Shown in pieces: positions 1 to 64,000 of a DNA stretch of 64,000 bases (position 1 is its first letter; every line of letters starts with the position of its first letter). Source of the stretch: Candidatus Eremiobacteria bacterium (GTDB lineage: Bacteria > Vulcanimicrobiota > Vulcanimicrobiia > Vulcanimicrobiales > Vulcanimicrobiaceae); NCBI GenBank assembly GCA_963758295.1, contig CAVWUU010000002.1, forward strand, positions 64,001-128,000, written 5' to 3'. A model generated the notes under the pieces. That model was not told where the DNA came from. It did no database searches and saw only the letters and a list, made by a program, of their open reading frames with translations. The position numbers and the translations under genes were made by a program.

Positions 1-951
1 GCGTTCGACATAGGCGACGGCACAGTCGGAATTTCCGTGGGTGACGTGACGGGGCATGGACTCGAAGCCGCCGTCGCCATGAGTGAGATCCGCCGTGCCA
101 TCCGCGCCGCCGCCGCGAGCCACGATTCGCCGGCAGCGTTGCTCAATTACGTGGACACCATGGTCGCCTCGCAGGGCATCGGCATGGCCACGGCCATCGT
201 TGGCCTTTACGACCCGGAGAACAACACGCTCAAATATGCGAGCGCCGGACATCCAAATCCCGTGCTGCTCTCCGCGAGCGGGCGCGCGCTGTTCTTGCCG
301 GGCGGCGGACTGCTGCTTGGACTGGGCATGAATCCGGCGTCGCAAGACTGGACGGTAACGCTTCCGCCGTCTTCGACGTGTTTTCTTTACACGGACGGAC
401 TGCTGGAATATAGCCGCGACGTGATCGCCGGCGAACGGGATTTGCTGCGCGCCGTGGAGGCGCTGCACCGAGCGCCCGAACAAACCGCGGACGCGCTGCA
501 CACGGAAATCTTCAACGGCTCAATCCAGAACACGGACGATTGCGCGACGCTCGCGCTGCATCACACGGAAGTGATGGATCGAAATCACTTCGTGCTGCAT
601 TACAGCTCGTTTCCGCTTTCGGCAGCGCTCGCGCGCGAAGCATTGCGGTCATTCTTCAGCAACCTCGATCTATCGGAAGACCGCGGGTTCGAAATTCTTG
701 CCGCCTCGGGCGAGGCCATCGCGAATGCGATCGAGCACGGCGAACACGAGCCTTCGAGCACGTTCGTCGTTGAAGGGTCGATCGATGAATCGTTCATCAC
801 GCTCAGCATCGAGAATCGCGGACACTGGCGTCCGTTCGTAGCGCGGGAAGAGCGCGGCCGGGGCGTGCCGATCATGCGCGCGTGTTCGCAAGGATTCGAA
901 ATTTCGTCCACGAGCGATTTCACGCGCGTGACGCTGACCTTCAAGCATTAG
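1..951 (+). CDS. SpoIIE/PP2C phosphatase fused to RsbW-like HATPase_c domain (5' truncated by window)
   Basis: Open frame from base 1; VGDVTGHG, ASAGHP, YTDGL, DDCA PP2C motifs, then EAIANAIEHG...GRGVPIM anti-sigma kinase motifs. Confidence 0.85.
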   Translation, partial: AFDIGDGTVGISVGDVTGHGLEAAVAMSEIRRAIRAAAASHDSPAALLNYVDTMVASQGIGMATAIVGLYDPENNTLKYASAGHPNPVLLSASGRALFLPGGGLLLGLGMNPASQDWTVTLPPSSTCFLYTDGLLEYSRDVIAGERDLLRAVEALHRAPEQTADALHTEIFNGSIQNTDDCATLALHHTEVMDRNHFVLHYSSFPLSAALAREALRSFFSNLDLSEDRGFEILAASGEAIANAIEHGEHEPSSTFVVEGSIDESFITLSIENRGHWRPFVAREERGRGVPIMRACSQGFEISSTSDFTRVTLTFKH

Positions 952-1945
952 TAGACGAAGACGTTTGCGGCCGTGACGAGGCCGCCGCCGAACCCAATCT
1001 GTAAAATCGTATCGCCGCGCCGCACTCGCCCGTCGCGAATCGCGGGCACGAGCGCAAGCGGGATTGAAACCGCCGAAGTATTTCCATACTCGCTCACGCT
1101 GACGAGCGTCTTTTCCATCGGGATGTTCAGCCGCTTGTTCAGCGCTTCGATCATGCGCAAGTTCGCGCTGTGCGGCGCGAACCAATCGATCTCGTCGACC
1201 ATTTTCCCGGCGCGCTCCAGCGTACGAAACACGGTGCCCGGAATATTTTCCATCACCCAGCGATAGACGTCTTGCCCCTTCTGCCGCAGCTTGCCGGAGG
1301 GATCTACAACGCCGTTGATGTCGGTACGTAATCCGGTGCGGAACAACGCCGGGCCGCCGCTGCCGTCCACGCCCGCCGTCATGCCGAAAAGCTGCGGCGT
1401 TTCGCTACGCTCCAACAGTGCCACGCCGGCCCCGTCGCCGAAGAGCACCGCGGTCGCCCGATCGCTATAATCGGCCGAAAGCGACAACGCTTCCGATGCA
1501 ACGACGAGCACGCGTTCGGCTTGCCGGCTGGAAATGAGTCCCGCGGCCAAATTCACGGCATACGCAAATCCCGCGCACGTCGCGGAAATGTCGACCGCGC
1601 CAGCGTTGTTCGAAAGTCCGAAATGCAGCTGAATCATCGCCGCTAAACTCGGATACACGTAGTCAGGCGTCGTCGAAGCGACGATGATGTAATCTATCGT
1701 GGAGCGGTCGATGTCGGGATGGTGCGCGAAAAGATCGTCGATAGCCCCGAACGCGAGCGTGCTGGCGTACTCGCCTTCGCTCACAACATGGCGCTTATGG
1801 ATACCGGTGCGTTGAACGATCCACTCGTCGCTCGTATCCATCATGCGCTCTAAATCGGCGTTCGCAAGAACGCGCGGCGGAACGTAGATGCCGAAACCGG
1901 CGATGCGCGCGGGAGCCTCAATTCGCGCCGGCGCGCCGTTGTCCG

Positions 1946-1949
<4 letters not shown>
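948..1949 (-). CDS. fabH: 3-oxoacyl-ACP synthase III
   Basis: DTSDEWIVQRTGI, ATCAGF (catalytic Cys), PHSANLR, YGNTSA, GFGGG. Confidence 0.9.
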
Positions 1950-3016
<1,067 letters not shown>

Positions 3017-3019
3017 CGC

Positions 3020-3580
3020 CTAATAAACGGTGATGCGCGAGGTATCTTCGGACGGCGGCTCTCCGCGCTGCGCGGTGCTCTCCCCGTTCGTACGCGATCC
3101 GCTCATGGCCTCATGCGCGGCCGGAAGCGGCGGCGTTGCCGTGTTCTCCAACAACGCCAGGTGGGTCGTCAGGATCGTGCGCAGTTCGCTCTTCGCTTTT
3201 TCGGCGGCTTCAGTCGTGCGCTGATGTTCGCGGCGTACTTCCGACATTGCGTCGTTGTAACTCGCGATCTCGCGTTCGGCCGCCATACGCGCCTGTTCGC
3301 GAATGAGGTCGGCTTCTTTGTGAGCCGAAGCCTTCACTTCGTCGGCGGTCCGCTGCGCCAGCAACAGCGTGTTTTGCAACGATTCTTCCATCGCCTTGAA
3401 ATGGCTGATTCGTTCTTTCAAGTCGGCGATGTCTGCTTCAAGTGCCGCGCGATGATGCGCGTCGTCCTCTAGCGTCTCGATGACTTCGTCGAGAAACTGA
3501 TCGACTTCCGTGCGATCGTAGCCCTGCAGCGCCTTTTTGAAGGTTTTATGCTGGATATCGATCGGAGTGATCTTTTCCAC
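3020..3580 (-). CDS. divIVA: DivIVA domain protein
   Basis: ITPIDIQHKTFKKALQGYDRTEVDQFLD, coiled coil; downstream of sepF. Confidence 0.9.
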   Translation of the reverse strand: MEKITPIDIQHKTFKKALQGYDRTEVDQFLDEVIETLEDDAHHRAALEADIADLKERISHFKAMEESLQNTLLLAQRTADEVKASAHKEADLIREQARMAAEREIASYNDAMSEVRREHQRTTEAAEKAKSELRTILTTHLALLENTATPPLPAAHEAMSGSRTNGESTAQRGEPPSEDTSRITVY

Positions 3581-3587
3581 GATTCCG

Positions 3588-4001
3588 TTAGCCTCTATTC
3601 GTAATGAAGTCGAGTGAGCCGTCGGTCGTCATCGTGTCTCGAAGACCGGCAGCATTTACAACAACACCCGCTGGAACGATCAGATAGATCGCTTCGGCCA
3701 ATTTCTGAATCTTCCCATCGATGGTGTACGCGACACCCGACGTAAAATCGACCACGCGTTGCAGCAACGTGCGATCGGCGTTTTGGAGATTCACGATAAC
3801 GACTTGACGATTGCGTAGCGCGTCGGCGATTTCGACGACATCTTGAAAACCGCGCGGTGAATAGACGCTGACCTCGGTTCCGCTACGCCGTCCCGCATTC
3901 GAAAGTGGGACGACCCGGCCGCCCGCGGGTTCGTCGTCGTAGATCTCTTCTTCGTCATCGCGGATCGAGAAGAACGATCCAATCCTGTCGAACATGCTCA
4001 T
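3588..4001 (-). CDS. sepF: Cell division protein SepF
   Basis: IADALRNRQVVIVNL...RVVDFTSGVAYTIDGKIQK; start moved to ATG 4001 after GGAGG. Confidence 0.9.
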   Translation of the reverse strand: MSMFDRIGSFFSIRDDEEEIYDDEPAGGRVVPLSNAGRRSGTEVSVYSPRGFQDVVEIADALRNRQVVIVNLQNADRTLLQRVVDFTSGVAYTIDGKIQKLAEAIYLIVPAGVVVNAAGLRDTMTTDGSLDFITNRG

Positions 4002-4018
4002 AGAAGAAGGTGCCTCCG

Positions 4019-4687
4019 TCACGCACGGCGCTCGCCGAAGAGCGCGGTGCCGATGCGGATCATCGTCGATCCGGCGCGCACTGCCTCGCGCCAATCGCCC
4101 GACATCCCAATTGAGAGCGTGCTTCCACCTATGCGGTCAAACGTCTTTGCGGCAAGGTCGAATGCGCGCGCGATTTCTTCGCGACTTTCCGTAATGGGAC
4201 CAATGGCCATCACGCCTTCCAGGCGCAGCCCCGCGGTCTCGCGGACAAGCCCGGCTAGGCGGTCGGCTTCCAAGGGCGGACATCCGAAACGCTCGGCGGG
4301 CGAAACGTTCAGCTGCAGTAGCACCGGCAGAAGGACGCCTGCGTTACTAGCCGCTTTGCCGAGGGCCTTCGCCGCGCCGGGCCGGTCGACGGTCTGCACC
4401 ACATCAAAGAGCCGCACCAGGGCCGCGGCCTTATTCGTTTGCACGTGCCCGATGTAGTGCTTTCGAACCGGCATGTCGATCGTGGCGAACTTTGCCGTCG
4501 CCTCCTGAACGTAGTTCTCGCCGATGTCGTCGAGGCCGGCGGCCGCCGCTTCCACGATCGCTTCGGCCGGCTGCTTCTTGCTGACGCCCAGGATGGCGAC
4601 CTGGTCGCCTGCCCGGCCGCATGCAGCTAGCTCGCGTCCGAGCTCGGCTCGCAGTGCGGCCAAACGGTCGCGCAGGGCGTCGGACAT
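4019..4687 (-). CDS. yggS: PLP homeostasis protein YggS
   Basis: GVSKKQ, GENYVQE, HYIGHVQTNK, LSIGMSGD, IRIGTALFG; start overlaps lgt stop. Confidence 0.92.
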   Translation of the reverse strand: MSDALRDRLAALRAELGRELAACGRAGDQVAILGVSKKQPAEAIVEAAAAGLDDIGENYVQEATAKFATIDMPVRKHYIGHVQTNKAAALVRLFDVVQTVDRPGAAKALGKAASNAGVLLPVLLQLNVSPAERFGCPPLEADRLAGLVRETAGLRLEGVMAIGPITESREEIARAFDLAAKTFDRIGGSTLSIGMSGDWREAVRAGSTMIRIGTALFGERRA

Positions 4688-5526
4688 CAGGCCGCGGTCG
4701 CGGGGATCGTTACGTCCGTACGGCGTCCGCGGCGCAAGCAGTACACGAGGCCGATAATTCCGATGACGATCATGGGCATGGCGTAAAGCTGGCCGCCCGT
4801 GATGGGACCCAAGTGGAAATCGGCATACCGCCAGATCTCCGCAATTGTCCGGGTGATGCCGTAAATCGTGAACCATGTCCAGCCGACTACGCCGTCCGGC
4901 GGCCGCTTTTTATACACGTAGAGCACGATAGGAAGCGTGAGAATATCGAGGATAGCTTCGTAAATCTGAGCCGGATGCCGGTATGCGAGCGGATCTGGAG
5001 CCGTCGGAAACTGCAAGCACCAGGGCCGGTCGGGATTGCAGATATCGCCCCACAGTTCGTCATTGATGTAATTCACGATGCGCGTGAGCGTGATGCCGAT
5101 CGGCAACAGCACCACGACTTCATCGCCTAACACCGTGTATTTCAAGCCCGGGTGCTTGCGCACGAAAAGCCAGATCGCGATGAGGACGCCGACCATGCCG
5201 CCGTGGAACGCCATTCCGCCTTGCCATACGGCAATGAAATTGATCGGATTGGCGAGATACTGCGCGAGATCGTGCTTGCTGATGATGTCGTTGATGACGA
5301 AGAACGTTCGTCCGCCGATCAGCACGCCTAGGAGCGCATAGAATAGAAAATCCTGAATCTGCTCGCGCGTAAGTCCAAGCCGGCGCCGACCCTCCGGGCG
5401 GCTCATCCACAGATACACGCAGATAAACCCGACCAGATAGGCAATACCGTACCAATGAACCTTAATTGGTCCAAGGTGAATCGCCACCGGGTCGACATTT
5501 GTCGGATAGCTAAACCAGTGCTGCAT
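4687..5526 (-). CDS. lgt: Prolipoprotein diacylglyceryl transferase
   Basis: HWYGIAY, WQGGMAFHGG, RIVNYINDELWG, RHPAQIYE. Confidence 0.95.
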   Translation of the reverse strand: MQHWFSYPTNVDPVAIHLGPIKVHWYGIAYLVGFICVYLWMSRPEGRRRLGLTREQIQDFLFYALLGVLIGGRTFFVINDIISKHDLAQYLANPINFIAVWQGGMAFHGGMVGVLIAIWLFVRKHPGLKYTVLGDEVVVLLPIGITLTRIVNYINDELWGDICNPDRPWCLQFPTAPDPLAYRHPAQIYEAILDILTLPIVLYVYKKRPPDGVVGWTWFTIYGITRTIAEIWRYADFHLGPITGGQLYAMPMIVIGIIGLVYCLRRGRRTDVTIPATAA

Positions 5527-5546
5527 CGAGTATCGTTAACTCTATC

Positions 5547-6278
5547 GTGAGCTCGACTTCACATATAACCGTCGGCATCGCGTTTCTCGCGGGCCTCGTT
5601 TCCTTCGTATCGCCGTGCGTCCTTCCGCTCGTTCCGGCGTACCTATCGCTTTTGACCGGTTCCAGCTTGGAAGATTTGCGCGAGGGCGCGAGCGCGTCGA
5701 CGCGCGCAAACGCCACGGCGCACGCCGGTGCATTCATCACCGGATTCACGATCGTCTTCGTTGCTCTGGGCTTAACGGCCAGCGCCATCGGCGGCGTATT
5801 GAGCGACAACCGCGTGCTCATTGCGCAGGTCGGCGGCTGCCTCGTTGTGATACTCGGGCTGCAAATGATGGGCATGCTGCGCATTCCCTTTCTTATGATG
5901 GATACGCGCGTCCATGTCCAAAGCGAACGGCGCACGTACTGGGCCTCGGGCCTTGTCGGCATCGCCTTCGCCGCCGGGTGGTCGCCATGCATCGGACCTA
6001 TTCTAGCGGGAATTCTGGCCATCGCGTCGCAGCAGCACAACGGCGAAGCGGCGATTCTGCTTCTTTGCTACTCCTTGGGCCTGGCCGTTCCGTTTTTCTT
6101 GACCGCACTTGCGGTGGGAGCGGTGCTGCCGGTGCTAAACCGCATCAAGCGGTTTCTGCCGGCGATCGAATTCGTCGCGGGACTGTTCTTGGTCGCAGTA
6201 GGGCTCGTGCTCGTAAATAACGCTTTCCTCACCGTCGCCGGATGGTTCTATCAATTTGTCCCGCAACCGAAGATTTAA
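5547..6278 (+). CDS. ccdA: Cytochrome c biogenesis protein CcdA (DsbD TM domain)
   Basis: SFVSPCVLPLVP and GWSPCIGPIL motifs. Confidence 0.9.
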   Translation: MSSTSHITVGIAFLAGLVSFVSPCVLPLVPAYLSLLTGSSLEDLREGASASTRANATAHAGAFITGFTIVFVALGLTASAIGGVLSDNRVLIAQVGGCLVVILGLQMMGMLRIPFLMMDTRVHVQSERRTYWASGLVGIAFAAGWSPCIGPILAGILAIASQQHNGEAAILLLCYSLGLAVPFFLTALAVGAVLPVLNRIKRFLPAIEFVAGLFLVAVGLVLVNNAFLTVAGWFYQFVPQPKI

Positions 6279-6709
6279 TCCGACCATTATCATCCTGATC
6301 GTTGCCGCGATCGCTCTCGCGCTCGATCAGTGGAGCAAACGCGCTCTCATTTCATCCTTCATGCCGGGCGAAAGCCGCCTGGTGGTTCCGCGCCTGTTGC
6401 GCTGGACGTATGAAAGAAATTTTCACGGCGCGTTTGGGCTCTTCGGAAGCAACGGCGCGCTGCTCATTGCGCTCGCGGTAGCGGTCCTTTTCGTTTTTTG
6501 GCTGAGCTTCCGCGATTCGGCGGCGCGCTCGCGTCTCGTCTGCGTCGCGTTCGGCATGATCGTCGGCGGAGCGATCGGCAACATTCTCGACCGTCTGCAT
6601 TTCGGCTACGTCGTCGATTTCATCGACTTCTACAAAATTTGGCCGAACATTTTCAACGTCGCGGACTCGTGCATCACCGTCGGCGTAATTCTGCTGCTGC
6701 TCTCTAGCC

Positions 6710-6735
<26 letters not shown>
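6256..6735 (+). CDS. lspA: Signal peptidase II
   Basis: DQWSK, NFHGAFG, GGAIGNILDRL, VVDFID, FNVADS. Confidence 0.93.
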
Positions 6736-8687
<1,952 letters not shown>

Positions 8688-8794
8688 GCGCGCCGCCGGC
8701 TATCGCGACAACTTCTTGCGGCACACTCCCACGTTTCGCGGGATGGGGAACGCGCCTACTGTGAATCCCGAACGGGTTCGGGTAACGTAGGCGT

Positions 8795-9463
8795 ATGCCG
8801 AAGATTTTGATGATCGTCACCGGCCATTCGCAAATCGACAGCGACCATCCGACCGGTTTGTGGCTTGAAGAGTTCAGCATCCCGTGGCGCGCGTTTCGCG
8901 ATGCGGGCTTCGAAGTAATGGTGACCTCACCCCACGGCGGCAAAGCGCCGATCGACCCGCGCAGTCTCGAAAACGCAGAGACCGACGAGGAAGCGATGCG
9001 GGAATTAGAAGCGACGAAGACGCTGCTCGAAGCCGGCGACGCGGAAACGTACGAAGCGGTATTCATTCCGGGCGGACACGGCACGATGTTCGATCTCGCT
9101 ACCTTTCAGCCCGTAAAAACACTGCTTAGCGAGTTCGATGCGGAAGGGAAGATCGTTGCGGCCGTTTGTCACGGTCCGGCAGCCTTCGTCGATGCAATTC
9201 GCACCGGCGAAGCGGAAACGCTCGTCGCAGGCAAACGCATCACGTGCTTCACCGACTCCGAGGAGCGTGGCGTAAAACTAGACAAGCTCATGCCGTTTCT
9301 CCTTGCTGGTAAACTGCGCGAGCAAGGTGCAACCGTAATTGAAAATGCCGACTGGGCCGATCACGTAGAGATCGACGGCAACTGGATCACGGGCCAAAAT
9401 CCACAATCAAGTGCGAGTACGGCGAAGGCCGTAATCGATGCGTTAAAAGGGCGAACCACTTAG
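8795..9463 (+). CDS. DJ-1/PfpI family (type 1 glutamine amidotransferase-like) protein
   Basis: GLWLEE, PGGHG, AVCHGP, TGQNPQS. Confidence 0.9.
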   Translation: MPKILMIVTGHSQIDSDHPTGLWLEEFSIPWRAFRDAGFEVMVTSPHGGKAPIDPRSLENAETDEEAMRELEATKTLLEAGDAETYEAVFIPGGHGTMFDLATFQPVKTLLSEFDAEGKIVAAVCHGPAAFVDAIRTGEAETLVAGKRITCFTDSEERGVKLDKLMPFLLAGKLREQGATVIENADWADHVEIDGNWITGQNPQSSASTAKAVIDALKGRTT

Positions 9464-12253
9464 CCGAGGTCGCGCACGACCCCGGCGCAATCGCTACAAA
9501 TGGACGGATGTTGCGGGTCCGAGCCGAGATCCCGAAACTTCCAGCAGCGCGCGCACTTTTCACCGTGCGCGCCGAAGAGCTTGAGTTCCACTTGCTGCGG
9601 ACGCGCTTCGAACGACCCGTCTTCGACTTTGCTAAGGTGCAAGTGCGAAAGTACCAGCGCCTCACGCAGGTTGTCGCCGAGCGATTCGAGACGCGCGTAC
9701 AACGCCGGCGCCGCGAAAACCTCGCCGCCGAGTTCGAAGTCGCGGCCGCTCGGGTTTGCGGCCACTTGCGCGCGCAACGTTCGTAACACTTCCCACAGCG
9801 CCAGATCGTCCCGCAGCGCTTCGACTTTGATACGCGCCGCGTCGAATGACGAATCGAAAACGCTGGCTTCGTCGCCTCGCAAGTCAGCGGGAATCTCTTG
9901 CCACGCCTCTTCGGCCGTGAACGATAGGATCGGGGCGATCGCGGTCAACAGGCGGCGCAATGCATATAAGAGCGCCGACTGCGCGCTCCGGCGCCGCGAA
10001 TCGTTTTCAGCGCGCGAATAGAGCGGGTCTTTCAAGCGCATCGAAATAGAAACTGGACATAGCGCTCTCGAACTCTACGATGCGCAAGTACGCGTCGTGA
10101 ATCTCGAATCTGTCGTAAAGCTGCTTTACGTCGGCAACGAACGCATCGGTCACGTTGCAAGCCAGTGCGTCGAGCGGCTGCATTTGCGCTCGTGGAACGA
10201 CTTGCGACGGCGTGAGATCGTCCAAATTGGAGAGCATGAACCGGATGCGATTGCGGACGTTACGGTAAACGCGGCCGACCTGCTCGACAACGTTCGGGCC
10301 GAAGCGCACGTCGTCGACGAACTCCACCGACGCAGACCACAGGCGAAGCACATCGGCGCCCCACTTGTTCATGGCGTCTTTGGCGTCGATGCCGGTGCCT
10401 CTGGACTTCGACATCGGACGCCCTTGCTCGTCGTTCACCCAGCCGTTTTTCACGACGTGCTTGTACGAGGCAGCGCCTTTAACGGCCGTTGCAGTCACGA
10501 TAGAACTGCGGAACCACCCGCGGTATTGGTCGCCGCCTTCGAGCACGAGATCGGCCGGCCACGGTAATCCGTCGTGTCCCAGGACCGCGAGATGCGTGCA
10601 TCCCGACTCGAACCAGATGTCGACGATGTTGTACTCTTTTTCAAACGAGGTTCCGCCGCACTTCGCGCAGGCGAAGTTCTTTGGAAGGTACTTTTCGACC
10701 GGATCGCTCCACCATGACCCGGCGCCGGCTTCGACGAAGCGTTGCGCAGCGGTCCGCGCGATCTTCGGGTCGAGAATCGATTCGTTACACGCCTTGCATA
10801 CGACGGCCGGGATCGGCGTTCCCCACGTGCGTTGCCGTGAGATGCACCACTCGGGATGATTCTCGAGCATCTGCACGAGGCGCGTCTTGCCCCATTCGGG
10901 CGTAAAATCAACGCCTTCCGCCGCTTCGATAGCCCGCGCGCGAAGACGGTTTTGATCCATCGCGATGAACCACTGCGCGGTCGCGCGGAAGATCACGGGG
11001 TTGTGGCAACGCCAGCAGTGCGGATACGAATGTTCGTATTCGTGGGAGCGGAAAAGCGCGCCGCTCGCCTGCAGATCTTCGACGATGCGTTTGTTGGCCT
11101 TGAAGATGAACGTGCCTGCGTACGGCCCGGCTTCGCTCGTGAAGTGTCCCGACGCGTCGACCGGATTGAGAATCGGTAATCCGTACTTGATGCCGGTTTC
11201 GAAGTCGTCGGCGCCGTGTCCGGGAGCCGTGTGCACGGCGCCCGTGCCGGTTTCGAGATCGACGTAGTCCGCCAGCACGATTACGGAGTCGCGATCGAGG
11301 AACGGATGCCGCACGGCGAGCCCGTCGAGTTTTTCTCCCGTAGTAGTCGCAAGCAATTCGGCTTCCGCAAATCGTTCGCCCAGCGCTTGAGACGCAAGCG
11401 CCGTAGCGAGCACGAGCGCTTCGTCGCCTATACGGTACAGTCCGTAGGTCGCGTCGTGGCGCAACGCGATGGCAACGTTCGCCGGAAGCGTCCAAGGCGT
11501 CGTGGTCCAGATCAGGATCGACAGACCGGCGGGCGCATTTTCAACCGGTCCGAATGCCGCTTGCAGCGCCTCGCGCTGCGCTTGGCTCGCGCGAAAGCGA
11601 ACGTAAATTGACGGCGAAACTTTCTGTTCGTATTCGATTTCCGCTTCCGCAAGCGCGGTTTCGTCGTGAACGCACCACAGCGTCGAACGCAAGCCTTTAT
11701 AGATCTGCTCTTTCTCCGCGAGATCGGCGATGGCGTTCACGATAGCCGCTTCGAACGTCGGGTCGATCGTGCGGTACGGATGCGCGTAATCGCCGAACGT
11801 TCCCATGCGCATGCGCGTGTCGCGCTGGCGGTCTAGCCAGTAGAGCGCGCGTTCCTTACATTTCTCCCGAAGTTCAAGCGGATCTACCGCGTGGAAATCC
11901 TTGATGCCGAGATGCTTGAGCGTTTCCAGCTCGATCGGCAAGCCGTGCATGTCCCAGCCGGGAACGAACGGCGTCCACTTCCCATCGAGCAGCGCGATCT
12001 TCACGAACATGTCTTTGAGAACCATGTTCAAGAAGTGCCCCATGTGAAGCTCGCCGTTCGCATACGGCGGCCCGTCGTGCAGCACCCACGGATCGTTCTT
12101 CCGATTTCGCTCGAGGCGCTTTGCGAACGTGTCTTGCTCGGTCCACCACGCAACGCGGTCCGGCTCACGCTTCGGCAGCTCGGCCTTCATCGGGAATGCG
12201 GTTTTTGGCAAACGTAAGGTGTCGCGATAATCGCGTTCGACGGTTTCGCTCAT
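9460..12253 (-). CDS. ileS: Isoleucine--tRNA ligase; one apparent +1 indel near 10036 splits it into two ORFs
   Basis: HDGPPYANG/HMGH, WTTTPWT, WCISRQR, PMSKS; frames join as FYFDAL-KDPLY; C-terminal KCARCW...CSDC zinc finger. Confidence 0.95.
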
Positions 12254-13333
12254 GACTCGCCCAACAGTTCGCCAAGGACGTCGAAATTTCGTTCAGCCGA
12301 CGCGCGGACCGGTTCAACGGCCGCTGCGAGGAAAGTCGAAAGCTCGTCGCGTTGCGAGACAAGTCGCTCGAGAAGCGCGTCGACGTCTCCCGGCAGCGGC
12401 GCGCCGTGCCCGGGCCTCCACAACGGATCCAACGGGTAAGCAAGGTCGGCGCAAAGCGAGCTCACTTTCGGATCGTAGGGAATCGCTAAAAACGGCACGG
12501 CAAACCTCGCAGCGATAATCAGTGCGTGCAAGCGCATGCCGATCACAACCCGTGCGCCGCGGATAACCGCAGCCGCGCGAGCGAGCGAACATTCCGGAAG
12601 AAGCATCGGGGCGGACGAACACGCACGGATGATATTCGTTGAGACCTCGGCGTCGGAAACGCCGCCAAGCGGCAAAAATGCGCTCGCGGATTCCGTACCG
12701 GTCGTGCAGCGCATCGACCGCCCGCACCAACGCGGCGGTGCCCTCTTTAAGCGCCGGAATCTTCCGCACGCTGATGATCGCGTACGGCTCCGGCGCGAGG
12801 CCTTCGGCTTGAAGATCGATCTCGTCCACCGGCAGATCGTATAGGAAAACCGGATCGGCTGTCTGTTCCACTGGCGTCCCCGGAAGGAGTGAATGCAATA
12901 GTTGAACCGACCGCGCATCGCGAACCGTTGCACGATCGACGCCTCGGCAGAAGCGCTTGACGATGAACCGCCCGAGCGTATCAAGCGGTCCGATGGATTG
13001 CGCGAAAATCATACTGCGCCGGCGTTGCTTTACGGCCTCACGCAAGATCGACGCATAGTAAAACGCGCTCCGCGCGCTCGTGGCGCTTTGCAGCAGGCCG
13101 CCTCCGCCGGAAAGAACGGCATCTGCCCTTGCGATGGATGCACGCACCTCGCGCCTATTCCATCGGGCCGTCGCGTCCACGCCGTACGTCTTCGCCGTTG
13201 CCTCCGGCGTTGCGGAAAGGACGTCGATCGTAATCCCGGGGAACCGGCGACGAATCTGCGCGACGATTACCTCGAGCAACGCTTCGTCGCCGAGATTTCC
13301 GAAACCGTAGTACCCCGAGAGCAGCACCCGCAT
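12250..13333 (-). CDS. csaB: Polysaccharide pyruvyl transferase CsaB; apparent indel near 12685
   Basis: SGYYGFGNLGDEA, SGGGGLLQ, AQSIGP, TVRD in the first ORF; GMRLHALI, YDPKV in the second. Confidence 0.88.
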
Positions 13334-13345
13334 GGCGTGAAGTCG

Positions 13346-15374
13346 TTAGGCTCGCACCGGCGCGAGCTTTGCCACGATGGCGCGATAGACGGCGATGACG
13401 ATTACGCCGATGATGATGCCGATCACGAGCCCGTTGAAGATGCGCCAGAGCGAAATCGCAATCGGCGTGTGCAGATGCGAAAACGTGTCGATTACGTCGC
13501 CGATGCCGACGCCGATCGCGAGCGCAAATAACCATCCTACGATGCGGCGGTGCACGATTGTGAGCGCCGGAAGCAGCATCAACGCCGGGAAGCCGATTGC
13601 AAATTCTTTGAGCGCGGCCGAACGCTGAGAACCGCCGTCAAGCTGTGCCGGATGAAAAGCTCGAACTGCGAGGGTGCGACGTCGCTTTGGTTGCCGCTGC
13701 GCATCAGAAGCAGTCCCCCTGCGCCGACGATGACGATGCCGACGAACAACTGGTAGGCAAGTACCGGCGACGCAAGCACGTCGCGCGGACGCTCGATGCC
13801 GGAGTTGAAGCGACCGCTGAACAGGTAGGCGAGGAGCGCTATAAGCGGCGGAAGCGCAAGCACCAGTTTGACGCCACGGAAGCGTTCGATTTCTTCCATC
13901 GTAAGAGGCGAGCTCATGAATCCAACGACGACCAGCGCGCCGAGCAACGCTATGCCGACGACAAGCAACGTCCAACCGATGCTGCGAACGAGTTGATCCC
14001 CGAATTTCGCGGCCGGTGCTTCAGCAAAGGCCGGCGCGAGCGCAAAAAAAGCGGCGGTTGCGAACAGCAGCGCGCCTAAGAGCGCCAGAACGGATCGAGC
14101 GAAAAGATCGTGATGGCTCACGAGGCCGCCGATATAAAGCAGAATCGTAAGCGCGTACGCTGCGACGGCCCACGACGGGCGATAGACACCGAAGAGCCCG
14201 AGCAGCAGGATGAAGACGGATGGAACGGCCAGCGCCGCCAGGCCGACGAGAATGCGATTATCACCGCGATAGAGCGGAATCGGCGTCGCTCGTCCGAGCC
14301 TGAAGCCGTGCGATTTTAAGTCGTCGGCAAGCTGTTTCACGAACTCGACGTTCGTCTTCTCGATCGAAAGCGTGCCATCTTGATGCGGCCACGTACGCAG
14401 ATACACTACCCGAACGTTGCGTTCGCGGACGCCGAGTTCGTAACGCGCGATCGCTTCATCGATCTTGATCTTGTCGTACTCGCCCTTCGCAATCGCTTGA
14501 ACGCGCACGGTTTGGCCGGGAATCGAGCGCGCGAGCGTATCATTCCCTTTTTGAACCTGGCTTTCGTCGTACGTTTCGATCTCGCCGAAGTTGAACGGCC
14601 GTGCCGATTTGGCATCATGCTCCTTGAAGAGCGCGGCCGCTTCGGGCAGGTGATCCGGATAACCGTACACTTCGTTGCGTAGCCCAAAAAACATGACGGT
14701 CGAGACCAAACGGTCCTGGCGCAAAACGTCGTCGATTGCGGCTTCCATTTGCGGTTTACCGAAGCGTTCGTCGTTTTGGAAACGCGGGATCACGAGCAGT
14801 CCCAGACGCTTGGCTATGGCGATTTGGTCGGCACCGATTCCAAGCGACGTGTTATTGAAGTAATCGATCTGCGTGCGCACTTCGATGATCCACGGCTCGT
14901 GGTCGCGCAAGACGCGGATCGTCTTCGGCTCAAAATGCAGCGGTAATTGCTGCCGGTAGCGCTCGTAGCTCGAGCGGTCGTTTACGATTAGGTAGACCGC
15001 GTCGGAAGCGATTTGCTTGCGCGAAACGAGTTGGGCGAGCGTCGGATCCGAAATCGGCGCGAGATCTTGGCCTGGTTGACGAGCGCGGCTCCGGTCGTTG
15101 CATACGCCTTACCGCTGTCCCCGACGTTCGCACCCAATTCTTCGGTTAGCGCGAGCGACGTGAGTCCCGCACGCCGTAAGGCAATGAGGAAGGCGGCCGT
15201 ATTATAGTTGTACGATCGGGCGGTCTGAACGAAATCGCCGAAATCCATGGCGATCTCCACGCGTCGGGCGTGCGACTCCGTCCGCACCCGGAAGACCGCC
15301 ACGGCCAGCGAGGCCAGCAAGGCAACAAGCAAGATCAACGCCGCATAGCGCGTTTTTCCATCAATTCGGATCAC
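13346..15374 (-). CDS. DUF5693-like membrane protein; apparent indels near 15060 and 13610
   Basis: Three ORFs join; ERNVRVVY, FRGVKL, RSGN, VRPR(F)KEF, DTFSHLHTP motifs; adjacent to csaB. Confidence 0.75.
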
Positions 15375-15392
15375 GGGGGAGAGGGGTTCTCT

Positions 15393-15429
15393 ATAAAAAC
15401 AATCGAGCCCGCTAAAAGCGAGCTCGACT
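15393..15429 (-). terminator. Intrinsic terminator in the leader of DUF5693
   Basis: Minus strand AGTCGAGCTCGC-TTTTA-GCGGGCTCGATT followed by GTTTTTAT. Confidence 0.7.
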
Positions 15430-15610
15430 GCCGTCGCGTATGCGGTTTCCCGCATACCGGGTGTGGGCGACGCTTTTCAACCACTCAAGCGACGTTTGCC
15501 CACGGATATACGTCGCGAGTATCGGCCAGGGTTCTAGCCTACCAGATTCCGTCCTGCCGGAAAAGTAACCGGCTGTAGTCTTTACAGACTAGGGCGCGAC
15601 GCCGGCGGCT

Positions 15611-16384
15611 CTAGTCCCACTTGGGCTGCCGCTTTTCGATGAAGGCTGCGATGCCTTCTTGCGCGTCGCCGTCTTGCGCATTCCCTGTCATTACTTCTTT
15701 CGTAAAGGCGTAGGCGTCGCTCTGAGAGAGATCCAGCTGCTTGTAAAAAGCAGCCTTGCCGAGCCCGACCACCCTTCGGCTGGCTTCGGCGATTTGGTTC
15801 GCGAACTCCAAGGACGACCGGCGAAGATCTTCCGGCTCGACGACCCGATTTACCAGTCCCCACTCAAGCGCCGTTTTTGCATCGATGGCATTGCCGGTAA
15901 GTAACATCTCCATGGCGCGTTTGCGGCCGATGTCCCGGCTCAACGCCACCATCGGGGTGCTGCAAAAGAGCCCGATGCGAACTCCGGGCGTCGCAAACTT
16001 AGCCGCGCTGGAAGCGACGGCGAGATCGCAAGCAGCCACAAGCTGACAGCCGGCCGCCGTCGCAATGGCGCCGACTTCGGCGATGACCGGTTGCGGAATC
16101 GATTCGATCGTCGACATCAGCGTTACGCATCGATCGAAAATCTCGCGGTATACGTCTTCGCTTCTATCGCGCAACTCCCGCAAATCGTGTCCGGCAGAAA
16201 ACGCCGGACCTTCCGCTGCGACAATGACCGCGTGTACCGAGCTGTCCTTACCGATAGCGACAAACGCTTCGTCGAGTTCGCGCATCATGTCAAGCGACAG
16301 TGCGTTGCGCCGGTCGGGACGCCGCATCGTTACGATGGCAACGACGCCTTCACGTTCTACACTTACGTACTCAGTTGTTTGCAT
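15611..16384 (-). CDS. Enoyl-CoA hydratase/isomerase family protein
   Basis: AFSAGHDL, ATAAGCQLVAACDL, GLFCSTPMVAL; real start MQTTEY at 16384 (the ORF-track extension runs through the repeat array). Confidence 0.9.
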   Translation of the reverse strand: MQTTEYVSVEREGVVAIVTMRRPDRRNALSLDMMRELDEAFVAIGKDSSVHAVIVAAEGPAFSAGHDLRELRDRSEDVYREIFDRCVTLMSTIESIPQPVIAEVGAIATAAGCQLVAACDLAVASSAAKFATPGVRIGLFCSTPMVALSRDIGRKRAMEMLLTGNAIDAKTALEWGLVNRVVEPEDLRRSSLEFANQIAEASRRVVGLGKAAFYKQLDLSQSDAYAFTKEVMTGNAQDGDAQEGIAAFIEKRQPKWD

Positions 16385-16395
16385 TTCGCGCTCCG

Positions 16396-16433
16396 AAAAA
16401 TGCAACGGGTTCCGACTTACGCCGCAACCCGTC
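16396..16433 (-). terminator. Probable terminator after the tRNA-Val repeat array
   Basis: Minus strand GACGGGTT...AACCCGTT stem followed by GCATTTTT. Confidence 0.55.
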
Positions 16434-16711
16434 TTATACTTGGGCGATGACGGGCTCGAACCGCCGACATCATTCCCCAATGTGCTGCGCACACCGGGGA
16501 CCCCTATCGTTGAAAACAATTCGCGGCGCCCCGGCGTCCGCGAATTGCCGTCTTTATACTTGGGCGATGACGGGCTCGAACCGCCGACATCATTCCCCAA
16601 TGTGCTGCGCACACCGGGGACCCCTATCGTTGAACGCAATTCGCGGCGCCCCGGCGTCCGCGAATTGCCGTCTTTATACTTGGGCGATGACGGGCTCGAA
16701 CCGCCGACATC
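16429..16711 (-). repeat. tRNA-linked tandem repeat, 120-bp period, three copies of the tRNA-Val 3' end
   Basis: 16441-16560 and 16561-16680 differ at only 2 nt; tgggcgatgacgggctcgaaccgccgacatc starts at 16441, 16561 and 16681. Confidence 0.97.
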
Positions 16712-16753
16712 CTCCTTGTAAGGGAGGCGCTCTCCCAGCTGAGCTAATCGCCC
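16681..16753 (-). tRNA. tRNA-Val(TAC), CCA not encoded
   Basis: GGGCGATTAGCTCAGCTGGGAGAGCGCCTCCCTTACAAGGAGGATGTCGGCGGTTCGAGCCCGTCATCGCCCA folds as a cloverleaf; TACACT -10 upstream. Confidence 0.97.
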
Positions 16754-16884
16754 GTGCGTAGTAGTGTATGCCTTATTCTAGACCGATTTCCCTCGGCGTC
16801 GTCTCTACAGGCCTCTTAAGCCTTCGCGACTCGCTCCGCCTCCAGGCGAACTCCTGCTGCCGGCGACAGCTTCAACCGTTGCGA

Positions 16885-17208
16885 TCAGCCGCCGGAATCG
16901 ATCTTCAAGCCGGCCTTCTTCACCTCACCCGCACAGGCGTAGAAACCGCCGACGCGCGTTTGTTGTCCGTCTCTAGCAGAATAAGGGCCCGCACGGCTAG
17001 TGTAAAAAATGCCGCGATTCGCGCTGCTACCCCAAACAACCGTATCGCCGGCGCAATGCTTCTTCGCATCGGCTTCAGAGCGAAATTGTTGAAGGCTAAC
17101 GCCTGGCATTCCGCTGGTGGCAGAGCCATTGCCCATGGAGCCGGCCCAGCTCTGAGACTGGAGCAGCAGCAAGAACGCAATGATCCCAACCGGAAGTGTC
17201 TTATGCAT
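16885..17208 (-). CDS. Small secreted protein with a Cys pair (HC..DTVVW...YAC)
   Basis: AGGAGG RBS, signal peptide, ORF. Confidence 0.7.
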   Translation of the reverse strand: MHKTLPVGIIAFLLLLQSQSWAGSMGNGSATSGMPGVSLQQFRSEADAKKHCAGDTVVWGSSANRGIFYTSRAGPYSARDGQQTRVGGFYACAGEVKKAGLKIDSGG

Positions 17209-17471
17209 TGGTCTTCCTCCTTTTACAGCGCTCATCTCGTCCGAAAAAGCAACAGGTTGGAGGCCATTTGCGACGTCCGACAGTTAGAGCCGCGTCGTCC
17301 CTCGGCTCAGGCAGCACAACGAACCCGCCGTTAATGAACAGTCCTCAATTTATGATACCAGCCCCGGCGCTTAGAATCCATGTCAGAGCCTCTCGAAATA
17401 CGGATGGAACAAGACGCCGATTTCTGACCCCTGCCGAGCCCTGCATTTCGATCTATTCTCGATTAACATAC

Positions 17472-17506
17472 TTCTACGCAAGATCTAAACACGTCAGCTA
17501 TACAAT
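17472..17506 (+). promoter_or_regulatory. Putative response-regulator box plus -10 (TACAAT)
   Basis: TTCtaCGcAAGATCtaAACAC-N8-TACAAT; same layout at 19784. Confidence 0.55.
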
Positions 17507-17537
17507 GTTCTCGAAGATGCCCACAACAAGATAACCA

Positions 17538-18233
17538 TTGCCGAAAAGACGTTTCCGTCCCAGCCGCGTGCTGGTGGTTGAAGATGATGCAAAAACGTCG
17601 GAGACCGTAGCGCTTTATCTGCGTCACGCGGGATACGAGGTCGCACAAGCATTCGACGGCATGACGGCGCTGGAAGTGGCGGCGTCGTTTGAGCCCGACC
17701 TTGTCATCCTCGATTTAATGCTGCCCATCAAAAGCGGCCTGGAAGTATGTGCAGCCTTGCGTGCGCAAACCGACGTTCCGATCATCATGCTAAGCGCGCG
17801 TACCACGGAAGTGGACCGTCTGCGCGGGCTGGATGCCGGTGCCGACGACTATGTCTGTAAGCCGTTCAGTCCCCGGGAAGTTGCCGCCCGCGTACGGGCG
17901 ATTCTGCGCCGCGGACCCGTGGGCGATGAACGCGTCGTCTGCGGCGCCCTTACGCTCGACAGCGCCTCGCACGAAGCAACCGTCGGCGGAACACCGTTGG
18001 TGCTCACACTCAGCGAATTTCGCCTGCTGTTCTCGCTTTGTCGCGCGTCCGGGAAGGTGCGCACGCGTGACGATCTCATCAGCGAAGTGTATGGCGTCGA
18101 GTATACCGGCACGGAGCGCGCGATCGACGTCCACGTCCGCAACCTCCGGAAGAAGATCGCAGAAGCCGGAGGACCGCCGGACTGCATACGTACCATTTTC
18201 GGCGTGGGGTACAAAATGTCGGCCCATGCGTAG
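17538..18233 (+). CDS. OmpR/PhoB family response regulator (BaeR-like)
   Basis: VVEDD, LDLMLP, GADDYVCKPF, RAIDVHVRNLRKK, TIFGVGY. Confidence 0.93.
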   Translation: MPKRRFRPSRVLVVEDDAKTSETVALYLRHAGYEVAQAFDGMTALEVAASFEPDLVILDLMLPIKSGLEVCAALRAQTDVPIIMLSARTTEVDRLRGLDAGADDYVCKPFSPREVAARVRAILRRGPVGDERVVCGALTLDSASHEATVGGTPLVLTLSEFRLLFSLCRASGKVRTRDDLISEVYGVEYTGTERAIDVHVRNLRKKIAEAGGPPDCIRTIFGVGYKMSAHA

Positions 18234-19614
18234 TCTGCAGGCTCGACTATTGCTGGCCATCCTGCTCGTGACGTCGTGCGCGCTCATCGCAGTCGGCGTG
18301 TTTTCGATGCGAACGACGGCGATGCAGTTCCAGCTTTTGGAACAATCGCGCCTGGCCTCGCGCCCGATATCGCCTGCAGCGGCGAAAGCGCTGGGGTTGT
18401 GGTATTCCAAACATGGCTCTTGGCGCGGCGTCGATGTCGAGCTGCGCACGCTTTCGCCATCGGCGATGTTGTTCTCGCCCCAAGGTGTCTTTCTGGCGGC
18501 TGCGCTCCCGGGAGTCGAAGCCGTAACACTCGACGCTCGCGACCATTCGATCGCGCGTTTAACGTTTTCGCGCGGCGGCAAAGTGGCGCAAGTTTTGTTG
18601 AGCGATTGGCACGGCATTCCCGTCACGGATCGCCGCCGGCGCGTCGTCGCGCAAATCTTCGAGGTTCCGATTCCGGCCGTCCGCGCGGAGGAGCCGTTAC
18701 AGGTTTTAGCGCGGCAGTTGTGGCTTGCAATACTTTGCGCGATCATCGCGGCGCTACTGGTCGCCGCGATACTGGCGCGGAACATCCTCGCACCCGTGTA
18801 CCGGCTACGCGATGCGGCAACTGCCTTGCACGGCGGCGATCTCTCGCGGCGTGTGCACGCCGGCGGCCCCGCAGAGATAGAAGAACTAGCGCACCATTTT
18901 AACGCCATGGCCGAGCATCTCGAACGTTCGGAAGAGCTGCGTAAGCGGATGATTTCCGACCTCGCCCACGAGTTGCGTACGCCCCTTACGAATATCCGCG
19001 CTATGCTTGAGGCGATGGAAGACGGTCACATGGCGCCAACCAAAACGACGCTGCATTCACTTTCAGAAGAAGCGATGCTGCTCGCGCGCTTGGTCAACGA
19101 TCTGCAAGATATGTCGCTCGCTGATGCCGGCCAATTTTCGTTCCAGATTTCAAACGTTTCGATGCTCGATTGCGCAGAGTCGGCAGTGGCCTCGCTCGAG
19201 GCCGCCGCATTAGAAAAGAAGATCGAAATTACCGTGCAGTCGAACGGCGTAAACGGCATGGTTTTAGCGGATGAAACGCGGCTACGCCAGGTCATCGTAA
19301 ACATGCTCTCAAATGCGATTCGCCTCTCGCCCAAGCGCTCAAAGATAACGATCGCCGTTTCGCACGCCGGTTCTTTTGTCAAGGTCGCGGTGCACGACGA
19401 AGGTCCGGGCCTCTCACAGGAGGCGCTAACGAGCGCATTCGAGCGGTTTTATCGCGCCGACGAGTCGCGCGCGCGCGCGAGCGGGGGCGCCGGCTTGGGC
19501 CTCGCTATTGCGAAACAACTGGTTGAAGCGCTAGGCGGCACGATCGGCGCTGAGAATAACGCAGGCAAAGGCGCAACGTTTTGGTTTACGCTGCCGGCGG
19601 CACACGCGGTATGA
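18226..19614 (+). CDS. HAMP sensor histidine kinase (BaeS-like)
   Basis: Two TM segments, HAMP, AHELRTPL, NMLSNAIR, DEGPG, GGAGLGL; start MRSLQARL overlaps regulator stop. Confidence 0.92.
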   Translation: MRSLQARLLLAILLVTSCALIAVGVFSMRTTAMQFQLLEQSRLASRPISPAAAKALGLWYSKHGSWRGVDVELRTLSPSAMLFSPQGVFLAAALPGVEAVTLDARDHSIARLTFSRGGKVAQVLLSDWHGIPVTDRRRRVVAQIFEVPIPAVRAEEPLQVLARQLWLAILCAIIAALLVAAILARNILAPVYRLRDAATALHGGDLSRRVHAGGPAEIEELAHHFNAMAEHLERSEELRKRMISDLAHELRTPLTNIRAMLEAMEDGHMAPTKTTLHSLSEEAMLLARLVNDLQDMSLADAGQFSFQISNVSMLDCAESAVASLEAAALEKKIEITVQSNGVNGMVLADETRLRQVIVNMLSNAIRLSPKRSKITIAVSHAGSFVKVAVHDEGPGLSQEALTSAFERFYRADESRARASGGAGLGLAIAKQLVEALGGTIGAENNAGKGATFWFTLPAAHAV

Positions 19615-19783
19615 CGCCTCAGCGCGCAGTACGGCTCCTTGTTGGAGCCCCCTTCAACTTTGTTATCGTGAGCGCTGTATAGCGCGGCTGTACCTCGATT
19701 CGGCCAAAAGAAGCGCTGAGTTCCGCAGCACGGTTCTACTCTAGCGCAGGCTTGTTGTTAAGATCGATCGAGCATCCCGTCGA

Positions 19784-19818
19784 TTCCTCGAAAGATCCTA
19801 ACACCGGCGTTTTATACT
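19784..19818 (+). promoter_or_regulatory. Putative response-regulator box plus -10 (TATACT), probably a leaderless promoter
   Basis: TTCctCGaAAGATCctAACAC-N8-TATACT, 7 nt before GTG 19826. Confidence 0.55.
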
Positions 19819-19825
19819 TCGAGTC

Positions 19826-21208
19826 GTGATAATGCAAACGTTGTTCCTCACTCTCATGTCAATGCAACTCCTCGCCGCATCGAGTGCACACGTCGTTACC
19901 GATCTGCAACAGACGCTTTCGACCCTCGCCGCTCAAGATAAATTTTCAGGAGCGACGCTGTTGGCAAAACGCAGCCATGTGCTCTTCCAGCGAGCTTACG
20001 GTTACGCGGACCATTCGTTCGGCGTCAAAAACACCGTCAACACGAAATTTAATATTGGTTCCATGGGCAAAATGTTCACGGGCGTCGCGATTCTTCAACT
20101 CGCGCAGGCCGGCAAGCTCTCCCTCGACGACCGCCTCATCAAGGACCTTCCGTCGTACCCGAACCACGCAGTGTCACGATCGATCACTATTCGTCAGCTG
20201 CTCACGCACACGTCAGGCCTCAGCGACTTTTTCGGCCCGCAGTTTATCGCAAACAACATGAGCCGGTTCGATTCGCTCGAATCTCTGCTGCCGTTCTTCG
20301 TAAACAAGCCGCTACTTTTCAAACCCGGATCGTCGTGGCGATACAGCAACGCCGGATTCATCGTCCTTGGTATGGTTGTCGCGCACGTTTCGGGACAGTC
20401 CTATTACGATTACGTTCAGCGTCACATATTCGACGTCGCGGGCATGCGCGATACGGGCAATTGGGCCGCCGACGAAGACATTCCAAACCGTGCGATCGGT
20501 TATACCAACATGACCGGCGCTCCAGGCGCGCCGCGCAAATCAAATGTGTTTTTTCTTCAACGCGGTGGCTCGGCCGGCGGCGGCTATTCAACCGTGGGCG
20601 ACCTTTGGCGTTTTGCTCGAGCGCTTCAAAACAACAAACTTCTGAGCCGCGCGTATACGAAACTGGAACTGGAAGGGCATGCTGACACGGGGCGGCCCGG
20701 CGTTCGATACGGCTTCGGCATGGAAGAGCGAGTCGTGAACGGCGTGCGCATCGTCGGCCATTCCGGCGGCGGCCCCGGTATTCAAGGCGTTCTCGAGATG
20801 TATCCGGATTCGGGATATGTCGTATCGATTCTCACGAACTATGATAACGCAATGTCGGAAGTCGATCCGCACATTCGTGCCGCGCTCACCGGCGAACGAA
20901 AACCCAAAGCCCTCGCCTTGTCGCCCGATCAGATCCGAGCCGTGCTCGGCACGTACGTGCCGGTACTGCCGCCGGGCACCGGCATGACGCCGCCTCCGAT
21001 CGTTATCACGGCCGAAAAAGACGGTCTCAAGGTCGATCCCGGAATGGGTCCTGCGTTTCACTTCGTGCCGGTATCTTCAACCGATTTCGTCGGCATCGAC
21101 GATGCGACGCTGCACATTACGTTTCTGAAAGACGCGAGGGGCGTCGTGACGGGCCTAAAAACTACGGGCTTTGGACCGGTGCCACCAATTTCCGCGAGGA
21201 AGCAATGA
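19826..21208 (+). CDS. Secreted serine hydrolase, beta-lactamase class C/PBP-like family
   Basis: Signal peptide, SMGK (SxxK), LLTHTSG, YSN, HSGG. Confidence 0.88.
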   Translation: MIMQTLFLTLMSMQLLAASSAHVVTDLQQTLSTLAAQDKFSGATLLAKRSHVLFQRAYGYADHSFGVKNTVNTKFNIGSMGKMFTGVAILQLAQAGKLSLDDRLIKDLPSYPNHAVSRSITIRQLLTHTSGLSDFFGPQFIANNMSRFDSLESLLPFFVNKPLLFKPGSSWRYSNAGFIVLGMVVAHVSGQSYYDYVQRHIFDVAGMRDTGNWAADEDIPNRAIGYTNMTGAPGAPRKSNVFFLQRGGSAGGGYSTVGDLWRFARALQNNKLLSRAYTKLELEGHADTGRPGVRYGFGMEERVVNGVRIVGHSGGGPGIQGVLEMYPDSGYVVSILTNYDNAMSEVDPHIRAALTGERKPKALALSPDQIRAVLGTYVPVLPPGTGMTPPPIVITAEKDGLKVDPGMGPAFHFVPVSSTDFVGIDDATLHITFLKDARGVVTGLKTTGFGPVPPISARKQ

Positions 21209-21553
21209 ATCCGGCGCTCCTATCGGCTATTGAGAACGGCACGCGGCCGGCGGAAACATTGGCGGACTACATACTCGCTATCTCTTCAGCGCCGAACAAA
21301 TCCGAATCGGCGATACGTCGCTCGAGTACGCACGTGCTATCGCTCGGGAACGAGTCCAAGGCGCTTCAATTCCTTTTTATAGTCTCAGGCGCAGTACGCT
21401 AAGGCATCTACGGCAACGCGATACAAACAGGGTGCTGGTCCGTTCTCCCTATTCGCCAACCAACGTAGCGCCGGTCGCGCCATGCATACAAGCAGCTTCT
21501 TGCTTTATGGACAATTGAGGCCATATCGACGAAGCGTCGAACGTGCTGGAGAT

Positions 21554-22273
21554 ATGGAAACACGCCTCGATGAGATCGCGCCGCAGATTTACCGCATTTC
21601 CACGTATGTTCCACAGGCCGGTATGGTGTTCAACCAGTTCTTGATCGACGCGGAAGAACCGCTGATTTTTCACACCGGCATGCGGGCGTTATTTCCGGTG
21701 GTCGCCGAACAAGTCGCACAAGTCCTGACGCCAGCGAGATTGCGATGGATTATGTTCGGCCACTATGAAGCGGACGAATGCGGCGCGATGAACGAGTGGC
21801 TTTCACTAGCACCGGGCTCAACTGTAGCGCACGGCGCGATTGGCGTCATGGTCTCGGTCAACGATCAGGCGATTCGCCCGGCGCGTCCCATGAAGAGTTC
21901 GGAAACGATTGATTTGGGCGGCAAATGCATTCGCTACATCGCGACGCCCCACGTTCCCCACGGTTGGGACGCCGGGGTGATCTACGAAGAAACGACGCGC
22001 ACTCTATTTGCCGGTGACCTCTTTACGTGCACGGGCCCAACGGCAGCCGTGACCGAAAGCGGCCTCATTGAACCGGCGATGCAGGCAGAGGATCGCTTTG
22101 GTGCGACCGCTCTTACCGCTCTAACCGCGCCCACCATCCGCTCACTGGCCGACCTCGAAATTTCGTGCATGGCGCTCATGCATGCACCGGCGTTCACGGG
22201 CGACGCGAAGCACGAACTTCACGATTTGGCGAATGCCTACGAAAGCCGCTGCAATCCAAGTTTGATTGTGTAG
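21554..22273 (+). CDS. Metallo-beta-lactamase fold protein (FprA/ODP-like)
   Basis: FHTG, GHYEADECG, TPHVPHGWD, LFAGDLF. Confidence 0.8.
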   Translation: METRLDEIAPQIYRISTYVPQAGMVFNQFLIDAEEPLIFHTGMRALFPVVAEQVAQVLTPARLRWIMFGHYEADECGAMNEWLSLAPGSTVAHGAIGVMVSVNDQAIRPARPMKSSETIDLGGKCIRYIATPHVPHGWDAGVIYEETTRTLFAGDLFTCTGPTAAVTESGLIEPAMQAEDRFGATALTALTAPTIRSLADLEISCMALMHAPAFTGDAKHELHDLANAYESRCNPSLIV

Positions 22274-22517
22274 ACTCGCCGGCAAACGTCAATCGAACGG
22301 CGCACTCAGTGCGCGTTCCCTGACCGGTTTCTGCGGGTTCAAACCGACGGCCCGTTCGCGATTTTTTCAAACATGTCGCGTGGGCGCAATCACCGGGATA
22401 GGACGCCGAGAATGGGTACAGCGGCATTTTTTTGATCACGGCCGGGCACGGCCGGGCAGAGAGAAGCGCCGACTCATGAGGAAACGGCGCTATCTCGAAG
22501 CGGTCAATGTCGCGAAT

Positions 22518-22560
22518 CCCATTTGTAAGGGTGGCGCTCTCGCAGCTGAGCGAATGGCCC
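22518..22560 (-). pseudogene. Degenerate 5' half of tRNA-Val (att-like scar)
   Basis: 22523-22560 matches 16716-16753 at 34/38 nt; close match ends at the anticodon loop; no T-arm. Confidence 0.8.
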
Positions 22561-22687
22561 GAGTTTGAAGACCCCTGGCATTCTAACGAAGCAGGCCCTC
22601 GTACGTTCCCCGTACTCTACTATACTCGGACGAATTCGCCATTCGGCCTCGTTTACTACCTGGGGAACCGGGTACGGAACAACGCGT

Positions 22688-23083
22688 GTGAGTCCGAATT
22701 ATCGTGCCGCTTTCAGCGGCGATCGTAAGAACGTTCCGTTAGCGCGAAATGCAATCGCCAGTTTCGCGCGAATTTGCGGCTTCTCGCAAGAAGAAGTCGC
22801 CGATATCAGGCTGGCGGCCGGCGAGGCGCTCAGCAATGCTGTCGAACACGGAATAAGCGAGCGGTCGAACGGCTTTTCCGTCCGTTGCATCTTTGAAGAC
22901 GACGAACTAACGATTGAGATTCGGGACAACGGACAAGGCTTCACACTCGAAAAGCGCGATCAGACGCCGATCGAAGAGCGAAATCGCGGGTTCGGCATCT
23001 TCTTGATGCGCCGCCTTATGGACGGCGTTCAGTTCGATCGCAACGGAACGATGGTGCGGCTGACGCGCCGTCACGTAAGCTAA
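22688..23083 (+). CDS. RsbW-like anti-sigma factor / HATPase_c_2 protein
   Basis: EALSNAVEHG, IRDNGQGF, RGFGIFLMRRLMD. Confidence 0.85.
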   Translation: MSPNYRAAFSGDRKNVPLARNAIASFARICGFSQEEVADIRLAAGEALSNAVEHGISERSNGFSVRCIFEDDELTIEIRDNGQGFTLEKRDQTPIEERNRGFGIFLMRRLMDGVQFDRNGTMVRLTRRHVS

Positions 23084-24417
23084 GGCTTAGCTTCGGCGAT
23101 CTTCTTCTGCAGCACCGATATCGCGGCGCGCAGTTGGGCGTCTTTCGAGATGTCGCCGAAGCGCGCGTTCTCATTTTCGTCGATGCGCACGTCGGGATCG
23201 ATGCCCTTGAGGTTGATGTCGCGTTTGAGCGGCGTGAGGTAGTGCGCCGTCGTAATTTTGATCGCCGCACCGTCGGGTAGCGGCGTAAGCGTTTGCATAA
23301 CGCCTTTGCCGTACGTGCGCGTGCCGACGATGGCGCCGACGCCGTCGTCTTGCAGCGCGCCCGCGGTAATCTCCGATGCCGAAGCCGTGTTTTGGTTCAC
23401 GAGGATTGAAACCGGCACGCCCGACATGACGCTATCTTCAGCGCGGTAGGTCGTATCTGGAACGCCCCGTTGCTGCACGGTCAAAATTGGCTTGTGCGAA
23501 ACGAAGCGCGAGACGATGTCCAACGCCGAGTCGACGTAACCGCCGCCGTCGTTGCGTAAATCCAAGACGATTGCGCGCGCTCCCGCTTCTTTTACTCGGC
23601 TCAACGCCAGATCGAACTCGCTCGGCGTCGCACGGCCGAAAGCCAGGACGTCGATGTAGCCGATATCATCAGGCAACATATGGAAGACAACCGTGGGCGG
23701 CTGCACTTCCGAACGCGTCACGGCAAGATCGCGCGGTTCGTCACCCGTTTGCTGCACGGTCATGCGGACCGTGGTGCCGGCTTTACCACGCAAAAGGCGG
23801 CTGGCGTTTTCGGTGGTCAACCCTTTGGTCGCGGTCCCGTCGATCGCGGCGATGACGTCACCTTGACGTAATCCGGCACGGTCGGCGGGCGTCCCGGGAA
23901 TCACGTAGGCGAGACGAATCATCCCCGACGCATTGTCCGGCTCAACGAGCACCCCGATGCCCGAAATGCGCTCGGGGTCGAGCGCTTCATTGAATCTTTT
24001 AAATTCATCCGGCGTGAAAAACGCGGTGTATTTATCGCCGACGGCTTTCGCCATGCCGTCGATCGCCGCGTAGGCAAACTCCGTTGGCGACACGTGCGCT
24101 TGATCCGCGAGCTGCGCGATGGCATCGTCGAGCGAGTCCGTCGTCGTGTCGTCGTTCGCGGCAGCATGTAAATCCGGAAGGGCGATCTTCACGTTATGCC
24201 GCTTCGCCGCATCGAGCAGGGCACGGCGGGCGCCATCCACGATCGCCTGCTCGGATACCGGCGAAAAGTACGTCGTGCGCAACAACCGGTAGCTCTCGTT
24301 CACGTCGACGGTGAGTTGAGCCGGCAAGGGCTGGGCGGCCAACGCGGGCGTTGCCGAAACAGCGAAGAGCGCAACGCTAAATCCGGCGCGCAGAATACTA
24401 AGAGCGGGTCGAGTCAT
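23080..24417 (-). CDS. S41 family C-terminal processing peptidase with PDZ domain
   Basis: Signal peptide, GIG, PDZ, DLRNDGGG, TASASEI, TYGKG. Confidence 0.9.
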   Translation of the reverse strand: MTRPALSILRAGFSVALFAVSATPALAAQPLPAQLTVDVNESYRLLRTTYFSPVSEQAIVDGARRALLDAAKRHNVKIALPDLHAAANDDTTTDSLDDAIAQLADQAHVSPTEFAYAAIDGMAKAVGDKYTAFFTPDEFKRFNEALDPERISGIGVLVEPDNASGMIRLAYVIPGTPADRAGLRQGDVIAAIDGTATKGLTTENASRLLRGKAGTTVRMTVQQTGDEPRDLAVTRSEVQPPTVVFHMLPDDIGYIDVLAFGRATPSEFDLALSRVKEAGARAIVLDLRNDGGGYVDSALDIVSRFVSHKPILTVQQRGVPDTTYRAEDSVMSGVPVSILVNQNTASASEITAGALQDDGVGAIVGTRTYGKGVMQTLTPLPDGAAIKITTAHYLTPLKRDINLKGIDPDVRIDENENARFGDISKDAQLRAAISVLQKKIAEAKP

Positions 24418-24607
24418 CGTGTTTTTTATCGGTTCAATCCAAACAGAGATTGAAGCGGTGAGGCTCCCAAGTTTCGAAAACAGCAAACCAAGCAGCGTCT
24501 TTTGATCGCGACCCGCGCACGAGAAGGACGCCAGGCTGCTGCCGTATCGTTGGGAACATCGCAGCCCAGTTCCTCGGACACGCCTTGCTTTGGACGGCAA
24601 AGCCGCC
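24404..24607 (-). ncRNA. ssrS: 6S RNA-like long irregular hairpin (strand tentative)
   Basis: Nested stems GTTCCCAA/TTGGGAGC, CAGCAGCC/GGTTTGCTG, GGCGTC/GACGCT, TCGTG/CGCGA; small hairpin TTCAATC..GATTGAA; terminal GCGG/CCGC; more G-U pairs on minus; recalled resemblance to cyanobacterial 6S. Confidence 0.6.
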
Positions 24608-24627
24608 TAGCCGGCAATCTCGCCGCC

Positions 24628-25779
24628 CTAGTGCCGCTCCATGGCAACGTGTGCCGGCTCGTCGGCCGAGTGGTGACAGCAGTGCTCGGTAGGATTGCGC
24701 CGGTATATCTGCCACAGCCAAAGGGCGAGCGCGCCGAAGACGAGATTCAGCCACAAGGTGTAGTTGATGCGGAAGACCGGCTGCGTCACGGCTGAAACCG
24801 GCGGGTGCGCCGGCACGAGATGGAATGCGTTGAACGCAACGTTCATGACGATCGCGGCGATGACCATCGTGCAGTAAAAGATTGCGCCGATGTACGAGGC
24901 CATCTTCCATCCGTAGTACTTGCGATAGACGTCGAGCAGCGGCAAGACGATTAAATCGCCATACAAAAACGCGAGCACGCCGCCGAATCCCGCGCCGCCC
25001 GCCCACAACACCGCCGCCATCGGAACATTGCCGATCGAACAAACGAAAGTTATTACGGCGACGAGCGGCCCTACCAACGCACCACCGATTATCTGCGCCG
25101 CGGGCGGCGAGTGTTGAAAGAACAGCGCGCTCCAGATGCCGTCGGGAACGAATGCCGCAAGAACTCCCGCAACGATGAACCCGACCAGCAGATCTTTCCA
25201 CAACATCGACAAATCCATGGCAGCGTTTTGTGCGACGATCACGGGCGTACGCGTGTCGCGCAAGCGTTCCCAAACCGAGCGGCCTTCCACGACGTTGTCG
25301 CCGTGCTCGTTGCCGGAGGTTTCATCCAAACGCGCGCGAGCTTCTTCGACGAGCTTCTTGGGATAGGTCCCTTTCACCAAGAGCGACAGAATAATTACCA
25401 GCAGGACGCCGCCGATCCACTCCCCGGCCGTGAATTCCCAGCCCATCAAAAAATAGAGAATCAATCCGAGCTCTATCACCAGGTTGGTTGATGAGAACAG
25501 AAACGCGAGCGACGGAACGAGCCCGGCGCCTTTTTTGAATAACGTCTTGCTCAGCGCCGAAGCGGCATACGAACAGCTCGAACTGGCTGCCCCATAAAGC
25601 GTGGCCAGCGCGATTTCGCGCGCGCCGTCGCGTCCGAGCGCGCGCTGCATGCGATCGCGAGGCACAACGGCCTGCACCAAGCCGGAAAGAATGAGGCCTA
25701 AAACCAGGCTCCAGCCGACTTGCCAAGCCATGCCCGCCGCGATTTCAAGCGCACGTAAGAGGGCCGAGAAAAACGCCAT
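24628..25779 (-). CDS. Permease (DUF318/ArsP-like)
   Basis: SSSCSY, STNLVIELG, FVCSIGNVP; multiple TM; His/Cys-rich C-terminus. Confidence 0.8.
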   Translation of the reverse strand: MAFFSALLRALEIAAGMAWQVGWSLVLGLILSGLVQAVVPRDRMQRALGRDGAREIALATLYGAASSSCSYAASALSKTLFKKGAGLVPSLAFLFSSTNLVIELGLILYFLMGWEFTAGEWIGGVLLVIILSLLVKGTYPKKLVEEARARLDETSGNEHGDNVVEGRSVWERLRDTRTPVIVAQNAAMDLSMLWKDLLVGFIVAGVLAAFVPDGIWSALFFQHSPPAAQIIGGALVGPLVAVITFVCSIGNVPMAAVLWAGGAGFGGVLAFLYGDLIVLPLLDVYRKYYGWKMASYIGAIFYCTMVIAAIVMNVAFNAFHLVPAHPPVSAVTQPVFRINYTLWLNLVFGALALWLWQIYRRNPTEHCCHHSADEPAHVAMERH

Positions 25780-25809
25780 ACCGCTCTTCTTAACCCCCTT
25801 TTTGGGCTT

Positions 25810-26688
25810 TTAGCTGCTTTTTCGGTCGGCGAAGACCAAAGCGACTAATCCAACGAGCACGAGTGCCATGCCGCCGCCCTCGAGCCATGTTGGCACTTCT
25901 CCGAGTTGCAACCATGCCGCAAATACGCCGACGATGGGATTCGCGAGGGTTCCCATGCTGGCATCGCGTGCGGGCAGCTTCGCCAAGATGAACGTCCACA
26001 AAAAGTATGCAAGCGCCGTCGCTAGCACGATATTGTAAGCCACGGCAAAGTCGAACGACATGGTCCATGCGGTTAGATGCGAGGGCACGAACCACGCGAT
26101 TGCGGCCAGCGCAACGCCGCCTGCGACCATCTGCCACATCGTGAGCGAATAGACGTCGACGTTATGTTCTTGCTGAACGCGCTTGGTAACGATTACTCCG
26201 ATAGCCCAAGCGATGCCGGCTGCAAGTGCGAGCATCGAAGGGAGCAATCCGTGCTTTAGCGGTCCGATCATGCAGGCAACGCCCGCAAAGGCAATTGCGA
26301 TTGCACCCGCCTGCCGCCAATTCAACTTTTCCCCGAGCGTCGGCCACGCAAGGAGACAGACCCACAGCGGCATGGTGTACGCAAGCATCGCGACTTGTCC
26401 CGCGCCGGCCGTAACCACTGCCCACGTAACAAGCCCGACAAACGCGGTTGTTTGGAAAAGCCCGATCCACACGTATTGCCATGGATACTCCGGGCGGAGA
26501 TTTCTCTTCGCAATCATCGCACCGAGCAACAGGGCACATCCGCCGCCGAGAGTGCGCAATGCGGCAAACGCAAACGGCGATGCGTCTTGCACCGCTATTT
26601 TCATGACGACCCAGTTGTAGCCCCAAATCAATGAGAGCAGGGCGAGCGCTAAAAACGCGACGCGGCGATTGTTATCGAGTTGAGGCAC
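25810..26688 (-). CDS. EamA/DMT family transporter
   Basis: LIWGYNWVVMK, about 10 TM helices, LGE motifs. Confidence 0.85.
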   Translation of the reverse strand: MPQLDNNRRVAFLALALLSLIWGYNWVVMKIAVQDASPFAFAALRTLGGGCALLLGAMIAKRNLRPEYPWQYVWIGLFQTTAFVGLVTWAVVTAGAGQVAMLAYTMPLWVCLLAWPTLGEKLNWRQAGAIAIAFAGVACMIGPLKHGLLPSMLALAAGIAWAIGVIVTKRVQQEHNVDVYSLTMWQMVAGGVALAAIAWFVPSHLTAWTMSFDFAVAYNIVLATALAYFLWTFILAKLPARDASMGTLANPIVGVFAAWLQLGEVPTWLEGGGMALVLVGLVALVFADRKSS

Positions 26689-27603
26689 GCCGGAGACGAT
26701 CCATGATCGCGACGCCGATTCCTTTTTCCGGAACCGGGTCGGCATCGATGCGCTCCAATCCCAATTCATCCAACTCGTGCAGACACTCGAAAAGATGCGA
26801 TGCCGCTTCGCGAATGTCGCCATTTTCAGACAATATTCGCACCGCATCGTATCCCGGTTGCGCTTCGCGAAAAGCCAGAAGCCCGGCTCCGCGCCGCTCT
26901 TCCATCGGTGCGTTGGGGTCTAGAATGTTGATCGGCGTGCGCGGCGCGTAGTGCTGCGGCAGTCTTCCCGGTGCGAGCGGTTTCGCTTCATCTGAAAGTT
27001 CTCGTGAGAGCGGTCCGACGATCGCCTCGATCGATTCCGCGGCAATCGCGCCGGCGCGTAACAGCGTTGGCTGCGGCTCGAGCATCACAATCGTCGACTC
27101 AACGCCGTATTCCGTTGGGCCGCCGTCGACGATCATATCGACGCGACTTCCAAGCATGCGTTCTACGTGCTGCGCGCGCGTCGGGCTCAGATACCCGAAC
27201 GGATTTGCGCTTGGCGCCGCAAGCGGCACGGCAGCGCGCGACAGAAGTTCTCGAGCAACCGGATGCGCCGGCATTCGAACGGCAACCGTCGGCAGACCCG
27301 ACGTGACGAGGCTCGGAATGCTTGGTTGTTTCTGTAGAACAAGTGTAAGCGGCCCGGGCCAAAAAGCGTCGATCAACGCACGCGCGGGTTCGGACACCGA
27401 ACTTACCACGGTATTAAGCATCTCTTCGTCGACGACGTGCACGATCAGCGGATCGAACGTAGGACGCGCTTTGATTTCGAAGATGCGCGCGACGGCAGTA
27501 GCATCAAACGCGCAGGCACCGAGCCCATAAACGGTCTCGGTTGGAAACGCGACGACCGCGCCGCCGCGTAAGAGCGCGGCAGCACGATCGAGCGTATCGC
27601 TAT
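26672..27603 (-). CDS. sua5: Threonylcarbamoyl-AMP synthase (Sua5/TsaC); start codon appears to lack one base
   Basis: Frame extends upstream of the tracked ORF through VVAFPTETVYGLGA..KARP.FDPLIVH; FWPGPLT, AAPSAN, HYAP; AT(G)AGCGAT at 27603. Confidence 0.9.
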
Positions 27604-27606
27604 CGG

Positions 27607-28164
27607 CTAGTGCGATTGGCGGCGCGTGACCGAGTTCACGCGAACCTGGATGACGGTGCCGTGCGTGACGTTCACGTTCTGCTTGTTATTTTTCGCAAGC
27701 AAGAATCCGCCCGCGGCGCCCAAGAAGCCGCCTGCACCTGTGTGAAAAACCGTTTTACCGATCATGTTTCCGACCAGCATGCCGGCAAGTGCGCCGCCAA
27801 CTTCTTTGGCGGTATTGTTCTTCGTGCTGGTTTTCGTTTGCGTCACGGTCGTGTCGACGGAATACGTCGCGCGACTCGTCACCAAACGAGAGAATGTAAG
27901 AGCGATCTTTCCGGGGCGTCCTTGTCCCGCAGGTTGCACTGCCGACACACGACCGTAGAGCGTGCCGCCCGTAACCGAGCCGCTGCCGTCAGCGGAGGTA
28001 ACGTTCGATAGCGTCACCGACTCACCGACGTACGCGTGGTTGCTGGACAAATCTTGATTGATCGTGCCGTTCAGGAGCGATCCTGAAGTAAGAGCCGCCT
28101 GCGCCGCAATCGCCGTAGAAGCGATAAGGGCGAGCATGGTTCCTCCGGCGATGCGAAGTCGCAT
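27607..28164 (-). CDS. Secreted protein with glycine-zipper-like segment
   Basis: GGAGG RBS, signal peptide, GGALAGMLVGNMIG. Confidence 0.7.
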   Translation of the reverse strand: MRLRIAGGTMLALIASTAIAAQAALTSGSLLNGTINQDLSSNHAYVGESVTLSNVTSADGSGSVTGGTLYGRVSAVQPAGQGRPGKIALTFSRLVTSRATYSVDTTVTQTKTSTKNNTAKEVGGALAGMLVGNMIGKTVFHTGAGGFLGAAGGFLLAKNNKQNVNVTHGTVIQVRVNSVTRRQSH

Positions 28165-28250
28165 ACGATGCTTGACCTCCAAACGAAAAAGGGTTCGATG
28201 TGAACCCTTTTCCCATTTTTGCCCGGTTTCTTGCACTAGGGGCAAGCGTG

Positions 28251-28529
28251 CTACTGAATGGCGTAAACCGGAACTTTGCCCTTGATCAGCGAGATCTTAA
28301 TCGTCTGGTTCGCTTGAACGCGGGAGAAATCGGCGGAACCTTGGGCGATGAGGATCGTCTCAACGCCGTTGTCCATCAGCACGGTCGCGTGCTTCGCATC
28401 CTGCACTTTTTCGACTTTGACGGTGTAGGTGCCGTCGGGAACGAGGGACGGGTCAACGGTAGCGGCGCTCGCGAGCACCGGGGCTGCGACGGCAGCGGCA
28501 AAAAGGGCGGAAACCAGAAGTTTGGGCAC
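28251..28529 (-). CDS. Small secreted hypothetical protein
   Basis: GAGGAG RBS, signal peptide, beta-rich body. Confidence 0.7.
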   Translation of the reverse strand: MPKLLVSALFAAAVAAPVLASAATVDPSLVPDGTYTVKVEKVQDAKHATVLMDNGVETILIAQGSADFSRVQANQTIKISLIKGKVPVYAIQ

Positions 28530-28562
28530 GGGGTAGGGCTCCTCAATGAATGAAATTGGCGC

Positions 28563-29318
28563 CTATGGATTCTCGACACTGACCTTCACGTTGCCTGTCT
28601 CAGTTAGCAGAAAAACTAGTGCTGAACGGCCCACAGATGGTAAAGGATTGGTAACGGTGCCCGTTCCGGCCGTGGCGTCGTACCTCGCACGGAAATTTTT
28701 CGGGACGCTCAGGGCGAGATTTCCGGTCTGCGCCTCGAGCCTGACCAGGTTTCCGGAGAAGCCCGGAGCCAAGGCTGCCTCAACGTTCCCGGCCCGCGCG
28801 GTAAGCGCGAGCGCCGCATGCGCTCCGTAGACGCGCACGCTGCCCGTTTCGGCCAGTGCCGTCACGGAACCGAGAGGATTCATCACCGTGATGCCGCCAC
28901 TGCTGCTGTAAATCTCCACGGGCGTCCGCGGCTTCGTTACAAAAACCGTGCCGCCGAATTGCCGCACGCGCAACGAAAGGCCCGGCGGATAACGGACTTC
29001 GAAAACATGTCCGTTGCTGCCGGAAAACGGCAAAGCCAGGGGACCGCGTGCCTTGATCGTAAGCTTCAACGTTTTTCCGTCACGCGCAATCTCGTACGCC
29101 GGCGCGGTCGCAATGGTGCCGGAGGCCTTCACGTGTACCTGAACGGCCTTCAGCCATGGATCGGGAACAGCAACGAGATCGCCGGAGCGCACGTCGATCT
29201 CCAGCGCGGACGCGCCGTTGACTGCGAAGTTTCTCTCGGCCGAAGGTTGCGCTATAGCGCAAACCGTCGCGGCGGCAAGCGCAAACGCGCCTGCGAGAAG
29301 GAAGCGGCGCAATTTCAT
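28563..29318 (-). CDS. Secreted DUF4097-like (adhesin-type beta-repeat) protein
   Basis: Signal peptide; repeated xSGxI/V beta motifs. Confidence 0.6.
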   Translation of the reverse strand: MKLRRFLLAGAFALAAATVCAIAQPSAERNFAVNGASALEIDVRSGDLVAVPDPWLKAVQVHVKASGTIATAPAYEIARDGKTLKLTIKARGPLALPFSGSNGHVFEVRYPPGLSLRVRQFGGTVFVTKPRTPVEIYSSSGGITVMNPLGSVTALAETGSVRVYGAHAALALTARAGNVEAALAPGFSGNLVRLEAQTGNLALSVPKNFRARYDATAGTGTVTNPLPSVGRSALVFLLTETGNVKVSVENP

Positions 29319-29333
29319 CTCAGTGATTGTATC

Positions 29334-30458
29334 ATGCTCGCCGAATTTCGTTTAGAATCGTTTTTCGCCGAATGGGAATTCAAAGCGCGCTATCACTTAA
29401 CCGCCTCGGACGCGGAAACGATGACGCTACGCGAACTCCTTGCGCTCGCGGACGATGAAGACGCCGCGCGCTGGGACCGGCTCGCCCTCGGCTACGTAGA
29501 AACGCAAGGGACACCGGCACTTCGCGCCGCCATTGCCGCCACGTACGAATCAATCGGCGCGGAGGAACTTCTTTGCTTTGCCGGTGCGGAAGAAGGATTG
29601 TACTGCGCCCTGAACGCGCTATTGAGTGCGGGCGATCACGCCGTGATCACCATTCCAAATTACCAGTCGATGGAAACGGTGCCGCTCGCGATTTGCGACG
29701 TAACGGGCATTCCATTACGTCCGGAAAACGACTGGGAGCTGGATGTCGAGGAAGTGCGAAAAGCGCTGCGGCCCAACACGCGGCTCGTTGCGATAAACTT
29801 TCCGCATAATCCAACAGGCAAAGTGCTTTCGCACGAGGCGTTTGACCGGCTCGTTGCGCTCTGCGCCGAACGAGAACTCTATCTTTTCAGCGACGAAGTC
29901 TATCGCGGCATCGAACGCGACGATGCGTTGCGTCTACCACAAGCCGCGGATCGGTACGATCGTGCTTTCTCGCTAAACGTCGTCTCCAAAGCGTACGGCT
30001 TGCCGGGTCTGCGTGTCGGCTGGATCGCGTCCAAAGATCGAGCTGCGCTTGCGAAGATGCTGCATCTCAAGCATTATCTTTCGATTTGCAACGCCGCGCC
30101 AAGCGAAGTTCTTGCGACGGTCGCGTTGAAGGCGCAGCCGCAAATTTTCACGCGCGTTCGATCGCTCGTAACGGAGAATTTGCGCCAGCTCAATTCGTTC
30201 TTCGCGCGCCATGCGCAGTGGTTCGAATGGCATGAGCCCGGCGGCGGCTGTGTCGCGTTCCCGCGCTATCTCGGCGCGGACGGCGTGGAGTCGTTTTGCC
30301 GCGCGGTGCTCGAGCGCGAAGGCGTGCTCTTACTGCCGGCCTCGGTTTATCGCTCGGAACTCGGCCCCGTTCCTATAGACCGATTCCGCATTGGATACGG
30401 CCGCAAGGCGATGCGTGAAGCCCTCGAAGCCTTGGAGCGCGCGATGCCTCCGCGCTAA
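29334..30458 (+). CDS. PLP-dependent aminotransferase class I/II
   Basis: NFPHNPTG, FSDEVY, SKAYGLPGLRVGW, RIGYG; start MLAEFRLE. Confidence 0.9.
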   Translation: MLAEFRLESFFAEWEFKARYHLTASDAETMTLRELLALADDEDAARWDRLALGYVETQGTPALRAAIAATYESIGAEELLCFAGAEEGLYCALNALLSAGDHAVITIPNYQSMETVPLAICDVTGIPLRPENDWELDVEEVRKALRPNTRLVAINFPHNPTGKVLSHEAFDRLVALCAERELYLFSDEVYRGIERDDALRLPQAADRYDRAFSLNVVSKAYGLPGLRVGWIASKDRAALAKMLHLKHYLSICNAAPSEVLATVALKAQPQIFTRVRSLVTENLRQLNSFFARHAQWFEWHEPGGGCVAFPRYLGADGVESFCRAVLEREGVLLLPASVYRSELGPVPIDRFRIGYGRKAMREALEALERAMPPR

Positions 30459-30784
30459 GACGCAACGGCAACGGCGGCGCGGGCGGCATGCACGTGACCG
30501 ATCATGCGGACGACGCGCCGTTCTAAACCGGGCGCCTCCGGATCGGCAAGCACCGACCGTCCGCAGTGCAACGCTTCTTCCAGTTCGCTCAACAGTTCCC
30601 GAATTGTCGCTGTATCGCCGGGTACAGCGACAACACGCGCTTCCATAAGAAGCTCGTCAATGTCTCGTGCCGCGGTGGCGACACTATCGAGTGATTGCGA
30701 TGCCGTCCGCTGGATCGACGTGGCAAGCTCGTCCTCAATGCTGCGAAGACGCGTCGCTAGACGCGCCAATATCGCCGTGGTCAT
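30455..30784 (-). CDS. Hypothetical helical protein
   Basis: GGAGGG RBS, 109 aa ORF. Confidence 0.6.
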   Translation of the reverse strand: MTTAILARLATRLRSIEDELATSIQRTASQSLDSVATAARDIDELLMEARVVAVPGDTATIRELLSELEEALHCGRSVLADPEAPGLERRVVRMIGHVHAARAAVAVAS

Positions 30785-30862
30785 TGTCCCTCCGGTGTTC
30801 CCCGCGCTTCCAGTGTACCGCTTATTATGAAAAAGGTCAGTATGGGACCGAGCTAGAGTTTT

Positions 30863-31495
30863 TTAAAGGGACTGCGCCGCCCGAGCGATCTGCTTGAGAT
30901 CGTCTACGAAACGGGCCAGTTCCGCGTGCCGGGACTCGTCGTCCATGGCCCGCAGGATCGACGAGGGATGCACCGTCGCGATGACGTGCCCCGCCAGCTC
31001 CGACGAAAAGACCTCGCCCCGGTGCTCCGTCAAACGGAATGCCGGCCCTAAGAGCGCCTGCGCGGCCGTTGCCCCGAGCGCGACTACGATCTCCGGCCGG
31101 ACCGTCTTGATCTCAGCCTCCAGCCACGGCCGGCACGCGCGGATTTCGATGACGCGCGGCTTACTGTGAATGCGCCGCTTTCCTCGCTCGATGAACTTGA
31201 AGTGCTTCACCGCGTTGGTGATGTACACGTTACGCTCATCGATCCCGGCGTCGCTCATGGCCTTGCGCAACAATTTCCCGGCCGGTCCGACAAACGGATG
31301 GCCTTCGCGGTCTTCGCTATCGCCGGGTTGTTCGCCGACGAACATTAACTTCGCGCGCGCCTTGCCTTCTCCGAAAACCGTTTGCGTTGCGTACTTGTAC
31401 AAATCGCAGCCGTGGCAATGCGAAGCGGCTTCCCGCAAGCTCTTCAAGGAGTATTTCGCGGGAAGAAAGCCGGCCGCCGATTCGCGCACTGCCAT
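30863..31495 (-). CDS. udgX: UdgX family uracil-DNA binding protein (family 4 UDG, Fe-S)
   Basis: CHGCDL, VGEQPG, TNAVKHFKF, KRRIH loop, HPS. Confidence 0.9.
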   Translation of the reverse strand: MAVRESAAGFLPAKYSLKSLREAASHCHGCDLYKYATQTVFGEGKARAKLMFVGEQPGDSEDREGHPFVGPAGKLLRKAMSDAGIDERNVYITNAVKHFKFIERGKRRIHSKPRVIEIRACRPWLEAEIKTVRPEIVVALGATAAQALLGPAFRLTEHRGEVFSSELAGHVIATVHPSSILRAMDDESRHAELARFVDDLKQIARAAQSL

Positions 31496-31498
31496 AGG

Positions 31499-32212
31499 TT
31501 ATAAATTAATACCCAGTGCCGAACGCAGCCAACGCGCGCCCGATTCAGACACGGTCAGGGCACGCGTGCCGTCCTTTCGTGCAATCCACCGGCGATGGAG
31601 AAATGCCGTGCATAGGGCGGCGCCGAGCGCGCCTGCCAAATGCGGACGCCGCTCGCTCCAGTCGACGCACTGATAAGCAAAACGGCGGCGCGCCGTGCGA
31701 ATCGCCGGCATGTCTATCCCGAGTTCGGCGAAGAACACTTCGCCTACGGGGGTCGGCCGGAACGATTCATTGCGAACGGGTGTGATGAAGGATCGTTCCA
31801 TAAGACTTTCCGTTACCGCGACTCCGAGCCGTCCCGCAAGGTGATCGTAGCAGCGTCGCGCGTAACGCAACTCGTGTGAAATTCGAGCTTGCGAGAATCC
31901 GGTAACCGGTGTGGGCGGTGCGACGACGGCAAGCGCCTCGAGCGCGCGCGCGACGTCCGCGTTTGCGATCCGGAAGAACCGCCGCCGCCCCTCCGGACGC
32001 ATCGCGACCAACCCGCCGGCGCGAAGTTTCGTAAGATGCGCGGTTGCAGCGTTTGGCGATACGTTGGCGCGGTACGCGAGTTCGCCGGCGGTGCGCTCGC
32101 CGCCGTCGAAGAGGGCGCACAGCATCGCCGCACGCGCGCGATCGCCGATGAGCACCGCGACGGACGCAATGCGAGGATCCGGCGACTGAATGGTGCTGTG
32201 TTTGCGAATCAT
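31499..32212 (-). CDS. ArsR/SmtB family transcriptional regulator
   Basis: HTH, GRRRFFR, RRCYDHLAGRLGV, CVDWSERRPHLAG. Confidence 0.85.
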   Translation of the reverse strand: MIRKHSTIQSPDPRIASVAVLIGDRARAAMLCALFDGGERTAGELAYRANVSPNAATAHLTKLRAGGLVAMRPEGRRRFFRIANADVARALEALAVVAPPTPVTGFSQARISHELRYARRCYDHLAGRLGVAVTESLMERSFITPVRNESFRPTPVGEVFFAELGIDMPAIRTARRRFAYQCVDWSERRPHLAGALGAALCTAFLHRRWIARKDGTRALTVSESGARWLRSALGINL

Positions 32213-32281
32213 GACCCTATTATTCTACCGCGGCGATAGTTCACCGGTTCGTGAACTAATTTGCGTGCGGGCATAGAAAAC

Positions 32282-32317
32282 AAAAGGCCGCCGCGTGCGA
32301 GCGCGGCGGCCTTTTTT
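32282..32317. terminator. Bidirectional intrinsic terminator
   Basis: AAAA-GGCCGCCGCG-loop-CGCGGCGGCC-TTTTTT. Confidence 0.85.
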
Positions 32318-32333
32318 GATTGAGCTAGGAGGA

Positions 32334-33293
32334 CTACTGGATGCAGCCGCCCGCGCTGTTGCTCCAAAGAGGCTGCGTGGGGAAGCTCGTGCCGTTGAGG
32401 CTGGTGTCCTTGAGATTGACCCAGGCGCACTTGTCGCCGATTTCCGAGCCGGAAGCATCATACCAGGCATTGAGCATCGGATCGTTTTCCGATTCAGCCA
32501 TTTCGTGCCCGCCGACAATCGACACGCCGTCAAGATCGCTGCTCGTTACCGACGCGGCCCCACAAGAAGCGCCGGCATCGGGCATATACGGGAGGTTCGT
32601 CCACGAGATCGTCCCACCCGACGCGGACGTCGTACTGTGATAGGCGCAATATTGCGATCCAAAGCCCGACGGCTTGATGCCGTGCGGCATTGCGACGATG
32701 TACTGCGCGTTGACCGTGTAGTTGCCGAAATGCGCGGCGGCTTTCGCCGCTTCGGCCGCCATTTGGCTCTGCGACGGACGCTTGGGCGGCGAGCTGGTCG
32801 TGTCTACGTACGAGCCGCCGAAGTTGTTTGCCGGATTGCCTTCATAAGCGGAGGGATTCTTTTGATAGTATTGCGTTACCGTCGAATTCCACGACGAACC
32901 GCCGACCTTTGCTAAGAAGCTATTGAAGTACGCGCGCACGCCGTTAGGATCGCCCGCTCCATTCCATGCCGATCCCCAATAGACGACGAAGGTCTTCGGT
33001 GACGTTTGAATCGGGCCGCCGTTATACACCAGATTGCTGGTGCTTGCGGAACCAACGCGCGATTGCGCGCCCTCACGCGTAATCCACAGGCCGTCATTGG
33101 CCGGGAAGTAATGAATGAGACGGTTGGCATCGCCTGTGGCGCGATATGCGTCCATCGGACGGAAATCACCGGAACTACTTTGCGTTACTCCCGCACTGTC
33201 CGGAAGCGACGAAGTGCCGCCGCCTCCGCTACACGCGGCGAGTAAAGCCGCCGCTATAACCGCCGGAATAACTCGCACCGAAAAATTGCGCAT
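32334..33293 (-). CDS. Lipoprotein with PHI-1/EXORDIUM-like domain
   Basis: Lipobox LAAC; YNGGP, YCAYH, HEMAE..DP, EIGDKC motifs. Confidence 0.7.
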   Translation of the reverse strand: MRNFSVRVIPAVIAAALLAACSGGGGTSSLPDSAGVTQSSSGDFRPMDAYRATGDANRLIHYFPANDGLWITREGAQSRVGSASTSNLVYNGGPIQTSPKTFVVYWGSAWNGAGDPNGVRAYFNSFLAKVGGSSWNSTVTQYYQKNPSAYEGNPANNFGGSYVDTTSSPPKRPSQSQMAAEAAKAAAHFGNYTVNAQYIVAMPHGIKPSGFGSQYCAYHSTTSASGGTISWTNLPYMPDAGASCGAASVTSSDLDGVSIVGGHEMAESENDPMLNAWYDASGSEIGDKCAWVNLKDTSLNGTSFPTQPLWSNSAGGCIQ

Positions 33294-33493
33294 CCAAGAG
33301 CCCTCCACGAGCAACGGAATACAGGGCTTCCCTGTGCTGCGATGGTAAGCCGCGACCTCCGATGCAACAAGTGGCAAAATGCACCTACTCTAGGCAAACT
33401 CGGAATGCTGCGCATCGCTGCCAAGCGAGGGGTTGCATTGCGCGCCGGCGTTCCGCAAAGGAAGAATGCCGAGGCAAGCGCTGCGCAGTCGCG

Positions 33494-35584
33494 TTATTGC
33501 CGGTTAAGGAAGCGGTCGAACCAAGCAGCGAGGATGTGTAAACGCTCCACGCGATGGATTGGAGCGCCCGTGCGGTTGAGATCGTGATTCTCACCGGGAA
33601 CTTCTACGAAACGAGCGGTTCGGCCGAGTTGTTTGAGAGCGGAAAATTCGTCGAGGGTCTGATCGACCGGCGTCTCCGTATCTTCGGTCGAGTGCAGTAA
33701 CATCACCGGCGTATGAACGTGTTCGACGTAAACCAGCGGCGAGTCGGTGTAATTCTTGCTCGATGGATCCCATGGCTTGCCCCACGCGTACTGTCCGCCG
33801 AGTCCGTTCGAACTGGCAAAGAACGCGTCGAGCGATTCTGTCGCGATGTCGCTCGCGGGGCGTTCGGCGACAGCCGCTTTGAAGCGATCGGTGTGCGAGA
33901 TCACCCAGAGGGTCGCATAGCCACCGTAACTTCCGCCGATCACGCCGAAGCGGGATGAATCGACGTTCGGCCGCTTCGCCACTTCGTCCATGACACGCGT
34001 GATGTCGTCGAACATCGGCGCTCCCCAGTTTCCTTCGAGCGCCGCTTCGAACGTGTGCCCGTACCCGATGCTGCCTTGCGGGTTGGCGAACACGACGTTG
34101 TATCCGCGTCCGGCCCAATACTGCAGCTCGTGGAAAAACGTCGCGCCGAATTCGGCTTGGGGACCGCCATGAATGTCCAGCAGCGTCGGCCGTTTACCTT
34201 TTGCGTTCGGGCCCACTGCGGGCATGAACCAGGCTTCCACGTAGAAACCGCTCGCATCACGAATCGTGAAGCGCTGTGGTTTCGACAGAAGCACGCTGTT
34301 TAGGTATGGCTGATTGAACGCCGTGAGCGCGCGTTCGGAGCCCGTGCGCATATCACGGACGTAGATTTCGGCGGGATGCGAAAAGTCGGCTTTCGCATAG
34401 GCGATGAATCGCCCGTCGGCGCTCATCGAGCAGTCAGCAGCTTCCGCGTGCGTACCGGTCAGCATTTTAACATAGCCGCCGGCAACGGTAATTTCGGCAA
34501 GTTGCGTGCTCCCCGGCGTAGACACGTCCGTAAGGATGAAGCGATCGTCCGGCGTGAAGTAGGGGCCGCAAATCATGCCGGGCATTTTGAGGTCGGCCAA
34601 GACCCAATCGCCCCATTGATACGCGTTCTTCTTCACCGTAACGCGGCGACTTGCGCCGGCCGCGTCGCTCGAAACAAGCGCCGGGTACTCCGCACTGTCG
34701 TCCACGTTGCCGCTGAAGTAAAACACGCGATTGCCGCGATGGGCGTAGGCCGGCTGCATGTTCGCAACGTCGCTCGAACGCACGAGCGTCATCTCGCCGC
34801 CGTGCGACGGGATCGTATAGACGTCGCTTTCGTTTGCCCGCGTCGTTTCTCGCCGGAGTGACGAAAATGCGATTGTCGAATCGTCGGGCGACCACGCAAA
34901 TTGTGCTTCCGACCAACGATGTCCGGATGTAAGGGCGCGCGCTGCCGAACCGTCGGCATCCATAACCCACAGGTGTTGATGCTTGTCGTAAGTGTAGCCT
35001 TCGCCGTTTGCTTCGTAGCGTTCCGTATCAATCACTCGGATGTCGCTTGTACGCTGCGATGCTTTCGGACCAAACCCGGCTGCCTTGAAATCGACCCGCG
35101 CCGGCGCCTTCCCATCAACGGTAAGCGACGCAAAGGCGATCCGCTTGCCATCGTGCGACCACACCGGCGACGATGCCCCACTGGAGAGGTTGGTCAACTG
35201 CGTTGCTGCACGAGTCCGCAAGCTATAGGAGAAAATCTGCGACACGCCGCTTAACGTGCGAACGAATGCAAGGTGCGTTCCATCCGGACTCCACGCGGGC
35301 GACGAAGCAGTGCCATCGGTGGTGATCGGGGCACGTGCCGAGCCGCGGCTGCTTGCAATCCACACGTTAGAATCGTACCGGTTTTCCGGCCCGTTCATCC
35401 TCGATACGACGAATGCCACTTCTCCGCCGTTCGGCGAAATGATCGGCTGCGAGATTAGCGACAATCGAAAAAGATCTTCGGCGCGCACCGGACCCTTTGC
35501 CGAAGCTGATGCCGGCGCAACCGCGAGCATCGAACCGATCAATAAAGCCGCACTGCTACGGCGAAAAAACGTGCCGACCAACAT
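33494..35584 (-). CDS. S9 family (acylaminoacyl/dipeptidyl) peptidase with PD40 propeller
   Basis: WSPDG repeats, IHGGP, GGSYGG, ED, HDL; GGAGG RBS. Confidence 0.9.
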   Translation of the reverse strand: MLVGTFFRRSSAALLIGSMLAVAPASASAKGPVRAEDLFRLSLISQPIISPNGGEVAFVVSRMNGPENRYDSNVWIASSRGSARAPITTDGTASSPAWSPDGTHLAFVRTLSGVSQIFSYSLRTRAATQLTNLSSGASSPVWSHDGKRIAFASLTVDGKAPARVDFKAAGFGPKASQRTSDIRVIDTERYEANGEGYTYDKHQHLWVMDADGSAARALTSGHRWSEAQFAWSPDDSTIAFSSLRRETTRANESDVYTIPSHGGEMTLVRSSDVANMQPAYAHRGNRVFYFSGNVDDSAEYPALVSSDAAGASRRVTVKKNAYQWGDWVLADLKMPGMICGPYFTPDDRFILTDVSTPGSTQLAEITVAGGYVKMLTGTHAEAADCSMSADGRFIAYAKADFSHPAEIYVRDMRTGSERALTAFNQPYLNSVLLSKPQRFTIRDASGFYVEAWFMPAVGPNAKGKRPTLLDIHGGPQAEFGATFFHELQYWAGRGYNVVFANPQGSIGYGHTFEAALEGNWGAPMFDDITRVMDEVAKRPNVDSSRFGVIGGSYGGYATLWVISHTDRFKAAVAERPASDIATESLDAFFASSNGLGGQYAWGKPWDPSSKNYTDSPLVYVEHVHTPVMLLHSTEDTETPVDQTLDEFSALKQLGRTARFVEVPGENHDLNRTGAPIHRVERLHILAAWFDRFLNRQ

Positions 35585-35905
35585 AGGTGCCTCCGCTGAC
35601 TCGTTTGGCATTTTCGCAATCGTCGCTCCAGGCCTTCGCATCGGAAGAACCGATGAAACGGCTGGCGCACAGCTACGAGCTGTGGCCTCGCTTTAGCGGG
35701 TCCGCGGTTTTTTGCCCCGAAGCGATACTCGCGCACCAAAGTTAGGAGCGGCCTTGCAGAAAGTAGATGCCAACGACGTAGACGAGTTGGAATGCGTCTC
35801 AGCCAAAAGGACGTTTCGCGGATTCGGCAAGCAAATTTCCGGTCGCGGCATCGTGCGTCATCAAGACGGCAAGACGGACGCTCTCGGTTACTTCGACGGC
35901 GAAGA

Positions 35906-38179
35906 GTGATGATCGCCGCGCAAGCCGACACAGCCGCAGTCGCAACCTACGCGCGCATCGCCTCGGGCGTCGTCGTCCGAAACGGAAGCGCCCGTTACGA
36001 GATTCAAGTCGTGGAACCCAACGTCGTTCGCATCCACGTCGTTCCGAACGGGAAAGCGACTCCCCGAACGCTCGTCCTAGATCCGCATCTTGCGCTTCAT
36101 TCCAGCGCGACGCAAGGCAACTATACGGCGCGATCCGTTCAGTTGACCACACCGCACATGACGGTCAAAGTGTCGCTGCGTCCCTTCGCGCTCGAAATCG
36201 ACGATCCGCATGGCGCGGTATTTACCCAAAGCGGCGAAGCGATGCCGCACGCGCTGCACGTAACCCTGGCGGATGCCGGTCCGTTTTTCGGCATTGATAA
36301 CACGAGTCTTCCAGGTTCGAATCTCGACCCGCGCCAAGACATTCGCAAAGGCATCGTGCGCGATGGGGGCACGGCACTTGCCGGGCTGCAGGGCGACGGT
36401 GGCGCGCCGCTGGTCTATACCAAGCGATACGGCATGCTGATCGATTCCAACGGCGGTTCGTTCGATGTCGACTCCGGCGCAATCGATTTCCACGGCGGTT
36501 CGCGTCCTGATGTGGAATATTTTGCGATAGTGGGTCCGCCGCTCGCAACGATGCGCGCGGTCGCGGATCTTTCCGGCCATGCGCCGATGATGCCGAAGTG
36601 GTCGCTGGGTTTCATCAATACGCAATGGGGAAGCACCGAATCCGAAGTGCGTTCCATTATTGCGGGATACCGAAACCGCGAAATTCCGATCGATGCATTT
36701 ATCCTCGACTTTGACTGGAAGGCCTGGGGCGAGGACAATTACGGCGAATGGCGTTGGAACAGTACGCGCGGCGCGGGAAGCGTCGCGCCGGATAAATTCC
36801 CTGACGGCGCTTCAGGAGCGTTCGCTGCCGACATGCTGCGCGACGGTGTGAAGCTAGGTGGCATTTTCAAACCGCGCATTCTCCTTACTAACGCCAACGG
36901 CACGCCGACCGCCGCTGCCAAATACGCAGAAGCGCATCATTTCTTCCTGCGATGGCAGAAGCCGTATCGGGAGTATTTCTCGCATCGCGAGGCGCGCGAC
37001 ATCGACTTTTCGATTCCCGCAGCGCGCGCGTGGTACTGGGAACATACGGTTCCGGCTTATCGGGCAGGTATCGTGGCATTCTGGAACGACGAAGCTGATG
37101 CGGCGGGTGACGCGCGCGACCTTTTCCCAAACCTGCAATTTCTCGATATGCAGCGCGCGCTGTACGACGGCGTGCGATCTGCAGACGATCGCCGCGTTTT
37201 CTCGCTCAACCGCAACTTCTATCTCGGTTCTCAGCGCTACGGGTATGGCGAATGGTCGGGCGACATCGAGACAAGCTTCGATTCGATGCGCGAGCAGGCG
37301 ATTCGCATGCTCGGCACGGTGGGCCTGGGAGAACCGCACTGGAGCATGGATACGGGCGGCTTCGACGGCCATCCAAGTCCTGAAAACTACGCCCGGTGGA
37401 TGCAGTTTGCCGCCCTTGTGCCTATCATGCGCGTGCACGGGACGTTAGGCGAAAAGCGGCAACCCTGGGTGTACGGTGCGCAGGCGCAAAGCGTTGCAAA
37501 AAGTGCGATTGATTTGCGGTATCGATTGTTGCCCTATTTCTATTCGTACGAGCGTGCTGCTTACGAGGATGGCGCCGGAATCGTGCGGCCGCTTTCGTGG
37601 GCGTTTCCGGACGATGGGGATGCAGTGTACCAAACTGACGAATGGATGGATGGCGATGCGCTGCTCGCTGCACCCATATTCGGCGAAGGGCAGACACACC
37701 GGGACGTTTATCTGCCTGCGGGCACTTGGTACGACTACTTCCGCGGGACGCGTTTCCCGGGCGGAACGACGATCGATTACAACGTCGACGCCCGCACCTG
37801 GGCCGATATACCGCTTTTCGTGCGTGAGGGAAGCATCGTAGCGACACAAACCGTTCAACAGTGGGTCGGCCAGCAACCGGCCACGAACGTGCGCCTTGAC
37901 GTCTATCCATCACTCAAGCGAATCGCTCGTTTCGGCTATTACGACGACGACGGCACGACATATGCTTACGAACGTGGCGTGTACTTCAAACAGGAAATCG
38001 AAGCGCGCGAGGATTCAAAAGGCTTCCATGTGACGGCAGCGCAGCCGGAGGGTTCCTATAAGCCACCGGTCCAGACGTACACCATCGTAGTGCACGGCGT
38101 GGGCACTCAGAATGATCGCTTCGGCAAAATGACGACGATCGTCGAACGCGCCGGCGTACCGTTCGACGTTACTTTGTAA
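35906..38179 (+). CDS. Glycoside hydrolase family 31 (start uncertain)
   Basis: LDFDW, FWNDE, WSGD, MDTGGF, RWMQF, VYLPAGTWYD. Confidence 0.88.
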   Translation: MMIAAQADTAAVATYARIASGVVVRNGSARYEIQVVEPNVVRIHVVPNGKATPRTLVLDPHLALHSSATQGNYTARSVQLTTPHMTVKVSLRPFALEIDDPHGAVFTQSGEAMPHALHVTLADAGPFFGIDNTSLPGSNLDPRQDIRKGIVRDGGTALAGLQGDGGAPLVYTKRYGMLIDSNGGSFDVDSGAIDFHGGSRPDVEYFAIVGPPLATMRAVADLSGHAPMMPKWSLGFINTQWGSTESEVRSIIAGYRNREIPIDAFILDFDWKAWGEDNYGEWRWNSTRGAGSVAPDKFPDGASGAFAADMLRDGVKLGGIFKPRILLTNANGTPTAAAKYAEAHHFFLRWQKPYREYFSHREARDIDFSIPAARAWYWEHTVPAYRAGIVAFWNDEADAAGDARDLFPNLQFLDMQRALYDGVRSADDRRVFSLNRNFYLGSQRYGYGEWSGDIETSFDSMREQAIRMLGTVGLGEPHWSMDTGGFDGHPSPENYARWMQFAALVPIMRVHGTLGEKRQPWVYGAQAQSVAKSAIDLRYRLLPYFYSYERAAYEDGAGIVRPLSWAFPDDGDAVYQTDEWMDGDALLAAPIFGEGQTHRDVYLPAGTWYDYFRGTRFPGGTTIDYNVDARTWADIPLFVREGSIVATQTVQQWVGQQPATNVRLDVYPSLKRIARFGYYDDDGTTYAYERGVYFKQEIEAREDSKGFHVTAAQPEGSYKPPVQTYTIVVHGVGTQNDRFGKMTTIVERAGVPFDVTL

Positions 38180-38237
38180 CGTGCCGGATTTATGACGCAC
38201 CGCTAGTGTTTACATGCCGCTTGCCTAACAGCGGCTT

Positions 38238-38876
38238 ATGAAACGGCGCGCCTTGATTCTTCTCTCCGTGCTCGCGGCTTATGCGAGCACCTTCGCACCG
38301 GAGCGATTCGTGCTCGAGCGAGGGCTGGAGTTACTTGGGAACCCACCGTACGAAGGATGGCGCGGGCTATTTCTTCCGCACCTGTTACTTTATTCAACGC
38401 TTCCCGCGGTAGTGTGCGCCATACTGTGGTATCTGTCGTATCGCGGACGGCTGCTTCCCGGCATTCCCTCGGCCCACACCGGGAAAGCCTTTCTTTGGGG
38501 GGCCGGCGCCGGCGCCGCGTCGCTTCTGGCTATTCTAGTCGTCGTCGCGTCGACGATGCCACGCGGAACGATTCACTGGATTGGGCTCGATCCGCTCAAG
38601 ATTTTCGCGAACGTCTTTTCCAATTTCTATGAGGAGTTCATCTTTCGCGGGTTCCTGCTAACCGCGCTTACGGCACTCATAAGCTTTTGGCCCGCGGCAA
38701 TTATTTCGAGCATCCTCTGGGCGGCGGAACACACACAATACCCGTGGGCACTTCGCTTGGCAATCGCAGCCGTCGGCGTCCTGTGGTGCTGGATCATTAA
38801 ACGGACGCGTTCGTTTTTAGCGGCCTACGAAGCGCATATGCTCGTCGATATTTTCGGCGACGCGCTTATTCCGTAA
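38238..38876 (+). CDS. CPBP (CAAX/Abi) intramembrane metalloprotease
   Basis: EEFIFRG, WAAEH, AHML. Confidence 0.8.
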   Translation: MKRRALILLSVLAAYASTFAPERFVLERGLELLGNPPYEGWRGLFLPHLLLYSTLPAVVCAILWYLSYRGRLLPGIPSAHTGKAFLWGAGAGAASLLAILVVVASTMPRGTIHWIGLDPLKIFANVFSNFYEEFIFRGFLLTALTALISFWPAAIISSILWAAEHTQYPWALRLAIAAVGVLWCWIIKRTRSFLAAYEAHMLVDIFGDALIP

Positions 38877-38877
38877 C

Positions 38878-40632
38878 TTACCAGCCTACGGCCTCGCCAT
38901 CTTTGCCGAAGTCCGATCCGGCTGCATACGAACCATTGGGCAGCTGCATAATGGCCTGATAGCCTCCGAGCGGAGCTCGCGTGACGGATCTAACGTGGTG
39001 GCCCATACCGGCAAGCTTTGATCCGAGCGAATCATAAAGCGGCGCTTCCAGCATCAGCGAATTCGAAATTTCATCGTGTCTGAAGCGCGCCATGTCGCCC
39101 GCTTGTTGGATGTTCACGCCGAGATCGACAAGGTCGACAATGACTTGCTCGTGCCCCTGCGCCTGCATGTCGCCGCCCATCAACCCAATAGTTGCAAACG
39201 GCTTGCCGTTGCGCATAAGCAATCCGGCGCACAGGGTATTAAAGGGCCGCTTTTGCGGTGCGATCGCGTTGGGGCTTTTCGGGTCCAGCGTGAAGAGCCC
39301 GCCGCGATCGTGAAGGATAAAGCCGTATCCGGGCACGGTAATGCCTGAACCGAACCCATCGTAATTGCTGTTCACCCACGACACCATGTTGCCCCAACGG
39401 TCGGCGGTTGACAGGACGATCGTGTCGCCTGCGCCACTCTCTTCGCCGGCAGCCGGTTGCGACGCGCGCTTCGGATCGATCTTCGCGCACTGCGAAGCCG
39501 CATACGCATTCGAAAGAAGCCGATTGAGCGGGACCGTTGCATGGTCCGGATCGGCGTTATAACGATAAAGATCTGCATAGGCTATTTTCTTCGCTTCGAC
39601 CAGCAGGTGCCAATACAAGGCGCTGCCTGGCCCAAGCGAGGCCAGTGTGTCGCCACCGGCGAGTTTCGGAACGCACTTTTGCAGCACGTTGAGTGCTTCG
39701 TTCGCTGCAAACCCCTGCGATGGCGGAGGCAGCTCCAAGACCTCGTAGCCGTGATACATGCTGCGCACCGGTTGACGCCAGACGCCGTGATACGCGGCAA
39801 GATCCGCAAGCGTCATCGTCCCGCCGAGCGCACGCGATTTAGCGATTATCGCGCGAGCGATTTCACCTTTGTAAAATGCATCGCGTCCATCGTGTGCGAG
39901 CAGCGTTAACGCGCGTGCCAGCTGCGGATTGCGGAAAATCCGTCCTTCAACCGGTGGCTTCCCGCGGACGTACCAGGTTGCAACCGAGTCGGGATCGAGC
40001 GCCGTGCAGCATTGGCGCAGCGGCAGCGCATTGGGAAGCTTCCAATCGTGCGCGATGCGTTCCGACACTGGAAATCCGTTTGCTGCATAATCGATTGCCG
40101 GTGCAAGCACGCGCGAAAATTTCATCGTGCCGTAGCGGCGGAGCATCTCGTCCCAACCCCAAGCGGCACCAGGAACCGTCACATCGAGAATGCCGCCTGA
40201 CGGCATGCCGGATCCCGGTCCCCATTGCTTTGAATCGTAGGCATAGCCGAGGGCGTTCATGTGCGCGAGGGTCGCACCGGTCGGCGCCACACCGCTTGCA
40301 TCAAGCACGTGGACGGCGTGCTCTTTCGCAATGTAAACAATCGCGAAAAGGTCCCCGCCCATACCGACGTTCATGGGTTCGGTGACATTTAACGCGGCCG
40401 CGGTCGCGACCGCGGCATCGACCGCATTGCCACCCTGCATCAGAATCCGCAGGCCCGCCTGAGCGGCGAGTGGCTGACTTGTTGCGACGACTCCGTTTCG
40501 TGCAAGGACGGGCGAACGGCTTTGCTGCAACCAGCCTTCCGCGCGCTCACCGCGAAGGGCCGTATTTGCCGTTGCCGTCAAGGTCATGAGTGCAATAGCC
40601 GCAGAGATCAGTCGGACGCTGAAGGCCGTCAT
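38878..40632 (-). CDS. ggt: Gamma-glutamyltransferase family protein, secreted
   Basis: GGNAVDAAVA, GDT autoprocessing Thr, GFGSG, GGDMQAQG. Confidence 0.88.
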   Translation of the reverse strand: MTAFSVRLISAAIALMTLTATANTALRGERAEGWLQQSRSPVLARNGVVATSQPLAAQAGLRILMQGGNAVDAAVATAAALNVTEPMNVGMGGDLFAIVYIAKEHAVHVLDASGVAPTGATLAHMNALGYAYDSKQWGPGSGMPSGGILDVTVPGAAWGWDEMLRRYGTMKFSRVLAPAIDYAANGFPVSERIAHDWKLPNALPLRQCCTALDPDSVATWYVRGKPPVEGRIFRNPQLARALTLLAHDGRDAFYKGEIARAIIAKSRALGGTMTLADLAAYHGVWRQPVRSMYHGYEVLELPPPSQGFAANEALNVLQKCVPKLAGGDTLASLGPGSALYWHLLVEAKKIAYADLYRYNADPDHATVPLNRLLSNAYAASQCAKIDPKRASQPAAGEESGAGDTIVLSTADRWGNMVSWVNSNYDGFGSGITVPGYGFILHDRGGLFTLDPKSPNAIAPQKRPFNTLCAGLLMRNGKPFATIGLMGGDMQAQGHEQVIVDLVDLGVNIQQAGDMARFRHDEISNSLMLEAPLYDSLGSKLAGMGHHVRSVTRAPLGGYQAIMQLPNGSYAAGSDFGKDGEAVGW

Positions 40633-40739
40633 GGCGGCCGCGTTCTTCCCTCCGGCGAGCGCTTCCCGTGCCATGATCCAGAAGTTAGGCGGTTGATCTA
40701 GTGAGCGAAGAACCATCATCGATGGGTAATGCTGCTCTT

Positions 40740-42035
40740 ATGAACAAACCACCGGCCGCGGAGCAGGTTTTTCCCGAGGCGGAGTACTTCGCGCTCTTTC
40801 AGCGCGTATCTGAAGTGCTCGGAGAATCGCTGGACTACCGAGTAACGCTGCAGAATGTCGCAAACTCTACGGTAGCCACTATTTCGGACGTCTGCATAAT
40901 CGATCTCGGCGACGGCGGACAGACGGAGATGGTGAGCGCGGCACACCGGGACAGCGCGCTCACGAAAAAAGTGCAGGCCGCCGGAGCGCACTTGAGTTCG
41001 AAGCATAATCGTCCTCAGCATCCGGTGTGCCGGGTGCTAGCGACGGGCGAGATGTTTTACGCGCCGCATATCGACAACGCATGGATCGAGCAACATTCCA
41101 GCGGGCCGGAACATGCCGGCTTCCTTTCGGAATTGAAATACACGTCGATGATTGTTGTTCCGCTCTTATCAGAAGCTTTTGGTTTGACCGGCGCACTAAC
41201 ATTGGCTACGGTCGAGGGCGGCCGGCCGCCATTCCGAGAGCGGGCCGTCGCGTTTTCTCAAGCCTTAGGGCGGCTGTGTGCTGCGGCGATCGGAAAAGCA
41301 CGAATGTACGGCGATAGCCAGGCAACGGCGGCGATGTATCAGCAGGCCGCGCTCCCACAGCGCCTGCCGCAAGCGCCCGGCGTCGAATTCTTTTCTCACT
41401 ATCAGCCGGCCGCGCGAACCCAGCTCGTAGGGGGCGACTGGTACGACGCTTTCACGATCCCGAACGGCCGCATCGGCATATCGATAGGGGATGTGAGCGG
41501 TCACGGTTTGCGTGCATCGGTGGTCATGTCGTCGATGCGAAATTCCATTCGAACCGCGCTGATATCGGAACCGGACATCGCGCGCGCACTGGACTCCGTT
41601 GATTACGTCTTGCGCAGCGAATTCGACGATGTTAGTTTCTGTACAGCGGTGCTTGCAGTCCTCGACGTCGACGCAATGACCTTACGGCTTGCAAGCGCGG
41701 GTCATCCGGGTCCGAGAATTTGGAGCGCCAAAACCAACGAGGTCGCCGATCCCTTCACTGAACGCGACCTGCCACTCGGGATTCGGCCGTTGTCACAAAA
41801 CCGGGCACAACCGCGAACCATGCGGCTGGAGAAAGGCTTCGTCGTGTTCTACACCGACGGCCTGGTGGAATGCACGCGGAATATGCTCGATGGCGAACGC
41901 GATTTAAATCAGGCGATGATGCGCGCTGACGTTCGAAACGCAGAGAATCCTGCAGAAGCAACGCGTGAGGCGATGTCCGATTGCACCGACAGTCCGGACG
42001 ATGATATAGCAATTCTCGCCATGCGATTGGCGTAA
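40740..42035 (+). CDS. GAF-SpoIIE/PP2C phosphatase
   Basis: VGGDWYD, GDVSGHG, SAGHP, YTDGL, DDIA. Confidence 0.87.
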   Translation: MNKPPAAEQVFPEAEYFALFQRVSEVLGESLDYRVTLQNVANSTVATISDVCIIDLGDGGQTEMVSAAHRDSALTKKVQAAGAHLSSKHNRPQHPVCRVLATGEMFYAPHIDNAWIEQHSSGPEHAGFLSELKYTSMIVVPLLSEAFGLTGALTLATVEGGRPPFRERAVAFSQALGRLCAAAIGKARMYGDSQATAAMYQQAALPQRLPQAPGVEFFSHYQPAARTQLVGGDWYDAFTIPNGRIGISIGDVSGHGLRASVVMSSMRNSIRTALISEPDIARALDSVDYVLRSEFDDVSFCTAVLAVLDVDAMTLRLASAGHPGPRIWSAKTNEVADPFTERDLPLGIRPLSQNRAQPRTMRLEKGFVVFYTDGLVECTRNMLDGERDLNQAMMRADVRNAENPAEATREAMSDCTDSPDDDIAILAMRLA

Positions 42036-42048
42036 CGTTCGTTGATCA

Positions 42049-43024
42049 TTATGCGGACACGGTCATGAAACGGCGCCTGTACTCGGCCGGCCCAATTCCG
42101 TACCGGCGTTCGAAGGCGCGCCGAAATGTATCGCCGCTGCTGTAGCCGACCCGTCTCGGCGAGTTCCGCTATCGCATCATCGCCGTTTACGAGGAGCCAA
42201 CGCGCCTCGTCTAGCCGCATTTCCTCTACGAAGTCCGCCGGCGTCAACCCAAACGTTGCCTTGAACTTGCGAGCAAGGTGGCGGGGGCTGAGACTGACGT
42301 GTTCGGCAATGGTTTCAAGCGTGAGGTCCTTTTGAAGGTTTCCGCGCATCCACTCAGCGAGGTCGCCAAACCGGGTCTTCGTCTTGGTTTGCGCAAGAAG
42401 CGGCTGCGAATATTGCCGTTGGCCGCCGGAGCGCTTGAGATAAACGATGATCTCCCGAGCCACGTTCATCGCGACGCCGGTGCCTAAATCTTCCTCAACC
42501 AATGCTAGCGCTAAATCAATTCCAGCCGTTACACCGGCAGATGTATAAAACTTGCCGTCTTTGATGTAGATAGCGTCGGCATTCACGCGCAGCTTCGGCC
42601 AGCACTGTTGCACGTCGAGCGCAAACCGCCAATGCGTTGTGACGTCGCGTCCGTCAAGTAGGCCCGTCTCCGCCAGTCCGTAGATCCCGGTGCACACCGA
42701 CGCGATACGTCGTGCCGATTTCGTCTGTCGAAGCAAAAATTGGGAGATTGCGGTACGCGTCTTCGGATTCAAGCGCAGCTCGCGTCCGCCCGGGACAATA
42801 ATCGTATCGAATAACGCGCCGTCCGAAAGTGCCACGTCGGCATAAAACGACACACCCGACTCCGCGGTCGCGCGGCCACGTCGAACTCCGAGCACCGTCA
42901 CTTCATAGGGCTTAGATTCGCGCCCCACCAAATCGTTTGCGCTGGAAAATACGTCAGCAGGCCCTGCCACGTCGAGTGTTTCAACGCCTTCGTAGACGAC
43001 AATGCCAATCCGTCGAGTCTTCAT
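42049..43024 (-). CDS. GlxA/AraC family regulator with DJ-1 domain; apparent +1 indel near 42152
   Basis: SVCTG, TTHW, TSAGVTAGID; shifted frame gives VGYSSGDTFRRAFERRYGIGPAEYRRRF. Confidence 0.87.
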
Positions 43025-43116
43025 ACCACAAATCTACGCGAGCAGCGTGAAGACTGCAATGGTGTCAAACCGACGTTTCAGGACATCAGCCGCAATGAAG
43101 CGCGCAGGCCGGCTTA

Positions 43117-43524
43117 TTACGCGCTAACAGTAATTCGTTTCCGGCTAAGTGTCGGAGCCGTGTTGCTAACCATTTCTAACACGGCCAGCTCGGGGAAGGC
43201 CAGGCGGTAAAGATGGGCCTTTTCCGAAGGTGAGAGCATCAGCGCATCCGCTAAGCCACTCAGTAATCGCAAAGACGTCCGACTCCCAGTGCCCGATTCC
43301 AGCATTTTGTACCAGCCGCGGCTAACGCCGACCGCTTCAGCCAACTCCTCTTGCGTTACAAAACGCCCGATTCTACAGGGCAAACGGCGCTGCGATCCAA
43401 GCGCCGTGGCCTCCTTACTAATCCGCAAACGCCACATTCGCAGAGATGCCCCTAGTTGCGCATCCAAAATCATAATTGGCGACCTCAAAAATCGTAACCA
43501 AACGACCCGCTGGTAGTATGCCAT
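43117..43524 (-). CDS. XRE family helix-turn-helix protein (start uncertain)
   Basis: TQEELAEAVGVSRGWYKMLESG, LADALMLS..E..HL. Confidence 0.75.
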   Translation of the reverse strand: MAYYQRVVWLRFLRSPIMILDAQLGASLRMWRLRISKEATALGSQRRLPCRIGRFVTQEELAEAVGVSRGWYKMLESGTGSRTSLRLLSGLADALMLSPSEKAHLYRLAFPELAVLEMVSNTAPTLSRKRITVSA

Positions 43525-43899
43525 TAAGCTTCATAACGTCGTCGAAGGCCGAGTGTCTTACATCGATGGCAATGCACGCTGAGCGTGATCATAAGTGTAG
43601 CAACGAGACATCAATCTTTCCACGATTTTTCGGTTGGCGATGAACTATCGAATATACTGAAAGTATGCAGAGTCGCGTTTCGTACGCTCGTGGCGCAATC
43701 TCCAGAGCCCGGCGGAAACCCGAAGACTTAGGCCTGCAGCCGGCTCACGGCCGCCTATCGTTAACAAACGCTAATGCAACGACCGAGGGTCTATAAAAGT
43801 GATCGACAAAAAGGCTGACGACGCCACGCTGCAACGGCAGCACGTCCGTTGCCTATTTTGCGACGGCTCATCCGAGATTCGTCAAGCCGGGAATGGTCG

Positions 43900-44157
43900 G
43901 TGAGTTTTATTCCGCTGCCGTACTCGGTAGCGCTTTTCATCTTTGGCTTGTTGATTGCCGTAGTTACAACCCAACGGTACAAGCACGTTCAAACCGGGTC
44001 AAAGGACGTTCATTTCAAAGGCGGCGTCAAACGGGGAATACCGGGCCCGCCGCTTTCGGTAAAAAACCTAGCGTTGTGGTTTGGCTACTTCATCGCATTC
44101 ATTGGCGGCATTAACACGCTGTTTGATTTTTACCGGAACGTAACCGGCAAAAAGTAA
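43900..44157 (+). CDS. Small two-TM membrane protein
   Basis: Two hydrophobic segments; start uncertain. Confidence 0.5.
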   Translation: MSFIPLPYSVALFIFGLLIAVVTTQRYKHVQTGSKDVHFKGGVKRGIPGPPLSVKNLALWFGYFIAFIGGINTLFDFYRNVTGKK

Positions 44158-44200
44158 AACACACCCGGCCAAATCAATGGGTGCCGAAAGTTGAACCCAT

Positions 44201-44485
44201 TCAGGTCGCTTTAAGAGGCGTGACGTCTGCGGGGCTGCCCCGCATCTGCGCGGTTAACTCGCCGAGCTCTCGAATGTAGAACGCGATCGCATCCGCGGGG
44301 AGGTCGACGCTGGAAAATCGTTGGTCCGCCAGCAAAAGACGCGAGAACTCTTCGATGCATTCTTCGGGCGTCAATCCGCGCCCCATGCACGCTGCTAACT
44401 CGCTCGCTCGCTGTTTGAGAGCCTCCCATAACTCGTAAGGTAATTGTTGCCGCGCCACATTGGATGTCTGCCCACCACGGTTCAT
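44201..44485 (-). CDS. Hypothetical protein
   Basis: 94 aa ORF with plausible composition. Confidence 0.45.
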   Translation of the reverse strand: MNRGGQTSNVARQQLPYELWEALKQRASELAACMGRGLTPEECIEEFSRLLLADQRFSSVDLPADAIAFYIRELGELTAQMRGSPADVTPLKAT

Positions 44486-44580
44486 AACAAACGCCCGTAA
44501 AAGGCGGTTAAAGGGCCGAGCCCGCTTCTAAGGCAAAAAAGCAGGCGACGTTATTCGTGTCTTTCGCATGAGGATTCTGC

Positions 44581-45720
44581 ATGGACTTGGGCGATACGAT
44601 CGCCGAAACTCAGCACGTTTTCGCAGACGCGCTACCGGTACTCGTAATGATGTCTGATCCGAGCGGCGTCGTGAACTTCTTCAATACCGCGTGGTTCCAG
44701 TACACCGGCCAGCCGAGATTCGATCGCGACGTGACTGAGGAATGGCGCAAATACATTCACCCGGACGACGTTCCGATCGTGGGAGCCGCTTGGTATGCTG
44801 CCATGGAGAGCGGCAAAGACGTCGCGGTCGAGTACCGCGTCTACCACGCAGCATCGGGCGAATGGCGTTGGTTCTCGGCACACGCGCATGCCCTGCGCGA
44901 CGCAGCCGGAAAAATCGTTCAGTGGATCGGCACGGCGATGGAGATCCACGAAGTCCGGCAAGCCAATGCGGCGCTGGAAGCGCTTTATCGCCACGAGCGC
45001 CAAGTAGCGACGTCGTTTCAGGAGGCCGCGCTGCCCGAGGGCCTCCCGACGCTCCCGGGCATGAGCTTGGACGCGGTCTACCAGCCTAGTTCCAACCTGT
45101 TGGTGGGCGGCGACTGGTACGATGCGTTTGCGCTCTCGAACGGTGCGGTTGCCATAGCTGTCGGCGACGTAACAGGGCACGGGCTCGAAGCAGCCGTGCT
45201 GATGAGTAAACTTCGACAATCGTTTAGGGCCGTTACGATTCGCGCCGCGCAGTTCGAAAATCGAGACCCCGGCTCCATCGTCGCCTCGGTTGAGCAGACG
45301 ATGTTGATGGAAAACACTGACTTCACGGCAAGCGTCTTTTTCGGCATCGTCGATTCCGAGCTGCACGTTCTGGAATATTCCAGCGCAGGACATCCGCCGG
45401 CAGTTCTGCTTCGTCTCGACGGAACGGTCGAACTCCTTAGTAATGGCGATATGCTGTTGGGATTTCCCGAAGCAGCTCCCAGAACGTCGGCGAAAGTTTC
45501 GCTAGCAAACGCGCAAGCATTAGTGTGTTATACCGACGGTCTAACCGAGGCTTCGCGCGACGTTTTTGAAGGTGAAGCGAGATTACACGATGCCGTTAAA
45601 ACGTGGCACGTGACGTCTCAGGCAAAGCCGGCGTCGCACGTTTTGGAAGAAGTCGTAAAAACGCCGGCTGCGGACGACATCGCGATATTGACCGTGACGT
45701 TTGCGTCACGTGCACGCTAG
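44581..45720 (+). CDS. PAS-SpoIIE/PP2C phosphatase
   Basis: PAS (FNTAW, IHPDD, WRWF), GGDWYD, GDVTGHG, YTDGL, DDIA. Confidence 0.88.
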   Translation: MDLGDTIAETQHVFADALPVLVMMSDPSGVVNFFNTAWFQYTGQPRFDRDVTEEWRKYIHPDDVPIVGAAWYAAMESGKDVAVEYRVYHAASGEWRWFSAHAHALRDAAGKIVQWIGTAMEIHEVRQANAALEALYRHERQVATSFQEAALPEGLPTLPGMSLDAVYQPSSNLLVGGDWYDAFALSNGAVAIAVGDVTGHGLEAAVLMSKLRQSFRAVTIRAAQFENRDPGSIVASVEQTMLMENTDFTASVFFGIVDSELHVLEYSSAGHPPAVLLRLDGTVELLSNGDMLLGFPEAAPRTSAKVSLANAQALVCYTDGLTEASRDVFEGEARLHDAVKTWHVTSQAKPASHVLEEVVKTPAADDIAILTVTFASRAR

Positions 45721-45956
45721 AAAATCTTCATCATAGAAGCAAGCTCGCCGGCAAATTGGAGTGATTTAGCTAGGCCACTCCATGGGCGGTATGCCGCCAA
45801 CTCCCGTGATGACACCTAAAGCGGCCGCCATCACCCCCTCTATTGCGAAATGTAACGCTTTCTGGGTCCCGCTGACGGCAAAAGGCAGAGGCGATCGATT
45901 TCGGAAGCTGGATTGCAGGCGGCTGCCACAATGGAACGGCGGGGTAAGGCTGCCGA

Positions 45957-47288
45957 CTACGCCGTAACGTCGCGCGAGATGGCATCCCGGTACCAGTAGC
46001 CGCTATCCTTGATGGTCCGCTTTTGCGTTGCATAATCGACGTGAATCAAGCCAAAACGCGGGCGGTATCCCTCGGCCCATTCAAAATTGTCCATCAAAGA
46101 CCAAACAAAGTATCCTTTTAGCGGGATGCCGGCCTCGAGTGCGCGACGCAACTGTTCGAAATGCATCTGAAGGTACGCAATACGCTTCGTATCGCGAATG
46201 CGACCGTCGCTATCAATGGTATCCGCATATGCCGCGCCGTTTTCCGTAACGAAAATAGCCGGCGGCCGATACGTGTCGTAAACACGTTTCAAAACGTCGA
46301 ATAAGCCCTCGGGATAAAGCGTCCATCCCATCTGCGTGCGTTCCCCGCCGGGCCGGTCTACGTCGGCAAGCGGATCGAGGCTGATGCTTCCGGCCTTCAA
46401 ACGAAACTTCGTGTAGTAGTTGACCCCAATGAAATCAATCGGCTGCGCGATCGTTTTCATATCACCATCCAGTATGCGAATCTGTTCCGGCGACATTCCG
46501 GGCAAGAACAACGCGGGATAACGGCCGCGATAAATAGGGTCCAAAAACCACGAATTAACGTTTGCGTCAGCCGCATCCGCCAGATGCTGCTCCGCTTCGC
46601 TCGCCGGCTCGATGGGGCTCAGGTTTACAGTGATGCCGACAGTGGCATCTTCAACGTTTCGACGAACAGCCGAAACGGCCAGGCCATGGGCGACGAGCAA
46701 GTGATGCGACACTTGCAGCGCCAGGCGCGGGTCGCGAAATCCAGGAGCGTGTTTCCCTTCGCCGTAACCAAGCCACGCGATAACCCACGGCTCGTTCAAT
46801 GTAGTCCAAGCTTTTACGCGGTCGCCGAGCGCACTCGATACAGTATCGGCATACTCGACAAACGGCTCAATGATGTCGCGGCCTATCCACCCGCCGAAAC
46901 GATCTTGTAGTACTTGGGGCAAATCCCAATGATAGATCGTTGCGTATGCGTCGATATTCTTCTGAGCCAACTTCTCTAGCAGGCGCTTGTAAAAATCGAG
47001 GCCTCGGTGATTGACTTTTCCCACGCCGTCCGGCAATATGCGCGACCAGGAAAGCGAGAAACGATAGGCGTTCACGCCGAGTTCTGCCATGAGCTCGACG
47101 TCTTCATCCATTCGGTGGTAATGATCGTCGGCAATGTCGCCCGTTTCACCATTCGCGATCGCGCCCGGTATGCCAACAAACGTATCCCAGATGCTGCGCG
47201 AACGCCCATCCTCATTAACGGCGCCTTCAATTTGATATGAAGCGGTCGCGGTTCCCCAGGCAAAGTGCGCCGGCCATGGTTTCGTCAT
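45957..47288 (-). CDS. GH1 beta-glucosidase
   Basis: TASYQIEG, NEP, TENG, WSLMDNFEW. Confidence 0.95.
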   Translation of the reverse strand: MTKPWPAHFAWGTATASYQIEGAVNEDGRSRSIWDTFVGIPGAIANGETGDIADDHYHRMDEDVELMAELGVNAYRFSLSWSRILPDGVGKVNHRGLDFYKRLLEKLAQKNIDAYATIYHWDLPQVLQDRFGGWIGRDIIEPFVEYADTVSSALGDRVKAWTTLNEPWVIAWLGYGEGKHAPGFRDPRLALQVSHHLLVAHGLAVSAVRRNVEDATVGITVNLSPIEPASEAEQHLADAADANVNSWFLDPIYRGRYPALFLPGMSPEQIRILDGDMKTIAQPIDFIGVNYYTKFRLKAGSISLDPLADVDRPGGERTQMGWTLYPEGLFDVLKRVYDTYRPPAIFVTENGAAYADTIDSDGRIRDTKRIAYLQMHFEQLRRALEAGIPLKGYFVWSLMDNFEWAEGYRPRFGLIHVDYATQKRTIKDSGYWYRDAISRDVTA

Positions 47289-48010
47289 GCTAGCGCCAGC
47301 CGCGAACGAAGCTTCAGCGCGTCCTCAGCTGCCGCTCCGGATGCGGTATTGTCAAAGATACACCACACCTCGTTTGGCGCCGTTGAAATCATGGTGGCGA
47401 CATCGTTGAGACGGTCGTCGGAATACGACGAATAGTAAACACGCGGAGCACCGTGTAAGCGAAAATACCTGATCCCGGTCCAACCGCCCGGCGCCTCTGC
47501 GCCGGGAGCGCGCGCAGGGTCCGCGCCGACCCGCGCAACGCGCCACGCCTCCAGCAACGCGTCGACCTGCGGCGTAAACCACGACGCGTGCCGGGGCTCG
47601 CACACGATGGGCCGCGCGCCGCCGTCGCTGCAGAACTCGAAGAATCTATTCATCCGTCCTTCTTCGAACTCAAAACTCGGCGGCAACTGTAATAGCAGCA
47701 CGCGACGCTTCTCACCGAGGCCCGCGCTCTCGTCGAGAAACTGCTTCAGCTCATCGCCGCAGTCGACGCACCGCTTTTGATGCGAAACTACTTTCGGAAT
47801 CTTCACGGAAAACGCAAAGTCCGCTGGGACGGCTGACGACCACCGCTCGTAGGTAGAACGACGGTGAGCTCGATAGAACGACGAGTTGATCTCGGCCGCA
47901 CTCATGACGCGTGCGTAACGTTCCAAGTGCGGGCCGTCCCCCGGAAAGTACCCGGCGAGGGACACGGGGATCGACCATCCCGCCGTACCGATGAAAGCAG
48001 CGGTGGTCAC
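47285..48010 (-). CDS. DUF72 domain protein
   Basis: IGTAGW, EINSSFY, SVK, LQLPPS, EPRH, RLHG, FDN. Confidence 0.88.
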   Translation of the reverse strand: MTTAAFIGTAGWSIPVSLAGYFPGDGPHLERYARVMSAAEINSSFYRAHRRSTYERWSSAVPADFAFSVKIPKVVSHQKRCVDCGDELKQFLDESAGLGEKRRVLLLQLPPSFEFEEGRMNRFFEFCSDGGARPIVCEPRHASWFTPQVDALLEAWRVARVGADPARAPGAEAPGGWTGIRYFRLHGAPRVYYSSYSDDRLNDVATMISTAPNEVWCIFDNTASGAAAEDALKLRSRLALA

Positions 48011-48180
48011 GCCTTCTCTCGACCAGATTGCGCGACGATGTAACAGCCGGCACCGAATGCGCCCATGATGAATCCGCAGAGCAGATCCAGCGACTGCCCG
48101 ATGACCAGTCCCGTAACTACGAGAATGAACCCTAGCGTCATGAAAAGCAGACCGAGGATGATGCGAAGGTCGATGTCCAT
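48007..48180 (-). CDS. Small two-TM partner of the sodium:solute symporter
   Basis: MDIDLRIILGLLF..., coupled to SSS stop. Confidence 0.65.
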   Translation of the reverse strand: MDIDLRIILGLLFMTLGFILVVTGLVIGQSLDLLCGFIMGAFGAGCYIVAQSGREKA

Positions 48181-49904
48181 CAGCGAAATACCACATTGAG
48201 GATTAGGCAACCGGCGAGCACGATGATGCCAAGCACGGCGGGCCGCATGAACCATTGTACCCCGCGATCGTCGGGCCGGGGCGTCAACGCGGAGACGAGC
48301 CCCTCCAGTTCGTGATCGGGACGCGGCTTAGTCACAAGACTTACCAGAATCGTGACGACGAAGCACGTGCACCATGCAAAGATCGCCGTGTAGAAGTTCT
48401 GCGCCATCTCGCTTGGATAGGTGTGCACCACAGCGATCCATCCGCCTTTGATTCCAACGTGATCGCCCACGGGCAGCGTCAACCCTTGATGCAGCGCCGC
48501 GGCGACCGTGCCGGCAATCAATCCGAAGAATGCGCCGTTGGCCGTGGCGCGCTTCCAAAACATCCCAAGTAAGAACGTCGCAAAGAGCGGCGCATTCACG
48601 AATGCGAAGACGAGCTGAAGGACGTCCATGATGTTGTTGAACTGGGCCGCGAGGTATGCCGCCGCGATTGAGGCGACAATGCCGAAGAGCGTCGCAAGGC
48701 GGCCGACGAAGACGTAATGTGCATCGCTCGCGCCTTTGCGAATGTATGACTCGTAGATGTCGTACGTCCACACGGTATTGAATGCCGTTACGTTTCCCGC
48801 CATCCCCGACATAAAACTCGCCAACAGCGCCGCCAGGCCGATGCCTAGTAACCCTGCGGGAAAGTAATGCTCCAGCATCACCGGGATAACAAGATTGAAA
48901 TCGTACACCGCATGTCCGCCGGCATCGTGCACGATCGTTCCGTCCACATTTGTCTGGAACGGAATCAATCCGGCGAGCGGACCGTGACCGCCGAACCCCT
49001 GCGGCGTTAGTGCGATGGCGATAATGCCCGGCAGAATCACGAGGAACGGAAAGAACATTTTCGGGATAGCGGCAAAAACCGGCGTAAGGCGCGCGTCGTT
49101 GATGGAGTCGGCAGCCATCGCGCGCTGAACGACCAGATAATCCGTACACCAATAACCGAACGAAAGCACGAATCCGAGTCCCATAATCAGGCCGAATGCA
49201 TCAACGCCAAGCAGATTGGTTGAGGGATTGTTCATCCCTTGCCATGCGTGTGTATACTCCGCAGGCAGCGTGTGCACGATGCCCTGCCAGCCGCCTACAT
49301 TATGGAGCCCGATCAGCACCAGGGGCAAGAATCCGGCTACGATTAAAAAGAATTGCAATACCTCGTTATAGATTGCGCTGCGCAGGCCGCCGGCGTAAAT
49401 GTAAAGCAGCACGATTACGGCCGAGATGCCGATCGAGAGCGGCAGGCTATCCACGACGTGCAGGGTCTGCAGAAGACGCGCCATCGCGTACATCGAGATT
49501 CCGGACGAGAAGACGGTCATCACCGCAAAGGTAATCGCGTTGAAACCACGAGTCTTTTCGTCGAAGCGCAACTTCAAATATTCCGGCACCGACCGCGCGC
49601 GCGACCCATAGTAATACGGCATCATGAAGATCCCGATAAAGAGCATCGCCGGGATTGCGCCGATCCAATAGAAGTGCGCGGTGGAGATGCCGTATTTCGC
49701 GCCGGAGGCCGCCATGCCGATCACTTCTTGCGCGCCAAGATTCGCCGAGATAAATGCCAGTGCAGTAATCCACGAAGGCAGCGAACGCCCGGCTAAAAAG
49801 AAGTCGGAGCCGGTGCGCGCCTTACGCGCGAGTATGAACCCGGTGCCGAGCACGAAAGCAAAGTAGACCGCTACGATCAGCCAATCGACAAATGCTAGAT
49901 GCAT
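48180..49904 (-). CDS. Sodium:solute symporter family (sugar) transporter
   Basis: FFLAGRS, SANLGA, YWCTDYLVVQRAMAA. Confidence 0.92.
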   Translation of the reverse strand: MHLAFVDWLIVAVYFAFVLGTGFILARKARTGSDFFLAGRSLPSWITALAFISANLGAQEVIGMAASGAKYGISTAHFYWIGAIPAMLFIGIFMMPYYYGSRARSVPEYLKLRFDEKTRGFNAITFAVMTVFSSGISMYAMARLLQTLHVVDSLPLSIGISAVIVLLYIYAGGLRSAIYNEVLQFFLIVAGFLPLVLIGLHNVGGWQGIVHTLPAEYTHAWQGMNNPSTNLLGVDAFGLIMGLGFVLSFGYWCTDYLVVQRAMAADSINDARLTPVFAAIPKMFFPFLVILPGIIAIALTPQGFGGHGPLAGLIPFQTNVDGTIVHDAGGHAVYDFNLVIPVMLEHYFPAGLLGIGLAALLASFMSGMAGNVTAFNTVWTYDIYESYIRKGASDAHYVFVGRLATLFGIVASIAAAYLAAQFNNIMDVLQLVFAFVNAPLFATFLLGMFWKRATANGAFFGLIAGTVAAALHQGLTLPVGDHVGIKGGWIAVVHTYPSEMAQNFYTAIFAWCTCFVVTILVSLVTKPRPDHELEGLVSALTPRPDDRGVQWFMRPAVLGIIVLAGCLILNVVFR

Positions 49905-49949
49905 TACGTTCCTTTCCCGGTTTCTTACGTCTCATCCTGACGAAATCGA

Positions 49950-49977
49950 AAGCCCGCCGAGATCTCCGGCGGGCTTC
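49950..49977 (-). terminator. Probable terminator
   Basis: AAGCCCGCCG...CGGCGGGCTT inverted repeat downstream of the VPS10 gene. Confidence 0.6.
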
Positions 49978-50016
49978 CTTTATGGCGATCTTTCGAGGTC
50001 GCTCAGGGCGAGGATA

Positions 50017-53000
50017 CTACATTCGTGCGGCTGCCTTGATTTGAGCGATCGCCGTGTCCGCCTGACCCTCCAGTTGCTTCGCCGCATCTTGTTCAGCGGC
50101 GGTCGGCGCCGAGTACGAGACATCGAGCGAGTTCATCAGCATCGCGAGGTGATCGCGCAGCTTGGAGGGCAGCATGATATCCGCCTCGCTCGACCGATAT
50201 CGCGGCTCATACACCAACGTGACCGCTTTTTCGACGGCAGCACGCTTCGACGGGGCGAGCGACGCCATCTTGTTTTGCGCCGCGTTGACCGTTGTGTCGA
50301 GTTCGTTGATCTTGTTCGAAAGCTCCATTGCGAGCGACAGACGCGAAGGCAGTTCATCTGCCGCCGGATTGAAGCGTGGATCGAGCTGGATCTTGAACGG
50401 CGCTTTGGTTACGGTGCCCCCGTAATTCAATACGACGGTATAGTCACCGGGAAGCGTGGTGGGGCCCAGCAGATCGTCTCGGAAGTCCTCGGTCGGCACG
50501 ATATGCTGACCGGCGATTTCCGCAGCCGGCGTATAGCGCATATCCCAGAGGAACTTGTTCATTCCGGGCTGCGCCGCCGTCTGTCGCGAGAGGTTGTAGT
50601 TGCCGGCGCTGATTGCGTCCATTGCGCCAAGCTGCCAGCCTTCGTACTTTTTCGCCTTTTTGTTCTTCAGATGCAGATTGAAGCTGCGAATCGTTTTGCC
50701 GCTTGTGTCTTCGAACGAAAGCGTAACGGGTGTGCGCCCATTGTAGTTTGAGGGAAGATTGAAGAACACGCTGACGCCATAATCGGGATTGTCACCGGAC
50801 GGACCAAAACCGCCCCCGCCGTATGCGTGCGTCAGCCACGCCGTTTCGGGCTGGAAGACTTGCGCAGACGAGATGGAGGGCGACGATTCGCGAGCGACGT
50901 CTTCGATCTGCTGCAGATGATCGAGCGCCCAGAACGACCGGCCATGGGTTGCAATCGCGACTTCACCTTCGCGAGCGTTGATCGCAATATCGCGCACTTC
51001 GACCGGCGGAAGGTTCAACGCGAGCGACTGCCACGATTGGCCGCTATTGAGGCTGACATAAACGCGGCTGCGCGTGCCGGCGAACATAACGCGCGGCTCA
51101 CGCGGATCGACGCGCACGGCGAAGACGGACTGGTCCGAGGGAATGCCGTTGGTCATTTGCGTCCAATTTGCGCCACAATCCGTCGTTTTGAAGATGTAAG
51201 GGCGCATATCGTCCCACATGTAGCGAGACACCGTGGTCCATGCAGTACACGCGTCGGTTAGCGATGGTTCAAAACTGCTGATTTGAGACCACTGAGAACC
51301 GAGCTGTTTCGGCGTGACGTTTTTCCAGTTCGTGCCGCCGTCTTGCGTTACGTGAACGAGACCGTCAGCCGAACCGGCCCAGATAATATCTTTGTTCACC
51401 GGCGAAAAGCCAAGTGAGGCGATGTCCGGAAACGTTTCAGCACCCGTTTGGTCCCAATAGACGTTGCCGCCGCTCGGGCCCTCGGTCGACTTGACGTTGC
51501 GCGTCAAATCGGGACTGATAACTTTCCACGTGCGTCCGTAGTCATCGCTGCGGAAGACTACTTGCGCCGCTTCGAAGAGCGTATGCGGTTCCGCCGGCGA
51601 GAACATGATCGGATGCGTCCAACCAAACCGGTACTTTGTTTCGGCTGCAGCATGACCCGGAAGGTAGATCGCCCATGGCGTGACGTTCTTTTCGTCACCG
51701 GTGGCGTTGTCGAGGCGTGCGAGCACGCTATAGTAGGCACCGCCGTACGTCACGTTCGGATTGTTCGGATCGACCGCCACGTAAGTGCTTTCGCCGAGCG
51801 CGACGCCTTGAACGACGTTGTCACCCAGTCCTTGATTCGATGCACTCGGCATCTCGAACGCGCCTGCGTCCTGCATCGCGCCGTACATATGATAGGGGAA
51901 TTGGTTATCGAGCACAATGTGATAGAACTGCGACAACGGCTGATTCTGCGTCGTGCTAAACGTCTTGCCGTAGTCGACGGAAACGTTTGCGCCACCGTCG
52001 TCACCGATGATCAGCACCTTCGGGTTATGAGGATTGATCCAGACGATGTGGTTGTCACCGAGCCCGGGGCCAAGCGGCTTCCACGTGCGGCCGCCGTCTG
52101 TCGTGCGGAAGACGCTGTCAACGTTCGGCGCATACGCGACCTTTGAATTGGTCGGGTCGACATAGATGGCCATATAGTAGAACGCGCGCTGGCGAAGTTT
52201 CCATTCGTCGTTAACGCGCGTCCACGTTGCGCCGGCGTTATCCGAACGAAAGACGCCACCGTCTTGTGCTTGAGCGATCGCATAAACGACACTGGAGTTG
52301 TTCGGAGCAACGGCGACGCCCATCTTGCCGAGCATGCCTTTTGCGAATCCCGGATTCGATGAGATCTTCTTCCAGGTCTTGCCGGCGTCGATCGTCTTGT
52401 AGATCGCGCTGCCCGGACCGCCGCTATCCAGCGTCCACGCGGTGCGTTGAGCTTGCCACATCGTCGCGTACAGCACGTTCGAGTTCTTTGCGTCCATGAC
52501 GATGTTGTTTGCGCCGGTCTTGTCGTCGACGAAGAGCACTTTCTTCCACGTCTTGCCGCCATCGATCGTCTTATAGACGCCACGATCGGCATTGGGCACG
52601 AAGACATGGCCCATGGAGGTTGCATAGACGACATCGGGATTGCGAGGATCGATGACGATCGAACTGGTTTGGCGTGTCTCGCTCAAACCGGCATACTTCC
52701 AGGACTTGCCGGCGTCGGTCGACTTATAGATGCCTTCGCCGTTGGCCCAGTCGCCGCGGATATCGCTCTCGCCGGTTCCAACGTAAATCGTTTTGGGATT
52801 CGACGGAGCCACGGCGATCGCACCGATACTGTGCGAAATCGTCCCCATTTTTCCGTCCGTTATATTTTCCCAAGAGGTTCCGTAGTTTTCACTCTTCCAG
52901 ACGCCGCCTTGCACGCCGCCCATGTAGAAGAGATTCGGTTGGTCGGGCACGCCCGCGACCGCCACCACGCGGCCACCGATGTACGGACCGACTTGACGCC

Positions 53001-53109
53001 ATTCCATTTTGCTCATCAGCTTTTCTGATGCAGAGCCGGAGGCAGCGGGAACAGCACTTGGAGCCACGGCAAACGCCGCAGCTAGTAGAGTGGCAACAAA
53101 GCGCTTCAT
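50017..53109 (-). CDS. Secreted VPS10/BNR-repeat glycosyl hydrolase-like protein
   Basis: Signal peptide; many SxDxGxTW Asp-box repeats; ATHGRS. Confidence 0.85.
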   Translation of the reverse strand: MKRFVATLLAAAFAVAPSAVPAASGSASEKLMSKMEWRQVGPYIGGRVVAVAGVPDQPNLFYMGGVQGGVWKSENYGTSWENITDGKMGTISHSIGAIAVAPSNPKTIYVGTGESDIRGDWANGEGIYKSTDAGKSWKYAGLSETRQTSSIVIDPRNPDVVYATSMGHVFVPNADRGVYKTIDGGKTWKKVLFVDDKTGANNIVMDAKNSNVLYATMWQAQRTAWTLDSGGPGSAIYKTIDAGKTWKKISSNPGFAKGMLGKMGVAVAPNNSSVVYAIAQAQDGGVFRSDNAGATWTRVNDEWKLRQRAFYYMAIYVDPTNSKVAYAPNVDSVFRTTDGGRTWKPLGPGLGDNHIVWINPHNPKVLIIGDDGGANVSVDYGKTFSTTQNQPLSQFYHIVLDNQFPYHMYGAMQDAGAFEMPSASNQGLGDNVVQGVALGESTYVAVDPNNPNVTYGGAYYSVLARLDNATGDEKNVTPWAIYLPGHAAAETKYRFGWTHPIMFSPAEPHTLFEAAQVVFRSDDYGRTWKVISPDLTRNVKSTEGPSGGNVYWDQTGAETFPDIASLGFSPVNKDIIWAGSADGLVHVTQDGGTNWKNVTPKQLGSQWSQISSFEPSLTDACTAWTTVSRYMWDDMRPYIFKTTDCGANWTQMTNGIPSDQSVFAVRVDPREPRVMFAGTRSRVYVSLNSGQSWQSLALNLPPVEVRDIAINAREGEVAIATHGRSFWALDHLQQIEDVARESSPSISSAQVFQPETAWLTHAYGGGGFGPSGDNPDYGVSVFFNLPSNYNGRTPVTLSFEDTSGKTIRSFNLHLKNKKAKKYEGWQLGAMDAISAGNYNLSRQTAAQPGMNKFLWDMRYTPAAEIAGQHIVPTEDFRDDLLGPTTLPGDYTVVLNYGGTVTKAPFKIQLDPRFNPAADELPSRLSLAMELSNKINELDTTVNAAQNKMASLAPSKRAAVEKAVTLVYEPRYRSSEADIMLPSKLRDHLAMLMNSLDVSYSAPTAAEQDAAKQLEGQADTAIAQIKAAARM

Positions 53110-53300
53110 TTAGGCGCTATACCGCTGTTTTTTTGCCGGTTCCTTTATGTTGGTGCCGGCGAACTCGAAGGGCCGCGGCGATCCCCTAAAACCAGTTTTA
53201 CACCGGTAGCAACGCGTCAAACGCGACGGAACGACACGAGGCGTGCGGATTCCTGTAACGTAAATCTCCGTAGCGTGAACACTGTCGCAATGGAGGAAAC

Positions 53301-53390
53301 GTGATGCTCGCAGCATTCATCGATGGCCGAATCTTTGGAATGCTGTTCGTTGTGCTTCTAAGTGTCGCCGTAGCAGTAGGGATGATGTGA
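53301..53390 (+). CDS. Small single-TM protein (may extend to 53434 if there is an indel)
   Basis: GGAGG RBS; MMLAAFIDGRIFGMLFVVLLSVAVAVGMM. Confidence 0.45.
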   Translation: MMLAAFIDGRIFGMLFVVLLSVAVAVGMM

Positions 53391-53446
53391 GTCGCGATCT
53401 TCGTCGCAAGAAGAGCGACGAAGGACCGGTCTAAATAGCGCCGACA

Positions 53447-54227
53447 CTACTCGGCGTTTGCCAATTGAATCCATGTGGGCGCATGGTCACTGGTCTTTTC
53501 CTTTGCGCGGACGTCCCGATCGACGCCGGCTGCCAGCGAGACGCGTTTCAAGGCCGGGACTCAACAGTAGATGATCAATGCGTAGTCCCGCGTTGCGGCC
53601 GAACGAATTCCGGAAGTAGTCCCAAAAGGTGTAGATCCGCTCGTTTGGATAGAGCGTGCGCAGAGCGTCGGTCCACCCCTGCGCGGTGAGCCGGTGAAAC
53701 GCCTCGCGAACTTCCGGACGAAAGAGCGCGTCGTTGCGCCAACTCTCCGGCTTGTAGACGTCCAGATCCGTCGGCATGACGTTGAAGTCTCCGGCGAGGA
53801 CCACCGGCACGCGCCGCGCCAGGAGATTTGTGGAGTAGTCCGTCAACGCATCGAACCACGCCAGCTTGTAGTCGAACTTCGGGCCGGGAGCTGGGTTGCC
53901 GTTCGGCAAGTACAGGCACCCGATCAAAATGCCGTTTACGGAAGCTTCGATATAGCGTGAGTGCCCGGAATCGGGTTCGCCCGGCAAGCCCCGCTGGGTC
54001 TCGTGCGGTATTTCACCGCGCGTTAGAATGGCAACGCCGTTCCAGCTTTTCTGCCCGAGCCAGATTGCCCCATATCCCGCCTCCCGTATCGCGTCCTCCG
54101 GAAACTTTTCTTGCGGTGCCTTCAATTCCTGAAGGCACACAACGTCCGGTTTTTCCTGAGCGAGCCACTCGAGGAGGACGGGCAAACGTCCGTTGACGCC
54201 ATTCACGTTATACGTCGCAATTTTCAT
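53447..54227 (-). CDS. xth: Exodeoxyribonuclease III; apparent +1 indel near 53533
   Basis: MKIATYNVN, LQELK, GDFN, GLRIDH; shifted frame gives SDHAP. Confidence 0.9.
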
Positions 54228-54568
54228 TGGTCGATCTATTTCCACAAACCGCACCTGGCACGCTTTACGGGTGACCCGAGCGACCGTTCGAACATCTCCG
54301 TGGTCCACGGTCCTGCCCCTTATCTCAGCCGATATCTCTCGAAACGCAGCCTCCGACACGCCCCGGCGGGCTCAGCGACGCAAACATGTCGTCGAAAAAT
54401 CGACGCTGATACAGTGCACAAATTCGTTCGTTATCTCAAAATACCGGAAACCAACGAGACGGTGCTATCGCCTCAAAACGGACCGCAATCGGTTTCACGC
54501 CGGCATAGCTTGCGGTAAAACCGCTACCGTAATCACCTTGCCACCGTCAAACGCGGAGAAAACTTCCA

Positions 54569-55013
54569 ATGATGATCACGCATGAGCTACTCGTACGCAT
54601 TCTCAGCGATGAAGCGGGTTATGATCCAGAGACAGCAGCGGCAATCGCTACGACACTCTTGACGCTATTGGAAAAGCGCGGCCAAACAGAAGACGCGTTC
54701 GGGGCAGCGCGATTTCTCCAAGGACTTAGCGACGCTTGTAGGCTGCTGAGTTTAACACTCGACGACCTCAACGAGGCCGAGCGGCTTTTAAATGAATCTT
54801 GTGAAAAAACAGCGGTTCAATTCAGCGCCGAACAACGCGGTGCCATACTCGACGCCATAAGAGCCGGTATCGAGCTTGGACATGCTCTAAACCACCGGCA
54901 CGAACGAGCACGAGCACGATCACGGGCGCGAGCATCACAACGAACACGAACACGGACACGGGCATCAGCATGAACACGTGCATCAGCAGGGCGACTATGA
55001 CGCCGGTGATTAG
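54569..55013 (+). CDS. Hypothetical protein with His-rich C-terminal tail (frame change near 54905)
   Basis: Helical N-domain; +1 frame from 54906 reads EHEHDHGREHHNEHEHGHGHQHEHVHQQGDYDAGD*. Confidence 0.6.
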
Positions 55014-55098
55014 GATAACTCCAGGAGGCATTGGGCGAGGCACTAGATGACGTCGCCGATACTACGATTCGCAAGAAGTTCTCGCATCCGTCGCGATT

Positions 55099-55410
55099 TT
55101 ATGCGCACTTTTCCGGCCCATCGGATCCGTTCCGAAGTTCTCCTTCGATCGTCTCGATGAATGCAGCGGCTTTTGGATCGGAGACGCGCTCGGCGATCGC
55201 AGACGCCTGTGGCTCTTTACGCCAATACCAAAGCATGAGCAGAAACACCGCGGCAAGCCCAACCAAATCACCTACAATACGAACGTTGAACGGTATGAGA
55301 CCAGCTCGGCTTGCCGCAACGGCGCCGCACGCAACCAAGAAGGCGTACCACAGAAAGGCTCGCCTAAATGATCCACGTGGGCTTGGCTTTCTCGATAGGT
55401 ATTGGGGCAT
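55099..55410 (-). CDS. Small two-TM membrane protein
   Basis: Two hydrophobic helices, 103 aa. Confidence 0.5.
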   Translation of the reverse strand: MPQYLSRKPSPRGSFRRAFLWYAFLVACGAVAASRAGLIPFNVRIVGDLVGLAAVFLLMLWYWRKEPQASAIAERVSDPKAAAFIETIEGELRNGSDGPEKCA

Positions 55411-55664
55411 GCATCGTGCCTCGTGTTCCGTAGGCGCCGGATTCCTTTGCGCTCAGAAATGCATAGGCGAGCAGTTTGACTCGAGATTATTCGTCGAAAG
55501 TTTGACGCCGTCCACCGCGGGTGCCTTCATCGAAGCCATGCCGCCCTTAGCGACGATGTGACCGGCAGCGAAGAGCGCCGCGAACAAGGCCTTCATGAAT
55601 TTCTCCAGACGCACCACAGGCCGTGGTGGATTCCGCAAGTTGTCGCAAGATTGATGTCCAGGTT

Positions 55665-55870
55665 CCGCGAACGTATTTCGCCCGGGTGCGCCTGCGGCGC
55701 CGCGCAATCCGCAGGTTAGCAAGCCGATAGAGGCCTTTAAAACGCTTGTAATTCATGTACGGGTCGCCTTCGTCGGCAACTCGCTCGTAAATCATGTACA
55801 ACCGCTTGCATCCGTAGCACCGATATTGTTGCGCAAACTGCGTCAGGCGCTTCGGCAGCGGCGCGTCTTG
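55665..55870 (-). mobile_element. IS3 family transposase OrfB N-terminal remnant
   Basis: RL..FA..YRCYGCKRL...MNYKRF..LYR.ANL.IARRRR resembles the IS3 HTH_21 region. Confidence 0.6.
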
Positions 55871-56361
55871 CCCGGCCTTGAGTCCGACCACGGAAGAACT
55901 CGCACAGCCCTATGGCGGGTCCTTGACGCCCGGCGCGCTTTCTACGGTCTTCGCTGACGGTCGCCGCAGTTTTCGCCGGCGGACGTCGCCACGATTTCTC
56001 TGCGTAGTCCTCACCCCCGAGGCCGTCGACTGCGCGGTTGGTTCGCCCGCGATGATTTCGCGCTACGAGATCGCATCATCCATCCGGCGGATTCGTGAAG
56101 GCGGCGCTCCGAGCCATTGCAGCGATCGGCAACCACGACTTGCCGGGATGGTCGAACACCAACGGTGCGATTATGGACACATCGGCCCGAATGATAGACG
56201 CTGCATCGTTTGACGAAAAGTATTTCCGTGTTGACTAGAATAGGAAGCAGCGCTAAGACTGACACGAAGGAGGGAAAGATAAGTATGGGGTTCTGGCGCC
56301 GTTGGTTTGCAGCTGCTCCGATGCCGACTTTTTGTCCCGTGTGCCGTGTTGATCGGAAGTC

Positions 56362-56509
56362 CGCGAAGCATCGCTGGCGGTCTTCGACTTCATCGAGGGC
56401 TGGTACAATCCGCATCGCCGGCACTCTGCCCTCGGTTATTCTCACCCAACAACTACGAGCGCCGGATGATTTATGCGGCGTAATGCCCCACGGAACCGAG
56501 TCAACTACA
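56362..56509 (+). mobile_element. IS3 family transposase C-terminal remnant with right end
   Basis: EASLAVFDFIEGWYNPHRRHSALGY; IR-like ccacggaaccgagtcaactaCA. Confidence 0.8.
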
Positions 56510-56822
56510 GTCGTATAGGTTCGGCATGTTGTGTCCCGGCGCTTCAAAAGCCCAGAACTTGCTCGATTGGCTTACGCAGCGTCCTTGGCAGCCCGACAAA
56601 CTCCCACGTACAGCTACTGTTATGGTGCAGACTGTGAAGTATCACGCCATAAGCGAACCCGGATCGGTGCGACGGCGCTACGCGGCCTCATAGGCGGCCA
56701 GGCCCTACGAAGCCGTTCGGGCTTGCGACTCGCCGCGCGACCTCCTACGCCGTTCTTCACCAGCAGGTACGGGGGTCTGCTCGAACTTCGCTAAGTGGAA
56801 CGAAGCACTGAAGCACGAAGCG

Positions 56823-58015
56823 TTACGGGTTGAGCGGCGCCGGTGGATTAGGCGGGCAATCGACGAGTCCAACCGTAAAGGGAGTCGTCGGAATCGCCTC
56901 ATTCGCGAGCACCGTCCAAAAGCTCGTAGTGCCGCGGACCACTGTGCTGTAGAACGCCGCATATTGCCCGAAGGGGCTTGTCGTTGGCTGCCACCGGTCG
57001 ATGTTGTTGTACACGAGTAAGCCGCCCGGGCCGTTGGCGTTAAAGGTGACTGCAACGGCATAACCGTAGCGGAACGCGACCACCTCCTGGACGTCGGAGG
57101 TGCCCGCGCTTACGACAAACGGCGACCAACTCGCCGAGCGGTGAGCGATGTATTGCTGGTCGCCGCTGGTCCACACGTCATATTGCCCCGTGCCCGTTAT
57201 CCCTCGGAGATGTGCCGGCGGTTTGCCATTCGAATTCGGCAACGGTTGCGGTGTAACGCTTGTCCCGTTCCAGTGGTATATGCCCGTCGGAAATTCAGAC
57301 ATCGCTATCCACACATTCTGTGGTGAAACGGCATAGATGCCGGAAACCTCCGAAAGCGGATTCACCGATACCGATGTGTCCGTGGTCCAGGCGCTTGCGT
57401 TAAGTCGTGCGAGATGCAGAAGCGAAATTAGCTGGGGATTCGAACCAGCGACAGTCTGCAGGTATTCACTTTCGGCAGCAACCCATACGTCATTCGACGC
57501 GTCAGCGGTTATGAATAAAAACCTGAACTGATGTCCGCTTTGAAAGCTCGGCGGGTTCCGAACGAATAACCACCTCGCGCCGTTCCAATGCAAAATGAAA
57601 GGCGTCGTGTTCTCCGCAGAGCCGGACTCATAATAATACGCCTCTCCGGCCGCCCAGACATTGTTTGAAGCGATGGAGTAGATTGAGTCAACTGCCACAA
57701 AAACCCAGTGTGGGGAAGCCACAGGCATGGATACCTGTTGCCACGACGAGCCGTTGAAGTGGAGCATACGAATTTGCGCGCCTACATTGGGGATGCTGGC
57801 CCACGAGTCGCTTGCCGAAATCCCATTCACGACGTAGCCAGTAAGGCTCGACGGCCCGAATGTCGCGAATTAAGCGTGCATTCTCTGCCGGACGCAAGCG
57901 ACGCTAACGGTTGAGCCCGCTCGGATGCGGCTTGTGGCAACGGCGACGACGCGTGCTGTTGACCGCATGCGCTAACTCCAACGGCGACAGCTATTGTCAG
58001 CAACCATCGTCGCAT
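56823..58015 (-). CDS. Lipoprotein with HW/FNG beta-propeller-type repeats; apparent indel near 57865
   Basis: GAGG RBS, lipobox VSAC; repeats LHFNG/LHWNG/YHWNG and NNVWA/DVW. Confidence 0.65.
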
Positions 58016-58207
58016 GGAACACCTCACTGACGTTCGGGTCGTTCGCACGCGCGCATGCCGAAACCAGGGGCGGACGAGAACTTCCCCTCAGTTGTCGCCG
58101 CACGGCGAATCGTGCGGACGGGGATCGTCAGAATGTCAACTTACATTCTAACAGCTTTGCGCACGAAACACTACTCCGTGTCGCATTTGTCGCCACACAA
58201 CGTTTGG

Positions 58208-58625
58208 TTATGCGGCCGGCGCCCGCATCGATCGTTTACGGCGGTAGATTATCACTGTCGCGATTCCAATTGCGGCGAGATACGGAATGTAAGCGAGAGC
58301 GACGCTGCGCAGTGAAAGGAGGCCGATGCTCGTGCGCGAGAGGGAATGGAGCGCTGCCTGCCACGCGTTCGCCAATTGTGCTGCGGAGCCCGATTCTACG
58401 GCGGTCGCGCTCGCTTCCGAGGCGACGCTCATGCTGACAGTTGCATAAACGACACGGTTTTGCTCGACTTCACGTCCGCTTCGAGCGTCTCGATGTTTTC
58501 GCGCACTTGCGAAAGCTGGTTTTCAGCGTCGAGACCTTCACCCATGGTCGCCGACCGTCCCATGATACGCAGAATGCCGGTTTCCGTCGGCCGCAAATTC
58601 CTCAGCCGCGCGGACCGATTCGGTG
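58208..58625 (-). pseudogene. DUF4349-like protein C-terminal remnant
   Basis: ARLRNL..TE..IL.IM.RS...AENQLSQVRENIE then frameshifted tail; N-terminus absent. Confidence 0.55.
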
Positions 58626-58824
58626 ACGTACCAGGCGAATTGGCGCCAGAACGCGGCGATTGCGGAAGCGCGTGCACCGGTAGCCGCCGCGGCGGACCGC
58701 CGGGGCACGCTTTGCGAAGCGAATCTCGATATCTTTCATCCAACCCGATGACAAAGTGAAGGCAAGCAGGTCCATTGACCGTGCTTTAAGTAGACATTCT
58801 AGTAGACCAGAGACTACGACAATG

Positions 58825-58848
58825 AAAAGAGCCCGTAAAAACGAGCTC
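58825..58848 (-). terminator. Terminator after tRNA-Glu
   Basis: GAGCTCGT-TTTT-ACGGGCTC-TTTT on minus strand. Confidence 0.6.
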
Positions 58849-58852
58849 CAAA

Positions 58853-58927
58853 TGGTAGCGCCAGCGGGAATCGAACCCGCCTCTCCACCGTGAAAGGGTG
58901 ATGTCCTAGCCGATAGACGATGGCGCC
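58853..58927 (-). tRNA. tRNA-Glu(TTC)
   Basis: GGCGCCATCGTCTATCGGCTAGGACATCACCCTTTCACGGTGGAGAGGCGGGTTCGATTCCCGCTGGCGCTACCA. Confidence 0.96.
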
Positions 58928-58975
58928 ACGGTCCTTCGGTACGTTACCCTGTCTCGTGCCGACTGTCAACGTCAT

Positions 58976-59050
58976 TGGTGGGCCTGGTAGGATTCGAACC
59001 TACGCACAACCAGTTATGAGCCGGGCGCTCTACCGCTGAGCTACAGGCCC
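58976..59050 (-). tRNA. tRNA with CAT anticodon, probably Ile2 (lysidine)
   Basis: GGGCCTGTAGCTCAGCGGTAGAGCGCCCGGCTCATAACTGGTTGTGCGTAGGTTCGAATCCTACCAGGCCCACCA; paired 1-72, so not initiator. Confidence 0.9.
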
Positions 59051-59072
59051 CAACGACGCGGTTCCGCTTCGA

Positions 59073-60398
<1,326 letters not shown>

Positions 60399-60854
60399 TT
60401 AGTCCGCGAGCCAGCGTTGCAGGTCGTGCTTGCGCGAAACGTATTCGTTTGCATCGAAGAAAATCTTGAGCTCGCGTTCCGCGCTGCCCTTGCTGTCGCT
60501 GCCGTGAACCATGTTGTAGCCGATCGTTTGGCCGAAATCGCCGCGAATCGAGCCCGGTGCCGCGCTCAGCGGATTGGTCGCGCCGATGATTTGACGCATG
60601 CCTTCGATGACGCTTTCCCCTTCGACGGCCATTGCGACGAGCGCTCCGCTCGTGATGAAGTTCACGAGATCGGCGAAGAACGGCTTATCTTTATGTTCTC
60701 CGTAGTGCTCGCGCGCTTTATCGCCCGGAAGCTGCATCATCTTCATCGCGGTAATAACATAGCCGCGGCGCTCGATGCGCGAGATAATTTCTCCGACCAG
60801 CGATCGCGAGACCGCGTCGGGTTTACACAGGATCAACGTCGTTTCTAATGCCAT
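60399..60854 (-). CDS. ndk: Nucleoside diphosphate kinase
   Basis: KPDAV, GATNP, PGSIRGDF, HGSDS. Confidence 0.96.
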   Translation of the reverse strand: MALETTLILCKPDAVSRSLVGEIISRIERRGYVITAMKMMQLPGDKAREHYGEHKDKPFFADLVNFITSGALVAMAVEGESVIEGMRQIIGATNPLSAAPGSIRGDFGQTIGYNMVHGSDSKGSAERELKIFFDANEYVSRKHDLQRWLAD

Positions 60855-60895
60855 AGCAGGCCCCGAATACGGCGCAAGCGCAAGGTTAACCTAGC

Positions 60896-61675
60896 ATGCT
60901 CTCTTCCGAACACCCGTACGCCTCCGTAGAACGCGAACTGCGCGGCACGGCATTTTCGAGGATAAGGTACGTGGAAACGACCGGGAGCACGAATGACGAT
61001 GCTGCCGCTGTGCTCGGTCACGAGGCCGGTTACGGTACGACCATCGTCGCAGAGTACCAAACGCGCGGCGCCGGCCGGAAAGGCCGCTCGTGGCTGGCCG
61101 AGCCGGGCACCTCGCTCCTGTTCACCACCGTACTGCCTCGCTCTATCCGGGCGTCGCACTTATGGATCGTGCCGTTCGGCGTAGCGATCTGCGTGAGGCG
61201 AGCGCTTGTGTTGAACGGAGTGCCCGCGCAGCTCCACTGGCCGAACGATCTGCTCGTGGACGGACGTAAGGTGGCAGGCATTCTCTGCGTTTCGCGGGTC
61301 GCCGGCAATCGCGCGTGGGTGGGAGCCGGCGTGGGAATCAACGTGCGCCGCACGCCGGGCGCTGAAGCCGGCATCGTGCCCGCGCCCGCTTTCTGTAATG
61401 ATTTCGCGCCTGTCGACCGCGCCTCGTTGTTGCGCGACGTGCTCTTGAACTACGACATCTGGAACGACACCGTTGACATGCCGCCGCGCATTGCGCGTGT
61501 GTGGGAACGGCAAGCGGGCTTGCCGGGCATGCGTTACCGCATCCTGAAAGACGGCGAAGCATCGCCGATCGAGGTCTCGGCCATAGGTCTTGCAAACGGC
61601 GGCGGTCTAGTCGTCGAACACGACGATGGCCGGCGCGAAACCATCGCGCTCGCCGACGCGCGCGCGTTACGCTAG
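60896..61675 (+). CDS. birA: Biotin--[acetyl-CoA-carboxylase] ligase without HTH
   Basis: STN, QTRGAGRKGRSW, WPND, KVAGIL, GVGINV. Confidence 0.9.
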   Translation: MLSSEHPYASVERELRGTAFSRIRYVETTGSTNDDAAAVLGHEAGYGTTIVAEYQTRGAGRKGRSWLAEPGTSLLFTTVLPRSIRASHLWIVPFGVAICVRRALVLNGVPAQLHWPNDLLVDGRKVAGILCVSRVAGNRAWVGAGVGINVRRTPGAEAGIVPAPAFCNDFAPVDRASLLRDVLLNYDIWNDTVDMPPRIARVWERQAGLPGMRYRILKDGEASPIEVSAIGLANGGGLVVEHDDGRRETIALADARALR

Positions 61676-61693
61676 CTTCTACCAAGGAAAACG

Positions 61694-62785
61694 ATGAAGT
61701 TCTTTTCACTCGCACTCGCAGCAACCACGTTTGCTGCCGCCGTGCCGGCTGCGTCGTTTGCCGGCATTACAACGGTGCCCTCAGACCGAATCACCGCGGC
61801 CGTCCAACGTCAGCTGACGTCGACCGGCGTGCCCGGAGCGCAGGTTATCGTCTTGCAACACGGCCGTATTGTCTACGAAAGATGCTTCGGCGTTCGCCGG
61901 CTGGGCGGGGCGCCGGTGCGGCCGGCAACACGGTTCGAAATCGGATCGGATACGAAGCAGTTCACCGCCGCGGCGATTCTGCAACTCAAAGAGAACCGAC
62001 AATTGCGCCTAGACGACCGCCTTGCAAAGTACGTTCCGGCATTCCCTCATGCCAATGAAATCACGCTTCGCCAACTGCTCGATCAGACGAGCGGCCTTCC
62101 CGACTACGTGCTGACGAATCACTTTCTGCATATCACGCAGACCAGCACGGGAAGTTTTGAGCGCATAGAGCATTTGGTGGCCGGACCCCTGCATTTTACG
62201 CCGGGTTCTCGCTGGGAGTACAGTAACGCCAATTACGTCGCTCTGGGACGGGTTATTGAAATCGCTTCAGGGCAAACGTACGACGCGTACATAACCGCGC
62301 ATCTCTTCGCGCGCGCCGGCATGACGCAAACAACGACCATCGCGCACGAAGCCCAGGTGGCCGATATGGCGACCGGCTATTGGCGTGGACGCGAACGGAA
62401 AGGACCGTTCGTCCAGGCGCCGGAGATCGGCGCATCGTGGACTTGGGCGGCGGGTGAGATCGTTTCGACGACCGCGGATCTCGCGAAGTGGGATCGCGCA
62501 CTGCAGTCGGGACGGATAATCAGCGCTTCAGATTTCACGCTCATGACATCGCCCGCGCGCCTAACGAACGGCAAGCTGGATGATTACGGCTTTGGCTGGT
62601 GGATCGATCCGGTTGCCGGCCATACCGATGTGTACCATGACGGCGACACGTACGGCATGTCATCGAGCAACGATCTTTTCCCGGCGGACGGAATCGACGT
62701 CATTGTGCTCGAGAATGCAGCGGACGACGCCGCAGCCGATACGGCGCGAGCAATTTTTCGCGCAATCGTAACGGCTGCGGCATAG
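61694..62785 (+). CDS. Secreted serine hydrolase, beta-lactamase family
   Basis: Signal peptide, SDTK, YSN, HDG. Confidence 0.85.
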   Translation: MKFFSLALAATTFAAAVPAASFAGITTVPSDRITAAVQRQLTSTGVPGAQVIVLQHGRIVYERCFGVRRLGGAPVRPATRFEIGSDTKQFTAAAILQLKENRQLRLDDRLAKYVPAFPHANEITLRQLLDQTSGLPDYVLTNHFLHITQTSTGSFERIEHLVAGPLHFTPGSRWEYSNANYVALGRVIEIASGQTYDAYITAHLFARAGMTQTTTIAHEAQVADMATGYWRGRERKGPFVQAPEIGASWTWAAGEIVSTTADLAKWDRALQSGRIISASDFTLMTSPARLTNGKLDDYGFGWWIDPVAGHTDVYHDGDTYGMSSSNDLFPADGIDVIVLENAADDAAADTARAIFRAIVTAAA

Positions 62786-62793
62786 TCCCCTTA

Positions 62794-64000
62794 CTAACCG
62801 GCCGTTTCGCCGTAGAACTTCGCGAGATCCGAATGGAACTTCGCAAGCGACGGAACGTGCATGTAGATCATGTGTCCCGAATCGTAGTAGCCGAACGTCA
62901 CGTGCGAACGAAGATTTGCGGGTAGACCCATGTGCGAAAAGGTCCATTCTGCTGCACCAAACGGCGTCGCGAGATCGTAGTAACCCGCGCCGACGAACAC
63001 GCGCAATTTGGAATTGGTCGTCATAGCTTCACGGAGATCGGGACTCGTCGTCGGAGCAAGCCAGCCAAAAATAGACTTGCGCGTGTAATCCCAGCTCTGG
63101 TTGGTCTCGCCGTTGATCTGCTTGTATTCCTCATCCGACTTCCAGTTGAGTTCATTGCGCGCGTAGCTCAAGAACATCGACTGAAAAGCGCCGCTCGTAG
63201 CGCTGTCCGAGGGATCGTACTCCGCCGAATCGCCGACGACGTCGAGATCGTAACCCACGTATCGCGCATCGAGGCGTCCAACCGTCTCACCCGATTCCCG
63301 CTTCAACTCTTTTTCGAAACGGCCGGGATCGACGCGGATGTCCGATTGCTCGACGTACTTTGCGCTGATTCCCATGAGCTTTGCAAGCTCGTTGGCTACC
63401 TGGGTCTTCTGGGCGTTCGGCAAACGATCGCCTTGCACCAGCGCACTTGCATATTGGCCGTTCGCAAACGAACGGGCTTCATCAACGACGCTCGAAAGTG
63501 AGCCTTTGTTCGACGCGGAGTCGTGATACCAACGGACGGCCGCTTCCGTCGGAAGATACGCGATGTACGCGAGATCGTTGCCCGGCCCCGGAGCAATCGT
63601 ATCGAAGTCGAGCACCGACGAGAGCAACACGACGCCGTTAAACGACATGTTGCGATTCTGCAAGTAGTCGACGAGCGCAGCCGAACGCGGCGTGCCGTAA
63701 CTTTCTCCGAGCAAATACTTCGGCGAATTCCACCGATCGTTCAACGTCACGTACCGTTCGATGAACTGACCGAAGGCCGCCGCGTCTTGATCGATGCCGT
63801 AAACAGTTTTCGGATCGGTTCCGGGCGACAAACGGCTGTATCCGGTCCCGGGGGCGTCAATGAAGACGAGGTCGGATTGATCGAGCAACGAGTACTGGTT
63901 ATCCGTTAACTGGTACGGCGGGCCGCCGGAGCTTTGCGCGTTCGGAAAGACGATACGGCGAGGTCCAAGCGCGCCCATATGCAGGTACACCGTTGCGGCG
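62794..64000 (-). CDS. S10 family serine carboxypeptidase (5' truncated by window)
   Basis: FIDAPGTGYS, GESYG, YDLATP, GHMIY. Confidence 0.88.
   Translation of the reverse strand, partial: AATVYLHMGALGPRRIVFPNAQSSGGPPYQLTDNQYSLLDQSDLVFIDAPGTGYSRLSPGTDPKTVYGIDQDAAAFGQFIERYVTLNDRWNSPKYLLGESYGTPRSAALVDYLQNRNMSFNGVVLLSSVLDFDTIAPGPGNDLAYIAYLPTEAAVRWYHDSASNKGSLSSVVDEARSFANGQYASALVQGDRLPNAQKTQVANELAKLMGISAKYVEQSDIRVDPGRFEKELKRESGETVGRLDARYVGYDLDVVGDSAEYDPSDSATSGAFQSMFLSYARNELNWKSDEEYKQINGETNQSWDYTRKSIFGWLAPTTSPDLREAMTTNSKLRVFVGAGYYDLATPFGAAEWTFSHMGLPANLRSHVTFGYYDSGHMIYMHVPSLAKFHSDLAKFYGETAG

Follow-up and report, generated by a model that had tools for sequence, protein, structure and literature searches.

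The array of tRNA-Val 3' ends analysed here consists, on the reading that we prefer and to which we give an even chance, of two tandem copies of a gene-less 120-bp unit whose family crosses phyla, would move as single-stranded DNA and would carry its own copy of the gene end at which it inserts. It lies in the window, i.e. the whole 64,000-nt stretch that was analysed, from the genome of a Candidatus Eremiobacteria bacterium (G000).

Structure of the tRNA-Val array

Tandem Repeats Finder reports one tandem array at 16429-16711 (period 120, 2.4 copies, 98% matches), and a repeat search of the window finds a 38-nt repeat core at 16434, 16554 and 16674 with 100% identity. The array is made up of two units of 120 bp, and the tRNA-Val 3' end occurs in it three times. 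These results bear out an earlier note, made from the letters alone, which had described three tRNA-Val 3' blocks with near-identical inserts. The difference of 2 nt between the inserts, also noticed there, is found in two adjacent bases (16635/16636 in unit 1 versus 16515/16516 in unit 2). The features are as follows.

16681..16753, minus strand: intact tRNA-Val(TAC) (ARAGORN; Rfam RF00005, 66 bits)
16681-16711, minus strand: first target copy (T1), the last 31 nt of tRNA-Val; junction J at ~16711/16712
16637..16668, minus strand: hairpin A of unit 1 (homology by alignment), probably part of the duplicated gene end
16629..16634, minus strand: TTCAAC motif of unit 1
16595..16624, minus strand: family core of unit 1, a GGGGT tag plus CCCC-stem-GCA-stem-TGGGG, followed by AAT (3 nt) and the repeated tRNA end
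16561..16591, minus strand: second copy of the tRNA-Val 3' 31 nt
16517..16548, minus strand: hairpin A of unit 2
16475..16504, minus strand: family core of unit 2, identical to that of unit 1
16441..16471, minus strand: third copy of the tRNA-Val 3' 31 nt (T2), by comparison with rpoB likely the displaced native end
16405..16432, minus strand: host terminator-like hairpin after the last fragment
15611..16384, minus strand: enoyl-CoA hydratase gene (Pfam PF00378), downstream flank, outside the element
16754..22522, no strand: separate 5.8-kb island on the 5' side of the tRNA, absent in G003
22523..22560, minus strand: degenerate tRNA-Val 5' half upstream of the 5.8-kb island (blast 34/38 nt to tRNA-Val; synteny with G003)

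On the minus strand the order is tRNA-Val(TAC), trailer, hairpin A, TTCAAC, core, AAT and the 31-nt tRNA end, seen again at 16561-16591 and 16441-16471. Unit 1 is followed by unit 2, the third 31-nt end, a different terminator-like hairpin and the enoyl-CoA hydratase gene. The 31-nt tRNA copies are identical and differences are confined to the trailers. Both hairpins of each unit and the final terminator-like hairpin (16405-16432) are present as the earlier note had it. The pairing it gave for the second hairpin has to be corrected to a minus-strand reading, namely GGGGT + CCCC-stem-GCA-stem-GGGG with two G.T pairs which form on this strand only. The 89-nt trailer-plus-insert of the unit folds as DNA with z = -5.0. 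Rfam returned only sub-threshold matches to BjrC68 and NrsZ on the window stretch, which we take as chance. A 342-aa ORF runs through the array into the hydratase gene; it is taken as incidental because the unit of a related genome (G002) is 115 nt long.

On the other side of the tRNA, at 16754-22560, the 5.8-kb island is located between the degenerate tRNA-Val 5' half (22523-22560) and the intact tRNA, hence the 5' half of the tRNA was replaced by the island. It encodes a response regulator and a histidine kinase (a two-component pair) as well as beta-lactamase-family and ODP-family proteins. G003 lacks this island and G002 has a different 3.8-kb stretch at the same place.

Further islands and repeats were seen elsewhere in G000. 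A classical island at tRNA-Ala(CGC) (C1:648770-651510) has a 3' fragment of 52 nt at a distance of 2.6 kb downstream, together with an integrase divided between two frames. At C3:264449-265200 a tRNA-Asp is followed by one small ORF and then by a degenerate copy of its own 3' two-thirds with a terminator. A second abundant repeat family, palindromes of the GTCATCCTGAGC type, forms long tandem arrays (e.g. C4:705719-706720 and C6:132011-133364) and is unrelated to the hairpin core.

The locus in related genomes

Five other genomes of the genus (G001-G005) were compared with G000. G002, an independent assembly, has one 115-nt homologous unit at the same junction. G003 shows only a relic of the core, without tRNA fragment, and the junction of G005 is empty. 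G001 and G004 gave no match to the locus. Copy-number variation and empty sites are therefore both found, with 2, 1, relic and 0 units per genome within the genus, which supports the non-autonomous, mobile-type element suggested in the earlier note. Among 301 genomes of the order the exact core-plus-fragment pattern occurs in G000 (2) and G002 (1) and in no others; the unpublished genomes G004, G024 and G036 enter our tallies with non-matching rows only.

The core stem is nearly alike in G000, G002 and G003. This suggests that the Val insertion probably predates the three species and that the second unit was gained recently. Moreover, hairpin A resembles the host terminator after the last fragment in G002, which points to a repeated gene end of ~75 nt at Val and would leave only ~45 nt for the element proper. 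Counting the relic, three or more species of the genus have the Val unit, a probably old member of the family without a guide. Its tandem second copy would most simply come from local recombination between repeats; recent unequal recombination of this kind, or re-integration of an excised unit, is the likely source.

The raw reads of the only run listed (share 0.06) cover the tRNA and part of the hydratase gene only and do not reach across the array. We nevertheless consider an artefact of the assembly extremely improbable: the two units differ by 2 nt, a single, diverged unit occupies this junction in an independent genome (G002), and tandem arrays of a similar kind are present at other loci of seven or more further genomes.

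A hairpin family in several phyla

A tagged hairpin, TCAA..GGGGTCCCC-stem-TGGGG, forms the end of the unit; it is found at three more loci of G000 and in several phyla. In G000 the same core occurs in an array at the 3' part of tRNA-Gln(TTG) (189 bp x 2.3), in an array at a gene end that we recognise as cysS (128 bp x 3.1), and at tRNA-Ser(CGA) as a single unit with a degenerate core. Copies at other tRNAs, which the earlier note had proposed to look for, thus exist in G000 and its relatives, and at genes as well. TYAA precedes the core by 2-9 nt in 27 of 53 sites that were not selected for it. Upstream of the tRNA-Gln locus a c-di-AMP riboswitch is located in G000 and G020 (L093:4665-4804; L039:482-618).

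The exact core pattern gave 72 matches in 14 of 41 relatives versus 2 for the reversed control. Scans of sequence collections returned at least 122 genome, at least 118 metagenome and 15 viral stretches; the core patterns miss variants of the GGAGTCCTC..GAGG type, so that family counts are lower bounds. Such cores with compensated changes (GGAGTCCTC..GAGG) are seen at the rpoB end in L299 and L300. Named records among the matches listed belong to Acidobacteriota, Oscillospiraceae, Bacteroidales, Dormibacterota/Chloroflexi and Eremiobacterota, and some phage contigs have the core too. A well-paired hairpin forms in 55 of the first 80 genome loci of the scan, the remainder being largely chance. 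The stems vary between copies; among the 25 cores in the genome of one Flavonifractor isolate, almost every one has a stem of its own. The targets are many different tRNAs (Val, Gln, Ser, Glu and others) and ends of protein genes, in either orientation. For element-filled sites between operon genes and inside the RNase P RNA, empty counterparts exist in G000.

The inner pairs of 117 distinct hairpins, a set selected for at most one inner mismatch, comprise 650 Watson-Crick, 13 G.T, 4 A.C and 23 other pairs. In an unconstrained scan the first pair is mostly R..T. Both this and the excess of G.T over A.C fit folding of one strand.

Several members sit in unusual places. One lies inside an open dnaE2-like frame of 1222 aa (L061:1179-4847), one within the RNase P RNA (L071:2797-3250), and others apparently inside pgk-like (L083) and valS-like (L045/L076) coding regions. 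At many operon junctions (L038, L041, L043, L055, L079, L112) the final GGGG of the core is found a few bases 5' of a start codon; judged from its position it could be a ribosome-binding site held in the hairpin. In L062, L080, L082, L084, L085 and L089 (family f2, genus g21) the element is tandemly repeated and the core hairpin ends before GGGG. These shortened cores suggest breakpoints at the 3' side of the hairpin.

Gene ends repeated downstream of the hairpin

At 39 of 124 distinct sites the end of the gene or tRNA is repeated, starting 0-8 nt after TGGGG, and the other 85 have no long repeat. A set of 105 sites shows the repeat at 33 of them, most commonly at an offset of 3 nt and with lengths of ~20-120 nt, compared to 0 of 300 permuted pairs; in the metagenome set 12 of 61 sites have it. 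The repeat typically extends to the terminus of the gene, that is to the stop codon for 3' ends and across ribosome-binding site and start for 5' ends, where the element is antisense. Since several sites duplicate gene 5' ends with the element antisense to the gene, DNA and not RNA is indicated. Pfam-backed targets are uvrB, a heavy-metal ATPase, tsaD and a nitronate-monooxygenase-family gene, and the gene after the L147 site is rpoC (Pfam). The names cysS, gyrB, lepA, nusA, rpoB, truB (at L262), pgk, valS, dnaE2 and infB are those we assume by recognition of the sequence.

The paired gene ends of 32 coding loci (575 codons) show 84 synonymous versus 22 non-synonymous codon differences, with 23% of possible single changes being synonymous; in this comparison L033 has no row and L271 no codons, L226, L240 and L243 stand in wrong frames and add 6 non-synonymous counts, and the sites do not count as independent, with lepA represented by five loci and G041 by two paralogous ones. 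If a spare copy drifted freely, non-synonymous changes should be much more frequent. As the paired ends differ mostly synonymously, one copy likely arrived with the element.

Which copy this might be is indicated by rpoB. Against five empty alleles, 9 differences are private to the upstream copy (T1) and 1 to the downstream copy (T2), while windows upstream show 0-2 and in one case 5. Between two carriers, the upstream copies differ at 4 nt only. It is thus probably the upstream copy that moves together with the element, and the downstream copy would be the displaced native end. For lepA, where four carriers were scored, T1 and T2 are about equally far from the empty alleles and the pattern is mixed. 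At many sites T1 is identical to T2, compatible with a recent transfer from close kin and with plain duplication alike. Some T2 copies carry stops or substitutions. At the level of the family the repeated gene end behaves as an att-type replacement copy, in line with the att-type reading given to it before.

At the lepA 3' end two other families of small inserts without the core (L320, L326, L328, L329) duplicate the last 8-10 codons with synonymous differences. Hence replacement of gene ends by tiny elements may be a general strategy.

Antisense copies of the insertion point

In 23 of the 39 repeat-bearing sites, part of the insert is the reverse complement of the target at that site and spans the junction (score >= 9), against 5/1498 in the null and 0/37 in the upstream-window control; the other 16 lack it. 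An independent metagenome set shows the antisense at 7 of 12 sites (null 0/1000). Sites without repeat have an antisense to the 3' flank in 8 of 85 cases. The segment is 8-25 nt long; over 36 sites, of which L171 is probably a chance match, its median reach is 6 nt upstream of the junction and 7.5 nt beyond it. By eye it is usually found just 5' of the body hairpins.

One tRNA-Ser junction is common to G000, G014, G020 and G230, which represent four genera and three different target sequences, and each of these targets has a perfectly matching antisense of 20-24 nt. At the rpoB end the junction has moved near the stop in two relatives, which have a different antisense matching the new junction (by eye). 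A third relative with a shortened repeat retained the old antisense. Within the antisense span, T1/T2 differences favour T1 at 5 positions (3 of these from one site), T2 at 1 and neither at 1. The Gln and cysS arrays of G000 have no antisense; the same Gln junction has one in L442. The Val units reach a score of 5 only, below the threshold, so that the earlier note could not have noticed this trait, the most unusual one of the family. The antisense copy of the insertion point likely helps to aim the elements at many sites, not including Val.

The antisense may also be a scar. A REP- or MITE-like hairpin would insert at a break with a long 3' overhang, fill-in would make the duplication of 20-120 nt, and the overhang snapping back would leave an antisense with no guiding role. 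Only duplications of whole gene ends would survive, and later recombination in the host would give the synonymous differences. Such a staggered cut explains why the antisense straddles the junction by a median of 6 nt upstream, why it always matches the local host and why it can be absent, and the many sites with identical T1 and T2 agree with it. Long duplications of 8-514 bp are known for IS1549/IS1634, and the available part of PMC2266710 proposes no mechanism for them. Nevertheless, the foreign-looking T1 of rpoB (9 private differences versus 0-2 in most windows) would require an extra recombination ending near the junction, re-use of the same junction (tRNA-Ser in four genera, uvrB, lepA, tRNA-Gln) is not predicted, and the IS1634 transposase is absent in 5 genomes. 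We regard this, the main rival, as the unlikelier account, though one with a real share of the probability. For Val, single-strand replacement and staggered cut give the same history, an old insertion and then a local tandem gain.

Events on the RNA level appear quite improbable to us. The element would then be a mini-intron or processing signal whose antisense pairs with the upstream and then with the downstream copy, like P1/P10 of group I introns, and both gene ends would be translated or processed. The topology matches, the G.T/G.U pairs hold on one strand and both copies are under coding constraint. However, neither the window stretch nor 12 family loci gave an Rfam family on the elements, several sites are antisense to the gene whose start is duplicated, stops or substitutions occur in some T2 copies, and the bodies are variable and only ~45-170 nt in length.

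Search for a mobilising enzyme

Y1_Tnp (PF01797) was found in none of 14 motif-bearing relatives, single-contig genomes at 92-97% completeness included, versus 6 of 27 relatives without the motif; among five other carriers three have it. No core is located within 1.5 kb of 22 Y1 loci (loci up to ~3.3 kb), and G000, an 82% complete genome, has no TnpA. Amplification of a REP/BIME-like repeat by a RAYT (Y1 HUH) enzyme, with capture of flanking DNA, is improbable in the light of this distribution. It would account for the tag 5' of the hairpin foot, the GNA-type loops, the tandem arrays and the in-gene insertions, all of which resemble REPs, and TnpA-REP cleaves, joins and can sequester flanking DNA according to the accessible text of PMC3333891. 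Against it, the GGGGTCCC start is unlike the GTAG, CGTC or GGGGWSAS given in the parts available of PMC3733652 and PMC6006769, and stems vary from copy to copy within a genome.

Other enzymes gave a similar picture. RT, IS1634, IS110 and Rep_trans are absent from G000, G009, G020 and G026, carriers of the order. The IS1634 transposase (NF033559) was found in 0 of 5 genomes, and RT (PF00078) in 0 of 4 relatives and 1 of 5 overall, with no core near the RT loci. In the genomes searched, the carriers thus lack the host transposase expected for IS1634-type elements and their MITEs, and also the reverse transcriptase, whether in the host or beside the element, expected for retroelements such as group II intron derivatives or SINE-like sequences. 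Searches with PF00589, PF01548, PF02486 and PF01541 gave no gene with a core beside it except uvrC in G041 (PF01541), which looks like a target and not like a mobiliser. No core was found beside integrase, IS110 or small GIY-YIG loci. The 107 ORFs neighbouring 55 family loci, which are longest-ORF picks and many of them spurious, include one integrase and no recurring mobile gene (Pfam). A gene-sized insert between repeat and core is present at none of 113 + 39 sites. The viral scans show scattered copies, with no autonomous form among the ORFs listed for the first scan.

The earlier note had suggested a tRNA att site, and minimal islands flanked by att sites, with a tyrosine or serine integrase specific for the tRNA as mobiliser, are, in our view, very improbable. 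The tRNA 3' fragments do flank the units, and tRNA-Val also takes islands on its 5' side. Against this, one core serves many unrelated targets, many tRNAs and protein-gene ends among them, which would be unlike the arm site of an integrase. The tyrosine-integrase search has no position inside the window, as had been noticed before, and the tyrosine recombinase hits of G000 are elsewhere than the array with no core nearby. Neither a cognate tyrosine integrase nor an HUH/RAYT gene linked to the core was found elsewhere.

Proposed mechanism and significance

On our preferred reading the element would move as single-stranded DNA and join a fixed junction near a gene end. Its 3' end is seen to be fixed, with the repeat beginning 0-8 nt behind TGGGG. 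A replacement copy of the gene end would travel with it, as suggested by the mostly synonymous differences from the displaced end. The antisense would putatively anneal to the target strand over the junction and set the position of the strand exchange, and the enzyme for this step would be supplied in trans; that it is of the HUH type is a guess. Integration would regenerate the junction, and further copies could therefore stack.

A more ambitious proposal is put forward tentatively and falls short of an even chance. The family may represent a widespread class of self-guided mini-integrative DNAs of 100-300 bp, combining a junction-spanning guide of 8-25 nt with a replacement gene end, which would be re-targeted by rewriting of the guide and use an enzyme in trans. 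They would be the natural counterpart of IS608 engineered with a long guide, and the Val array would be an amplified case lacking the guide.

If the antisense aims the insertion, a natural DNA-guided and gene-preserving integration system would exist across several phyla. Carriers include culturable gut Oscillospiraceae, which makes a direct test feasible. Were the antisense scar no more than a by-product, it would still be a mechanistic handle on long variable target duplications and on the origin of tRNA-linked repeats. The elements would moreover transfer the first or last 5-45 codons of core genes from one lineage to another, a way of exchanging alleles on a small scale. Taken by itself, the Val array is a modest case. 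Literature searches, mostly outside subscription journals and without supplements, returned no description of motif, family or antisense trait; the repeat might be listed in the additional files of PMC3733652 and PMC3372372.

Comparison with known systems

The available parts of PMC3733652, PMC3184786, PMC6006769, PMC3333891, PMC5027513, PMC2266710, PMC8144298 and PMC5934647 were used for comparison. With REP/BIME/REPIN plus RAYT and with TIRtrons, as far as the accessible text of PMC3733652, PMC3333891 and PMC6006769 describes them, the family shares a short tag on the 5' side of a GC-rich hairpin, copies that are dispersed or amplified in tandem, and insertion into genes. The short GC-rich hairpin, dispersed and in tandem, is that of a REPtron. 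In contrast, the core begins with GGGGTCCCC and not with the GTAG/GGAG, CGTC or GGGGWSAS TIR of REPtrons (same parts of PMC3733652 and PMC6006769). The family further differs from REP/RAYT in the lack of a linked Y1 (no Y1 gene flanked by the repeat was found), in the long gene-end repeat at a fixed 3' offset, in the junction-spanning antisense and in stems that vary within a genome.

A hairpin followed by TCAA resembles the right end of IS200/IS605 elements, whose insertion is not known to make a target duplication. The family has a long repeat at 39 of 124 sites (short duplications being unscored in the other 85). IS608 and ISDra2 of this group have single-strand hairpin ends and select the target by base pairing with element DNA 5' of the hairpin foot, according to the available text of PMC6006769. 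Both traits have likenesses here, the hairpin ends and a putative pairing segment 5' of the foot. The natural guide has 4 nt in the text available, and a target pairing of 12-17 nt works in vitro for engineered IS608 (PMC5934647, in part). Unlike these elements, the family has an antisense of 8-25 nt, carries the gene end along and has no TnpA found.

In E. coli, TLR/RtT (RF00391) follow tRNA or rRNA genes in one to five units; every unit closes with the 3' end of the gene in question, and 18-19 nt are repeated, within tRNA/rRNA operons (available part of PMC8144298). The Val unit likewise ends in a copy of the 3' end of the upstream tRNA. Unlike TLRs, the family repeats 31 nt at Val and 20-120 nt elsewhere and includes protein genes, and RF00391 gave no match on the window stretch at E <= 1 or on 12 family loci at gathering score. 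Target repeats that are long and vary in length (8-514 bp, PMC2266710 in its available part) are common to IS1549/IS1634 and the family. The family differs in having no DDE transposase, in being polar with one fixed end, in the antisense and in paired copies which have often diverged synonymously.

The family does not fit REP/RAYT, RtT, IS1634 or integrase islands in the membership tests run. Integrative elements such as genomic islands and prophages restore their target gene: the foreign copy completes the gene and the displaced native end lies downstream. A carried copy of the gene end is what the family has in common with them. It differs in its size of ~100-300 bp, in having no integrase (no tyrosine recombinase is linked to site or core, with 1 integrase in the 107 neighbouring ORFs) and in one conserved core for many unrelated targets. 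By analogy, the family would work as a hairpin element of the REP or IS200/IS605 type that is at the same time a gene-restoring island.
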